Origin: Salinivirgaceae bacterium
Lineage (GTDB): Bacteria > Bacteroidota > Bacteroidia > Bacteroidales > SZUA-534
Length of the DNA stretch: 59,048 nucleotides
Direction: 5' to 3'
NCBI GenBank assembly: GCA_027858735.1
Contig: JAQICC010000310.1
Span: 1 to 59,048 of the forward strand
Shown: positions 1 to 59,048 of the stretch, piece by piece
Position numbering within the stretch: position 1 is the stretch's first letter
Layout: every line of letters begins with the position of its first letter
Made by a program: the position numbers and the translations under genes
The notes under the pieces: generated by a model
Databases searched by the model: none
The model's input: the letters and a program-made list of their open reading frames with translations, nothing else
Told to the model about the DNA's origin: nothing

Positions 1-86
1 CCGAGTTTTCTTGCACGCACTAATTAGTACACTGTATTCAAAATCACAACAAATAAAAATTAGTCAATAATAAATTTAAACATACT

Positions 87-288
87 ATGAAACTTAAGAA
101 TATTTTTTTAAGCTTTTCAGTGGCGTTTTTTTAACACAATAGCATTGAATGCGCAAAATATTCCTCTTATAATTGAAGCCGAATCGGGTGAGTTAGAAAT
201 TGATTTTATTACACTATATGAACAATATGTGACATTTATTTCAAATCAAGGCAGCGATGTTTCTAATACTGAAAAACAACATAGATAA
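87..288 (+). pseudogene. Frameshifted, truncated remnant of a secreted protein (signal peptide plus short N-terminal segment)
   Basis: ATG at 87 reads MKLKNIFLSFSVAFF* (TAA 132-134, at the end of a T7 run at 126-132). Deleting one T gives ...FFNTIALNAQ-NIPLIIEAESGELEIDF...HR* (TAA 286-288): a SpI signal ending A-x-A|Q followed by an 'IIEAESG' motif typical of CBM-like modules. Confidence 0.55.
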
Positions 289-322
289 CCATACAACTTT
301 CATTTTGTGTAAAAAAACTACA

Positions 323-406
323 CAGTTAACATTTACCACCCCTTGCAGTTAACATTTGCACTACAAATAATTACAAATAACCCCCTACACAAAAACATTT
401 CTCCAC
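323..406 (+). promoter_or_regulatory. Putative HTCS/AraC-type operator array upstream of susC
   Basis: CAGTTAACATTT repeated exactly at 323-334 and 346-357, plus related half-sites TACAAATAACCCC (372) and AACATTTCTCCAC (394). ACA cores at 329, 352, 373 and 395 (spacing 23/21/22). Confidence 0.55.
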
Positions 407-427
407 TATAAAAAAACGGTTTAGCTG

Positions 428-435
428 TACTTTTA
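428..435 (+). promoter_or_regulatory. Possible Bacteroidota sigma70 -7 element
   Basis: TACTTTTA versus consensus TAnnTTTG (one mismatch), between the operator array and the susC start. Confidence 0.35.
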
Positions 436-474
436 CCTCAACAATAAATACAATACAACTAAAACAAAGACATT

Positions 475-3400
475 ATGGTGAAAAGATTACATCTATTTAA
501 AAACAGAAGTTCTAAAAGCAAAATAAGTTCCTTACAAAGGGCACTTATATTTACTTTTATTATGGCAATGGTATTTCCGTTTAGCGGATTTGCCCAAGAA
601 CAAAGTATAAGCGGTACGGTTGTTAGCAGTTTGGATAAAGAACCACTACCTGGCGTTAACATTATTATTAAAGGTACAACTGAAGGTACCGTAACCGATA
701 TTGATGGAAAATTTAACATCAATGCTTCGAGCTCTGACATATTGGTAGTTTCTTTCATTGGTTTTCAAGTATTGGAATTACCAATTGGAAACCAATCGAT
801 ATTTAATGTTTCACTAATTGAAGACATCGCAGATCTTGATGAGATTGTGGTAATTGGTTATGGTGTTCAAAAAAAGAAGCTACTTACCGGTGCTACTGCT
901 CAAATTAAAGGTGACGATCTTGAAAAACGCAATTCTACAAACACTCTTCAAGCAATGCAAGGCCAAATAGCAGGGGTTAATATAACCTCAACATCAGGTC
1001 AGCCTGGTGAGAGTATGAAAGTTACCATTCGCGGTGTGGGTACTATTGGTGATGCTTCTCCACTTTATATTGTTGATGGTATACAAACATCCGATATCGA
1101 TTACTTAAACAGTGCTGACATTGAATCAATTGATGTACTAAAAGATGCTGCATCTGCAGCCATATATGGATCGAGAGCTGCCAATGGTGTTGTACTAATT
1201 ACCACAAAAAAAGGGACAGCAGGAAAATCTCAGCTTACATTCGATGCCTATTATGGCGTGCAAAATTTAGCTAAAAAAATAGATTTATTAAATGCCGAAC
1301 AGTATACCATGATTATAAATGAACAAGAATTAAATAATGGAATACCTGAAGACAGATTAACTTTTGACCTTGACAACCTTCCAGCTTACACCAATAAAGG
1401 TACTGCAAATACTGATTGGTTAGATAAAATGTTTGTGAAAAATGCACTAAACAAAAACATGGTTGTTGGTCTTACAGGCGGAAGCGAACAATCTACTTAC
1501 TCCATGTCGCTTTCATATACCGGACAAGAAGGTATTGTAGGAGGTGCTGATCTTTCAAACTACGAACGCTACGGCGGCCGCTTTAATTCAGAACACAAGT
1601 TGTATGACGAACGCATTAAAGTAGGTCAAAACTTAACCTTAACCTACATAAATGATAATGGTATTCTGGTTGGAGATCAATATGGCAATTCGCTTCGGGG
1701 TGCATTCAACACCAGCCCTATATTACCAATGTATAATAACGATGGAGAGTTTATGAGTTCTGCTGATCCTGACATTGTTGATCAGAATGGAGAGGTTTAT
1801 TGGCATCCAAATGAAGTGAACCCTTATGCTAGCATGGTTTACAACAACCAAAATGCAAACAATACACAAAAAGCAATTGGTAATGTATATGCCGAAATTA
1901 AACTAATACCAAATCTTAAGTTTAGAACTTCACTAGGGGTTGATTTTTATAGTAAAGAAAGCAGAAGCTATAAACCCATATATGAATTATCATCTCAAGC
2001 TGTTAATATTAGATCAAAAGCAAATCAAAGAATGGAAAAAGGCTTAGGTTTAACTTTTGATAATTTATTAACCTATTCTACAAATATAGCCAGTCATAAA
2101 ATTGATGGAATGGCAGGTATGTCAAGTCAACAATACGCAGGATCGGAAATTTTCGGTGAAAATTCTAACGTTGCATTCTACGATCTTGACCATGCTTATT
2201 TAGATAATACAACCAACCAAGAGTGGGCAAACCTAAAATTACAAGGCAAACCTCACGATGAAGACAGACTACTTTCATATTTCGGTCGTGTTCAATATGG
2301 ATATAATGAAACCTATTTATTCAACGCTACCTTCAGAGCTGATGGATCGTCGAAATTCGCTAAAGGCAATCGTTGGGGATATTTTCCATCCGTATCAGCA
2401 GGTTGGGTAATGTCTAACGAACCGTTTATGACTCCAACAAGTGCCGTTTTAAATTTCTTTAAACTTAGAACCAGCTGGGGACAAAATGGGAATCAAAACA
2501 TAAAATCATTCCAATACCTTGCACCAATACAATTTACCCAAGCTGTTTATAATTTTGGTGATACAGAAGGAGTAAATACAAATGGATCATTTCCTAACAG
2601 ACTTCCTAATAAAAATTTAAAATGGGAAACTTCAGAACAGCTAAATATTGGTTTTGATGCGCGACTTTTAAGCAGCCGCCTTTCAGTTAATTTCGATTAC
2701 TATAATAAAACAACAAAAGATTGGTTAATTACGGCGCCTGTATTATCTACTGCTGGCGCTGACGAACCTTATACCAATGGTGGCAATGTTACTAACAAAG
2801 GACTTGAATTGGCCTTAACATTTACCGAAAGAGCTGGTGATTTTTCTTATTCCATTAACGCCAATGGTGCATTTAACAAAAACAATGTTACCGAAATACC
2901 TACCGAAGATGGAATAGTTCACGGTGCCAGCAACATGCTTTATGTGAATGGTCCTGAATTTTACCGTGCCGAATCGGGGCACCCAATTGGCTATTTCTGG
3001 GGATATGAAACTGATGGGCTGTTTCAAAATGAAAATGATATTACAAGCTATGTGGATGCCGATGGCAATATGATTCAATCAAGAGCAGAACCGGGTGACG
3101 TAAAACTCGTTGATAAAAATGGTGATGGTGTACTTGATGATTTAGACAAAGTTGAATTAGGTGATCCGAACCCAGATTTTATTTACGGATTAAGTTTTAA
3201 TTGCTCGTACAAAGCGTTCGATTTCATGCTGATAACCAATGGCGTTATGGGTAACCAAATTGTACAAACTTACCGTAGTGGCGATAAATACAGCAACTAT
3301 ACTACCGCAGTGCTAGATCGTTGGACAGGCGAAGGTACTTCAAACACAGTTCCCAGAGTAACAAATAGTAATGTAAATTACAGTCAATTTACCGAGTTCT

Positions 3401-3666
3401 ACATGCAAAGCGGTAATTATTACAGAATAAGCAACCTAACATTAGGGTTTGATTTTGCAAAAATGTTTACCATTAAAAATATAAGCCAACTCCGCTTTTA
3501 TGTATCAGGTCAAAACCTTTATACATTCACAAAATATGATGGTATGGATCCTGAAATTGGTTATGGCTTTGATAACGGTGACTCTGATAAATTCTCATCA
3601 GGTATTGATTTAGGCTATTATCCTCGTCCGAGAACTATCCTAGCTGGTGTAAGTGTTAAATTTTAA
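475..3666 (+). CDS. susC: SusC/RagA-family TonB-dependent outer-membrane transporter
   Basis: 1063 aa. CarboxypepD-like N-domain (PLPGVNIIIKGT), plug signature 'DIESIDVLKDAASAAIYGSRAANGVVLITTK', LKWET motif, C-terminal 'YPRPRT...VKF'. Confidence 0.97.
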   Translation: MVKRLHLFKNRSSKSKISSLQRALIFTFIMAMVFPFSGFAQEQSISGTVVSSLDKEPLPGVNIIIKGTTEGTVTDIDGKFNINASSSDILVVSFIGFQVLELPIGNQSIFNVSLIEDIADLDEIVVIGYGVQKKKLLTGATAQIKGDDLEKRNSTNTLQAMQGQIAGVNITSTSGQPGESMKVTIRGVGTIGDASPLYIVDGIQTSDIDYLNSADIESIDVLKDAASAAIYGSRAANGVVLITTKKGTAGKSQLTFDAYYGVQNLAKKIDLLNAEQYTMIINEQELNNGIPEDRLTFDLDNLPAYTNKGTANTDWLDKMFVKNALNKNMVVGLTGGSEQSTYSMSLSYTGQEGIVGGADLSNYERYGGRFNSEHKLYDERIKVGQNLTLTYINDNGILVGDQYGNSLRGAFNTSPILPMYNNDGEFMSSADPDIVDQNGEVYWHPNEVNPYASMVYNNQNANNTQKAIGNVYAEIKLIPNLKFRTSLGVDFYSKESRSYKPIYELSSQAVNIRSKANQRMEKGLGLTFDNLLTYSTNIASHKIDGMAGMSSQQYAGSEIFGENSNVAFYDLDHAYLDNTTNQEWANLKLQGKPHDEDRLLSYFGRVQYGYNETYLFNATFRADGSSKFAKGNRWGYFPSVSAGWVMSNEPFMTPTSAVLNFFKLRTSWGQNGNQNIKSFQYLAPIQFTQAVYNFGDTEGVNTNGSFPNRLPNKNLKWETSEQLNIGFDARLLSSRLSVNFDYYNKTTKDWLITAPVLSTAGADEPYTNGGNVTNKGLELALTFTERAGDFSYSINANGAFNKNNVTEIPTEDGIVHGASNMLYVNGPEFYRAESGHPIGYFWGYETDGLFQNENDITSYVDADGNMIQSRAEPGDVKLVDKNGDGVLDDLDKVELGDPNPDFIYGLSFNCSYKAFDFMLITNGVMGNQIVQTYRSGDKYSNYTTAVLDRWTGEGTSNTVPRVTNSNVNYSQFTEFYMQSGNYYRISNLTLGFDFAKMFTIKNISQLRFYVSGQNLYTFTKYDGMDPEIGYGFDNGDSDKFSSGIDLGYYPRPRTILAGVSVKF

Positions 3667-3677
3667 AACTTAGAAAA

Positions 3678-5312
3678 ATGAATTTGAAAAATATATTAAT
3701 AATAGCGGGTGTTGTCTTCTTCACAAGTTCTTGCAGCAAAGACTTCTTAGACACTAAGCCAATAACAAAAAAAACGGATGCCACATATTATACCACTCCA
3801 CAAGAAATCGCTGAAGCTTTAACTGGTTGTTACGATGGTCTTCAATTAAATTATAATGGGGGCACTGCCTTACCTGTTGCTTCAATGGTGCTATCTGACT
3901 TATGTTTTGGTGGAACAGGTGCAACTGATAATGATGATTACAGAATGCTCGATGAATTTGATATAAATGTTGCTCCATCATATATGAATATGTATCAAGG
4001 GGGATGGCAAAATATGTACAAAACAATTTACCGTTGCAATATGGTTCTTTCAAGAATGGGACAAGTTGACTGGGGAAACACTCCTGAATTGGCAACAGAA
4101 CTTGAAGCAGAAGCCCGTTTTATAAGAGCTTATACCTATTTCGATCTCGTTCGTATGTTTGAACGTGTACCTTTATTAACAGAACCTTCAACGGGAAATA
4201 TTCCACAAAGCGAACCTGACGAAACCTACAAATTAATTACAGAAGATTTATTGTTCGCAATAAAAAATGGTAACACATTGAAATACAATCAAATTGCATC
4301 AACAAACTATGGTCATGCAAACAAATGGGCTGCAGCGTCATTAATGGCTCGGGTTTATTTATATTATACAGGTTATTACGGTAAAAGTGATCTTTTAGGA
4401 TTGGTTTCAAAAACAGATGCTTTAGAGTATGTTGAAGATGTAATTACTAATAGTAGTTATGGTTTGGTAGATAATTATTACGATTTATGGCCTGCTTCTG
4501 CTAATTATCAAGCTGTAAAAAATGGGGGAACTCTTGCCGATAACACATATGCAGGAGAAACAAATAAAGAAATTGTGTTCGCTATTAAATATACTTATAC
4601 AAGTAGTTACGACCCTGAAAATACAGATGGAAACCATTGGATGATCATGAACGGTCTAAGAGTTACAACATGGGCACCAAATGGTTACGCCCAAGGCTGG
4701 GGATGCAGCACTGTATTATCGGATGTTTACAATAACTGGGATGCTAATGATGACCGTCGTGAAGCATCAATTATGGCAATTGAAGAAGAAGGAATTGAGT
4801 TTAATGAAGCAGGTGTAAAAGAATATACCGGCTATTATACCAAAAAATACACTCCCACTTGTGACGAAAACGGAACCCCTAATGCGAGTTTAGTTGGTGG
4901 GGAAGATTTCATGATTGGTAACTATCAGGATTACTTCGCTATACGTTATGCTGATGTTCTTTTAATGGCAGCTGAATTAGGAAGCAGCAATGCTTTAGAT
5001 TACGTAAACCAAGTTCGCAATCGATCAAATGCTGAATTATTAACTTCCGTAGATAAAGATGTAATTTTTGAAGAACGTCGTTTAGAACTTGCTTTTGAAG
5101 GTATACGCTATTGGGATATTCTCAGATACGATCATACGCTAGCATATGCAGCTCAAAAAGTCAGTTTTAATGGTATTGTTAAAACAGGAGGTGTTGATGC
5201 GCAAAAAATTATTGACGGTTCTAATTTAGTTAATTGCCGGGGTTTGTTCCAAATACCAAACGATGAAATTACACTTTCTAACGGAGTACTAAAACAAAAC
5301 CCAGGTTGGTAA
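3678..5312 (+). CDS. susD: SusD/RagB-family glycan-binding lipoprotein
   Basis: Lipobox FTSSC; 'EARFIRAYTYFDLVRMF', 'RYADVLLMAAE', 'ERRLELAFEG.RYWD', C-terminal QNPGW; directly follows susC. Confidence 0.96.
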   Translation: MNLKNILIIAGVVFFTSSCSKDFLDTKPITKKTDATYYTTPQEIAEALTGCYDGLQLNYNGGTALPVASMVLSDLCFGGTGATDNDDYRMLDEFDINVAPSYMNMYQGGWQNMYKTIYRCNMVLSRMGQVDWGNTPELATELEAEARFIRAYTYFDLVRMFERVPLLTEPSTGNIPQSEPDETYKLITEDLLFAIKNGNTLKYNQIASTNYGHANKWAAASLMARVYLYYTGYYGKSDLLGLVSKTDALEYVEDVITNSSYGLVDNYYDLWPASANYQAVKNGGTLADNTYAGETNKEIVFAIKYTYTSSYDPENTDGNHWMIMNGLRVTTWAPNGYAQGWGCSTVLSDVYNNWDANDDRREASIMAIEEEGIEFNEAGVKEYTGYYTKKYTPTCDENGTPNASLVGGEDFMIGNYQDYFAIRYADVLLMAAELGSSNALDYVNQVRNRSNAELLTSVDKDVIFEERRLELAFEGIRYWDILRYDHTLAYAAQKVSFNGIVKTGGVDAQKIIDGSNLVNCRGLFQIPNDEITLSNGVLKQNPGW

Positions 5313-5410
5313 TAAATAGTTATTATTATCCTAATAACAGCCAAATAATTGTTTTTATGTTGAAGCATAAAACAACTAAAACAAAGCTATTATTAAAACA
5401 TAAACTAAAC

Positions 5411-5440
5411 ATAAGAGGCTCCATAAAAAGAGCCTCTTAT
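5411..5440 (+). terminator. Hairpin after susD (terminator or mRNA-stabilising stem)
   Basis: ATAAGAGGCTC-N8-GAGCCTCTTAT, a perfect 11-bp stem; weak U tail. Confidence 0.6.
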
Positions 5441-5515
5441 TAAAAATATTTTTCTTAAATTCAAGAAGTAATTCAAACTATGATTGACAGTATTCACCCT
5501 AAAAAAAAATGAAAA

Positions 5516-7942
5516 ATGAAAAGTTATCGTGTAACCAATATTTTATGGCTTGTGGCAATGGCTATTCTTTTTGTTTCGTGCAACAAAAAGGCTATCACTC
5601 CAAGGGAAAATTTGAGTTTTAATGAAAACTGGAAGTTTATATTACACGATTCATCGGCCTACAATTTAACCAATTTTAATGATGAGCAATGGAGAAACTT
5701 AAACCTACCTCACGATTGGAGCATTGAAGGAAAATTTAGTGAACATGCGCCAGCAGGAACAGGCGGCGGAGCACTGCCCGGAGGAGTTGGTTGGTACCGC
5801 AAACAATTTACATTGCCAATTTCCGACACTGCAAAAAAAATATACATAACCTTCGATGGTGTTTACCAAAATAGCGAAGTTTATATCAATGGCCAACTTC
5901 TTGGTAAACGACCCAATGGATATATCTCATTTCAGTACGATTTAACTCCCTATTTAAGTTATGGCAACAAAGAAAATACCATTGCTGTTCGCGTTGACAA
6001 TTCCGACCAACCAAATTCACGTTGGTATTCCGGTTCTGGAATTTACAGAAATGTTTGGTTACTAAAAACCAATCCCATACATGTAAACCTTTGGGGTACT
6101 CATATTACTACACCCACAGTAAATAATGAAAGAGCCGAGGTTAATATTTCAATTGAAATAAAAAATACTTCCGCTAAAACTGAAAGTCTAAAAGTAATAA
6201 CAAAAATTATTGATAACAATGGAAATGAAGTTACTAAGGTGATTTCAAATATTGATATTAACGAAAATACGCTTGGCTCTGTTAAGCAAAAACTATCGAT
6301 TAAAAACCCCATACTATGGAGTACCGATAACCCCTATCTGTACAAAGCAGTAAATTACATAAAACTGAATAATAAAACCATTGATGTTTATGAAACCACC
6401 TTTGGCATTCGATATTTTGAATTTAATAGCGAAAAGGGTTTTTTATTAAACGGCATGCAGGTAAAAATAAAAGGGGTGTGCAATCATCACGATTTGGGAG
6501 CATTAGGTTCAGCCATAAGCATGCGCGGCAAGGAACGCCAAATTGAAATATTGAAAAAGATGGGTTGCAACGGAATTCGCACCTCTCACAATCCACCAAG
6601 CCCAGAGTTGCTAAACCTTTGCGACCGTATGGGCTTTATAGTGCAAAACGAGACCTTCGATGTGTGGGCCATGAAAAAGGTGGAGAACGATTATGCCAAA
6701 TATTGGGACGAATGGCATGTTAAAGATTTAACTGATCATTTATTGCGCGACCGCAACCATGCCTCAGTATTCTCATGGAGTATTGGCAATGAAATATTGG
6801 AGCAATGGGACACTTCTGGAGTTGCTATAGCAAAAGAATTGGCTTCTATTGTAAAGCAATACGCACCCAACATGCCCGTAACTTCAGGCTGTAACGACCC
6901 CGAACCCCATAACAATATTATTAAATCGGGAGCACTCGATTTAATTGGTTTTAACTACCACCATGAAACATTTGAACTTTTTCAAGAGAAATTCCCCGGA
7001 CAAGTATTTATTGGTACCGAAACCGGATCATCATTAAACTCTCGTGGAGTTTATAACATGCCAAGTGACAGTATTAACATTTGGCCTGTACGATGGGACA
7101 TTCCTTTTAATGATGGGAACCCCGACAATACATGTTCGTCATACGACAATTGCCGCGCCCCATGGGGGTCAACTCATTCCGACACTTGGAAGCTAATTAA
7201 AAAGCACGATTATTTATCGGGCATGTACATTTGGACAGGTTTTGACTATTTAGGAGAACCTACCCCCTACCAATGGCCATCGCGCAGTTCATATTTCGGA
7301 ATTATTGATTTAGCCGGCTTTCCAAAGGATGCCTACTATATGTATCAAAGCGAATGGACTGACGAACCGGTGTTACATATTTTTCCACACTGGAACTGGG
7401 AAGAAGGGCAGAATATAGATATTTGGGCATATACAAATTTTGACGAAGTTGAACTATTTATCAATGATAAATCACAAGGTATAAAATCAAAGAAGGGTGA
7501 CGATTTACGAATTCAATGGAATGTGAATTTTGAAGCCGGAACACTTAAAGCGGTGGGTAAAAAAGCAAATGGCGATACCAAAGAAGTTGTTATAAACACA
7601 GCCGGTAAAGCTGCAAAAATTCTGTTGGAAGCCGATAGAAGTGCAATAAAAGCAGACAATGCTGATCTTTCGTTTGTAACGGTTACCATTTTAGACAAGG
7701 ATGGAAACATGGTGCCAAATGCTGACAATCTAGTAACTTTTGAAGTATCAGAATTAGCACGCATAGCAGGAGTTGATAATGGACTTCAAACAAGTATGGA
7801 ATCTTTTAAAGCAAATTATAGAAAGGCCTATAATGGAAAGTGTTTGGTTATATTACAAGCAGGCAAAAAATCGGGTACAGCTCTGTTAAAGGCTAAAGCG
7901 GAAGGTTTAATAGAAACATCGATAGAAATAAATTTACAATAG
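5516..7942 (+). CDS. GH2 glycoside hydrolase (beta-galactosidase-like), lipoprotein
   Basis: Lipobox LFVSC; LPHDWSI, GVCNHHDLG, RTSHNPP, WSIGNE (acid/base), WTGFDYLGEP, GIIDLAGFPKD. Confidence 0.92.
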   Translation: MKSYRVTNILWLVAMAILFVSCNKKAITPRENLSFNENWKFILHDSSAYNLTNFNDEQWRNLNLPHDWSIEGKFSEHAPAGTGGGALPGGVGWYRKQFTLPISDTAKKIYITFDGVYQNSEVYINGQLLGKRPNGYISFQYDLTPYLSYGNKENTIAVRVDNSDQPNSRWYSGSGIYRNVWLLKTNPIHVNLWGTHITTPTVNNERAEVNISIEIKNTSAKTESLKVITKIIDNNGNEVTKVISNIDINENTLGSVKQKLSIKNPILWSTDNPYLYKAVNYIKLNNKTIDVYETTFGIRYFEFNSEKGFLLNGMQVKIKGVCNHHDLGALGSAISMRGKERQIEILKKMGCNGIRTSHNPPSPELLNLCDRMGFIVQNETFDVWAMKKVENDYAKYWDEWHVKDLTDHLLRDRNHASVFSWSIGNEILEQWDTSGVAIAKELASIVKQYAPNMPVTSGCNDPEPHNNIIKSGALDLIGFNYHHETFELFQEKFPGQVFIGTETGSSLNSRGVYNMPSDSINIWPVRWDIPFNDGNPDNTCSSYDNCRAPWGSTHSDTWKLIKKHDYLSGMYIWTGFDYLGEPTPYQWPSRSSYFGIIDLAGFPKDAYYMYQSEWTDEPVLHIFPHWNWEEGQNIDIWAYTNFDEVELFINDKSQGIKSKKGDDLRIQWNVNFEAGTLKAVGKKANGDTKEVVINTAGKAAKILLEADRSAIKADNADLSFVTVTILDKDGNMVPNADNLVTFEVSELARIAGVDNGLQTSMESFKANYRKAYNGKCLVILQAGKKSGTALLKAKAEGLIETSIEINLQ

Positions 7943-7966
7943 GTTTTCATAAATAGGTTTAAGTAG

Positions 7967-8014
7967 TTTGAGAAAATGAACGTGAGAGGTAAAACTCTCG
8001 CTTCATTTCTCAAA
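7967..8014 (+). terminator. Long imperfect hairpin downstream of GH2
   Basis: TTTGAGAAAATGAACGTGAGAG-GTAAAA-CTCTCGCTTCATTTCTCAAA. Confidence 0.5.
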
Positions 8015-8129
8015 TAAAAACAAAAACCTACCATAATGAACAACATCCCAACAAACTGTGGGGAATAAGAGCCACAATATGGAACTGAAATATTAAATAC
8101 TATAAAAAAAACAAATTAAATTATTGAAT

Positions 8130-10115
8130 ATGAATCGTATCGCCTTAATGTTAATCATGGTTTTAGGAATGGGTGCATGCTCATCGCCAAAAAGTGAGTC
8201 GTCAGCAAAAGTTCTTTCTCCTGACAAAAACATATCAGTAAACGTATGGCTAAAAAATGGCAAACCTTACTATTCAGCAAGCTATAAAGGACAAGAGGTG
8301 ATAAAACCATCAGCTTTGGGTTTGGTTTTAAGCAATAACGATACCTTATCGGCCAATTTAAAAATAGCAAATGAAGTGTATACCGCAGTAGATGATACTT
8401 GGGAGCAGCCATGGGGAGCACAAAAAATAGTTGAAAATAACTATGATCAGTATGCTGTTAATTTAATTGAAGAAACTGGTAAGAAAAGAGAAATAAGACT
8501 TGAATTCAGAGTTTTTAACGATGGTATTGGGTTTCGCTATATGGTTCCGAAACAAGCTAACTTAAAGGAGTTTGTAATTATGGACGAGCTTACAGAGTTT
8601 AACATGACCGATAATCATGAAGGATGGTGGATTCCAGCATACAAAGATAATCGTTATGAATATCTTTTTAAAAAATCGCCCCTAAGTTCGCTTGATACAG
8701 TTCATACACCATTTACAATGGAGGCTAAAGATGGGTTGCACATTAGCATTCACGAAGCCGCATTAACTAAATATGCTGCCATGACCATTGCTGCTTTAGA
8801 TAATAACAAGCTAAAATGCGATTTGGCCCCTTGGAGCGACGGTAGCAAGGTTAAAACCGCAGCACCCATGCAGTCGCCTTGGCGCACCATACAAATTTCA
8901 CCCGATGCCGCTGGTTTAATAACATCGAACCTAATTTTGAATTTGAATGAACCCAATAAATTAGAAGATTTATCGTGGGTAAAACCTACAAAATACCTTG
9001 GCATTTGGTGGGGAATGCATATTGGCAAATACACTTTTTGGGAAGATCCAAAACATGGAGCAAGCACAAAACACTCCATTGAGCATATCGACTATTCCAA
9101 AAAATTGGGTATTGACCACTTACTTATTGAAGGTTGGAACATTGGATGGACTCCAGCATGGTACGAGAATCTTTTACATGTTTTTAGCTTTACCGAAAGC
9201 ACTTCAGACTTTGATTTTAAAAAGGTAACTGATTATGCTACTGAAAATAACGTAAATATTATTGGTTATCACGAAACAGGTGCCAACATTGACAACTATC
9301 TAGGTCAAATTGATGCAGGTATGCAAATGTATAAAGATGCTGGCATGCATTCCATTAAAATTGGTCAAGTAGGATCACGGTTAATGATGAAGGAATGGCA
9401 CTATGGACAGTATGGCGTTGAATACTATGATTTTGTATTAGCTAAAGCTGCCGAATATAAATTAACAGTAAACTTTCACGAACCAATAAAACAAACAGGT
9501 AAGCACCGCACTTATCCTCATTGGTTTTCTGCTGAAGGAGCTCGTGGTCAAGAATACAATGCATGGAGCGAAGGCAATCCACCTGAGCACACGGTAATTT
9601 TACCTTTCACCCGTATGTTAGGCGGATCGATGGATTTTACTCCCGGAATTTTCAGCATAAAACCAACAAGAGTACATACTACTTTGGCAAAGCAATTGGC
9701 TTTATACTTAACTTTTTATTCTCCTCTACAAATGTTGGCCGATTTGCCTGAAAATTACGATGGACACCCAGCATTTAAATTCATGCAAGACGTTCCGGTT
9801 AACTGGGAAACAACGAAAGTGTTGAATGCCAAAATTGGTGATTATTATACGGTTGTTCGTAAAGATATTGATTCGAACGACTGGTATTTAGGAAGTATTA
9901 CCGATGAAAACGAGCTTCAATTAATGGTAAATCTTGACTTTTTAGAGCCTGGAAAAAAGTATCGTGCTGAAATTTATGCGGATGCTGCTGATGCTGAATT
10001 CGATAAAAATCCGGAAGCCTACAAGATTCTTGAAAAAGAAGTGGACAGCACCATGGATTTAACTATTCAATTAGCGAAAGGCGGTGGTCAGGCTATTCGT
10101 TTTGTTGCCTTATAA
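8130..10115 (+). CDS. GH97 alpha-glycosidase, SusB-like (inverting, alpha-glucosidase-type) clade, lipoprotein
   Basis: GH97 motifs SPWRTI, KYLGIWWGMH, LIEGWN, YHET, NFHEP, EGARGQEY, PFTRMLGGSMDFTPG; lipobox MGAC. ATG 8130 preferred over TTG 8124. Confidence 0.92.
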   Translation: MNRIALMLIMVLGMGACSSPKSESSAKVLSPDKNISVNVWLKNGKPYYSASYKGQEVIKPSALGLVLSNNDTLSANLKIANEVYTAVDDTWEQPWGAQKIVENNYDQYAVNLIEETGKKREIRLEFRVFNDGIGFRYMVPKQANLKEFVIMDELTEFNMTDNHEGWWIPAYKDNRYEYLFKKSPLSSLDTVHTPFTMEAKDGLHISIHEAALTKYAAMTIAALDNNKLKCDLAPWSDGSKVKTAAPMQSPWRTIQISPDAAGLITSNLILNLNEPNKLEDLSWVKPTKYLGIWWGMHIGKYTFWEDPKHGASTKHSIEHIDYSKKLGIDHLLIEGWNIGWTPAWYENLLHVFSFTESTSDFDFKKVTDYATENNVNIIGYHETGANIDNYLGQIDAGMQMYKDAGMHSIKIGQVGSRLMMKEWHYGQYGVEYYDFVLAKAAEYKLTVNFHEPIKQTGKHRTYPHWFSAEGARGQEYNAWSEGNPPEHTVILPFTRMLGGSMDFTPGIFSIKPTRVHTTLAKQLALYLTFYSPLQMLADLPENYDGHPAFKFMQDVPVNWETTKVLNAKIGDYYTVVRKDIDSNDWYLGSITDENELQLMVNLDFLEPGKKYRAEIYADAADAEFDKNPEAYKILEKEVDSTMDLTIQLAKGGGQAIRFVAL

Positions 10116-10120
10116 AAACA

Positions 10121-10198
10121 ACTCTGAGAGACTCTGTGATATAGCTTTTTAAAATTATAACACAGAGTTTCACAAAGAAGGCACAAAGGTACACAGAG
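10121..10198. repeat. Inverted array of ~10-bp CTCTG(A/T)G / CACA(G/A)AG units
   Basis: ACTCTGAG (10121) and ACTCTGTG (10131), then ACACAGAG (10160), TCACAAAG (10170), GCACAAAG (10181) and ACACAGAG (10191); the halves are mutually complementary. Confidence 0.7.
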
Positions 10199-10250
10199 AA
10201 ATATTAAAAATTTAAAGCTTAGAATAACATTCAATCATAGCCTATATCAA

Positions 10251-10309
10251 ATCCTCCCTAAGGGATAGCCAGTTCCGAATACTTTCGGAATGCCCGAAGG
10301 GCGGAGGGT
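10251..10309. repeat. GC-rich multi-hairpin palindromic element
   Basis: TCCC-TAA-GGGA (10255-10265), TTCCGAA-TACT-TTCGGAA (10273-10290), GCCC-GAA-GGGC (10292-10302); alternative outer pairing ATCCTCC/GGAGGGT. Confidence 0.6.
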
Positions 10310-10344
10310 GAATAAATAAAGCGACAAACTAAAACAACTAAAAA

Positions 10345-13218
10345 ATGAGACTAATAATAGGGATAACTGCAATATTAACTGGATTTTTCTTTAATTCAAT
10401 AGCTCAAGAATTACCTACCACTCCAGTTCGCGAGCATCTATTAATGGATAAAAACTGGCAGTTTGCCTATGGACATCCATACGATGTAGAAAAAGATTAT
10501 AATCACGGTACTGGGTACTTTTCATACATTACCAAAGCAGGTAATGGCGATGGCCCAGCTGCACCTAATTTTAACGATGGTGCTTGGCGTAATCTTGATT
10601 TACCTCATGATTGGGCTGTAGAACAAGGTTTTGCTGGTGATGCAAGCCATAGCCATGGCTACAAAACCATTGGTAGAAATTACCCAGAAACAAGTGTGGG
10701 TTGGTACCGTAAAACCTTTTCCCTACCTAAATCAGATTTAGGAAAACGCATTAGCATTCAGTTCGATGGAATTCATCGCGACTCAAGAGTGTGGATAAAC
10801 GGGTTTTATTTAGGAAATGAATCCAGTGGATATTATGATATTAACTACGACCTTAGCCCTTATTTAAATTATGGTGGCGAAAATGTTATTGCTGTTCGTG
10901 TTGATGTCACCATGGAAGAAGGTTGGTTTTATGAAGGTGCAGGGATTTATCGTCATGTTTGGTTAACTAAAACCAATCCCGTTCACGTTGCTTATAATGG
11001 TACTTTCGTAAAATCAGAAGTAAATGGAGAAACTACCACTTTAACTGTAGAAACAGAGGTTAACAATGATTATTATACCGAATCTTTTAGCTTAATTCAT
11101 ACGGCAATAGATAAATTCAATAATAAGGTAGCAACAATAACAAGTCCTACCCAAACTATAGAAACTTATTCTTCAACCAAGGTAGTTTCACAAATTGAAT
11201 TAAACAATCCTTTACTGTGGTCGCTTGATGAACCTAACTTATACACTCTTAAAACACAAGTGCTTGTTAATAAGCAGGTAATGGACATTTACGAAACTTC
11301 TTTTGGAATTCGTACCATAACATTTGATGCAAACAAAGGCTTTTTCCTAAATGGAAAGCATGTTAAAATAAAAGGAACGTGTAACCATCAGGATCACGCT
11401 GGTGTTGGTACAGCCATACCCGATGCGTTGCAAGATTTTAGAATTAAGCGTTTAAAAAGTATGGGTAGCAATGCCTACCGTTGTGCACACAACCCACCAA
11501 CACCTGAATTGCTGGATGCTTGCGATCGTTTAGGAATGTTGGTTATGGATGAAAATCGTTTACTTTCTACTGCTCCTGAAGCAATGGACCGACTTGAAAG
11601 ATTAATTGTTCGCGATAGAAATCATCCATCAGTAATAATTTGGAGTTTGGGTAATGAAGAATGGGCTGTTGAAGGAAATGAAAAAGGTTCACTCATCAGT
11701 AACGAACTTCAGGCTTTTGCAAAGAAAATAGATACCACTCGGCCATATACTGTAGCTGCCAGTGGCGGTTGGGGTCATGGTGTTGATATTGGCTTGGACA
11801 TGATTGGATTCAATTACCTTAAACATGGTAACGCCGTTGAGCATCATAAAAATTTTCCAGATCAGCTATGTATTGGTAGCGAAGAAAGCTCCACTCAAGG
11901 CACTCGTGGTATGTATTTCGATGATATCGAAAATGGTCATATGGCCTATGTTGACAGAAGCCCAGGTGGGAGCCGAATTGAATATGGTTGGAATTTTTAT
12001 GATGAAAGACCTTGGTTATCGGGCTTATTCCTTTGGACCGGTTTTGACTATAGAGGTGAACCAAATCCTCTTGGCTACCCAGCTGTAAACTCACAGTTTG
12101 GTATTTTAGATTTATGTGGATTCCCAAAAGAACCCTATTACTACCTAAAATCGTGGTGGTCCAACGAGCCTTTTATAAAGGTAACGCCACATTGGAATTG
12201 GAAAGGCAAAGAAGGCGATACCATTTTAGTGCGTGTTAACAGCAACTGTGAAGAAATTGAGTTATTTTTAAATAAAAAATCGCTAGGCAAACAAAGCATG
12301 AAGAAAAATTCTCTGCTTAACTGGAATGTTTTATACGAACCCGGAACTTTAATTGCGAAAGGATTTAACAAAGGTAATCTTGCACTTGAAGATAAGGTTG
12401 AAACATCAGGCAAAGTAAAAAACATTGAATTATTAGCCGATCGCACCAACATAAAGGCAAATGGTGAAGATGTATCTGTCATAACGGTACAAGTAAATGA
12501 TGCAAAAGGGCGTTTCGCACCTCATGCTAATAACGAAATAACATTTTCCATTGCCGGTTCAGGGAAAATAATTGGAGTGGGTAATGGCGATCCAGCCAGT
12601 CATGAAGCAGATAAATATATTGAAACCGTTGAGCAAATAGCCATAAAAAACACAAGAATAGCAGTAGTAGAAGAGCGTGATAATCAACCTGAACTTAAAG
12701 AAAGTTTCGATGATGCAGCATGGCCTACGCACGAATTGAAACGCGAACAAATGATTTTCCCACCCGAAAAAACGGTGGTGGTTCGCGGCGAATTTACGCT
12801 TAATAAATTTTCAGATGGTACAAAAATTACCTTATTTTCTAAAAGTTTAGCAATCTCCCAAAGCATCTATGTAAATGGTAATTTAATTGCTGATAACATT
12901 GAGCGTGAAGCTCCAAATCAAGTATATGTATTAGACAATAAAATACTTAAACCCGGTAAAAACGTTTATGCAATTAAAGGTTCACCCCTATTTAAACGCA
13001 ATCAGTGGGAAGACTTGAATACCGACCCTGGATTAATTCAGGTAATTACACCCGAGCCTGTTTGGAAACGCAAAGCATTTAACGGTTTGGCACAAATTAT
13101 TGTGCAGTCCACCGATAAAGTTGGTGAAATTACTTTAACAGCAACATCGCCTGATTTATCGAAAAAAGAAATAAAAATTAAAACGGTTGAAAGTTCATTA
13201 CGTCCATCTATACCTTAA
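10345..13218 (+). CDS. GH2 beta-galactosidase (GalA-like) with extra C-terminal inserted domain
   Basis: Signal peptide; LPHDWAV, SHSHGYK, EGWFYEGAGIYR, GTCNHQDHAG, WSLGNEE, WTGFDYRGEP, FGILDLCGFPK. Confidence 0.92.
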   Translation: MRLIIGITAILTGFFFNSIAQELPTTPVREHLLMDKNWQFAYGHPYDVEKDYNHGTGYFSYITKAGNGDGPAAPNFNDGAWRNLDLPHDWAVEQGFAGDASHSHGYKTIGRNYPETSVGWYRKTFSLPKSDLGKRISIQFDGIHRDSRVWINGFYLGNESSGYYDINYDLSPYLNYGGENVIAVRVDVTMEEGWFYEGAGIYRHVWLTKTNPVHVAYNGTFVKSEVNGETTTLTVETEVNNDYYTESFSLIHTAIDKFNNKVATITSPTQTIETYSSTKVVSQIELNNPLLWSLDEPNLYTLKTQVLVNKQVMDIYETSFGIRTITFDANKGFFLNGKHVKIKGTCNHQDHAGVGTAIPDALQDFRIKRLKSMGSNAYRCAHNPPTPELLDACDRLGMLVMDENRLLSTAPEAMDRLERLIVRDRNHPSVIIWSLGNEEWAVEGNEKGSLISNELQAFAKKIDTTRPYTVAASGGWGHGVDIGLDMIGFNYLKHGNAVEHHKNFPDQLCIGSEESSTQGTRGMYFDDIENGHMAYVDRSPGGSRIEYGWNFYDERPWLSGLFLWTGFDYRGEPNPLGYPAVNSQFGILDLCGFPKEPYYYLKSWWSNEPFIKVTPHWNWKGKEGDTILVRVNSNCEEIELFLNKKSLGKQSMKKNSLLNWNVLYEPGTLIAKGFNKGNLALEDKVETSGKVKNIELLADRTNIKANGEDVSVITVQVNDAKGRFAPHANNEITFSIAGSGKIIGVGNGDPASHEADKYIETVEQIAIKNTRIAVVEERDNQPELKESFDDAAWPTHELKREQMIFPPEKTVVVRGEFTLNKFSDGTKITLFSKSLAISQSIYVNGNLIADNIEREAPNQVYVLDNKILKPGKNVYAIKGSPLFKRNQWEDLNTDPGLIQVITPEPVWKRKAFNGLAQIIVQSTDKVGEITLTATSPDLSKKEIKIKTVESSLRPSIP

Positions 13219-13229
13219 ATAATAATTTT

Positions 13230-15158
13230 ATGAGAAAAGCAATTGGTTTATTTTTGATTATTGCAAGCCTATTTTCATGTACTAAGAATGAAATAGTAAT
13301 TAATAGCCCGAATAACAATTTAAAAGTTACTTTAAAAACCACCGAAAAAAATCGATTGGTTTATGAAGTTTCACAAGAGGGCAAGGTTGTAATAGAAACC
13401 TCTATTTTGGGTATAATTCGTGAAGATGCCGACTTTGCATCGAACCTTAAAATTGTTGAAATAACCGATGTGGAAGAGATACAAGATAACTACACATTAA
13501 CTGTCCACAAAAAAGAGGATTATTGCTATCTGGCCAATCAGCAAATTGTCACACTTGAAAATAATACAGGCAAAATAATGGAAGTTATTTTTCAAGTTTC
13601 AAATAAGGGTGTAGCCTTTCGTTATCATTTTCCATCAGAATCGACCGAGGTAAAGAAAATAACTCGAGAACTCAGCTCATTTGCTTTTAATAAAGATACC
13701 AAAGCATGGTTACAACCCTGTGCTGAAGCAAAAACATCATGGGGCAATTGCAATCCATCTTATGAAGAACATTACCTTCAAGATATTACTGTGGGTACAC
13801 CATCACCACAGGCTGGATGGGTTTTTCCTTCTCTATTTAAAACCCATGACACTTGGGTGCTCATTTCAGAAACTGGTGTAGATCGTAACTATTGTGCTTC
13901 TCGTTTGAGCCCCAAATCGCCTAATGGCGTGTATTCTATTGGTTTTCCCGATGAACGCGAAGTGGTTTTTAGTGGCGAATTAAATCCGCAATCTACTTTA
14001 CCTTGGTACACACCATGGCGCATTATTTCAGTAGGTTCGCTGGCTGATATAGTGGAATCAAGCCTTGGCACCGATTTGTCACAACCTGCAATTGATGGCG
14101 ATTTTTCATGGGTGAAACCCGGTCGTGCATCATGGAGTTGGGTTTTACTTAAAGATAATGAAACCATATACCCCGTGCAGAAAGAATTTATTGATTATGC
14201 CGCTGACATGGGTTGGGAATATTGCCTTATTGATGCCGGATGGGATGTTCAAATTGGATATGCAAAAATTAAAGAATTGGCCGACTATGCAAAAACTAAA
14301 GAGGTCAATTTAATTCTTTGGTACAACTCATCGGGCGATTGGAATACAACCCCTCAAACACCTAAAAGTGCTTTATTAACAAGTGAAGCTAGAATAAAGG
14401 AATTTACTCGAATAAAAGAAATGGGAATTGCAGGAGTGAAAATCGACTTTTTTGGAGGTGATGGCCAATCGGTTATGAACCATTACATTGATATTTTAGA
14501 AGATGCAGCAAAGATAGGTCTCGCCGTTAATTTCCATGGGTGCACTCTTCCTCGCGGGTGGCAACGCACATACCCTCATTTGGTAAGCATGGAGGCTATT
14601 AAAGGCATGGAGTTTATAACCTTTGACCAAGCTAATGCTGATGTTGCTGCCAATCATTGTACCATGTTGCCTTTTACGCGGAATGTGTTCGACCCTATGG
14701 ACTTCACCCCCACTTGCTTTGGCGAAATTGATAACATAGAACGCAAAACAAGCAATGGCTTTGAATTAGCCTTGCCTGTAATATTCCAATCAGGAGTACA
14801 ACACTATGCAGAAATTCCTAAAGTAATGAACAAGGTTCCTGGCTATGTAAAACAACTTATGAAAGATATTCCAGTGGTTTGGGACGAAACAAAATTCATT
14901 GACGGATTTCCGGGTAAATATGTAATTATGGCTCGACGATCAGGCGATAGCTGGTTTATAGCCGGAATTAATGGTCAGGATGAAATAAGAAATTTAAGTA
15001 TCGATTTATCATTTATCGAAAAAGCAAATGGAATAATGGTAACTGATGGCGAATCAAATAGAAGTTTTGTTAAAAAAGAAATAAAATCAGCAGAATTGCA
15101 AAAAATAGATATTGCCATAAAAGCCCAAGGCGGATTTATAATTAAGTTAACGAACTAA
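13230..15158 (+). CDS. GH97 alpha-glycosidase, retaining (alpha-galactosidase-type) clade, lipoprotein
   Basis: Lipobox LFSC; TPWRII, KPGRASWSW, LIDAGW, GVKIDFF (Asp nucleophile position), NFHG, EAIKGME, PFTRN..PMDFTP. Confidence 0.88.
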   Translation: MRKAIGLFLIIASLFSCTKNEIVINSPNNNLKVTLKTTEKNRLVYEVSQEGKVVIETSILGIIREDADFASNLKIVEITDVEEIQDNYTLTVHKKEDYCYLANQQIVTLENNTGKIMEVIFQVSNKGVAFRYHFPSESTEVKKITRELSSFAFNKDTKAWLQPCAEAKTSWGNCNPSYEEHYLQDITVGTPSPQAGWVFPSLFKTHDTWVLISETGVDRNYCASRLSPKSPNGVYSIGFPDEREVVFSGELNPQSTLPWYTPWRIISVGSLADIVESSLGTDLSQPAIDGDFSWVKPGRASWSWVLLKDNETIYPVQKEFIDYAADMGWEYCLIDAGWDVQIGYAKIKELADYAKTKEVNLILWYNSSGDWNTTPQTPKSALLTSEARIKEFTRIKEMGIAGVKIDFFGGDGQSVMNHYIDILEDAAKIGLAVNFHGCTLPRGWQRTYPHLVSMEAIKGMEFITFDQANADVAANHCTMLPFTRNVFDPMDFTPTCFGEIDNIERKTSNGFELALPVIFQSGVQHYAEIPKVMNKVPGYVKQLMKDIPVVWDETKFIDGFPGKYVIMARRSGDSWFIAGINGQDEIRNLSIDLSFIEKANGIMVTDGESNRSFVKKEIKSAELQKIDIAIKAQGGFIIKLTN

Positions 15159-15175
15159 TGTCAAAATATTAAACT

Positions 15176-16708
15176 ATGAAAAAAATTAACCTTTTATTTA
15201 CTTCTATCATTGCATTGTTTGCCCTAAACGCAATTGGGCAAAACAAAATCATTCTCCATACCGATGCAGCTTCTTCAAAAATAAATAAAGAAATCTATGG
15301 CCATTTTGCTGAGCATCTAGGTAATTGTATTTATGGAGGAATTTATGTGGGCGACACATCAAATATACCCAATACCCATGGTTATCGCAATGATGTGGTT
15401 AACGCGCTGAAAGAAATGAAAATACCAGTATTGCGTTGGCCGGGCGGTTGTTTTGCCGACACCTATCATTGGAAAGATGGTGTTGGACCCCAGAATGAAA
15501 GAGCTTCCATTGTAAATGTGCATTGGGGGGGCGTAACCGAAGACAATAGTTTTGGTACCCACGAATTTCTTGATTTTTGTGAACTTATTAACACTGAAGC
15601 TTTTATTAGCTTAAATGTGGGTTCGGGAACAGTAAGAGAATCGTCAGAATGGATTGAATATGTTACCTCAAACAATAAAAGCCCAATGACCGACTTGAGA
15701 AAGAAAAACGGTCGTGAGGATCCTTGGAACGTTAAGTTTTGGGGTGTTGGAAATGAAACTTGGGGTTGTGGTGGTGAAATGACAGCCGAATACTATTCTG
15801 ATATATTCCGTCAGTATGCTGGTTTTGCTCGTGGTGCCAGCTACAAGGTTGCATGTGGTGCCAGCGATTCCAACTATGATTGGACTGAAGTTTTAATGAA
15901 AAAAACACAAAATAAACAGCACTTAATTCAAGGCCTATCCTTACACTATTATACCATAACGCATGATTGGTCGCACAAAGGATCTGCTACCAATTTTACC
16001 GAGGAAGAGTGGTTTACTACGCTGAGCAAAACCTTAGTTATGGAAGAATTACTAACAAAGCATTCTACCATTATGGATAAATACGATCCTGAGAAAAAGA
16101 TAGGTTTGGTAGTTGATGAATGGGGAAATTGGTTTGATGTGGAAGAAGGCACCAATCCTGGCTTTTTGTATCAGCAAAATACCTTACGTGATGCCTTGGT
16201 TGCCGGTATCAATCTAAATATTTTTAACAACCATGCCGACAGGGTTCATATGACAAATATTGCGCAAGCTATTAATGTTTTGCAATCTGTAATTCTTACA
16301 AAAGACGATAAAATGGTGTTAACGCCGACTTACTACGTTTTTAAAATGTATGCTGTTCATCAAGATGCAACATTAATTCCCTTGAATTTAAAATCAGAAA
16401 ATTACAAGCTTAATGGGGATTCTATCCCTGCCATTAATGCATCAGCATCAACAAAAAATGGTGTTGTAAGTATTACGCTTTGTAATTTGAACCCAAATAA
16501 GTCGGCGGTAACTGAACTTACACTAACGGGACAAAATTTTTCATCGGCAACAGCACAAATAATAACAAGCCAGAAAATGGCCGATTTCAATGACTTTGGA
16601 AAAGAGGAGAAGGTAACCACAACAGAATTCAACATACAAAAACCAAAGAACGGAAACTTAAAAGTTGAAATTCCTTCAAAATCGGTTGTACTAATTCAAT
16701 TAAAATAG
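15176..16708 (+). CDS. GH51 alpha-L-arabinofuranosidase
   Basis: IYGHFAEHLG, LRWPGGCFAD, NSFGTHEF, GVGNETWGCGG, DEWGNW, LYQQNT; signal peptide. Confidence 0.94.
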   Translation: MKKINLLFTSIIALFALNAIGQNKIILHTDAASSKINKEIYGHFAEHLGNCIYGGIYVGDTSNIPNTHGYRNDVVNALKEMKIPVLRWPGGCFADTYHWKDGVGPQNERASIVNVHWGGVTEDNSFGTHEFLDFCELINTEAFISLNVGSGTVRESSEWIEYVTSNNKSPMTDLRKKNGREDPWNVKFWGVGNETWGCGGEMTAEYYSDIFRQYAGFARGASYKVACGASDSNYDWTEVLMKKTQNKQHLIQGLSLHYYTITHDWSHKGSATNFTEEEWFTTLSKTLVMEELLTKHSTIMDKYDPEKKIGLVVDEWGNWFDVEEGTNPGFLYQQNTLRDALVAGINLNIFNNHADRVHMTNIAQAINVLQSVILTKDDKMVLTPTYYVFKMYAVHQDATLIPLNLKSENYKLNGDSIPAINASASTKNGVVSITLCNLNPNKSAVTELTLTGQNFSSATAQIITSQKMADFNDFGKEEKVTTTEFNIQKPKNGNLKVEIPSKSVVLIQLK

Positions 16709-16712
16709 AAAA

Positions 16713-18500
16713 ATGACAAGGTCTATTCTTACTTTAATATTAATACTCTTTACCATTGTTTTTGCAAAGGCTCAAACAGCTATGACAAATGTTGATGCTA
16801 GAAATAGCACCTGTTTAAATGGAAAATGGCAAACAATAATTGACCCAACAGGTGTGGGGAATTGGCGTGAAGTATGGAAAGAAAAAGTGCCTGAGAAAAA
16901 AACTGATTTCTATGAATACTCTTTTGAAGGTGGCCCTGTTTTAGAGGTGCCTGGCGATTTTAATTCTCAAATTAAAGAAATTACTTATTTAGAAGGTACT
17001 GTCTGGTATAAAAAGACTTTTACCTATACTAGGGATAGCAGTAAAAGGCTTTTTATTCATTTTGGAGCAGTTAATTATTTGGCTGATATTTATTTGAATG
17101 GTGAGCATTTAGGGCAGCATGAGGGTGGCTTTACTCCATTTCAGTTTGAACTTACCCATAAAGTGTTAGAGGGTGAAAATCGACTAATAGTAAAAGCTGA
17201 TAATAGCAGAAAGAGTGATGGACTGCCAGGCTTAGGATTCGATTGGTTTAATTATGGGGGGATTACCCGCGATGTAAATCTCGTTGAAACCAATGCTACC
17301 TATATTGATGATTACTCCATTCAACTGAAAAAGGGTTCGAATAATCAGGTGTTGGGCTGGGTTAAATTAAACGGAAAAAAGCCCCAACAACAAATTGAAA
17401 TAAACATTCCTGAACTAAATGTAAAATATAAAACTCAAAGCAATGCTAAGGGTATTGGTGTGATTACTTTTAAAGGAAAATTTGATCATTGGAGTCCTGA
17501 AAATCCTAAACGTTATGAAGTAATTATTAAATGTGAGACCGATGCGTTAAAAGATACTATTGGTTTTAGAACGATAAAGGTTCAAGGTCCAACAGTAGTG
17601 CTCAATGGGAAATCTATTTTCTTAAAGAGCATAAATATTCATGAGGAAAATCCATTGAAAGGTGCAAGGGCATTTAGTAAAGATGATGCGAAACTTTTGT
17701 TAACCTGGGCAAAAGAGTTGGGCTGTAATATGGTTCGTTTGGCTCACTATCCTCATAACGAGTACATGGTTAAAATGGCTGAAAAAATGGGTTTGATGGT
17801 GTGGAGCGAAATTCCTGTATACCAACACATTGAATTCTCAACACCCGGTGTTGAAGATAAAATGGATTTGATGATGCGTGAAATGATTAAGCGCGATAAA
17901 AATCGATGTGGTGTGGTCATTTGGAGTTTGTCGAACGAAACCTATTCATCTACAGCCAATCGCGATCTGGCACTCTCAAATTTAACAAAAAAATGCCGAG
18001 CATTAGATTCAACAAGACTAATAACACACGTAATTAATACACAGGGCTATGCTAACAATACTTTTAATGTTTGGGATACTTTGTATCGTTACTCTGATAT
18101 AATTTCAATAAATGAATATGTCGGCTGGTATGAACCTTGGCAAGGAAAACCTGTAGATACCAAATGGGATTTGATTTATCCTGATAAACCCGTTTTTATT
18201 TCTGAATTTGGGGGTGAAGCTCTGTATGGCAGTAATTATGGACCAAAAGATGAAGCGGCCTATTGGAGCGAAGAATATCAGGAACAAATATATAAAGACC
18301 AAATTGAAATGTTTAAAACGGTTCCCAATTTAGTAGGGGTATGCCCATGGTTATTAGTCGATTATCGCTCGTTAGGACGCATGCATCCAATATATCAAAA
18401 GGGATACAATCGAAAAGGACTGTTGTCTGAAAAAGGTGAAAAAAAGAAAGCTTGGTTTGTTATGAAGAACTATTATGACAAGGTTTCATCAGATGAATAG
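16713..18500 (+). CDS. GH2 beta-glucuronidase-like enzyme
   Basis: 595 aa, GUS-length. HEGGFTPF, DWFNYGGITR, RLAHYPH, WSLSNE, ISEFG, and the C-terminal N-x-K-G motif (YNRKG) characteristic of uronidases. Confidence 0.88.
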   Translation: MTRSILTLILILFTIVFAKAQTAMTNVDARNSTCLNGKWQTIIDPTGVGNWREVWKEKVPEKKTDFYEYSFEGGPVLEVPGDFNSQIKEITYLEGTVWYKKTFTYTRDSSKRLFIHFGAVNYLADIYLNGEHLGQHEGGFTPFQFELTHKVLEGENRLIVKADNSRKSDGLPGLGFDWFNYGGITRDVNLVETNATYIDDYSIQLKKGSNNQVLGWVKLNGKKPQQQIEINIPELNVKYKTQSNAKGIGVITFKGKFDHWSPENPKRYEVIIKCETDALKDTIGFRTIKVQGPTVVLNGKSIFLKSINIHEENPLKGARAFSKDDAKLLLTWAKELGCNMVRLAHYPHNEYMVKMAEKMGLMVWSEIPVYQHIEFSTPGVEDKMDLMMREMIKRDKNRCGVVIWSLSNETYSSTANRDLALSNLTKKCRALDSTRLITHVINTQGYANNTFNVWDTLYRYSDIISINEYVGWYEPWQGKPVDTKWDLIYPDKPVFISEFGGEALYGSNYGPKDEAAYWSEEYQEQIYKDQIEMFKTVPNLVGVCPWLLVDYRSLGRMHPIYQKGYNRKGLLSEKGEKKKAWFVMKNYYDKVSSDE

Positions 18501-18580
18501 GATGTATTATAGCATAATATTTAGGCGTATTTTAGACATAAGAGAATATACTAAAAAATGAATTAGAAAATTAAACAACT

Positions 18581-20986
18581 ATGGGATTGAAAACACTTTT
18601 TAGCCTATTTTTCATCACAGTATTCCATGCAACTTCACTTTGGTCGCAGTCTTCCGATAAACTTTGGTATGATGAACCTGCCAATTATTTTGAAGAAACG
18701 CTGGTGTTGGGAAATGGACAACAAGGAGCTACCGTTTTTGGAGGTACAGCAACGGAAACTATTTACCTGAATGATATAACACTTTGGTCGGGTTCTCCAG
18801 TTAAGGTGGCAGATATGAATCCTGAAGCATATAAATATCTTCCTGCGGTTAGAGAAGCCTTAAAAAATGAGGACTATGCATTGGCTGATTCCTTAAACAA
18901 AAGTTTGCAAGGCAAAAATTCAGAAACTTATGCTCCATTGGGTACACTCAAAATTAATTTCCATAACGAGGGTGAAGTAAAAAATTATTACCGTGAATTA
19001 GATTTAAACAACGCTATATCTTCGGTTGCCTACGAACAAAATGGAGTAGAATACAAACGGGAGTATTTTGTTTCGCATCCTGATAAAGTTCTGATAATTA
19101 AATTGACGAGTAACAACAAAAAAGCATTGAATTTTGATATTAAATTTGAAAGCTTGCTAAACTACAAAACAGCAGTGAATAAGGGCGTTTTAAAAGGCGT
19201 TGGTTCAGCTCAAATTCATTCTTCTCCCACCTATTTAAGTGATACAGTATTTGAAGCTAGGGCGAAAGAAAATGGAGGAACACGATTCATTTCATTAATA
19301 CAATTAAAAAATACTGACGGTGAGTTGATTTCCACCGATTCAACCATTGGCGTACAAAATGCAAGTGAAGTACTTGTTTATGTTTCACTGGCTACTAGTT
19401 TTAATGGATTTGATAAAAATCCGGTAACGGAAGGAGCTGATTATGAAGGTATCGCTAACAAGCAATTGGAGAAAGCCTTTGCCAAAACATATCAAGAGTT
19501 AAAGACAAATCACGTAAGCGATTATCAGACATATTTTAAACGTGTTAGTTTAAGTTTGGGCGAAACAACAGCGCCGAATTTGCCTACTGATGAGCGACTA
19601 AAACGGTATGCTGAGGGCAAAGAGGATAAAAATCTTGAAATTCTATATTTCCAATATGGGCGCTATTTGTTAATAAGCAGCTCACGTACTCCTGAAGTAC
19701 CTGCAAATCTGCAAGGCCTGTGGAATCATCACTATTATCCACCATGGAGTAGCAATTATACCATGAACATTAATATTGAGGAGAATTATTGGTTGGCCGA
19801 AAATGCCAATTTATCTGAAATGCATCAACCCTTATTGTCGTTCATAAATAATTTGGCAACTACGGGTGCTGTAACAGCAAAAACCTTTTATGGAGCCGGC
19901 GGATGGTGTGTTGCTCATAACTCTGACATTTGGGCTATGAGTAATCCGGTTGGTAATTTTGGTCAGGGTTACCCTGGATGGGCCAACTGGAATATGGGCG
20001 GTGTTTGGGTAAGTACCCATTTGTGGGAGCATTACACCTTTACAAAAGACGAGGTTTTTCTTAAAAATAAAGCTTACCCTCTAATGAAGGGAGCTGTTCA
20101 GTTTTGTTTAGACTGGATGGTGGAAGATAAGGATGGAAAACTAATTACATCACCATCTACATCTCCCGAAAATAATTACATTACGGATAAAGGTTACCAT
20201 GGTGCTACCTTTTATGGGGGAAGTGCCGACATTGCCATGATTCGTGAATTGTTTACCCAAACCCTTGCTGCCGAAACTGTTTTGGAGAATGATGAAGCCT
20301 TTTCGCTGAAATTAAAGCAAGCACTTGATAAATTATTACCGTATAAAATTAGTGAAACAGGAAGTTTGCAGGAATGGTATTTCGATTGGAAGGATGAAGA
20401 TCCCCAACACCGCCATCAATCCCATTTGTTTGGTCTGTTTCCTGGTCACCAAATAACTCCTGTTGCAACACCAAGTTTGGCTAATGCTTGCCGCAAAACC
20501 CTTGAAATTAAAGGCGACGAAACTACAGGCTGGTCAAAGGGATGGAGAATCAACCTTTGGGCCCGGTTAGGTGATGGCAACCATGCTTATAAAATGTACC
20601 GCGAGTTATTGAATTATGTAGAACCTGATGCCATTCGTCCAAAAGATTCGTGGCGTGGAGGAACATATCCCAACCTTTTTGATGCTCACCCACCATTCCA
20701 AATTGATGGCAATTTTGGAGGAGCCGCAGCTGTGGTTGAGATGCTCTTACAATCTACTGAAAATGAAATATATTTATTACCGGCACTTCCTGATAATTGG
20801 AATACAGGCGAGGTACAAGGCATTTGTGCTCGTGGAGGTTTTGTAATTGACATGAAATGGAAAAATGGTAAACTAAAAACGGTAAAAGTGACTAGCAAAG
20901 CTGGTAGTCCTTGCAAAATTAATTATGGAGGTAAAACCATGGATGTAGTTTTGAAGTCTGGAGAAACAAAAGAATTGACATTTTAA
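18581..20986 (+). CDS. GH95 alpha-1,2-L-fucosidase-like
   Basis: LWYDEPA..FEETLVLGNG, FQYGRYLLISSSR, PANLQG, SPSTSPEN, HRHQSHLFGLFPG, HPPFQIDGNFG. Confidence 0.94.
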   Translation: MGLKTLFSLFFITVFHATSLWSQSSDKLWYDEPANYFEETLVLGNGQQGATVFGGTATETIYLNDITLWSGSPVKVADMNPEAYKYLPAVREALKNEDYALADSLNKSLQGKNSETYAPLGTLKINFHNEGEVKNYYRELDLNNAISSVAYEQNGVEYKREYFVSHPDKVLIIKLTSNNKKALNFDIKFESLLNYKTAVNKGVLKGVGSAQIHSSPTYLSDTVFEARAKENGGTRFISLIQLKNTDGELISTDSTIGVQNASEVLVYVSLATSFNGFDKNPVTEGADYEGIANKQLEKAFAKTYQELKTNHVSDYQTYFKRVSLSLGETTAPNLPTDERLKRYAEGKEDKNLEILYFQYGRYLLISSSRTPEVPANLQGLWNHHYYPPWSSNYTMNINIEENYWLAENANLSEMHQPLLSFINNLATTGAVTAKTFYGAGGWCVAHNSDIWAMSNPVGNFGQGYPGWANWNMGGVWVSTHLWEHYTFTKDEVFLKNKAYPLMKGAVQFCLDWMVEDKDGKLITSPSTSPENNYITDKGYHGATFYGGSADIAMIRELFTQTLAAETVLENDEAFSLKLKQALDKLLPYKISETGSLQEWYFDWKDEDPQHRHQSHLFGLFPGHQITPVATPSLANACRKTLEIKGDETTGWSKGWRINLWARLGDGNHAYKMYRELLNYVEPDAIRPKDSWRGGTYPNLFDAHPPFQIDGNFGGAAAVVEMLLQSTENEIYLLPALPDNWNTGEVQGICARGGFVIDMKWKNGKLKTVKVTSKAGSPCKINYGGKTMDVVLKSGETKELTF

Positions 20987-21013
20987 CAATTGATGAAACA
21001 AATAAAAAATAAC

Positions 21014-24891
<3,878 letters not shown>

Positions 24892-25011
24892 CACAGTGTA
24901 TACATTAAAAAAATACTGAAAGAGGAGGCTTTGCCAACAAATTTACAGGTAGAAATTGAAGAACAAAAATCCATAGTCAAGTAAATTAGTACTAATTGAA
25001 TATTAGAGCTT

Positions 25012-26229
25012 ATGAAAAAGAATTTTATTATCCTGTCAATTGGAATGTTTGCGTTATTTATTGCAAGCTGCAATAGTAGTAAACATGATGCTAAGGAAAT
25101 TTTATTACAAAAAGTTGATTCTGCTTTGTCCATAGCTGCGCAGCAGAGTATATTAATGGCCGAATCATTAATGGATAAACCCAATCAGTTTCCGCGTTCG
25201 GTTAATGCAAATGGCGATTTAGTAACCAGCAATTCTGAATGGTGGTGTAGCGGGTTTTTCCCTGGCACATTGTGGTATTTGTATGAAAATTCAAATAATG
25301 CCGTAGTAAAGGATTATGCCGAAGCTTTTACCCTACGAATTGAGCATGATACATGGAATAGTTTTGATCACGATATTGGTTTTATTATTTATTGTAGCTA
25401 TGGCAATGGCTATCGCTTAACTGGAAATCCTAGCTATAAACCTATTATAAAGTCTGCTGCTGAAAAATTGGCAACACGCATGCACCCAAAAACAAAAGCA
25501 CTTTTATCCTGGAATCCTGGGCCATGGAATAGTCATTGGCAATACCCTGTAATTATCGACAACATGATGAACCTGGAATTATTGATGTGGGCGGGTGAAA
25601 ATTACAATGATTCAAACTTAATAAATATAGCGTTAACACATTCAAATACAACCATAACAAATCATTACCGTCCCGATAACAGCTGTTTTCATGTAGTATC
25701 ATATGATACTATCACTGGGCAGCCGCATATAAAACAAACAGCACAAGGTTTTAGCAACGAATCGGCATGGGCTCGTGGCCAATCATGGGGGTTGTATGGA
25801 TATACCATGATGTATCGCGAAAGCAAAGACCAGAAATACCTAGACCAAGCCATTAAAATTGCGGATTTATTAGTGAACCACCCCAATTTGCCTGACGATA
25901 AAATTCCTTATTGGGATTATGATGCCCCTAACATTCCTGATGCTTTACGTGATGCTTCGGCTGGAGCCATTATGGCATCAGCATTACTCGAATTAAGCAC
26001 TATGGTTACTGATGAGAAAGCCAAAGATTATTTTACAACCGCTGAAAAGCAAATTGAAACACTTTGCGGATCTGAATATATTGCCAAAGAAGGTGAGAAT
26101 GGCCACTTTATTCTGAAACATAGTGTAGGACATATGCCTATGAATAGCGAAGTTGATGTTCCACTTAGTTATGCCGACTACTATTTTGTTGAAGCATTAA
26201 TCAGATATAAAAATTTAAAAGAAAATTAG
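25012..26229 (+). CDS. GH88 unsaturated glucuronyl hydrolase, lipoprotein
   Basis: Lipobox IASC; WCSGFFPGTLW, HDIGF, VIIDNMMNLE, WARGQSW, DASAGA, YADYYFVEAL. Confidence 0.92.
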   Translation: MKKNFIILSIGMFALFIASCNSSKHDAKEILLQKVDSALSIAAQQSILMAESLMDKPNQFPRSVNANGDLVTSNSEWWCSGFFPGTLWYLYENSNNAVVKDYAEAFTLRIEHDTWNSFDHDIGFIIYCSYGNGYRLTGNPSYKPIIKSAAEKLATRMHPKTKALLSWNPGPWNSHWQYPVIIDNMMNLELLMWAGENYNDSNLINIALTHSNTTITNHYRPDNSCFHVVSYDTITGQPHIKQTAQGFSNESAWARGQSWGLYGYTMMYRESKDQKYLDQAIKIADLLVNHPNLPDDKIPYWDYDAPNIPDALRDASAGAIMASALLELSTMVTDEKAKDYFTTAEKQIETLCGSEYIAKEGENGHFILKHSVGHMPMNSEVDVPLSYADYYFVEALIRYKNLKEN

Positions 26230-26230
26230 A

Positions 26231-27748
26231 ATGAAACAGTTTTTAATAATTAGCATCCTTCTTTCATGGAGTTTTTTAGTGAATGCACAGTATCAAACTT
26301 CCATCAGTAATAAAGGAGAAGGCTACTTCACCAATCCAATTTTTGCAGGCGATTATCCCGATCCAAGTATTCTGCGCGATGGTAACGATTACTATGTAGT
26401 TCATTCATCGTTTGAATATTATCAGGGTTTATTAATTTGGCATTCCACCGATTTAATTAATTGGAACCCTTTGGTTAACGCTCTCAACCAATATGTAGGA
26501 TCTGTTTATGCGCCTGATTTAATCAAGCACAACAATAAGTACTACATTTATTTTCCTGCTAAAGGAAGCAATTTTGTGGTTTGGGCAAATAAAATCGAAG
26601 GTCCCTGGAGCAAGCCCATTGACTTAAAAGTAGGTAATATTGACCCTGGCCATGTGGTTGATAAGGATGGAAAACGCTACTTATACTTTAGTAATGGCGG
26701 TTATGTTCCCTTATCGGAAGATGGATTGAAAGTTACCGGAAATTTAACCATGTCATACGAGGGGTGGCCATTACCCGAAGACTGGATTATTGAGTGTTTC
26801 TGTTTAGAAGGACCTAAACTAATGAAACATGGCGACTATTATTATCTAACCGTAGCTGAAGGTGGAACATCGGGTCCTGCCACAGGTCATACCGTAGTAT
26901 CGGCACGATCAAAATCCCCATTAGGACCGTGGGAAAATTCTCCCTATAATCCCATTGCACGTACCGAAAGCAGTAAAGAAAAATGGTGGTCGGTAGGACA
27001 CGCTACTATTTTTGATGATGTAGCAGGTGATTGGTGGATGGTGTTACATGGCTACGAGAACGGACATTATAACATGGGTAGACAAACAATGCTACTTCCG
27101 GTAGAGTGGACCGCTGACGGATGGTATAAAGTACCGGATGGCATTGAAATTGACCAACCCATAAAAAAGCCCAAAGGCAAAACAATGACTTCCAACTTCA
27201 ATATAAGTGATTCTTTTGATGGGAACGATTTAAAACCTCAATGGAGATATTTTAAAGAGACAGACTTTAGCAGACATAAGGTTGAAAACAATACCCTTAC
27301 GCTTCAAGCCAAAGGCGACGCTATAGGAAATTCTTCGCCCCTACTTACCATTGCTGCCGATCATTCTTACGAAGCACAAGTTGAAATGGTAATTGATGAG
27401 GGTGCCATGGGTGGTTTGGTATTAATGTATAATGAAAATGCTTATGGTGGAATATTGGCCGACAGTAAAAACATTCACTGCAACATTCGCCGCTGGCAAT
27501 TTATTGCCGAAAAAGAGGTCATTAAAAATCATGTATATCTGAAAATAAGAAATATTAATGATGTAGTAAATATGTATTACAGTCTGGATGGTGAAAACTG
27601 GAAAAGAGTAGAGACTTCTTTAGAAGTTTCAGGTTTCCATCACAATGCTTTCAGTGAGTTTATGAGTCTAAGAATTGGCCTTTGCTCCATTGGAGAAGGA
27701 CAGGTTGAATTTAAAAATTTTGAGTACAAAAAAATAAACAACAGATAA
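26231..27748 (+). CDS. GH43 beta-xylosidase/alpha-L-arabinofuranosidase with C-terminal beta-sandwich
   Basis: NPIFAGDYPDPSI, YAPDL, IDPG, LEGPK, AEGGT, GHATI, GRQT; concanavalin-like C-domain. Confidence 0.9.
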   Translation: MKQFLIISILLSWSFLVNAQYQTSISNKGEGYFTNPIFAGDYPDPSILRDGNDYYVVHSSFEYYQGLLIWHSTDLINWNPLVNALNQYVGSVYAPDLIKHNNKYYIYFPAKGSNFVVWANKIEGPWSKPIDLKVGNIDPGHVVDKDGKRYLYFSNGGYVPLSEDGLKVTGNLTMSYEGWPLPEDWIIECFCLEGPKLMKHGDYYYLTVAEGGTSGPATGHTVVSARSKSPLGPWENSPYNPIARTESSKEKWWSVGHATIFDDVAGDWWMVLHGYENGHYNMGRQTMLLPVEWTADGWYKVPDGIEIDQPIKKPKGKTMTSNFNISDSFDGNDLKPQWRYFKETDFSRHKVENNTLTLQAKGDAIGNSSPLLTIAADHSYEAQVEMVIDEGAMGGLVLMYNENAYGGILADSKNIHCNIRRWQFIAEKEVIKNHVYLKIRNINDVVNMYYSLDGENWKRVETSLEVSGFHHNAFSEFMSLRIGLCSIGEGQVEFKNFEYKKINNR

Positions 27749-27759
27749 CAAATAAAATT

Positions 27760-30150
27760 ATGAAGAGATTTACACTTTTTACCAGACAGCTAATGCTGCT
27801 AATGATTTGCCTAGCCATGGGCTTGGTAGCAAAATCACAATTACAGGGTTTCGGCTTACAAAACGAGCCTATCGATATTAGTACAGATTTTGCGGACTTT
27901 AAAAACACCTACTATCTGGCTGATAGTTTGGCTAGTTTTAATCCGGAAACCGGACAGGGTAAAATTTCATACAAACGCTATGAGTATGTCACCCGTATGG
28001 CATTTAATAACATGTTAGGTGTATTAGTACCGGTTGAGCAAAATGAGTTTCCGGCTGCTGAATATGCAGGCTCGCCAGAGTTGCCTTTTGCCATTGAGTT
28101 TGTGTCTCCACGAACCATTCGCATTAAAGCCAAGTCTGGCTTTGAAGTGGCTCCTGATCAAGAGTCTCTTATGCTAATTAACGGTAAAGCACCGGTCGAT
28201 AAATCGTGGAAATATTCGAAAACAGCAACAGGTCACCAGTATACTTCAAAATTTGGTAAGGTAGTTATTGAAACGGCTCCTTGGCATGTGTCAGTATACA
28301 ATGCAGAGGGTAAGCTCTTAACTTCAACAATTCATAACAGCGACATGTCAGAAAAAACCTATACTCCGGTATTGCCTTTTTCTTATGTTCGTCGCGCCAG
28401 CGATTATTCCCGTAGTTTTGCGGCTACATTTTCTTTATCGCCTGATGAAAAAATCTTTGGCTGCGGTGAATCTTTCCAGTCTTTTGATAAAAGAGGACAA
28501 AAAGTAGTGTTGTGGACGGATGATGCCAATGGTGTTCAAAATGAATCGATGTACAAACCCATACCGTTTTACATGAGTAGTCGTGGTTATGGTGTATTTA
28601 TGCATACTTCAACTCCTATTACAATAGATTTTGGTAAATACTTTAGTGGTGCCAATTCCATGATGATTGGCGATGAAGCCCTTGATTTATTTGTATTTAT
28701 TGGTGACCCAAAAGAAATTTTAAGCGAATACACCACCTTAACAGGAAAAGCTGAAATGCCTCCACTTTGGTCGTTTGGCTTTTGGATGAGTCGCATAACG
28801 TATTTCTCACAAGATGAAGGTTTGGCTGTGGCTGATAATTTGCGTGTACATAAAATACCTGCCGATGTATTGCACTTTGATACCGGTTGGTTCGAAACCG
28901 ATTGGCAATGCGATTACAAATTTGCACCCTCTCGTTTTGCGGACCCCAAAAAAATGATTGTGGAATTAAAGAAAAAAGGAATTCAAACTTGCCTTTGGCA
29001 ATTGCCCTATTTTGTACCTAAAAATTCAATATTTCCTGAAATTATTGAAAAGGGATTGTATGTAAAAAACAATAAAGGCAATTTACCTTATGAAGATGCC
29101 GTGTTGGATTTTACAAACCCTGATGCTGTATCTTGGTATCAAGGTAAAATAAAAAGCTTACTCGATTTAGGCGTGGGTGTTATAAAGGTAGATTTTGGTG
29201 AAGCCGCGCCTGCCAATGGTATTTATGCCAATGGGCGAACAGGCTTTTATGAGCATAATCTATACCCATTACGTTATAACAAAGCTGTAGCGGAAATTAC
29301 GAAGCAAACTACAAACGAAACAATTATTTGGGCTCGTAGTACCTGGGCAGGGAGTCAACGTTACCCCTTGCATTGGGGTGGCGATGCCGCCAATACCAAT
29401 ACAGCCATGTCAGCAACTTTACGTGGTGGACTTTCATTAGGCTTGTCAGGATTTTCATTCTGGAGTCATGATATTGGCGGTTTTGTACAAAAAACTCCAG
29501 AAGATATTTACCGTCGTTGGACTCCATTTGGTATGCTAACATCACATGTTCGTACACATGGTGCCCCTCCAACCGAGCCTTGGGAATATGGCGAAGATTT
29601 TACAAATGCCTTCCGTAATGCAACCAATTTACGTTACGAGCTAATGCCTTATATTTATGCACAGGCAAAACAGTGCAGCGAAAATGGATGGCCTATGATG
29701 CGAGCACTTTTTGTGGAATATCCAGATGATGCCGGTTCATGGCTAATTGACAATGAATATTTGTTTGGTTCTGATATTTTAGTAGCACCTATGTTTGAAA
29801 ATGGCACTTCACGTGATGTTTATTTACCTGCTGGCGAATGGATTGATTACCAAACAGGGAATGCTTACCAAGCTGGATGGCACCATATAGAAGCTGGCGA
29901 TATACCTATCATCATGTTAGTAAAAAGTGGTACTGTTCTTCCTCATATTGAGTTAGCACAATCAACAGCATTTATGGATTGGACCAAACTTAAACTAAAG
30001 GTTTTTGCAAAAAATGGCGAAACAGCAACTGGTTTGGTTTGTTTGCCCGAAACCAAAGAATTAAAGACTATAGAAGTTAAAAATGGTGCTTTAGTTACTG
30101 ATCCCTATGCAGGCAAAGTTAAATGGGAAATTTCAAGCTATAATAAATAA
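27760..30150 (+). CDS. GH31 alpha-xylosidase (YicI-like)
   Basis: YKPIPFYMS, PPLWSFGFW, KVDFGE (nucleophile), HWGGD (acid/base), WSHDIGGF. Confidence 0.9.
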   Translation: MKRFTLFTRQLMLLMICLAMGLVAKSQLQGFGLQNEPIDISTDFADFKNTYYLADSLASFNPETGQGKISYKRYEYVTRMAFNNMLGVLVPVEQNEFPAAEYAGSPELPFAIEFVSPRTIRIKAKSGFEVAPDQESLMLINGKAPVDKSWKYSKTATGHQYTSKFGKVVIETAPWHVSVYNAEGKLLTSTIHNSDMSEKTYTPVLPFSYVRRASDYSRSFAATFSLSPDEKIFGCGESFQSFDKRGQKVVLWTDDANGVQNESMYKPIPFYMSSRGYGVFMHTSTPITIDFGKYFSGANSMMIGDEALDLFVFIGDPKEILSEYTTLTGKAEMPPLWSFGFWMSRITYFSQDEGLAVADNLRVHKIPADVLHFDTGWFETDWQCDYKFAPSRFADPKKMIVELKKKGIQTCLWQLPYFVPKNSIFPEIIEKGLYVKNNKGNLPYEDAVLDFTNPDAVSWYQGKIKSLLDLGVGVIKVDFGEAAPANGIYANGRTGFYEHNLYPLRYNKAVAEITKQTTNETIIWARSTWAGSQRYPLHWGGDAANTNTAMSATLRGGLSLGLSGFSFWSHDIGGFVQKTPEDIYRRWTPFGMLTSHVRTHGAPPTEPWEYGEDFTNAFRNATNLRYELMPYIYAQAKQCSENGWPMMRALFVEYPDDAGSWLIDNEYLFGSDILVAPMFENGTSRDVYLPAGEWIDYQTGNAYQAGWHHIEAGDIPIIMLVKSGTVLPHIELAQSTAFMDWTKLKLKVFAKNGETATGLVCLPETKELKTIEVKNGALVTDPYAGKVKWEISSYNK

Positions 30151-30182
30151 TATAATTGTTAATCATAAATAATATACTAGAA

Positions 30183-32996
30183 ATGAATAAATTGAGAAGT
30201 GTTTTAGTTCTCTTAATGGCATCATTTATACTGTTTAGCTGTACCCCAAAGGTAGAAGTTAAACAAGTTGAGAATGGAGTTGAGATGCACGGCAAAAACA
30301 TTAACGTAAAAGTTCAGTTTTACGGAGAAAAACTGGCCCGTGTAACCAAATGGAGTGCCGATGGCTCTTCTGAGAAAAAAAGTTTAATGGTACTAAGCCA
30401 TGAACTGCCAAGTATTGAAGTTAGCGTAGAAGAAACTGCTGAAACAGTAGAATTAAAAACTGCTGCTGTTGCATTGAGTATTTCAAAAACCGATGGTAAT
30501 ATCAAATACACCGAGCTTTCTGGCAAAGTTGTGTTGCAAGAGCAAGGCCAGCCATTGTTGGATCCGATTGTTTACGACGGTGACAATGGGTACACTTTAC
30601 AGCAAGATTTTAAACTTACCGACAGCGAAGGCGTATATGGTTTAGGCCAGCATCAGTACGGGTATTTTAACTATCGTGGCAAAGAGGTTAAATTGGTTCA
30701 AACCAATGTTGATGCGGTTAACCCATTTTTAATTTCAACAAACAATTATGGTATTCTTTGGGATAACTATTCAAAAACTATTTTTAAAGACGATGCTCAA
30801 GGTGCATCATTATGGTCTGATATGGGAAGTAACATTGATTACTACTTTGTATATGGTGAAAGCATGGATGCCATAATTTCAGGCTATCGTACCCTAACCG
30901 GCAAAGCTCCTATGTACGGTAAACATGCTTATGGTTACTGGCAAAGTAAAGAACACTACGATACTCAAGAAGAGATTTTAAGTGTTGCTCGAAAGTATCG
31001 TAAACTAAAAATTCCAATTGATAATATGATTCAGGATTGGGATTATTGGGATGGTTTTGATAATTGGAGCGGTATGTTTTTTGCTAAAAATTTATTCCCC
31101 GATCCGCAAGCTATGATGGATGAATTACATGAAAAAAACTTTCATGCCATTATTTCAATTTGGCCGGCATTAGGACCAAAAACTCCCATTTACAAAGAAA
31201 TGGAAGAAAATGGTCATTTAATTGATGTTGTTGGTTGGGCTGGTTTTAAATATATGGATACTTACCGACCCGGTGCAAACGCCATGTATTGGAAATACCT
31301 AAAAGGGGGCATTTATTCAAAAGGTCTTGATGGCTGGTGGATTGACTCTACTGAACCCGATGTGGTAAATGCGCTTACTAAAGAATCAACTGAGTACGAA
31401 ATGAAGAAAATGGGAAGTTGTGCAATTGGTTCATGGGCACGATATTTAAACTCATTTTCATTGGTAATGACTGACGACATCCACAAATACTGGAGAGAAG
31501 AAACATCTGAACGTAGAGCTTACATTTTAACACGCTCTTGTTTTGCCGGTCAGCAACGCAATGGCGCTACAACATGGTCGGGCGATATTGGTGCAAACTG
31601 GGATGTTTACCGAAACCAAATTTCGGCCGGTACCAACCACTGTATGTCAGGTATTCCTTACTGGACATTCGATATTGGCGCATTCGTAATAGGTGCTTAC
31701 GATGGTGTATTCTGCAATGGAGGAAAAGATCCGGCTTATCAGGAGCTTTATAACCGTATGTTCCAGTTAGGTGCATTTACTCCAATTTTCCGTTCACATG
31801 GGTCTGAAACTCCCCGTGAAATTTGGGAAATGGGTGAATTCTCCGACGCCTTACTTAAATTTGATAACCTGCGTTACCGTTTGATGCCTTATATTTATTC
31901 TTTAGCATGGAAAGTTACCAGCGAAGATTATACCTACATGCGTGGTCTTCCTATGGATTTTACTAACGATGAAAAAACGTATAACATTGACGATCAGTTT
32001 ATGTTTGGACCTGCTTTAATGGCCTGTCCGGTTACTGATTACATGTACCACACTCCTCCGCAAAAAACAGTATTGGTAGGTTCTGAATACTTTACTACCA
32101 ACAATGGACAACCAGGTTTATTGGCTAAGTATTATAAAGACACTGAATACAAAAACCTTGGCATCGAACAAATTGATCCTACCATTGATGTATTCTGGTA
32201 CACAGGGCGACCTGACTATGTTACCGATTCAATGTTCTCAATCCGATGGGAAGGAAAATTAACTCCTAAAGAAAGCGGAAAACATCAGTTCCACTTAAAA
32301 AGTTTTGATGCCAAGCGCATTATTCTTGATGGCGATACACTTCCAATTGTTTATACCAGTGTTGAACAATATACTGCTGCTATTGAATTGGAGGCAGGTA
32401 AAGCATACAGCTTTGTTGTTGAAACTGAAAACACCTCAACCGGAGCAGCCCGTATGCGCTTATTCTGGAAAGACCCTGCTGTATTTGCTAAAGAAGCTAC
32501 TAAACCAATTAGAGAAAAAACTTCAGAAGTGTACTTACCAGCAGGTACTACTTGGGTTGATTTCTGGACCGGTAAAACTTACGAAGGCGGCACAAATCAG
32601 GTTTTCAACGCTCCTAAAGATATTATGCCACTATTGGTTAAAGCAGGTTCAATAATTCCAATGGGACCATTTATTCAGTATGCAACCGAAAAACCTGCCG
32701 ACCCAATTGAATTGCGTGTTTATGCAGGTGCCGACGGTTCATTCAATCTTTACGAAGATGAAAACAATAATTACAATTACGAAAAAGGCATTTATGCAAC
32801 CATCAACTTTAAATGGAATGATGCAAAAAAAGCCTTGACTATTGAAAAACGTAAAGGTCGTTTTCCTGGTATGCTTGAAAAGCGCACCATTAATATTGTT
32901 TTGGTTAAAGAAGGTGTAGGAATCGGTGTTGATTTAGAAAAGGATATCACAAAGAAAATTAACTATAACGGTGAAGAACTAACTGTTACGTTCTAG
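30183..32996 (+). CDS. GH31 alpha-xylosidase-like lipoprotein with PA14-like insertion
   Basis: Lipobox LFSC; YGLGQHQ, QDWDYW, WWIDSTEP, WSGDI, WTFDIGAF, FRSHG. PA14-like segment 'GLLAKYY...FSIRWEGKL.P.ESG.HQF'. ATG 30183 preferred over TTG 30156. Confidence 0.9.
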   Translation: MNKLRSVLVLLMASFILFSCTPKVEVKQVENGVEMHGKNINVKVQFYGEKLARVTKWSADGSSEKKSLMVLSHELPSIEVSVEETAETVELKTAAVALSISKTDGNIKYTELSGKVVLQEQGQPLLDPIVYDGDNGYTLQQDFKLTDSEGVYGLGQHQYGYFNYRGKEVKLVQTNVDAVNPFLISTNNYGILWDNYSKTIFKDDAQGASLWSDMGSNIDYYFVYGESMDAIISGYRTLTGKAPMYGKHAYGYWQSKEHYDTQEEILSVARKYRKLKIPIDNMIQDWDYWDGFDNWSGMFFAKNLFPDPQAMMDELHEKNFHAIISIWPALGPKTPIYKEMEENGHLIDVVGWAGFKYMDTYRPGANAMYWKYLKGGIYSKGLDGWWIDSTEPDVVNALTKESTEYEMKKMGSCAIGSWARYLNSFSLVMTDDIHKYWREETSERRAYILTRSCFAGQQRNGATTWSGDIGANWDVYRNQISAGTNHCMSGIPYWTFDIGAFVIGAYDGVFCNGGKDPAYQELYNRMFQLGAFTPIFRSHGSETPREIWEMGEFSDALLKFDNLRYRLMPYIYSLAWKVTSEDYTYMRGLPMDFTNDEKTYNIDDQFMFGPALMACPVTDYMYHTPPQKTVLVGSEYFTTNNGQPGLLAKYYKDTEYKNLGIEQIDPTIDVFWYTGRPDYVTDSMFSIRWEGKLTPKESGKHQFHLKSFDAKRIILDGDTLPIVYTSVEQYTAAIELEAGKAYSFVVETENTSTGAARMRLFWKDPAVFAKEATKPIREKTSEVYLPAGTTWVDFWTGKTYEGGTNQVFNAPKDIMPLLVKAGSIIPMGPFIQYATEKPADPIELRVYAGADGSFNLYEDENNNYNYEKGIYATINFKWNDAKKALTIEKRKGRFPGMLEKRTINIVLVKEGVGIGVDLEKDITKKINYNGEELTVTF

Positions 32997-33014
32997 TAAA
33001 TAAATTAAAGCTAT

Positions 33015-33113
33015 TTCCCCCTTTCTTCGCTTATTACATCAATTACAACATAAGTAAGAAAAATAGAAAGGGGGAATTTAGCGCTTCCAATTTACGCTAA
33101 GCTTTTAGCTTAG
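33015..33113. repeat. Intergenic palindromes (long stem plus short hairpin)
   Basis: TTCCCCCTTTCT (33015-33026) / AGAAAGGGGGAA (33065-33076), a perfect 12-bp IR; CTAAGCT-TTT-AGCTTAG (33097-33113). Confidence 0.65.
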
Positions 33114-33158
33114 TATATTATAAACCTGAAATTGTGTTAAACTTAAAAAGTTGAAATC

Positions 33159-35306
33159 ATGAAAATAATTATATTATTGACATCAATTATCATACTTAGT
33201 TTTTCAGCATTTAGCCAATATAAATATCCTTTTCAAAATCCTAATATGGATACTGAAGCACGAATCGATAATTTACTTTCGCTAATGACTTTAGATGAAA
33301 AAGTATCAAGCTTAAGTACCAATCCTGATGTACTCCGATTAGGTTTAAAAGGCACCGGACATGTTGAAGGCTTGCATGGTTTAACACAAGGAGGACCTGC
33401 CAAGTGGGGGCATCCTAAATTAATTTATACTACAACCTTTCCTCAATCTATTGGTCTCGCTCAAACTTGGGACACCGCAGCAATTAAAAAAGCTGCCCAA
33501 ATTGAAGCATATGAAACTCGCTACGTTTTTCAAAGTAATTACAAGCAAGGTGGATTAGTGGTTCGAGCTCCAAATGCAGATATTGGAAGAGATATTAGAT
33601 GGGGAAGAACAGAAGAATGTTATGGGGAAGATGCCTGGTTTAATGCGCAAATGGTTGTTCAATTTATAAAAGGACTACAAGGATCTGATTCAAAATATTG
33701 GATGACGGCTTCGCTTATGAAGCATTTTATGGCTAATAGCAATGAAAATAGTCGTGATAGTTCAAGCAGTAATTTTAATGAACGTTTGTTTCGTGAATAC
33801 TACTCCTACCCTTTTTATAAAGGCATAAAAGAAGGTGGCAGTAGAGCTTACATGGCATCATACAATGCATACAACGGCACACCCATGACAATTCACCCTA
33901 TGCTTAAAAAAATTACGGTTGATGAATGGGGCCAAAACGGAATAATTTGTACCGATGGCGGCGCATATAGATTACTTTATAGTGCACACCACCAGTATGC
34001 CGATATGAACTTAACAGCCGAAGCTTGTATTAAGGCCGGTATCAATCAATTTCTTGATCGTTACCGCGAAGGAGTATATGGAGCCCTTGCCAATGGCTAT
34101 TTAGATGAGAGTGATTTGGATGATGTTTTGAGAGGCGTTTATAGGGTAATGATTAAACTCGGCCAGCTTGATCCTGATGAATTGGTTCCATATAAATCAA
34201 TTGGTAAAAATAATGAACCGGAACCCTGGAATAGTGAAAAACACAAAAAATCGGTTCTGGAATTAACTAAAAAAAGCATTGTATTACTTAAGAATGAAAA
34301 TAGAACTTTACCACTTAACCAATCCAATTTAAAATCGATAGCGGTGATTGGCGAACTTGCCGATACTGTAATGCTAGACTGGTACAGCGGAACCCCACCA
34401 TATAATATAACTTTATTAGAGGCCTTAAAAACCAATTTAGGCTCCCAATGCTCTATAAAATATGAACAAAATAATAACTATAACTCTGCGGTAGAGATTG
34501 CCCAAAATGCAGATATTGCTATTGTAATGGTTGGAAACAATCCTACGTGTGGAGCAGGTTGGAAACAATGCCCAACACCTAGCGATGGTAAGGAAGCTGT
34601 TGACAGAAAATCAATAGAACTCGAACAAGAAGCATTAATACAACGCGTTTACAAAGCCAACCCAAATACTATAGTTATTTTACAAAGTAGTTTCCCGTAT
34701 GCAATAAATTGGACCAATCAAAACATTCCTGCTATTTTGCACATAACACATAATAGTCAGGAAACCGGTAATGCTCTATTCGACGTATTATTTGGTCATT
34801 ATAATCCTGCCGGAAGGTTAGTGCAAACATGGCCTACGAGTATTGATCATTTGCCACCTATGTTAGATTACGACATTACCAAAGGCAGAACTTATATGTA
34901 CAGCACGCATAAACCTTTATATGAATTTGGGTTTGGATTAAGCTACAGTACTTTTACCTACAATAACCTAAAAGTAAACAAACTAAAGGCCCAACCAGGC
35001 GAAATTATTACTGTTACAGTCGATGTTAAAAATAATGGCTCAATAGATGGCGATGAAGTAGTTCAGCTTTATGTATCACATCTGTCATCGAGTGTAGAAA
35101 GGCCTATTAAGGAATTAAAAGCATTCAACCGCATTAACATTAAACAAGGTAAAAAAGTAAGTGTGAAATTAAACCTAAACACCAGTGAATTGGCCTATTG
35201 GGATTCTACCGCTAAAAAATTCATTGTTGAAAAAGGTGAAATAAAGCTTCTGATCGGTTCATCGTCAGAAGATATTCAGCAGACAACAACCATATTTATA
35301 GAATAG
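33159..35306 (+). CDS. GH3 beta-glucosidase/beta-xylosidase
   Basis: EGLHG, RDIRWGRTEECYGED, KHF, ICTDGG (nucleophile Asp), SIVLLKN, FGFGLSY, FN3-like 'GDEVVQLYV...KELKAF'. Confidence 0.93.
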   Translation: MKIIILLTSIIILSFSAFSQYKYPFQNPNMDTEARIDNLLSLMTLDEKVSSLSTNPDVLRLGLKGTGHVEGLHGLTQGGPAKWGHPKLIYTTTFPQSIGLAQTWDTAAIKKAAQIEAYETRYVFQSNYKQGGLVVRAPNADIGRDIRWGRTEECYGEDAWFNAQMVVQFIKGLQGSDSKYWMTASLMKHFMANSNENSRDSSSSNFNERLFREYYSYPFYKGIKEGGSRAYMASYNAYNGTPMTIHPMLKKITVDEWGQNGIICTDGGAYRLLYSAHHQYADMNLTAEACIKAGINQFLDRYREGVYGALANGYLDESDLDDVLRGVYRVMIKLGQLDPDELVPYKSIGKNNEPEPWNSEKHKKSVLELTKKSIVLLKNENRTLPLNQSNLKSIAVIGELADTVMLDWYSGTPPYNITLLEALKTNLGSQCSIKYEQNNNYNSAVEIAQNADIAIVMVGNNPTCGAGWKQCPTPSDGKEAVDRKSIELEQEALIQRVYKANPNTIVILQSSFPYAINWTNQNIPAILHITHNSQETGNALFDVLFGHYNPAGRLVQTWPTSIDHLPPMLDYDITKGRTYMYSTHKPLYEFGFGLSYSTFTYNNLKVNKLKAQPGEIITVTVDVKNNGSIDGDEVVQLYVSHLSSSVERPIKELKAFNRINIKQGKKVSVKLNLNTSELAYWDSTAKKFIVEKGEIKLLIGSSSEDIQQTTTIFIE

Positions 35307-35329
35307 TAAACAACCTAATATTATCAAAT

Positions 35330-37318
35330 ATGAAAAAACTTTATACGTCTACCATCATCGCCAGTTTGCTTAGTTTTCTAATACTTTGCTCATGCACATC
35401 GAACAAACGGCCACTTACTACTGCTCAAATATTTGGAGATCAAATGGTTTTACAAGCCAATAAACCCATAAATATTTGGGGAACTTTCACTCCCAATGCC
35501 ACCATTACTGTGCTATTCCGTTCTCAATCGCTTAGCATCAAAGCCGATAAAAATGGCAAATGGAAGGCCTCTTTACAACCTGAAAATTATGGCACCGATG
35601 AACGTTTAATCATAAAAACTAAAACTGACACCCTAATATTTAATGATATTTCCGTGGGTGAAGTGTGGCTATGTTCTGGCCAATCGAATATGGAAATGCC
35701 CGTAATTAGCAATTGGGCTCAGGTAAACAATTCTCAAGATGAAGTTTCCAATGCCGATTATCCCGAAATCAGGCTATTTACAGTTGAGAAAAATATTTCA
35801 TTTAGTCCTATCAATACAATCGTAACGAAAGGGTGGCAAGCTTGCGATAGCAATTCGGTAAAATCGTTTTCAGCAAGCGCATACTTCTTTGGTCGTGAGT
35901 TGTATCAGAACCTTAAAGTACCCATTGGGCTAATTCACAGTTCGTGGGGCGGCACTGTTGCCGAAGCTTGGACTAGTGAAGCTGCTTTATTGAATCTTGA
36001 TGATTTTGCCGAAACTGCTAACTATATTAATAGTCTAACTGCATCAAAAGACTCACTGGCAAAAAAGTATTCAATAGATTCTGCTCAAATGATGAAAGAG
36101 ATCAGAATTGCTGACATAGGTTACGATGAAGAAAAAGCACTTTATGCAGCGGTAGATATTAATGATTCAGATTGGATGCCAATTAACTTGCCAAAAATGT
36201 GGGAAGAAACAGATTTGGGCGTTTATGATGGTTCAGGATGGTTTAGAAAAACCGTTGAAATTTCAGAAGCAATGGCAAAAAGTGAATTAACACTTTGCTA
36301 TGGTTCTGTTGACGATTCAGATGAGGCTTGGGTAAATGGCATAAAAGTTGGCGAAGAACAGGCTTGGGGCGTCCTGCGCAAATATCCGATACCTGAAGGT
36401 GTTGTAAAACAAGGTAAAAATCAAATTACAATACGTGTTTACGACTATGGTGGCGGTGGTGGTTTTATGAACGAAGCTAAAGATTATATGATAAAATCAA
36501 GTACCGGAAAAAGCATTTCAATAGCAAAAGGTTGGGTAGTAAAAAAAGGATTTGATTTTCAAAATATTGAAACCCATCCTGTTTCTGCTACAGATCCAAA
36601 CCAAACTACGGTTCTTTATAATGCAATGATAAACCCCTTAATTCCTTACTCTATTCAAGGTGCAATTTGGTATCAGGGCGAAAGCAATTCAGGTCGTGCT
36701 CATCAGTACCGTACATTATTTAAAACCATGGTTACTGATTGGCGTAAGCAATTTGAACAAGGTGATTTTCCATTTTATTTTGTACAATTGGCAAATTACT
36801 TACCTCGTAATACAGAACCTACCGAAGATGCGTGGGCTGAATTGCGCGAGGCACAAACCATGGCCTTGGAATTACCCAATACCGGTATGGCTGTAACTAT
36901 TGATATTGGCAATGCACTTGATATTCATCCGGGTAACAAGCAAGATGTGGGTAAACGGCTTGCTTTGAATGCGCTGGCAAAAACCTACAAGCAAAACATT
37001 GCTTATATGGGACCTTTATATAAGAGCTACAAAATAAAAGCGAATTCCATTGAAGTAGCCTTTCAATTCAATGAAGGCCTCTCCATTGCGAATGGCTCCA
37101 TACTTAAAGGATTTAGTATTTCGGGTAGCGACTCCGTATTTATTTGGGCTGACGCGATAATAGAAGGGAATAAAGTCAATGTTTCGCATCCTACTATTGA
37201 AAATCCAATAGCTGTTCGTTACGCCTGGTCTTCAAATCCGGATTGTAATCTAAGCAATGCAACAGGCTTACCAGCTTCACCTTTCAGAACCGATAATTGG
37301 AAAGGTATTACGGAATAA
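35330..37318 (+). CDS. Sialate O-acetylesterase-family (SASA) carbohydrate acetylesterase with inserted beta-sandwich (CE20-like architecture)
   Basis: GEVWLCSGQSNM, FSASAYFF, WGGT, IWYQGESN, VQLAN, DIHP.NK, AVRYAW; internal 'GWFRKTV...DDSDEAWVNG' domain. Confidence 0.88.
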   Translation: MKKLYTSTIIASLLSFLILCSCTSNKRPLTTAQIFGDQMVLQANKPINIWGTFTPNATITVLFRSQSLSIKADKNGKWKASLQPENYGTDERLIIKTKTDTLIFNDISVGEVWLCSGQSNMEMPVISNWAQVNNSQDEVSNADYPEIRLFTVEKNISFSPINTIVTKGWQACDSNSVKSFSASAYFFGRELYQNLKVPIGLIHSSWGGTVAEAWTSEAALLNLDDFAETANYINSLTASKDSLAKKYSIDSAQMMKEIRIADIGYDEEKALYAAVDINDSDWMPINLPKMWEETDLGVYDGSGWFRKTVEISEAMAKSELTLCYGSVDDSDEAWVNGIKVGEEQAWGVLRKYPIPEGVVKQGKNQITIRVYDYGGGGGFMNEAKDYMIKSSTGKSISIAKGWVVKKGFDFQNIETHPVSATDPNQTTVLYNAMINPLIPYSIQGAIWYQGESNSGRAHQYRTLFKTMVTDWRKQFEQGDFPFYFVQLANYLPRNTEPTEDAWAELREAQTMALELPNTGMAVTIDIGNALDIHPGNKQDVGKRLALNALAKTYKQNIAYMGPLYKSYKIKANSIEVAFQFNEGLSIANGSILKGFSISGSDSVFIWADAIIEGNKVNVSHPTIENPIAVRYAWSSNPDCNLSNATGLPASPFRTDNWKGITE

Positions 37319-37320
37319 TA

Positions 37321-37537
37321 CCACTATGGACTGAAAGCACCATAGGTTTAAGCTACGAATGAAATTCGTTTATATTTTAACAAGATGTTAGATTTTAGAT
37401 GTTAGATGTTACATTGAAAATTATTATTTTTTCTAATATCTAATATCACATATTTTTTTTAGAAGCTAAAGCGAGATGTAATGAAGTACATACCTGCCGG
37501 CAAAGGCAGAATTTTAACTACTAATGAGACCAATAAA
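37321..37537 (+). repeat. Composite palindromic element (related copies at 53431-53503 and 48236-48251)
   Basis: 37321-37344 matches 53431-53454 at 21/24. 37494-37537 matches 53460-53503 at 41/44. CGAATGAAATTCGTTT at 37356-37371 is identical to 48236-48251. Confidence 0.8.
37383..37452. repeat. Heptamer tandem repeat with inverted counterpart
   Basis: AGATGTT-AGATTTT-AGATGTT-AGATGTT (37383-37410), then TCTAATA-TCTAATA-TCACATA (37432-37452). Confidence 0.7.
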
Positions 37538-37582
37538 TAATTATAGATCAATTATTTTACAAATTAAAAAATAAGTATTGTT

Positions 37583-39094
37583 ATGAAAAATATTTACAAA
37601 ATCTTTGGTTATTCTTTTTTAATTATTGCTTACATATCTGTATATGGATGCAATAAAGAAGAAGGTAGTGATGAGGAAGAAGGTGGTGTTAAGGAACCTA
37701 TTGAGACATTTTACCTAACTGTTAATCCTGAAAGAATCGTGTTTCAACAAGAAAGCGATTCAGCCAGTATTACTATAGATACCGACGCACCTACATGGAA
37801 TTTAACCACAGATGCAGACTGGTTACAACTTAGCCAAACAGATGGGATCACTGGTACAAGCGCCGTTAATATAAGAGTTGCGGAATACGCAGGAACAAAT
37901 ACGCGTTCAACAAGCATAACAATAACTGCCGACGAAGCAGACACTATTAAGGTAACAATAACCCAAAACGGAGGTTTGTATCCAAGTTATAATTTAACTC
38001 CTAAGGAACCAGATGCATCAGGCATGAGCAATAGTGCAGAAGAGTTAGCGGCTAAAATACAATTGGGTTGGAACATAGGAAACTCATTGGAGGCTACTGG
38101 TGGTGAAACATCCTGGGGCAATCCTAAAATTACTAAAAATTTGATCGATTTGGTGAAGCAAAATGGTTTTAATGCCATTCGTATTCCTTGTGCATGGGAT
38201 GGATATATGGCAAATTCGGAAACCGCCGAGCTTAAAACCGATTGGCTAAACAGAGCTAAAGAGGTTGTACAATATTGTGTTGATAACGATATGTACGTAC
38301 TATTGAATATCCACTGGGATGGCGGTTGGCTTGAAAACAATTGCACTGCCGACAAACAGGAAGAAAACAATGCAAAACAAAAAGCTTTCTGGCAACAAAT
38401 AGCTACTCACATGCGCGATTTCGATGAGCATTTACTTTTTGCAAGCGCTAACGAACCCAATGTTGATGATGCCAATCAAATGCTTGTTTTAAATTCTTAT
38501 CATCAAACTTTTATTGATGCAGTTCGTTCAACAGGCGGAAAAAACAGCTACCGCACACTTGTAGTTCAGGGCCCATCAACCGATATTGATAAAACAAATA
38601 ATTTAATGAGGACTTTGCCAACTGATGAAATTGCAAATAGATTAATGGCTGAAATTCACTTTTATACTCCTTGGAATTTTTGTGGATTGGATAAAGATGA
38701 AAGTTGGGGTAGTATGTTTTATTATTGGGGTGAAGGTTATCACTCAACAACAGATACCGATCATAATGCAAATTGGGGCGAGGAAGATGCTGTAGATGCT
38801 CTATTTAAGAAAATGAAGAATCAGTTTATTGATAAAGGCATTCCTGTTATAATGGGCGAATATGGTGCAATCCGTCGTTCTGATTTAACTGGTGATGCCT
38901 TAACGGACCATTTAGCTTCAAGAGCTTACTATTTAAAGTACGTAACAAAACAAGCAAAAACCAATGGCTTACTTCCTTTTTATTGGGACAATGGTGGAAC
39001 AGGTAATAATTCATTTGGAATTTTTGACAGAAATACAAACACAGTATTTGATCAGCAAGCTTTAGATGCTTTAGTTGAAGGGGCTACGGAGTAA
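37583..39094 (+). CDS. BACON-GH5 (subfamily 4-like) endo-glucanase/xyloglucanase, surface lipoprotein
   Basis: Lipobox VYGC; BACON ('WNLTTDADWLQLS..G...RSTSITITA...VTITQ'); GWNIGNSLEA, AIRIP, NIHWDGGW, ANEP (acid/base), HFYTP, MGEYG (nucleophile), WDNG. Confidence 0.92.
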   Translation: MKNIYKIFGYSFLIIAYISVYGCNKEEGSDEEEGGVKEPIETFYLTVNPERIVFQQESDSASITIDTDAPTWNLTTDADWLQLSQTDGITGTSAVNIRVAEYAGTNTRSTSITITADEADTIKVTITQNGGLYPSYNLTPKEPDASGMSNSAEELAAKIQLGWNIGNSLEATGGETSWGNPKITKNLIDLVKQNGFNAIRIPCAWDGYMANSETAELKTDWLNRAKEVVQYCVDNDMYVLLNIHWDGGWLENNCTADKQEENNAKQKAFWQQIATHMRDFDEHLLFASANEPNVDDANQMLVLNSYHQTFIDAVRSTGGKNSYRTLVVQGPSTDIDKTNNLMRTLPTDEIANRLMAEIHFYTPWNFCGLDKDESWGSMFYYWGEGYHSTTDTDHNANWGEEDAVDALFKKMKNQFIDKGIPVIMGEYGAIRRSDLTGDALTDHLASRAYYLKYVTKQAKTNGLLPFYWDNGGTGNNSFGIFDRNTNTVFDQQALDALVEGATE

Positions 39095-39194
39095 TTATAA
39101 GAACAGTAGATTCGAGAATATGATATTTCCTTTTTAAGTCCGTTTAAACGACAATTTAGGTTATTGATAATTAAACTATTAAAATTATTTTTAT

Positions 39195-41816
39195 ATGAAA
39201 GTTAGATTTATTATACTATTGTTTTGTGTGAGCTTAATGCAAGGCAATTCTCTTATTGGACAAAACACCTTCAAAAACCCAATTTTAACAGGTATGAACC
39301 CCGACCCCACCATTGTAAGAGTGGGCGATGATTTTTATTTGTCAACCTCTACTTTTGAATATTTTCCGGGTTGTCCTGTCTATCATAGTAAAGATCTGGT
39401 GAATTGGAAACTGATTGGCCATGCACTAGATAGCGAAACAAACTGTCCGTTAATGGGCGCCGAATCGGGTACAGGGGGTAATTATGCAGCAACTTTGCGT
39501 TATTACAATGGTAAATTTTACTTGGCATGCACCAATTATGGAGGTGAAGGGTCGCAAGGCCAGTTTTATGTAACAGCCGAAAACCCAGCCGGTCCATGGT
39601 CCAATCCAATTTGGGTGGGTAATTGGAATGTTGATCCGTCAATGTTGTTTGTAAATGACTCGCTTTACTACCTAACTCCAAATAACGATGATGGTTTTCT
39701 ACTAGGTGTTATGAATCCCGAAGACGGTACCTACTATGAATCCTTAACCAAAATTGCATTAGGATTGGGTGGTTCATCACCTGAAGGTCCTCATTTATAT
39801 AAAATTAATGACTATTATTATTTAATGTCAGCTGAAGGTGGTACCGGTTATGAACACCGAGAGGTAATCCAACGAAGTTCCTCGCCATGGGGACCCTATG
39901 AAGTAAGTCCCACAAATCCGGTAATGTCTAATAAAGACGTTCCTGATCATCCGTTTCAAGCCATTGGTCATGCCGATTTTGTACAATTGCAAGATAGTAG
40001 TTGGTGGTCTGTTTGTTTAGGATATAGACCCAGAAACGGAAAATATCACCATTTAGGACGCGAAACCTTTTTAGCGCCAATTACCTGGAGCGAGGAGGGT
40101 TGGCCAAAAGTAGGAACCGATGGAATTGTTCAGCAAGAATACCCAGTACCCAATTTAACCGAGCATAAATGGGAGAAAGAAGCGGTACGAGATGATTTTG
40201 ACAATGACACCCTTCGTTTAGCATGGAATTTTATTCGCAATCCGAATGATGAAGATTGGTCATTAAGCGAAAATCCTGGCTATTTAAGACTAAATGGTTC
40301 AAGCCTTAATTTTAGCGAAAAAAAATCACCCACATTCATTGGTCGTCGTCAACCTGCCTTTGATGTAGTGGCTTCGGCAAAAATAAGTTTTGAACCCACT
40401 GCTGAAAATGAAGAGGCTGGTTTGGTAGTACGTGCCAACGATAAAAACCATTATGATTTATTAATTACAATGTTTGCCGGTAAAAAAGTAGTAACGCTTC
40501 GTAAGGTTTTGCAAGATGAAATTGTGAATCAGTTCTACAAAGAGATTTCGAATAACAAAGTAGTATTGCGGATAAGTGCCACCGATTTAGAATACAAATT
40601 TTGGGTGCAAGAGGAAGGCCATAAGGCTGAATTATTAGGTTCAGCAACTACCCAGGATATTTCAACGGAAAGGATTGGGGGTTTTACAGGAACCTATATA
40701 GGTATGTTTGCCACAGGGAATGGAGCGGCAAATACCAATCCTGCCGATTTCGATTGGTTCGATATGGAGGAAAATCCTACCTTACCTTATGATTGGTCAT
40801 TAGGTGATACAGAGCTCTTAAATAATATGGAAACTCCTAATGTTGCATCAATCTCCTCTCCTGCTTATGATCAGGTGAATGTGGTTTGGATCGATATTGA
40901 CAATGAAACGCACTATATAATTGAAAGGTTTGATGGTACTAAATTTGATTCAGTTGGAATTACACAGGCTAATGATACGGTTTTTACAGATACCGGACTT
41001 GAGGGTCAAATAATGTATATTTATCGTATTAAAGCTAAAAATGATGAGGGGTATTCATACCCTTCAATATCAGTGTCGGTTACTACATTACCAAAACCAG
41101 GGCCGTTTTACGGTGAACCTCTGCAAATTCCGGGTAAAATTGAAGCCGAAGATTATGATTATGGAGAGCAAAATGAAGCCTATTACGATAGCGATGACGT
41201 AAATAATTCTGGCGGATACAGAACGGATGGTGTTGATATTGAAACTTGCTCCGATTCGGGGGCGGGATTTAATATTGGTTGGATTGATAGTGGGGAATGG
41301 CTCACTTATACGGTTGATATTACCGATACCGTTGCTGATATTGAACTAAGAGTGGCATCGGAGAATGGAGGTAGCATTCGGCTTGAAATTGATGATGAGC
41401 AAATAGCATCAACTACTATTGAAAAAACAGGGGGATGGCAAGTTTGGAAAACCATAACTATACCTAATGTAAAACTGGCTAAAGGCGAAAACAAGAAACT
41501 AAAAGTGACCTTTGTAAGTAGTGGTTTTAACTTTAATTGGATAAATTTTAAAGACGTTATTACGAATAGTAAAAAAGAAGAAAAAGATGAAGGAGCAATA
41601 ATTTATCCAAATCCTAACAATTCGTTTTTTCAAATTAAAAATGCTAAGGAATACTCGAAGATTGAGATATTTTCAGTATCCGGAAAAATGTTAAAATCCA
41701 TAAATCTTGTTAATAGATCTTCGGTAGACATTTCCGACTTGGACAATGCTGTATTTTTGGGAAAATTATATTCTAATATTCTGGAAAGTTCTACTATTAC
41801 AATTATTAAGCAATAA
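39195..41816 (+). CDS. Multimodular GH43-C2-FN3-CBM6 enzyme with T9SS C-terminal domain
   Basis: NPILTGMNPDPTI, PEGPH, AEGGT, GHAD, GRETFL; FN3 'YIYRIKAKN'; CBM6 'IEAEDYD...GWIDSGEWLTY...TGGWQVW'; CTD 'IYPNP...IFSVSGK'. Confidence 0.9.
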   Translation: MKVRFIILLFCVSLMQGNSLIGQNTFKNPILTGMNPDPTIVRVGDDFYLSTSTFEYFPGCPVYHSKDLVNWKLIGHALDSETNCPLMGAESGTGGNYAATLRYYNGKFYLACTNYGGEGSQGQFYVTAENPAGPWSNPIWVGNWNVDPSMLFVNDSLYYLTPNNDDGFLLGVMNPEDGTYYESLTKIALGLGGSSPEGPHLYKINDYYYLMSAEGGTGYEHREVIQRSSSPWGPYEVSPTNPVMSNKDVPDHPFQAIGHADFVQLQDSSWWSVCLGYRPRNGKYHHLGRETFLAPITWSEEGWPKVGTDGIVQQEYPVPNLTEHKWEKEAVRDDFDNDTLRLAWNFIRNPNDEDWSLSENPGYLRLNGSSLNFSEKKSPTFIGRRQPAFDVVASAKISFEPTAENEEAGLVVRANDKNHYDLLITMFAGKKVVTLRKVLQDEIVNQFYKEISNNKVVLRISATDLEYKFWVQEEGHKAELLGSATTQDISTERIGGFTGTYIGMFATGNGAANTNPADFDWFDMEENPTLPYDWSLGDTELLNNMETPNVASISSPAYDQVNVVWIDIDNETHYIIERFDGTKFDSVGITQANDTVFTDTGLEGQIMYIYRIKAKNDEGYSYPSISVSVTTLPKPGPFYGEPLQIPGKIEAEDYDYGEQNEAYYDSDDVNNSGGYRTDGVDIETCSDSGAGFNIGWIDSGEWLTYTVDITDTVADIELRVASENGGSIRLEIDDEQIASTTIEKTGGWQVWKTITIPNVKLAKGENKKLKVTFVSSGFNFNWINFKDVITNSKKEEKDEGAIIYPNPNNSFFQIKNAKEYSKIEIFSVSGKMLKSINLVNRSSVDISDLDNAVFLGKLYSNILESSTITIIKQ

Positions 41817-41922
41817 CAGTAAGTTATTTTTGGTCGAGCCAAGACTATGAAAAAATGAAAACTTTTTTTTCAACCGTTCAATAAATCAATTTATTTAGAA
41901 GAAATTTAAAAACAAATCTGAC

Positions 41923-42555
41923 ATGAATAAAATTTACTTTCTAGGATTAATAATTGCAATAAGCTTATCAGCATGCAAGAAAGAAGTAGTTAAGATAGCT
42001 TGTGTTGGTGATAGTATTACTGAAGGACACGGCTTAGCTATACAAAGCAAAACAGGTTATCCGGTAGTTCTTGATCATATTTTAGGACCGAATTACACGG
42101 TTTTAAATTCTGGCAGAAGTGCTACCAACATGCAAAAGAAAGTTGATTTCCCCTATTGGATTTGTAAGGAATTTTCAAATACTTTTGCTTTTAAGCCCAA
42201 CATTATAGTTATAAAATTGGGAACTAACGATACCAAACCTTACAATTGGAATGCCGTTAATTATGAAAAGGATTATCAAGCTTTAATAGATACTTTTAAA
42301 ACCATTTCAACAAATCCGCTAATTTATTTATGCACACCTGCTCCTGTTTTTAAAACAGTTTGGGGCATTAACGATTCTACAGTAATAAATGGCGTTATTC
42401 CGGCCATTGAAAAATTGGCTAAACATAACCAACTTTCGGTAATCGACATTTACACCCTTATGCAAGATCAGGGAGCTAATTTCCCTGACAGCATTCATCC
42501 TAATGAGCAAGCAGTTGAAGTTATGGCTACAATTATTTCTAAAGCTATTAAATAA
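41923..42555 (+). CDS. SGNH/GDSL acetylesterase, lipoprotein
   Basis: Lipobox LSAC; CVGDSIT, GRSA, KLGTND, DSIHP. Confidence 0.88.
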   Translation: MNKIYFLGLIIAISLSACKKEVVKIACVGDSITEGHGLAIQSKTGYPVVLDHILGPNYTVLNSGRSATNMQKKVDFPYWICKEFSNTFAFKPNIIVIKLGTNDTKPYNWNAVNYEKDYQALIDTFKTISTNPLIYLCTPAPVFKTVWGINDSTVINGVIPAIEKLAKHNQLSVIDIYTLMQDQGANFPDSIHPNEQAVEVMATIISKAIK

Positions 42556-42700
42556 TGAACCGGCAAAAATTTATTTTGAGATGCTAGAGGGGTATAATGC
42601 CATTTAACGCATAGTATTTTTTGAGTTTAAAAAGGGTTAAATATTATTTTAAGGTGCTGAAACTTTGGTAGTATATGACATAAAAACATTACTTTTATAA

Positions 42701-42775
42701 AGGTGCAGAGCACCGATTATCTATATAGAAAATAGATATTATAATAGATATCAGGTGCGGAGCACTGTAATATTT
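42701..42775 (+). repeat. Left pair of REP-like hairpins flanking the transposase
   Basis: AGGTGC-AGA-GCACC-GATTATCTATATAGAAAA (42701-42732) and AGGTGC-GGA-GCACT-GTAATATTT (42753-42775); possible decayed third copy at 42651. Confidence 0.85.
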
Positions 42776-42791
42776 AACACAAAATAAACCA

Positions 42792-43434
42792 ATGGCAGAT
42801 ACATATGTGCAGGCGTATTTTCATCTTGTTTTTGCAGTTAAAAACAGGGATGCCTTAATACTAAAATCATGGAAAGGCGAATTAGAGAAATATATAACCG
42901 GTATTGTTCAAAACAATAATCAGAGACCTTTGCAAGGTGATAACGCTAGTAAATTACTCATCTTTTGTTCCATATCTTCGTTAAATATTTTTTAAAGTCC
43001 TCGAATACAAGAGTATGCTGCGGGTTTAAAAAATATTTTGCCTTAATCTGAAACAAAATATTTCGCCTTGCAAAGGTCTCAATCATAAACTAATTGCAGT
43101 TGGTTCAATGGCTGATCATATCCATATTTTTATTGGATATAATTTGAACCAGACAATCCCGGATTTAGTTGAAAACATCAAAACCTCAAGCAATCATTGG
43201 ATTAAAGAAAAAAAATTTACAAAATTTAGCTTTAGTTGGCAAAAAGGCTATGGTGCATTCACTCATTCTCATTCTCAAATTAACACAGTCGCTAAATATG
43301 TTTTAAGTCAGCATACACACCATCGTAAAAAAACATTCAGAGAAGAATATATGGAAATGCTAAATAAATTTGAAATAGCATATAAGAATGAATATGTATT
43401 CGACTTTTTTAATGATGTGAGCCATTTTGAATAA
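42792..43434 (+). pseudogene. tnpA: IS200/IS605-type Y1 (HUH) transposase, RAYT-like, disrupted by MITE insertion
   Basis: N-part MADTYVQAYFHLVFAVKNR...YITGIVQNNN; C-part HKLIAVGSMADHIH (HUH)...WQKGYGAF...KYVLSQ (catalytic Y-x3-Q). Deleting 42923-43085 (163 bp) gives one 480-nt ORF (159 aa). No tnpB follows. Confidence 0.92.
42923..43080. mobile_element. 158-bp non-autonomous MITE with 15-bp TIRs and 5-bp TSD
   Basis: TIR GAGACCTTTGCAAGG (42923-42937) / CCTTGCAAAGGTCTC (43066-43080); AATCA duplicated at 42918-42922 and 43081-43085; no transposase coding capacity; internal 14-bp IR at 42983-42996 / 43025-43038. Confidence 0.93.
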
Positions 43435-43503
43435 TATTACGGTGCTCTGCACCTTAATCAGGAGAATATGTTTTCTATAAATATTTCGGGTACTCTGTAC
43501 CCT
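43433..43503 (-). repeat. Right pair of REP-like hairpins (inverted relative to the left pair)
   Basis: AATATTAC-GGTGC-TCT-GCACCT (43433-43454) and TTTTCTATAAATATTTC-GGGTAC-TCT-GTACCCT (43471-43503), reverse complements of the left-hand units. Confidence 0.85.
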
Positions 43504-43603
43504 TTACGTGGAGTGCATTTAGTTCTTTTATTTTACTTCCGGGTCAAATAATTCAATCTAACGCAGTAGCTCAAAATAATATTTAAACAATAAACCTATT
43601 ATA

Positions 43604-43717
43604 ATGAAAAGTCTATTTTTGATTGTATCGTTTTGCATAACAATACTTTCAGGCAACTTATTTGCTCAAACAAAAGTTATTGATATTTGGCAAGGAAATG
43701 ACTTGATGTTACATTAA
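43604..43717 (+). pseudogene. Truncated 5' stub of a secreted protein (possibly an alpha/beta-hydrolase esterase)
   Basis: 37 codons, MKSLFLIVSFCITILSGNLFAQTKVIDIWQGNDLMLH*: a clean SpI signal (LFA|Q) followed by only ~15 mature residues. Confidence 0.5.
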
Positions 43718-43792
43718 AGGCATTATCTAAAAAACTTCAATAAAGGCCTGCTGCTAAAGGTAATATGAGTTGAATTCGAGTTGTTAATTTCC

Positions 43793-46700
43793 CTATCCCA
43801 TATATTTTGAAGGTAATACACCAAACTCCAATTTGAACATTTTCGAAAAATATTTGGGATCGCTAAAACCAACCTCATAGGTAATTTCGCTCACATTTAA
43901 TTCACCTTTCATTAAAAGCCCCGCAGCCTTTTTTATACGAACCAAACGAATTAATTCTATGGGAGTTTTTCCGGTTAAAGCGGTAAGCTTTTTATACAAA
44001 TGAACTCTGCTCATTCCTAAATCCTTGCTCATTCCTTCCACCGAAAACTCTGAATTCGACAAATTTTCATTTATTAGGGCGATGGCTTTATCAAGAAGTA
44101 CTTTATCGAGGGGCATGATGCTTTTATCGTCAACTTTCACCTCAAAGCTCTTCTGATAATCTTTAATAAACTTTTGGCGCAATCCAAGCAAATAATCAAT
44201 GCGGGCTTCAAGTATATCAAAATTGAATGGTTTGGTAATATAATCATCAGCTCCATGTTTTAGGCCCTCTAGTTTATCTTGTTGCGTTGATTTTGCGGTT
44301 AAAAGAATTACAGGAATATGCGAATAATCAGCATTTGACTTTATGGTATCGCAAAACTCAAAACCATCCATTTCTGGCATCATAACATCGCTTACAATTA
44401 AATGGGGCTGATCGCTAGCTATTATATTTAAGCCCAGCTTGCCATTTGCAGCTTCGAGAATTTTATACTTCTCCATAAGGCTGTCTTTCAAATAAAAACG
44501 AAAATCAGCATTATCTTCAACCAACAAAATAATCTTTTTATTTAGCTCCTTTTTTTCAGGTTCGTTACCATATTCGTCCTTAAGGCTTAAGTCGGAATTT
44601 TTCTTATCATCAAGCCTTTCAATGTTACGGGTTCTATCAATTGGTAATTTCACAATAAACTTGCTTCCCTGCCCTTCTGTACTTTTAACCGAAATATTAC
44701 CCCCATGCAGCTTTACAAAATCGTTGGTTAATGAAAGTCCTATACCACTACCTTTTGTGATAAATTCGTTGGGTAACTCGGTTTGATAAAAGCGTTCAAA
44801 TATTTTATGCTGATCAACACTACTTATCCCAATACCCGTATCTTCAACCTTAATTTTCAAAAACTCTTTCTCTTTTTTCAATAGGGTTTCAGCAAATACC
44901 TTAATAGAGCCACCTTCTGGTGTAAATTTAAAGGCATTCGACAATAAGTTCAATATTATCTTTTCAATTTTATCTTTATCAAAGAGCATAAAAAGTTCGT
45001 TTTCTTCTGGCAGAAATTCCAACGATATATTTTTCGATTCGCGAAAATCGGCAAAAGAAAGTACTGTAGAATCAATAAAGCTAATAATATTGCCATAAAT
45101 GAGATTCAAATGCAATTTATTGGCTTCCGCTTTTCTAAAATCAAGTAATTGATTTACGAGCAAAAGTAAGCGCTTTGCATTCTGATTCATTAATTCAAGA
45201 TGCTTGCGAGTTCCTACTTCGATATTGGTTTTTAACAGTTTTTCAAGCGGAGTAAGAATGAGAGTAAGTGGGGTTCTAAACTCGTGGCTAACATTAGTAA
45301 AGAACCTCGTTTTTAGTACATTTAATTCTTGTTGCCTTTCCGATTCCTTAATAGCCTCCTCCTTTAAATATTTATTTCGCTCCTTGGCAATTACATTTCG
45401 TCTGGCCAAAATAATTGCAAAAACAATTGCTGTGAAATATATCACATAAGCCAACCAAGTACTGTACCATGGCGGGTGAATTACTATTCGCAGTGAACTT
45501 TCAGAACTATTCCAATCGGAATTTGAATACGAGGCTTGAACAATAAATTTATAAGTACCGGCATTCAGGTTTGTAAACGTTGCCTTTCGTTCTTTCCAGT
45601 TGGTATAAATCCACTGTTCATTAAATCCTTCAAGCTTATAACGGTATTTAATTTTTCGTGACACTAAATAGTTAATAGAAACAAACTTTAGCGAAAAAAT
45701 ATTTTCATTATAGGCTAGGTTAATTTCACTATTATTCAATAATGATGAATTTAATCCCATTTTTTTTGCATCGGTATGGTTTTTTGTCAGCTCCTCACCA
45801 AACAATTCCAAACCAACAATGTATGTTTTTAAAGGTTCTATTTTTTCATATTTGGTTTGAGGCAAAAACAAATTAAAGCCATTCGCTCCCCCAAAAATAA
45901 GCTCTCCTTTGCTCGTCTTAAATGTCGATCCCTCGTTAAATTCTCTTCCTTGCAAACCATCGGCTTCATTAAAGTTAACAGCTTGATGGTTTACATATTT
46001 CCCATTACTGTCAAACTCCACAGTAAGTTTGCAAATTCCACCAGATGTTGATAGCCATAAATCGCCTTCATCAGATTCCCGAATGCCCATTATTGAATTA
46101 TCGGGTAAGCCATTTTGTGAATTAAACCTTATAAATGACTTATTTTCAACATCAAACAAATTAAGTCCATCACGCGTACCAAACCATAAATTCTGCTTGG
46201 AATCAACAAATACTTTGCTCGCAAAATTGCCGCTTAAACTCTTGGTATTATCAACTATGTTAGTAAACTGAATAAACCTTGAACTTTCTGCATCAAGCAC
46301 AAATACGCCATTATCGGTGCCAAACCAAACATTACCTTGAGCATCTTCATTAATATCAATAACAAAGTTTGAATTAAGCGAATTTATACCCATACCACTA
46401 TAATGGTAAAACACCTCTTGATCTTTATCGAATAAATTTAATCCGCCTCCCAGTGTTCCTATCCAAAAATTTCCTTTTGAATCCTCATAAATATCCCAAA
46501 TTCTATTATCACTAATCGATTCAGGATTGTCATGTTTATGAAGGTAAGTCTTAAACTTTCCTCCTTGGAACCGAGCCAACCCACCATGGTATGTTCCTAC
46601 CCATAAAACATCCGATTTATCCATGTACAACGAAACAATAACGTTGCTTTTTAAACCCTCTGGATTATTGGGTTCTGCAAAAATATTGCTAAAGGTATTT

Positions 46701-47890
46701 TTCTCTCTATCGAAATATATAAGTCCGTTTCCATTTGTACCTATCCATAAATTACCTTTTTTATCTTCAGCAAAGCAATTTACATCATTGTACGAAAGGC
46801 TGTTTTTATCGTCGGGCCGATGCATAAAATGAAAAAAACGGAACAATGATTTATGGTAATAATTAACTCCTTTTTTAAATGTACCTACCCAAATAATGCC
46901 CTTATTGCTTTTAAACAATTCAGTAATCACATTCTGACTTAAGCTGTTATTATTTGCCTCTTCGTGCTTTATATAAGTCATTTTTTGTTTATCAGAACTA
47001 AGAATATTAAGCCCTCCATGATCGGTACCTATCCAATAGTTATTTTCAGAATCTTGAATTATTCGAGAAACAATTTTTGAATTTAAACGGGGCTCCGTTT
47101 TTGTGTTAAAATGCCTGATATTCTCTTTATCATCAATTAATAACAAACCCATTTCTTCATTGCTGCTATACACCCAAATATCTTGATTATGATCAACATA
47201 AAAATCATATAAATGCTGCTGCCCATTAAACATGGAATTAACAGCCTTTATTATTTTTAAAACTTTCCTATCAATGACATCAACAATATAAATTAAACCA
47301 TTATCAGACATTAAATAAAGCTTATTGTTTGAGGTTTTCATTCTAGATATAATACCCACCTTATTTGTTCCTGTAGTTAATTCTGAACAATTCAATAATC
47401 TATTATTATTGGTAAATAAGTTATGTACAATAATTCCAAGCCCTTGAATTCTCATTAATAATAGGCTATCACCAAAAGGTAGCACTTCACTAATATTAAA
47501 TAAACTAAATGGTTGTTGAGCTATTGAAAAATGAAAATCAATAGTAAACGTTTCCGTATCAGGATTAAAAATTACAAATCCTCGTGTTGTACCTACCCAT
47601 AATCTACCAAGCTGGTCTTTTACAATACTTTGAACCATGTTATCGATTAGGGAACTTGAGTCTGACGGATCATGTTTAAACGTCTTTATATTGTAGCCAT
47701 CATATCTATTTAATCCAGAAGTAGTGCCTATCCATACAAAACCATTATCATCTTCGGCAAAACTTAGTATTCTATTATTTGAAAGGCCATGGGTATAGTC
47801 AATATGAGCAAAATTAATTTGCTGCGCTTTCGACAGGTACGCTGAAAAAAGCATTTGAAAAGTTATAATCAGAAAATATCGCAAATGCAT
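43793..47890 (-). CDS. Hybrid two-component system (HTCS) sensor/AraC regulator
   Basis: Reg_prop repeats (GLSNNRI..FAED..G.WIGT..GLN), Y_Y_Y domain, TM after HPPWY, HisKA FFTNVSHEFRTPLTLI, GSGIGLSL, receiver SDVMMPEMDG, AraC HTH 'VGFSDPKYFS'. ATG 47890 preferred over TTG 47917. Confidence 0.96.
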   Translation of the reverse strand: MHLRYFLIITFQMLFSAYLSKAQQINFAHIDYTHGLSNNRILSFAEDDNGFVWIGTTSGLNRYDGYNIKTFKHDPSDSSSLIDNMVQSIVKDQLGRLWVGTTRGFVIFNPDTETFTIDFHFSIAQQPFSLFNISEVLPFGDSLLLMRIQGLGIIVHNLFTNNNRLLNCSELTTGTNKVGIISRMKTSNNKLYLMSDNGLIYIVDVIDRKVLKIIKAVNSMFNGQQHLYDFYVDHNQDIWVYSSNEEMGLLLIDDKENIRHFNTKTEPRLNSKIVSRIIQDSENNYWIGTDHGGLNILSSDKQKMTYIKHEEANNNSLSQNVITELFKSNKGIIWVGTFKKGVNYYHKSLFRFFHFMHRPDDKNSLSYNDVNCFAEDKKGNLWIGTNGNGLIYFDREKNTFSNIFAEPNNPEGLKSNVIVSLYMDKSDVLWVGTYHGGLARFQGGKFKTYLHKHDNPESISDNRIWDIYEDSKGNFWIGTLGGGLNLFDKDQEVFYHYSGMGINSLNSNFVIDINEDAQGNVWFGTDNGVFVLDAESSRFIQFTNIVDNTKSLSGNFASKVFVDSKQNLWFGTRDGLNLFDVENKSFIRFNSQNGLPDNSIMGIRESDEGDLWLSTSGGICKLTVEFDSNGKYVNHQAVNFNEADGLQGREFNEGSTFKTSKGELIFGGANGFNLFLPQTKYEKIEPLKTYIVGLELFGEELTKNHTDAKKMGLNSSLLNNSEINLAYNENIFSLKFVSINYLVSRKIKYRYKLEGFNEQWIYTNWKERKATFTNLNAGTYKFIVQASYSNSDWNSSESSLRIVIHPPWYSTWLAYVIYFTAIVFAIILARRNVIAKERNKYLKEEAIKESERQQELNVLKTRFFTNVSHEFRTPLTLILTPLEKLLKTNIEVGTRKHLELMNQNAKRLLLLVNQLLDFRKAEANKLHLNLIYGNIISFIDSTVLSFADFRESKNISLEFLPEENELFMLFDKDKIEKIILNLLSNAFKFTPEGGSIKVFAETLLKKEKEFLKIKVEDTGIGISSVDQHKIFERFYQTELPNEFITKGSGIGLSLTNDFVKLHGGNISVKSTEGQGSKFIVKLPIDRTRNIERLDDKKNSDLSLKDEYGNEPEKKELNKKIILLVEDNADFRFYLKDSLMEKYKILEAANGKLGLNIIASDQPHLIVSDVMMPEMDGFEFCDTIKSNADYSHIPVILLTAKSTQQDKLEGLKHGADDYITKPFNFDILEARIDYLLGLRQKFIKDYQKSFEVKVDDKSIMPLDKVLLDKAIALINENLSNSEFSVEGMSKDLGMSRVHLYKKLTALTGKTPIELIRLVRIKKAAGLLMKGELNVSEITYEVGFSDPKYFSKMFKLEFGVLPSKYMG

Positions 47891-47924
47891 TAAAACCCTT
47901 TTAATTGGCGTATTCAATAATTAT

Positions 47925-47932
47925 CAAATATA
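47925..47932 (-). promoter_or_regulatory. Bacteroidota -7 promoter element for the HTCS gene
   Basis: TATATTTG on the - strand is a perfect TAnnTTTG, ~35 bp upstream of ATG 47890; no well-spaced -33 TTTG. Confidence 0.5.
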
Positions 47933-48063
47933 AGAAATAATGTGAATCATTTATTGATACAAATTATTGTATAAAAGTTCATTCGAGTACACCTGGCTAA
48001 AACGGGTTTAATAAAGAGAAATATAATAGCACCAATAGCTTCAACCTATAGGCTGGAAACTAA

Positions 48064-48317
48064 ATCACTCTGGATTGAAAATCCAAATGTTGAGTATATT
48101 CCCAAATGTAAAATAATTATAATTTAGTCATCCGATGAATTCATAATTAACTGATTGACAGACTTGAATTGGTTGGTTATATAGCAAAAGTATTTATCGG
48201 GTGACTTTTCGGAGTGGATTTTAAGATTTAAATTGCGAATGAAATTCGTTTCTTAATAAAATAATGCAATAGCGATGGGCTTTATGTAAATAGCCCTGAC
48301 TTAAAAGACAGGGCTAT
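48064..48317. repeat. Cluster of nested REP-like palindromes
   Basis: TGGATT-GAA-AATCCA (48071-48085); AGTCATCCGATGAAT (48126-48140) / ATTTATCGGGTGACT (48192-48206); CGAA-TGAAA-TTCG (48236-48248); ATAGCCCTG..CAGGGCTAT (48290-48317, may double as terminator of the - strand gene ending at 48361). Confidence 0.65.
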
Positions 48318-48360
48318 AGATATTTCATTATTTGCTTTAATAATAAAAACTTAGCTAATT

Positions 48361-49593
48361 TTATTTAATCTTGTAAGCCATTAAAGCATCACCATGTCTA
48401 ATGTACATAATTCCACTATCTAAAACAGGGTGAGCAAAATGATGACTGGTTCCTTTTTCTATCTTTAACTTGCCTACTACTTCGAATTTCTTTTGTTCGT
48501 AGTCAATAAGTTTGACTTCACCATTTGTACTATAACAAATAAATTTATTATCGGCAAATATTAAGCTACCATTTTTTATTTTTAAGGAATCTACAACATT
48601 TCCTTTGCCTAGCTCTATTGATTTAAGCCAATTTTTTTCAATCGTCATGAACAGATTATTGTCAACTTTCACAAAACCACTGAAACCATTTGCAATTTGT
48701 TTATTGCGCCATATTTCTTTAATGCTTTTCCCATCGGGCGACAATTCAAGTTTCACAGTACCATTTCCATTTTCTTCGGCAGAAACATTATAAATAAAGC
48801 CATCGGCATAAATTGGGGTGTTACAATGTTCTCCATCCCATTTAAAACTTTCTATATTGTATGACCATAGCAATTGCCCATTTTTACTATCAACACCTAT
48901 CAGGTAATGACGTGAAAAAGTTACTAAAATTTGACGTTCCTTTAGGTTTATAAGAATTGGTGAACAAAACGAGGTAGTATCGCCCATTGCTTTTGACGAC
49001 CAAACCATATTGCCCGTAAACCGGTCAATAGCGGCAATATTATTTTCTGGACCACCCGGAAAACAATACACATTTTTATCATCAACAACAAGCGATTCGG
49101 AGTATCCAAACTCATTTTCATAACCTCCCAAATCTTTGACCATATCTACATTCCATTTTTCTTTGCCATTAGCTAAATCATAACAAGCAATTCTTCCTCT
49201 GCCTGAACTGGCATAAACAAGATTATCAAAAATGGTTGGAGTTGATCTTGCTCCTGGGTAAGTACCTGAAAAACCGTTGCCCATAAACTCCTGGCCATTA
49301 GGTGATTTCCACAGCAATTTGCCATTTGTATCATATGCAAACAGGTAGCTCAGACTATCCAATTCACCATTTATTACTACTTTATCAGTTGTAATGGATG
49401 GAGCAGCATAACCGGCACCTATCCCTTCAACAAACCAAAGTAATTCAGGCCCTTTATCCGGCCATTTTTTCAACAATTGAGTTTCTTGGTATATCCCGTC
49501 GCGATTTTCTCCACGCCATTGGGCAATTTTTTGCGCAAATGATTGAGAACCAATAATAAAAACAATAAATGCAATAATCGGCAACTTTCTCAT
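48361..49593 (-). CDS. PQQ-binding-like (BamB-like) beta-propeller secreted protein
   Basis: Signal MRKL...SFAQ, 'QWRGENRDG', repeated Trp-docking motifs (GKLLW, GKEKW, TGNMVW, GQLLW), STP/SP motifs, 'AHPV...MYIR'. ATG 49593 preferred. Confidence 0.85.
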   Translation of the reverse strand: MRKLPIIAFIVFIIGSQSFAQKIAQWRGENRDGIYQETQLLKKWPDKGPELLWFVEGIGAGYAAPSITTDKVVINGELDSLSYLFAYDTNGKLLWKSPNGQEFMGNGFSGTYPGARSTPTIFDNLVYASSGRGRIACYDLANGKEKWNVDMVKDLGGYENEFGYSESLVVDDKNVYCFPGGPENNIAAIDRFTGNMVWSSKAMGDTTSFCSPILINLKERQILVTFSRHYLIGVDSKNGQLLWSYNIESFKWDGEHCNTPIYADGFIYNVSAEENGNGTVKLELSPDGKSIKEIWRNKQIANGFSGFVKVDNNLFMTIEKNWLKSIELGKGNVVDSLKIKNGSLIFADNKFICYSTNGEVKLIDYEQKKFEVVGKLKIEKGTSHHFAHPVLDSGIMYIRHGDALMAYKIK

Positions 49594-49828
49594 AATGAAA
49601 TGTTTTAAAATAGTAATAAAATAATATACAAACAATTAGGTAATTAATTAGTCTAACCGTAAAACTAGGCAAATATGCAACGATTAAAAAATCTGATTAT
49701 GTTATTATTATGTTAATTATCAAAATTATGCATGGATTTTTTGTACAACATGTTTTATCACTACCTACCGAATGAACAACCTTTATGCGAGCTAAGCAGG
49801 TCTCAATATGTTAATAGATAATTTCACG

Positions 49829-49862
49829 AGGCTAGTTTTGGGTATTAAAACCAAAATAGCCT
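49829..49862 (-). terminator. Hairpin downstream of GH26
   Basis: AGGCTAGTTTTGG-GTATTAAAA-CCAAAATAGCCT; no strong U tail on the - strand. Confidence 0.45.
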
Positions 49863-49886
49863 GCCCCGATCATTTCTCGATGGAAT

Positions 49887-50957
49887 CTAATAGCCCCTCA
49901 TTTCTTTTACTTCATCGGCTGTTAGGCATTTCTCAGAATTAAACACTTCAATCAATTGATCTTCAGTATTAAATTTATACCCCAAATCGCTCCAAAGCAT
50001 AAACCACGCATAGCCACTTTGCAATTCATATTCTTTTAGTGTAGGCATAGTGCTACACTCACCCACAGCAAATGGCCGCTTACCAGCGATGACTTTAATT
50101 TCTTCGTACCATTCTTGTCTAAATACTACATTTGTATCTTGTTCAGGGTAAATATCTAACGAAACAATATCAACAAAATCATCGCCAGGGTAGTATTCCT
50201 TTAAACCATGCCATGGCTTATCAGGGCTCCACACCCAAATCAAATTGTTTAGTTTATGATGATCGGTGTAGCGGTGATAAAGCATTTTCCACATTGCGGC
50301 AAAACCATTTTCGCCTTCTTTTCCACCCCACCAAAACCACTTACCATTCATTTCGTGATATGGACGAAACAACACAGGAATATTCAATGCTTGCAGTTCT
50401 TTAAGCTCTTCAGCTAACCTATCAACATATTCTTTCCATGTAGTATTTGCTTCAGTTCCATCGGTAATAATTTCAGTCCATTGTTCTGGGCTTAGCTTTG
50501 ATTGCACACCGCCAACAAACTGGCATGGTTCACCTACAAAGGGGTCGGCCTGATGATACGTTAATGTAATAATACTACCTCGTTCATGCTGTTTTACAAT
50601 TTCAGGAACCATTAATGGGCGGTACTTTATATTATCAATATCGTGTGTTGAATCGGCAAAACCATAGTCACCACCCCAAATACCAGGATACTTTCCTGTT
50701 ATCTCAAAAATAGAATCGGTATAAACCGACATTTTACCTAAATAATTATGCTGGCCTGTGATTACATATTTACCTTGAATTTCGTAAATAAACTCGAGCA
50801 AACGCTTTGCTTCGGGAGTAGCACTTGAATTTACAGTTGATATTTCTAAGGATTTTTTTTCTTCAACTACCTTACCATTAGGATTATTGCATGCTATCAT
50901 TAAAACACTGATAGTTAGTACTGCTAATACACTTATACTTTTCATTTTCACCTTCAT
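49887..50957 (-). CDS. GH26 beta-mannanase/mannobiohydrolase, lipoprotein
   Basis: Lipobox MIAC; GQHN, PVLFRPYHEMNGKWFWWG (acid/base), LNNLIWVW, YYPGDDFVDIVSLDIY, AVGEC (nucleophile). Confidence 0.93.
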   Translation of the reverse strand: MKVKMKSISVLAVLTISVLMIACNNPNGKVVEEKKSLEISTVNSSATPEAKRLLEFIYEIQGKYVITGQHNYLGKMSVYTDSIFEITGKYPGIWGGDYGFADSTHDIDNIKYRPLMVPEIVKQHERGSIITLTYHQADPFVGEPCQFVGGVQSKLSPEQWTEIITDGTEANTTWKEYVDRLAEELKELQALNIPVLFRPYHEMNGKWFWWGGKEGENGFAAMWKMLYHRYTDHHKLNNLIWVWSPDKPWHGLKEYYPGDDFVDIVSLDIYPEQDTNVVFRQEWYEEIKVIAGKRPFAVGECSTMPTLKEYELQSGYAWFMLWSDLGYKFNTEDQLIEVFNSEKCLTADEVKEMRGY

Positions 50958-50993
50958 TTATTATTATTTTATTGACAATAGTTATTTAAAATA

Positions 50994-52367
50994 TTACAAA
51001 TCCAAACGAATAAGTTCCATTGCTTCATCGGCGCTCATATCTCCAGTTAGTACTTCCAAATAATATGTTCCTGCAACACTTCTTGTACCAACAACATTCA
51101 CGCATAATTCTTCAGAGTAATTATAATTATTATCGCCATACTTGCTCTGAACATAATGCGAAAAATTTTCAAATTGATCTCCGCCGAAATTCACATCTGT
51201 CATTTGTCCCTTAACTCCAGTGGGACATTTTGTATATTGCACCCACAATTCTGCAAAATCTGGTTTATTCATAGCAAGTAAAAGTTTTACAGCCTCATCG
51301 CGATTTGGCGAATTTTTAAGAACTGCCCATGTAATAAAATATGCCGAAGGATAAAGATTAATTTCATTAAAAACTGGAAATTCACAAGGATAAGCATTCA
51401 TTGTTTTTAGTGCATCATCACTTTCCCAAATATTATACATCCAAGATCCATTTGTATAGAAAAGACATTTTTCGTGTATTAAATCACAATTTGATTGCCC
51501 CCACGCCAAATTTTTCCAATTATTTCCCAAGGAATTAAACTCAGAAAGTTCTTGCAAAGCCTTTAAAGTTTTATACCATGCTTGTACTTTGTTTTCAGTA
51601 ACCTGTATATTAAAAAGTTCAGTTGTATTATTTAAAGCCGAAGCATACAATTGAAACACAAAAGCAAATGCAGTTTGCCAATCAGCGGCCTCATGAATTG
51701 GTATAATATAATCGTGTGGGTTTATTTTATTATAAGAATCAACGGATTTTATATAATTCAAAAAATCATCAAAAGTCATCCCATGACTCTTCACCTCAAC
51801 ACCAATTTTTCTAGCTACTTCTTTATTAGTCCACAAAGCCCAATAGCTACCTTCAAGAAAAGGCCCTGGAATAATTCCACCCCAAGTATCTTTAACTTCG
51901 TTAGTCAAAAGCTTGGGCAATGTATTATTTCTAAATTCTGGAATTTTCGAAAAATCAACCAAATTATTTTTCGCCCATAATGAATCTCCACTTAGCTCTG
52001 CAATCGATCTATACTGATTATTTAGTCTAATAATATCCCATTCAGGATTCTTTTTTGTCATTATATCATTGACAAATCTCACATTACTTTCTCTATCAGC
52101 GAAATCATTGAAAATTTCTTCAGGAAATTTCAAATCAACGATTACTTGTTGGTTTTCAAATTCATATTGTCGTGTAAAATCTTTTATCAGTGTACCTCTT
52201 TTCCCTTCGTTTAACCATTGACCAACAAACCGGATTTCTTTTGCAGGTTCAATCTTTCTCTCAATTTTTTTATGCCCTCTATCTTCATTGTCCTTTATGC
52301 AACTTGTAAAGACAAGGATTACAGCAAATATAAACAAACTTGTTGCTCTAATTATTTTCATAATCAT
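50994..52367 (-). CDS. Extracellular solute-binding lipoprotein (ABC sugar-SBP-like), no cognate permease nearby
   Basis: Lipobox FTSC; SBP family-1-like segments 'LWTNKEVARKIG...TFDDF', 'FYTNGSW', 'WAVLKNSPNRDEAVKLL', 'TGDMSADEAM'. Confidence 0.72.
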   Translation of the reverse strand: MIMKIIRATSLFIFAVILVFTSCIKDNEDRGHKKIERKIEPAKEIRFVGQWLNEGKRGTLIKDFTRQYEFENQQVIVDLKFPEEIFNDFADRESNVRFVNDIMTKKNPEWDIIRLNNQYRSIAELSGDSLWAKNNLVDFSKIPEFRNNTLPKLLTNEVKDTWGGIIPGPFLEGSYWALWTNKEVARKIGVEVKSHGMTFDDFLNYIKSVDSYNKINPHDYIIPIHEAADWQTAFAFVFQLYASALNNTTELFNIQVTENKVQAWYKTLKALQELSEFNSLGNNWKNLAWGQSNCDLIHEKCLFYTNGSWMYNIWESDDALKTMNAYPCEFPVFNEINLYPSAYFITWAVLKNSPNRDEAVKLLLAMNKPDFAELWVQYTKCPTGVKGQMTDVNFGGDQFENFSHYVQSKYGDNNYNYSEELCVNVVGTRSVAGTYYLEVLTGDMSADEAMELIRLDL

Positions 52368-52412
52368 TCACATTAAAACCATTATTTATAAAATTGCCAA
52401 AAGGGTATTTAT

Positions 52413-53414
52413 TTATTTTTCTATATAAACTTCCAGCAGTTTTGAACTTTTAGTTATTGGATTAATTAATAACTTTTTTATTGAGGCAGGTACCAAAATG
52501 GTCTCACCCTTTGTTAACATTATAGGTGCCTTATTCTCTGAGAATACAATGGAGGTATGCCCTTCAATCGCCATAAAAACTACGAACGAATCTTTGTCAC
52601 TATAGTCTATTTCAATCGGCTTATTAAATTCCAGTATATTCGTTGTGAAATAATCACAAGCTACAATTTCGCTACTTGATTTTTTTGATTTCAGATATTT
52701 TGTTTTGTATTTTTCTATAAAATCGAAATTTATAGCATCAAGTGCCATTTCGGTATGCAATTCTCTTTCATTTCCATGATCATCAACTCTATCCCAATCG
52801 TGAATACGATAAGTAATATCGCTAGTTTGTTGAATTTCCGCAAATAATATTCCAGGTCCGGTGGCATGAATTCGACCAGCTGGCAAAAAGAACACATCGT
52901 TACTCTTCACCTCTTCAAAATTTAACACTTCCTGTAAATTTCCCATATCGAAATGATTTAAATATTTATGTTTATCCATCTCCTGATTAAACCCAACAAT
53001 TAGCTTGGCATTCTTTTCTGCATCAACCACATACCACATTTCAGTTTTACCATATGAATTATGCCGTTTTCTAGCCAAATCATCACCGGGGTGTACTTGT
53101 ATTGATAAATAATCGTTAGCATCAATAAACTTAATTAACAGTGGAAATTGTATGCCGAATTTCTCATACACCTTTTCACCAACCAATGCCGATTTATATT
53201 GAATGATTACATCCTCTATATTTTTGCCTTGTAATAATCCTTCAGATACCACACTTAATTCATTGGGTACAGCTGACAATTCCCAACTTTCTCCAACATT
53301 TGATAATCCGTTGACATTTTTGCCAAGCTGTTCACTTATCTTATTACCACCCCAAATTTTACTTTTTAGTATTGGGGTGAATTTTAAGGGATATAATTCT
53401 ATTTTTTCTTGCAT
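52413..53414 (-). CDS. manA: Mannose-6-phosphate isomerase, type I
   Basis: KIWGG, GESWELS, FPLLIKFIDA..LSIQVHP, GKTEMWY, GRIHA, EIQQTSDITYR. Confidence 0.94.
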   Translation of the reverse strand: MQEKIELYPLKFTPILKSKIWGGNKISEQLGKNVNGLSNVGESWELSAVPNELSVVSEGLLQGKNIEDVIIQYKSALVGEKVYEKFGIQFPLLIKFIDANDYLSIQVHPGDDLARKRHNSYGKTEMWYVVDAEKNAKLIVGFNQEMDKHKYLNHFDMGNLQEVLNFEEVKSNDVFFLPAGRIHATGPGILFAEIQQTSDITYRIHDWDRVDDHGNERELHTEMALDAINFDFIEKYKTKYLKSKKSSSEIVACDYFTTNILEFNKPIEIDYSDKDSFVVFMAIEGHTSIVFSENKAPIMLTKGETILVPASIKKLLINPITKSSKLLEVYIEK

Positions 53415-53430
53415 TATTTTTCAAAATAAA

Positions 53431-53503
53431 CTACTATTGACTGAAAGTACCATACTTGTCTGCCGGCAAAGGCAGGGTTTTAACTACTAATAAGACCAAT
53501 AAA
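53431..53503 (+). repeat. Second copy of the composite palindromic element
   Basis: CTACTATTGACTGAAAGTACCATA-CTTGT-CTGCCGGCAAAGGCAG-GGTTTTAACTACTAATAAGACCAATAAA; see 37321-37537. Confidence 0.8.
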
Positions 53504-53603
53504 ATCTTTACTTTTCCTCTTTACTATTTGCAAACAGGAGTCAATCTACATCAACTCCGATTAAAAATCAGAGCTGATATATTATTATTTTTCTAGTAAC
53601 TAT

Positions 53604-54995
53604 TTATGAATCAGAATTATCATTTTTTCCTCTTCTTTCATTAAGATCGGCACTAATTTCTATCATCTTTTTCTCACTTAACTTATAAAAGTAAATAAAT
53701 ATACCCGACACAAGAGCTGCAAAAGCAGGTACCACACTTAACATTATTTTAAGTCCATTTATAGTTTCAGGCGATTGTTCAACATTTGCCTGAAAACCAT
53801 AAAACGCTAATAACCAAAGGGTAATTGAGCCACCTAAAGTCCAACCTAATTTTTGAGTCATACTCGATGCCGAGAAAACCAAACCTGTGGCACGACGTCC
53901 GGTTGTCCATTCTGAATAATCGGCAGTATCGGCATACATCGACCATAATAATGGGAAAATGATACCCGCACAAAAGCTAACCAAAGCTTGAAGAATATAT
54001 ACAAATACAACCATTTCTTTAGTACACATATAAAACAACGAGCTTAAAATAGCCGAAGCTATCATGGCATACATAAAAGTTTTTCGTTTTCCGATTGCTG
54101 CCGAAACAGGTTTTGCCATAGCCACACCAATCATATTAAATGCCTGACCCAGTAGTAAATACATGGTACTAAAAGCAAATGTCATTTTTGAGATGGAAAC
54201 TGCAGTATCGTCAATAATGTAATATTTAAAATAATACATGGCTACACCATCGCGAACCGAATTAAAAATAAGCGTCATAACTCCCGCTCCTAAAAGGATA
54301 AACCAAGGCGCATTTTTCATAAGGTTTCTAATATCCTCTTTTAAATTATTCTCCTGACTTTTAGGTACCAAAATGCGTTCTTTTGTCCACGAAAAAGTGA
54401 GAATAAAAAACACTACTGCAATAACACCAATTACAACCATTGTAAGCTGATACGAAGTAGTTTCAGCCATGCTAGTTTTGAAAAAATCTAACAATGGCTG
54501 ATATATTGCTACTACCAATAAACTACCACCAAAGGCAAATATCATACGATAGGAGGCTAAACTTGTACGGTCGTTTGAATTGGCCGACATAACACCCAAC
54601 AAACTGGCATAAGGAACATTAATAGCCGTGTAGGCCATCATCATTAATGTATAGGTAATATAGGCATATATAAGCTTTCCGGTTGTACTAATATCGGGAG
54701 TTGTAAAAAGCAGCACGCCAATAATACCAAAAGGTATGGCTATCCATAGCAAATAGGGTCTGAATTTTCCCCATTTTGTATTTGTTCTATCACAAACAAT
54801 ACCCATAATAGGATCGTTGGCAGTATCCCATATTCGTGTTACTAAAAACATGGTACCAGCTGCTGCTGCTGAAATTCCAAAAACATCGGTATAAAAAATA
54901 GCAAGGTAAAATGTAAATATCTTCCAAAACATTGACGATGCCGCATCACCAAATCCATATCCTATCTTTTCTTTTAAACTAACTCTATTGTTCAT
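53604..54995 (-). CDS. GPH-family (MelB-like) MFS glycoside:cation symporter
   Basis: EKIGYGFGD, FYTDVFGI, RIWD..NDPIMG..DRT.TKWGKFRPY, NVPY, MYADTADY.EW..GRRATG; ~12 hydrophobic segments. Confidence 0.93.
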   Translation of the reverse strand: MNNRVSLKEKIGYGFGDAASSMFWKIFTFYLAIFYTDVFGISAAAAGTMFLVTRIWDTANDPIMGIVCDRTNTKWGKFRPYLLWIAIPFGIIGVLLFTTPDISTTGKLIYAYITYTLMMMAYTAINVPYASLLGVMSANSNDRTSLASYRMIFAFGGSLLVVAIYQPLLDFFKTSMAETTSYQLTMVVIGVIAVVFFILTFSWTKERILVPKSQENNLKEDIRNLMKNAPWFILLGAGVMTLIFNSVRDGVAMYYFKYYIIDDTAVSISKMTFAFSTMYLLLGQAFNMIGVAMAKPVSAAIGKRKTFMYAMIASAILSSLFYMCTKEMVVFVYILQALVSFCAGIIFPLLWSMYADTADYSEWTTGRRATGLVFSASSMTQKLGWTLGGSITLWLLAFYGFQANVEQSPETINGLKIMLSVVPAFAALVSGIFIYFYKLSEKKMIEISADLNERRGKNDNSDS

Positions 54996-55060
54996 GTTTT
55001 TTACTTTAATATTGAAATTAGGTTCCTTAATTTTATAATCTCTTTTGTTTTCGACTCTAT

Positions 55061-56899
55061 TTATTCTACTTTGTTAATAATAAATGTTTCAATACTTTTC
55101 TGACTTTTAATTTTAACAATATAGGTACCCGCATTATAATTTGAGGCATCAATAATAATTTCTCTATTGTCTAAATTGTAAGCTGCAAGCTTTTTGCCTA
55201 GCGTTGAATAAATTTCAATTTCGTCATTTTCGTTTACTAAATCTTTAGTTGAAGTTATATTAATCATATTTTCAATTGGGTTTGGAAATACTTTCCACCT
55301 GTTTTCATTTTCATTTCGCATGGTTGCCGATGTAGTTTCAACATAAATAGTAAAATCTTGCTCCGATTTAAAATTACAATAATTGGTATAATTTACTGTA
55401 TATGTCGACGTTTCTGTTGGACTTATGGTTAATTGCCTCGATACCGAAGAAATCCCTGAACCCGTCCATTCCCAATAACCACCTTCCTCTGAAGCTTCAG
55501 GACCAAGTTTTACAACAGAATTTAGACCAACTGTTATTGAATTTGTCTGTTGCCACTCTCCACCATTAAGCTTTACATAAGGTATTATTTCTGTTGTTAC
55601 ACAAGGCCTTAAAATATTAAAAGCTTGAGTGGTAACTGCTCCGCAGGCATTCGTAAAAGTTGCGGTTAAGTTACACGCTTCGGTGGCCAATATCGTTTGT
55701 TGTTTACCATTTCCAGAAGCACCGCAACCCGACCATTCCCAAGTGCCTTCGTCTTCAGAATCAACACTTAGGTGAAATTCAGAAACTTCAGAAGCTGTTA
55801 CTATTGTAGTATCCATCCATTCCCCTTCATCAACTTTAATTTTAGCATTAATTGTGCTCGAATTACAATTTTCATCCCATCCATAAGCAGTAACAATATC
55901 AGGTACTTCATCCAAAGTAATTACCAGTGAATGATTGTAAACTTCGTTTAAATAATCAACATCGGTATCGGTTAAATGTCCCGTGTGCCATTGCATCCAC
56001 CACGACCACATAGCCCCAGTATTTAAACATTCATCGGGATTTGGAGGCATTCCACATTCGTGGTAAGCAATGGGCATTTTATTATTGGCCACAATCTCTT
56101 TCACTTCATTATACATTCTCAACTGCGGATCATCGCCCACCCCGTAATTATCAGGACCTGCAATATCCACATATTCATCGCCAGGATACCAATCACCATC
56201 GGGGTAACCCGTATAACACAGCACCCATATTAAGTTGTTCAGTTCACGATCATTCACAAAATAGTTGTACATAGTAATCCATAGCTTTTCAAATAAATCA
56301 GAACCTTGCATGCCCCACCAGAACCATCCTCCGTTTAATTCATGAAAGGGTCGCCATAAAACAGGTACATTGGCATCGCGTAAGGTTTCTAAATGATCGG
56401 CCTTTGCCTTTAATTCTGACCACATTGACTCATATTCTAACGTTCCCTCTTCAAAACATTTATTGATATCAATTCCAACTTTGCTATTTTCATAACCTTC
56501 TCCAACTCCCGGAGCACCCCAATGCCACATAATTGTTGGTATTCCACCAGCATTCCAATAGTTTATTGCTCGCTGCACTTCTCTATCGTTGTCGTTCTCA
56601 TGAATAAAATCGAGCCCAACAATAGCAGGCTTTTTTCCGGTATTGCTTTCCACATAATCAATTTCTTGCACCCCCCAAGGAGCCCACATTTGACCAGAAA
56701 GCATTTTTTTACCGTACATATCTTGAATATATCGAAATACAGCTTTTGCTTCTACAGATGGGTTTGGGTTGACCAAAGGTTTATCCTGAAAAGGAAAATC
56801 ATTACTTTTAGACAACTCTGGAACTTGAGCAAATAAGTTGCTTGAAATTGAACCAGCAATTATATAATAAATGATTATTGAAAGTATTCTTTTATTCAT
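55061..56899 (-). CDS. GH26 beta-mannanase with two Ig-like repeats and T9SS CTD
   Basis: Signal peptide; PVLWRPFHELNGGWFWWG, YPGDEYVDIAGPD, AYHECG; two ~85-aa repeats; CTD 'VFPNP...IYSTLGK...GTYIVKI'. Confidence 0.92.
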   Translation of the reverse strand: MNKRILSIIIYYIIAGSISSNLFAQVPELSKSNDFPFQDKPLVNPNPSVEAKAVFRYIQDMYGKKMLSGQMWAPWGVQEIDYVESNTGKKPAIVGLDFIHENDNDREVQRAINYWNAGGIPTIMWHWGAPGVGEGYENSKVGIDINKCFEEGTLEYESMWSELKAKADHLETLRDANVPVLWRPFHELNGGWFWWGMQGSDLFEKLWITMYNYFVNDRELNNLIWVLCYTGYPDGDWYPGDEYVDIAGPDNYGVGDDPQLRMYNEVKEIVANNKMPIAYHECGMPPNPDECLNTGAMWSWWMQWHTGHLTDTDVDYLNEVYNHSLVITLDEVPDIVTAYGWDENCNSSTINAKIKVDEGEWMDTTIVTASEVSEFHLSVDSEDEGTWEWSGCGASGNGKQQTILATEACNLTATFTNACGAVTTQAFNILRPCVTTEIIPYVKLNGGEWQQTNSITVGLNSVVKLGPEASEEGGYWEWTGSGISSVSRQLTISPTETSTYTVNYTNYCNFKSEQDFTIYVETTSATMRNENENRWKVFPNPIENMINITSTKDLVNENDEIEIYSTLGKKLAAYNLDNREIIIDASNYNAGTYIVKIKSQKSIETFIINKVE

Positions 56900-57024
56900 T
56901 ATCTGTATTTTAAAATGATTTTGGGTTATAGTTTATAAGCTAAAATTAAAATATGCAATGAAGTAATTTCAAATAATCGGCATTGATTATGTTACTAAGC
57001 TTTTGCTTTTTTTGAAATTCAAAA

Positions 57025-57069
57025 CAAAAACCTTCATTCCTAAGAAGCTTAGGTTATGAAGGTTTTTTG
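57025..57069 (-). terminator. Rho-independent terminator
   Basis: AAAAACCTTCAT..CCTAAG-AAG-CTTAGG..ATGAAGGTTTTT; on the - strand the stem is followed by TTTTTGTTTT, ~15 bp after the stop at 57084. Confidence 0.75.
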
Positions 57070-57083
57070 CTTAACTACTAACT

Positions 57084-59048
57084 TTATTTATTAACTACTA
57101 CTTTGCGATATACTGCTTTTTCATTATTACTTAATTTAATAATAAATAAGCTATTTTGTGAAGATAACTCTCCAAGATTTATGAAAATTTTGCGATTATC
57201 TTCTATGTTTTTCGCAAGCATCTTTCGACCTGAAATATCAAATATTTCAACTTTATCAATATCCCCATCAGAAATAATATGAACAGCACCATTTGTTGGG
57301 TTTGGATATATTTTTACATTCGAAAAATTGCTTTGCTCAATATCTGTTGTCAATACGTTTACCATTATGGTATCTGGCTTACTATCTGAAATGCCGTCGT
57401 TAACCACCAGCACCGCTTTGTAAACGCCCATTTCATCAACTTCCAAAATTGCATTGGGTTTGGTAAAATCTAATAAATTTGCCCTACTCTCCTCTGGCCA
57501 TTCAATTAACTGCCACTTAAAGCTTAATTCATCGCCATCGGGGTCGTAACTATTTGATCCATCAAAGAAAAAATATCTATCCTCAATACTCACTATTGTA
57601 TCATTTCCTGCCATGGCTATAGGTACATTTGAGACTGTAATTTGCACTACATCAGGCATACTGTTATTAAATCCATCGTTAACTACAAGGCTCAATTTAT
57701 AAATACCTGAAACATCGGGCACAACATCAATATCCATGGCTGTTGCATCAGCAATTGTCAAATTACTATTATTGGGGTTTTCCTCGATACTCCATAAATA
57801 GCTTAGCGTGGCATCGGTAACCTGGCTAAAACTTAAAGCTCCTGAAAAACTAACTGTTAATTCTGGTGCTATAATTGTGTCGTTACCAGCAATAGCCACT
57901 GGTAATGTATATTTGGAATGATATTTTATTTTAAAAGCAATGCTTTTTGAAAAATCAGGCAATTCAAGAATGTTGGTTAGTTTAACCAATGGCAAGCTAT
58001 CAACTTTTATAATCTCATTGCTCTCAGGCAAATAATAAGTTACGGTGTAATTAGCAAAAGGTAAATTTTTCAATTGGCACTCTGCACCTGAAATATTCAC
58101 GCCATTAAATTCATCATAAATATATCCGTAATAATTAATGCCACTTGTTAAGCCATATGATTTAAGTTGCTTAGTGGCATGTTTAACATCAAACAAGTAG
58201 TTTTCAAGCACCCCTTCTTTTGCAAAATCCTCATCGCTAATATAATCCGCGGGCATGGTAAATAAGCCGGCCCACGATAAATCTAAATAGTGTTCCCAAA
58301 TCCACATATACCCAGGCACCTGAGTCATTATTCCATTCCAAATAGAATGGCGTTGCATATCAAAAGGAACATCAGCCTCATTATTTGTGCCATATTCCCC
58401 ATTAATAATTGATAAGTTTTCAAGTTCCACTTTGAAATTATTATCAAGCTTAACCTGATCGGCCAACATGTTATTCGAGTACAAGTGGTACTGAATATTA
58501 TCGAGGGCACTTATTGAATCAAAATGCGGAATTTGATCGTGTTCCGCAACCGTAGTCATAATATGGTTAAATGGGTCGATGCTTTGAATATATTGACTCA
58601 TTTCGCTATGCCATGTGAGCACTCCGGGAAACCATCTTGAGGTTTGTTCATTATGTATGCCTGTAAATTGCACTTCATTAAAAAATTCCCATGCAAAAAG
58701 ATTTTTGGAGTAGGCCCAACGAGCAACTATATAGCGCAATAACTTTTTTGTTTGCACTTTACTGGCATCATTATAGAAATATTCTTCAGCTCTGTCAATA
58801 TATCCGCCATTTACTGTATTGTATGGGTTATCGACCCACATAGAATCAACATTTTCAGAAAACATACCATGCTGAAAAATAGTTAATTGCATATACATAT
58901 TCTTTCCCTCGCAATGGTCAAGCAATTGATCGCTCATTGCCGCAGCTTCTTGACTATAAACTCCAAGGCCGTCGTAAAAACTTGTTGGTTTCCATTCTAA
59001 TGCCTGCTGAGCAAAAGGCGTATGCCAATAACGAAAGGTATTTGCCTT
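57084..59048 (-). CDS. 5'-partial clan GH-A (GH5-like) hydrolase with two PKD/REJ-like repeats and T9SS CTD
   Basis: Frame stays open from the ORF-track Met (58937) to the window edge (KANTFRYWH...). RYIVARW...AWEFFNE (acid/base), QYHLY, INGEYG (nucleophile); two 'AIAGNDT...YLW/FKW...LVVNDG..S.PD' repeats; CTD 'IYPNP...IFDISGR...RKVVVNK'. Confidence 0.82.
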   Translation of the reverse strand, partial: KANTFRYWHTPFAQQALEWKPTSFYDGLGVYSQEAAAMSDQLLDHCEGKNMYMQLTIFQHGMFSENVDSMWVDNPYNTVNGGYIDRAEEYFYNDASKVQTKKLLRYIVARWAYSKNLFAWEFFNEVQFTGIHNEQTSRWFPGVLTWHSEMSQYIQSIDPFNHIMTTVAEHDQIPHFDSISALDNIQYHLYSNNMLADQVKLDNNFKVELENLSIINGEYGTNNEADVPFDMQRHSIWNGIMTQVPGYMWIWEHYLDLSWAGLFTMPADYISDEDFAKEGVLENYLFDVKHATKQLKSYGLTSGINYYGYIYDEFNGVNISGAECQLKNLPFANYTVTYYLPESNEIIKVDSLPLVKLTNILELPDFSKSIAFKIKYHSKYTLPVAIAGNDTIIAPELTVSFSGALSFSQVTDATLSYLWSIEENPNNSNLTIADATAMDIDVVPDVSGIYKLSLVVNDGFNNSMPDVVQITVSNVPIAMAGNDTIVSIEDRYFFFDGSNSYDPDGDELSFKWQLIEWPEESRANLLDFTKPNAILEVDEMGVYKAVLVVNDGISDSKPDTIMVNVLTTDIEQSNFSNVKIYPNPTNGAVHIISDGDIDKVEIFDISGRKMLAKNIEDNRKIFINLGELSSQNSLFIIKLSNNEKAVYRKVVVNK

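Follow-up and report, generated by a model that had tools for sequence, protein, structure and literature searches.

A 158-bp MITE lies inside an IS200-type transposase gene in the window (the whole stretch of DNA that was analysed, 59,048 nucleotides), and the insertion is real and clean. The explanation that we consider very probable is that a non-autonomous IS5-type MITE inserted at codon 43/44 of tnpA in an IS200/IS605-type insertion sequence of about 690 bp. The features are as follows, with coordinates counted from the first letter of the window.

42657-43504, + strand: host element of IS200/IS605 type, delimited by hairpin pairs and about 690 bp long when the insert is not counted; ends good to a few bases, from one pairwise comparison.
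42702-42766, + strand: two left-end hairpins, GGTGCAGAGCACC (42702-42714) and GGTGCGGAGCACT (42754-42766), absent elsewhere in the genome.
42792-42917, + strand: 5' part of tnpA, codons 1-42, on Y1_Tnp positions 3-38; the read-through into the insert stops at 42995.
42918-42922, no strand: left copy of the target duplication (TSD), AATCA; the homologue has a single AAACA here.
42923-43080, no strand: 158-bp MITE with inverted ends (TIRs), TSD and an empty site; its interior is matched by a profile of foreign copies (E 4e-7).
42923-42940, + strand: left TIR, whose first 12 nt equal the ISNme1/BrickBuilt end.
42960-43061, no strand: inner fold-back arms (42960-42996 and 43025-43061), each 37 nt and 76% complementary, around the centre.
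42998-43023, + strand: central module TCCTCGAATACAAGAGTATGCTGCGG, in which conserved flanks without pairing enclose a small hairpin.
43063-43080, - strand: right TIR, forming an inverted-repeat pair with the left TIR.
43081-43085, no strand: right copy of the TSD, AATCA, read from the sequence.
43086-43434, + strand: 3' portion of tnpA, which contains the HUH motif (HIH, 43117-43125) and joins the reading frame of the 5' portion only after 163 bases are removed.
43441-43501, - strand: the two hairpins of the right end (43441-43453 and 43489-43501), in the opposite orientation to the left pair.

The boundaries of the insert were sharply defined. The word AATCA at 42918-42922 was repeated at 43081-43085, and the two copies directly abutted GAGACC... 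(from 42923) and ...GGTCTC (to 43080), respectively. The insert started with GAGACCTTTGCAAGG and ended with its reverse complement. The TIR arms of 18 nt (42923-42940 and 43063-43080) were 94% complementary (17/18), with the outer 15 nt perfect and 18/20 positions agreeing when the arms were extended by eye. These observations confirmed at 42923-43080 what the sequence-only reading had described, namely a 158-bp insert with perfect 15-nt TIRs (18/20 extended) and an exact 5-bp TSD. The exact end 11-mer occurred only five times in the 5.99 Mb of this genome, twice in the element itself, once alone in contig C327 and twice as an inverted pair in C58, so the ends of the element are not a product of chance. 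It was observed that the longest internal frame of the insert was 42 aa, with its start outside the insert. No tandem repeat was found in 42850-43150, and an Rfam search of 42500-43600 returned only five matches, all at chance level (E 2.2 or more). The sigma-70 promoter scan gave 5 sites against 6.9 expected, and two terminator-like sites corresponded to the hairpins of the IS200/IS605-type host element. Small size, lack of coding function, TIRs, TSD and an empty site together identified the insert as a MITE.

The gene around the insert was reported by ORF callers as two split frames, as had been noted before, at 42792-42995 (67 aa) and 43108-43434 (108 aa). In the Pfam Y1_Tnp profile, the first 42 residues fell on positions 3-38 and the part from 43081 on fell on positions 41-121, and the HUH motif was located downstream of the break. 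A protein search of 33 genomes of the same family revealed a homologue with 85% identity in G010, a genome of a different genus, where the ORF of 158 aa was intact (L165:1372-1848). The DNA alignment to this homologue was unbroken over the insertion point, and its only gap was the element plus one copy of the TSD; the empty site carried a single AAACA, compared with AATCA twice in the broken gene. When the 163 bases were removed in silico, the frame was open for 159 codons with no stop, and 140 residues were identical to the homologue. The restored gene gave a dN/dS of 0.108 and a dS of 0.54 in comparison with the homologue. Because the frame opened and matched the homologue after this removal, the insertion was the sole lesion, and the earlier claim that taking out the element and one TSD restores the gene was upheld. 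Since the host gene showed no other lesion, the insertion looks young relative to the decay of the gene and is probably recent.

The host gene had been called a REP-associated transposase in the sequence-only reading, and this assignment did not hold. The intact homologue passed the NCBIfam IS200/IS605 model (62 bits, cut-off 55) and failed REP_Tyr_transpos (24.6 bits, cut-off 80), its hairpins were not dispersed, and its position was not syntenic. The nearest solved structures to the host transposase were IS200/IS605 TnpA proteins. Exact GGTGCNGAGCACC hairpins occurred in this genome only beside tnpA, and in G010 and G015 only beside the gene or its fragments. Homology to the G010 copy was confined to 42657-42922 and 43081-43504, and the flanking genes differed. 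The unit of about 690 bp was 85-89% identical in the other genus, where it stood between unrelated genes (L165:1238-1928) and was thus not syntenic; fragments occurred elsewhere. On this comparison of sequences, the host appears to be a mobile unit of IS200 type of about 690 bp, with hairpin pairs inverted around its gene. It resembles the IS200 group of the IS200/IS605 family in its length of about 690 bp, its single Y1/HUH transposase and its hairpins at both ends, and differs in the inversion of the hairpin pairs around the gene. Inverted hairpin pairs around a gene are more typical of REP-flanked RAYT genes. The host shares with RAYT genes and their REP/REPIN sequences the Y1 transposase and the inverted flanking hairpins, whereas it fails the family cut-off, lacks dispersed hairpins, is non-syntenic and has fragments elsewhere. 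Among genomes of the same genus, the best copies of the unit were only about 46% identical at the protein level, compared with 85-89% across the two genera, and this difference points to a horizontal spread of the unit. Separately, three variant hairpins, GGTGCAGCGCACC, were observed within 140 bases near a contig end (G000:C287:34402-34538), and these may mark another IS200-type end or remnant.

The ends of the 158-bp element were of IS5 type. Table 2 of PMC4596501 assigns the end GAGACCTTTGCA to ISNme1 (IS5 family) and to some BrickBuilt copies of Porphyromonas gingivalis, and GAGACCATTGCA is given in the same paper as the end of ISPg1. Compared with these printed ends, the element matched ISNme1 at 12/12 positions and ISPg1 at 11/12. 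A passage of PMC3898611 places IS1106 in the IS5 family. The earlier suggestion that the end resembles those of IS1106-type elements of the IS5 family was thus supported by the identity of the 12-nt GAGACCTTTGCA with the tabulated ISNme1 end. An insertion sequence of 1.2 kb with the same ends as the element was found at L056:5527-6737, and its 325-aa product (L056:5691-6668) contained DUF772 (5e-27) and DDE_Tnp_1 (9e-31). Related IS5-type insertion sequences with such a transposase were present in G034 and in the sponge-associated gammaproteobacterial genome G035. In the latter, an IS5-type element (L186:1383-3482), the presumed partner, had a 17-nt stretch of its end in common with the MITEs of that genome and was interrupted by a 139-bp family member (2237-2375) with the duplication AGATA, which indicated that these MITEs have inserted into transposase genes on more than one occasion. 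The insertion sequence and a local MITE of G035 had only their ends and a short CTGCGTT motif in common.

Two described groups carry comparable ends. The ISNme1/IS1106-type elements of Neisseria, together with ATR, a MITE proposed to derive from them, have, as far as the published ends go, a 12-nt end GAGACCTTTGCA identical to that of the 158-bp element; the Neisseria elements obtained in our scan differ in phylum and have a GC-rich interior unrelated to that of the element. BrickBuilt/MITEPgRS elements of P. gingivalis are described as non-coding, with 12-nt ends that are identical (BrickBuilt_4) or almost so and a presumed IS5-family partner, and they occur in the same phylum. BrickBuilt differs in carrying a 23-nt minisatellite and in its reported irregular duplications of 2, 4 or 5 bases, whereas the 158-bp element has no tandem repeat and a clean 5-bp TSD.

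From these observations, a mechanism can be proposed. An IS5-group DDE transposase (DUF772 plus DDE_Tnp_1) would bind the GAGACCTTTGCA ends in trans, the target would be cut with a 5-base stagger, and joining of the element would leave the 5-bp duplication. The Y1 (HUH) transposase would be split ahead of its catalytic motifs, and the host element would thereby be killed. The proposal of the sequence-only reading that a DDE transposase acting in trans, rather than the disrupted HUH enzyme, had moved the element is supported by the IS5-type ends and by the DUF772 and DDE_Tnp_1 domains encoded by the same-ended insertion sequence. No IS5-group transposase was found in the 452-contig draft of this genome, which gave one 99-aa DUF772 fragment and a best protein match of E 0.004. 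None of the 12 DDE_Tnp_1 loci present here had paired ends of this type within 2.5 kb, and no IS5-group transposase with these ends was found in three other Bacteroidota genomes that contain relatives. The partner transposase may be unassembled in the 452-contig draft, which is 98.9% complete by markers. As the assembly contained no partner transposase, this MITE copy is most likely stranded now.

We further examined the distribution of the element. This genome contained only one full copy. The two C58 11-mers, 149 bp apart and inverted, bounded an AT-rich intergenic element of 151 bp (L214:121-271, G000:C58:22870-23020) that was delimited by AAGACCTTTGCA and TGCAAAGGTCTC and had a 4-of-5 flanking repeat. 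It was a diverged relative that shared the ends and subterminal bases with the 158-bp element but not the interior. Two end-like words of C327 spanning 2.9 kb were also considered as an element and were rejected because they had no extended inverted repeat. Among 32 other genomes of the same family, no full copy was detected, and the partial matches were only 22-58 nt long. The exact 22-nt core word had 0 matches in JGI metagenome contigs, and no plasmid or phage sequence was matched when the 158 bp were used as a BLAST query. Relatives with the 15-nt end were found in 3/400 other genomes of the same order (backwards-pattern controls, 0) and in two metagenome contigs, of 152 bp (duplication GTAGC) and 149 bp (4-of-5 duplication). 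The closest relatives were MITEs of 136 bp in G317, of the same order, which aligned over their whole length and one of which had the duplication ATTTT; G130 contained a copy of 222 bp with the duplication GATTC.

A scan of one genome per species, in which two end 11-mers were sought 115-145 bases apart, gave at least 120 loci. Among the matches listed were Gamma- and Betaproteobacteria, Neisseria, Desulfobacterota-type MAGs, Dehalococcoidia, one Bacteroidota MAG and others. From these loci, 138 elements of about 139-165 bp were extracted. An exact 5-bp duplication was present in 78/138 of the elements listed, with one mismatch in 21 more, compared with 0/138 in a control in which the right flank was shifted by 20 bases. 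The 5-bp duplication is therefore a signature of this end class, as measured on MITEs, and the 158-bp element conforms to it; the two full insertion sequences examined showed no clean duplication. In the exact cases listed, the first base of the duplication was A in 47/78 and the last base was T in 42/78. Thirty-four elements, including the 158-bp element, could be aligned lengthwise (alignment A1). The interior identity of the 158-bp element to foreign copies was low (62-67%). A profile of the interior was built from the 33 foreign rows of A1, with the ends removed and the 158-bp element left out. The best match of this profile in the present genome was 42962-43060 (E 4e-7), with 23 matches below E 0.01, and the best match in a reversed-genome control had E 3.6. 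Because its interior matched the profile of foreign copies, the 158-bp element is assigned, on sequence similarity, to a cross-phylum family and not to a private one. No description of this MITE family was found in the literature on such ends and on IS5-family MITEs that we covered; the sequence supplements of PMC11602168, which presents a census of 1.4 million candidate MITEs, fall outside that literature and may list the family.

The element was predicted to fold as a long hairpin on either strand, with energies of -29.1 kcal/mol as DNA (z -6.7) and -50.6 kcal/mol as RNA (z -7.6). In A1, 97.2% of cells were paired, compared with 82.0% in shuffles and at most 49.9% with slid partners, and changes on both sides were found in 134 cells compared with 41.3 in shuffles. 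The rows of A1 had been picked with a pattern requiring the central hairpin (56/139 matched), which biases helix 4, and the scan itself dictated the ends; hence the fair evidence comes from helices 2 and 3, in which all eight pairs showed double changes. In the comparison of the 158-bp element with G317, the central stem was wholly different in sequence and still formed a stem between the same flanks. Within the family, compensatory changes have preserved both the long fold-back and the central hairpin as shared traits.

The sequence-only reading had also proposed that the insert represents an active, undescribed MITE family, and that its precise loss via the 5-bp repeats serves as a reversible switch for a REP-associated transposase. 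The perfect duplication, the near-perfect ends, the otherwise intact host gene, the frame restored on removing 163 bases and the strong fold-back are all in keeping with this proposal. In addition, a contig of 151 letters from run X3, an aquatic metagenome of a different study, was identical to 42955-43073 (119 bases, 0 differences) and then continued into unlike sequence, so a near-identical copy, or part of one, exists in another context, as the proposal would have it. As a side observation, about 17 further runs (marine, salt-marsh and sediment) contained 5-7% of the sampled words. Against the proposal, the host gene is of IS200/IS605 type and not REP-associated, a single full copy and no partner transposase were found in this genome, and the family itself is widespread. 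The Logan contigs of runs X1 and X2 showed only the inserted form, with no excised joint, a result to be read with the fact that contigs drop rare variants; no RNA run was among those that contained the stretch, and the one RNA run of the same study gave no contig for it. With a class of at least 120 loci in species-representative genomes, and in this genome a single full copy, a diverged relative and no IS5-type partner, the label of an undescribed active family was not sustained, and these counts do not support current activity of the element. A reversible switch through precise loss is unlikely, and the proposal as a whole is very improbable.

MITEs are generally thought to arise by internal deletion of insertion sequences. 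The insert could accordingly be an in-situ remnant, in which tnpA was entered by a full-length IS5-type insertion sequence whose transposase gene was subsequently removed by an internal deletion, without any MITE having transposed; the lack of a second identical copy in this genome agrees with such a history. However, MITEs of other genomes have a homologous interior that corresponds in length and layout, and where an insertion sequence and a MITE could be compared within one genome they share only their ends and a short subterminal motif, which indicates that the 158 bp are not the leftover of a transposase gene. We therefore hold an in-situ remnant to be highly improbable.

Support for the junctions came from independent contigs of X1 and X2, two samples of one study, which cover 42600-43207 and 42600-43176, respectively, and cross both junctions with 0 differences; X1 is possibly the source of the assembly and X2 a second sample. 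Hence, the insertion is not an assembly artefact: the in silico joining of 158 bp into the gene by assembly or binning, for which one could cite a metagenome-type draft of 452 contigs with many repeats at contig ends, is scarcely credible, because contigs by another assembler from two runs match over both junctions and a chimeric join would not produce a 5-bp target duplication.

The interior profile also matched other repeat families of this genome. A repeat family of about 180 bp, with different inverted ends, was represented by 40 BLAST rows, of which many lay at contig ends (L028:1441-1555, that is G000:C173:16025-16139, and about 38 other contigs). Its centre had 23/26 bases in common with the centre of the 158-bp element, and the family was matched by the foreign interior profile with E ~5e-4. 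At least four more families (C38/C257, C139/C135, C324/C220 and C369) carried CTGCGTTA ... TCATTTAC-loop-GTAAACTCC ... GCCTTG, for which the loci L209, L210, L211, L212 and L215 (contigs C38, C139, C324, C369 and C257 of G000) were used. The body of these families matched the proteobacterial MITE copies, and their ends did not match GAGACCTTTGCA. An Rfam search of seven other repeat copies gave only two matches (E 0.53 and 0.6) and no family. We tentatively consider an apparently unnamed cross-phylum superfamily of fold-back MITEs of 140-180 bp (Bacteroidota and Gamma-, Beta- and Deltaproteobacteria), in which the body CTGCGTTA ... TCATTTAC-loop-GTAAACTCC ... GCCTTG is better conserved than the transposase-binding ends; this body would be diverged in the present element and represented by at least five families with other ends in this genome. 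Such a superfamily is possible, although we think it somewhat doubtful.

For annotation, the two ORF fragments in the window can be read as one IS200-type transposase gene plus a MITE, and the case as it stands is a textbook example of one mobile element disabling another. The combination of GAGACCTTTGCA-type ends and a 5-bp duplication characterises a MITE class that extends from Neisseria to Bacteroidota; some members of this class have a conserved interior in common, with compensated hairpins. The conserved-body superfamily is what merits further attention. If it is true, selection would act on the body as a unit, including the compensated central hairpin and the unpaired flanks that are conserved. 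This body might provide a docking site for a protein, either of the host or accessory, or might be an RNA, and it would have swapped its ends to use different transposases. If the interior is functional, it would provide a handle on the persistence of MITEs and on their movement between hosts and transposases.
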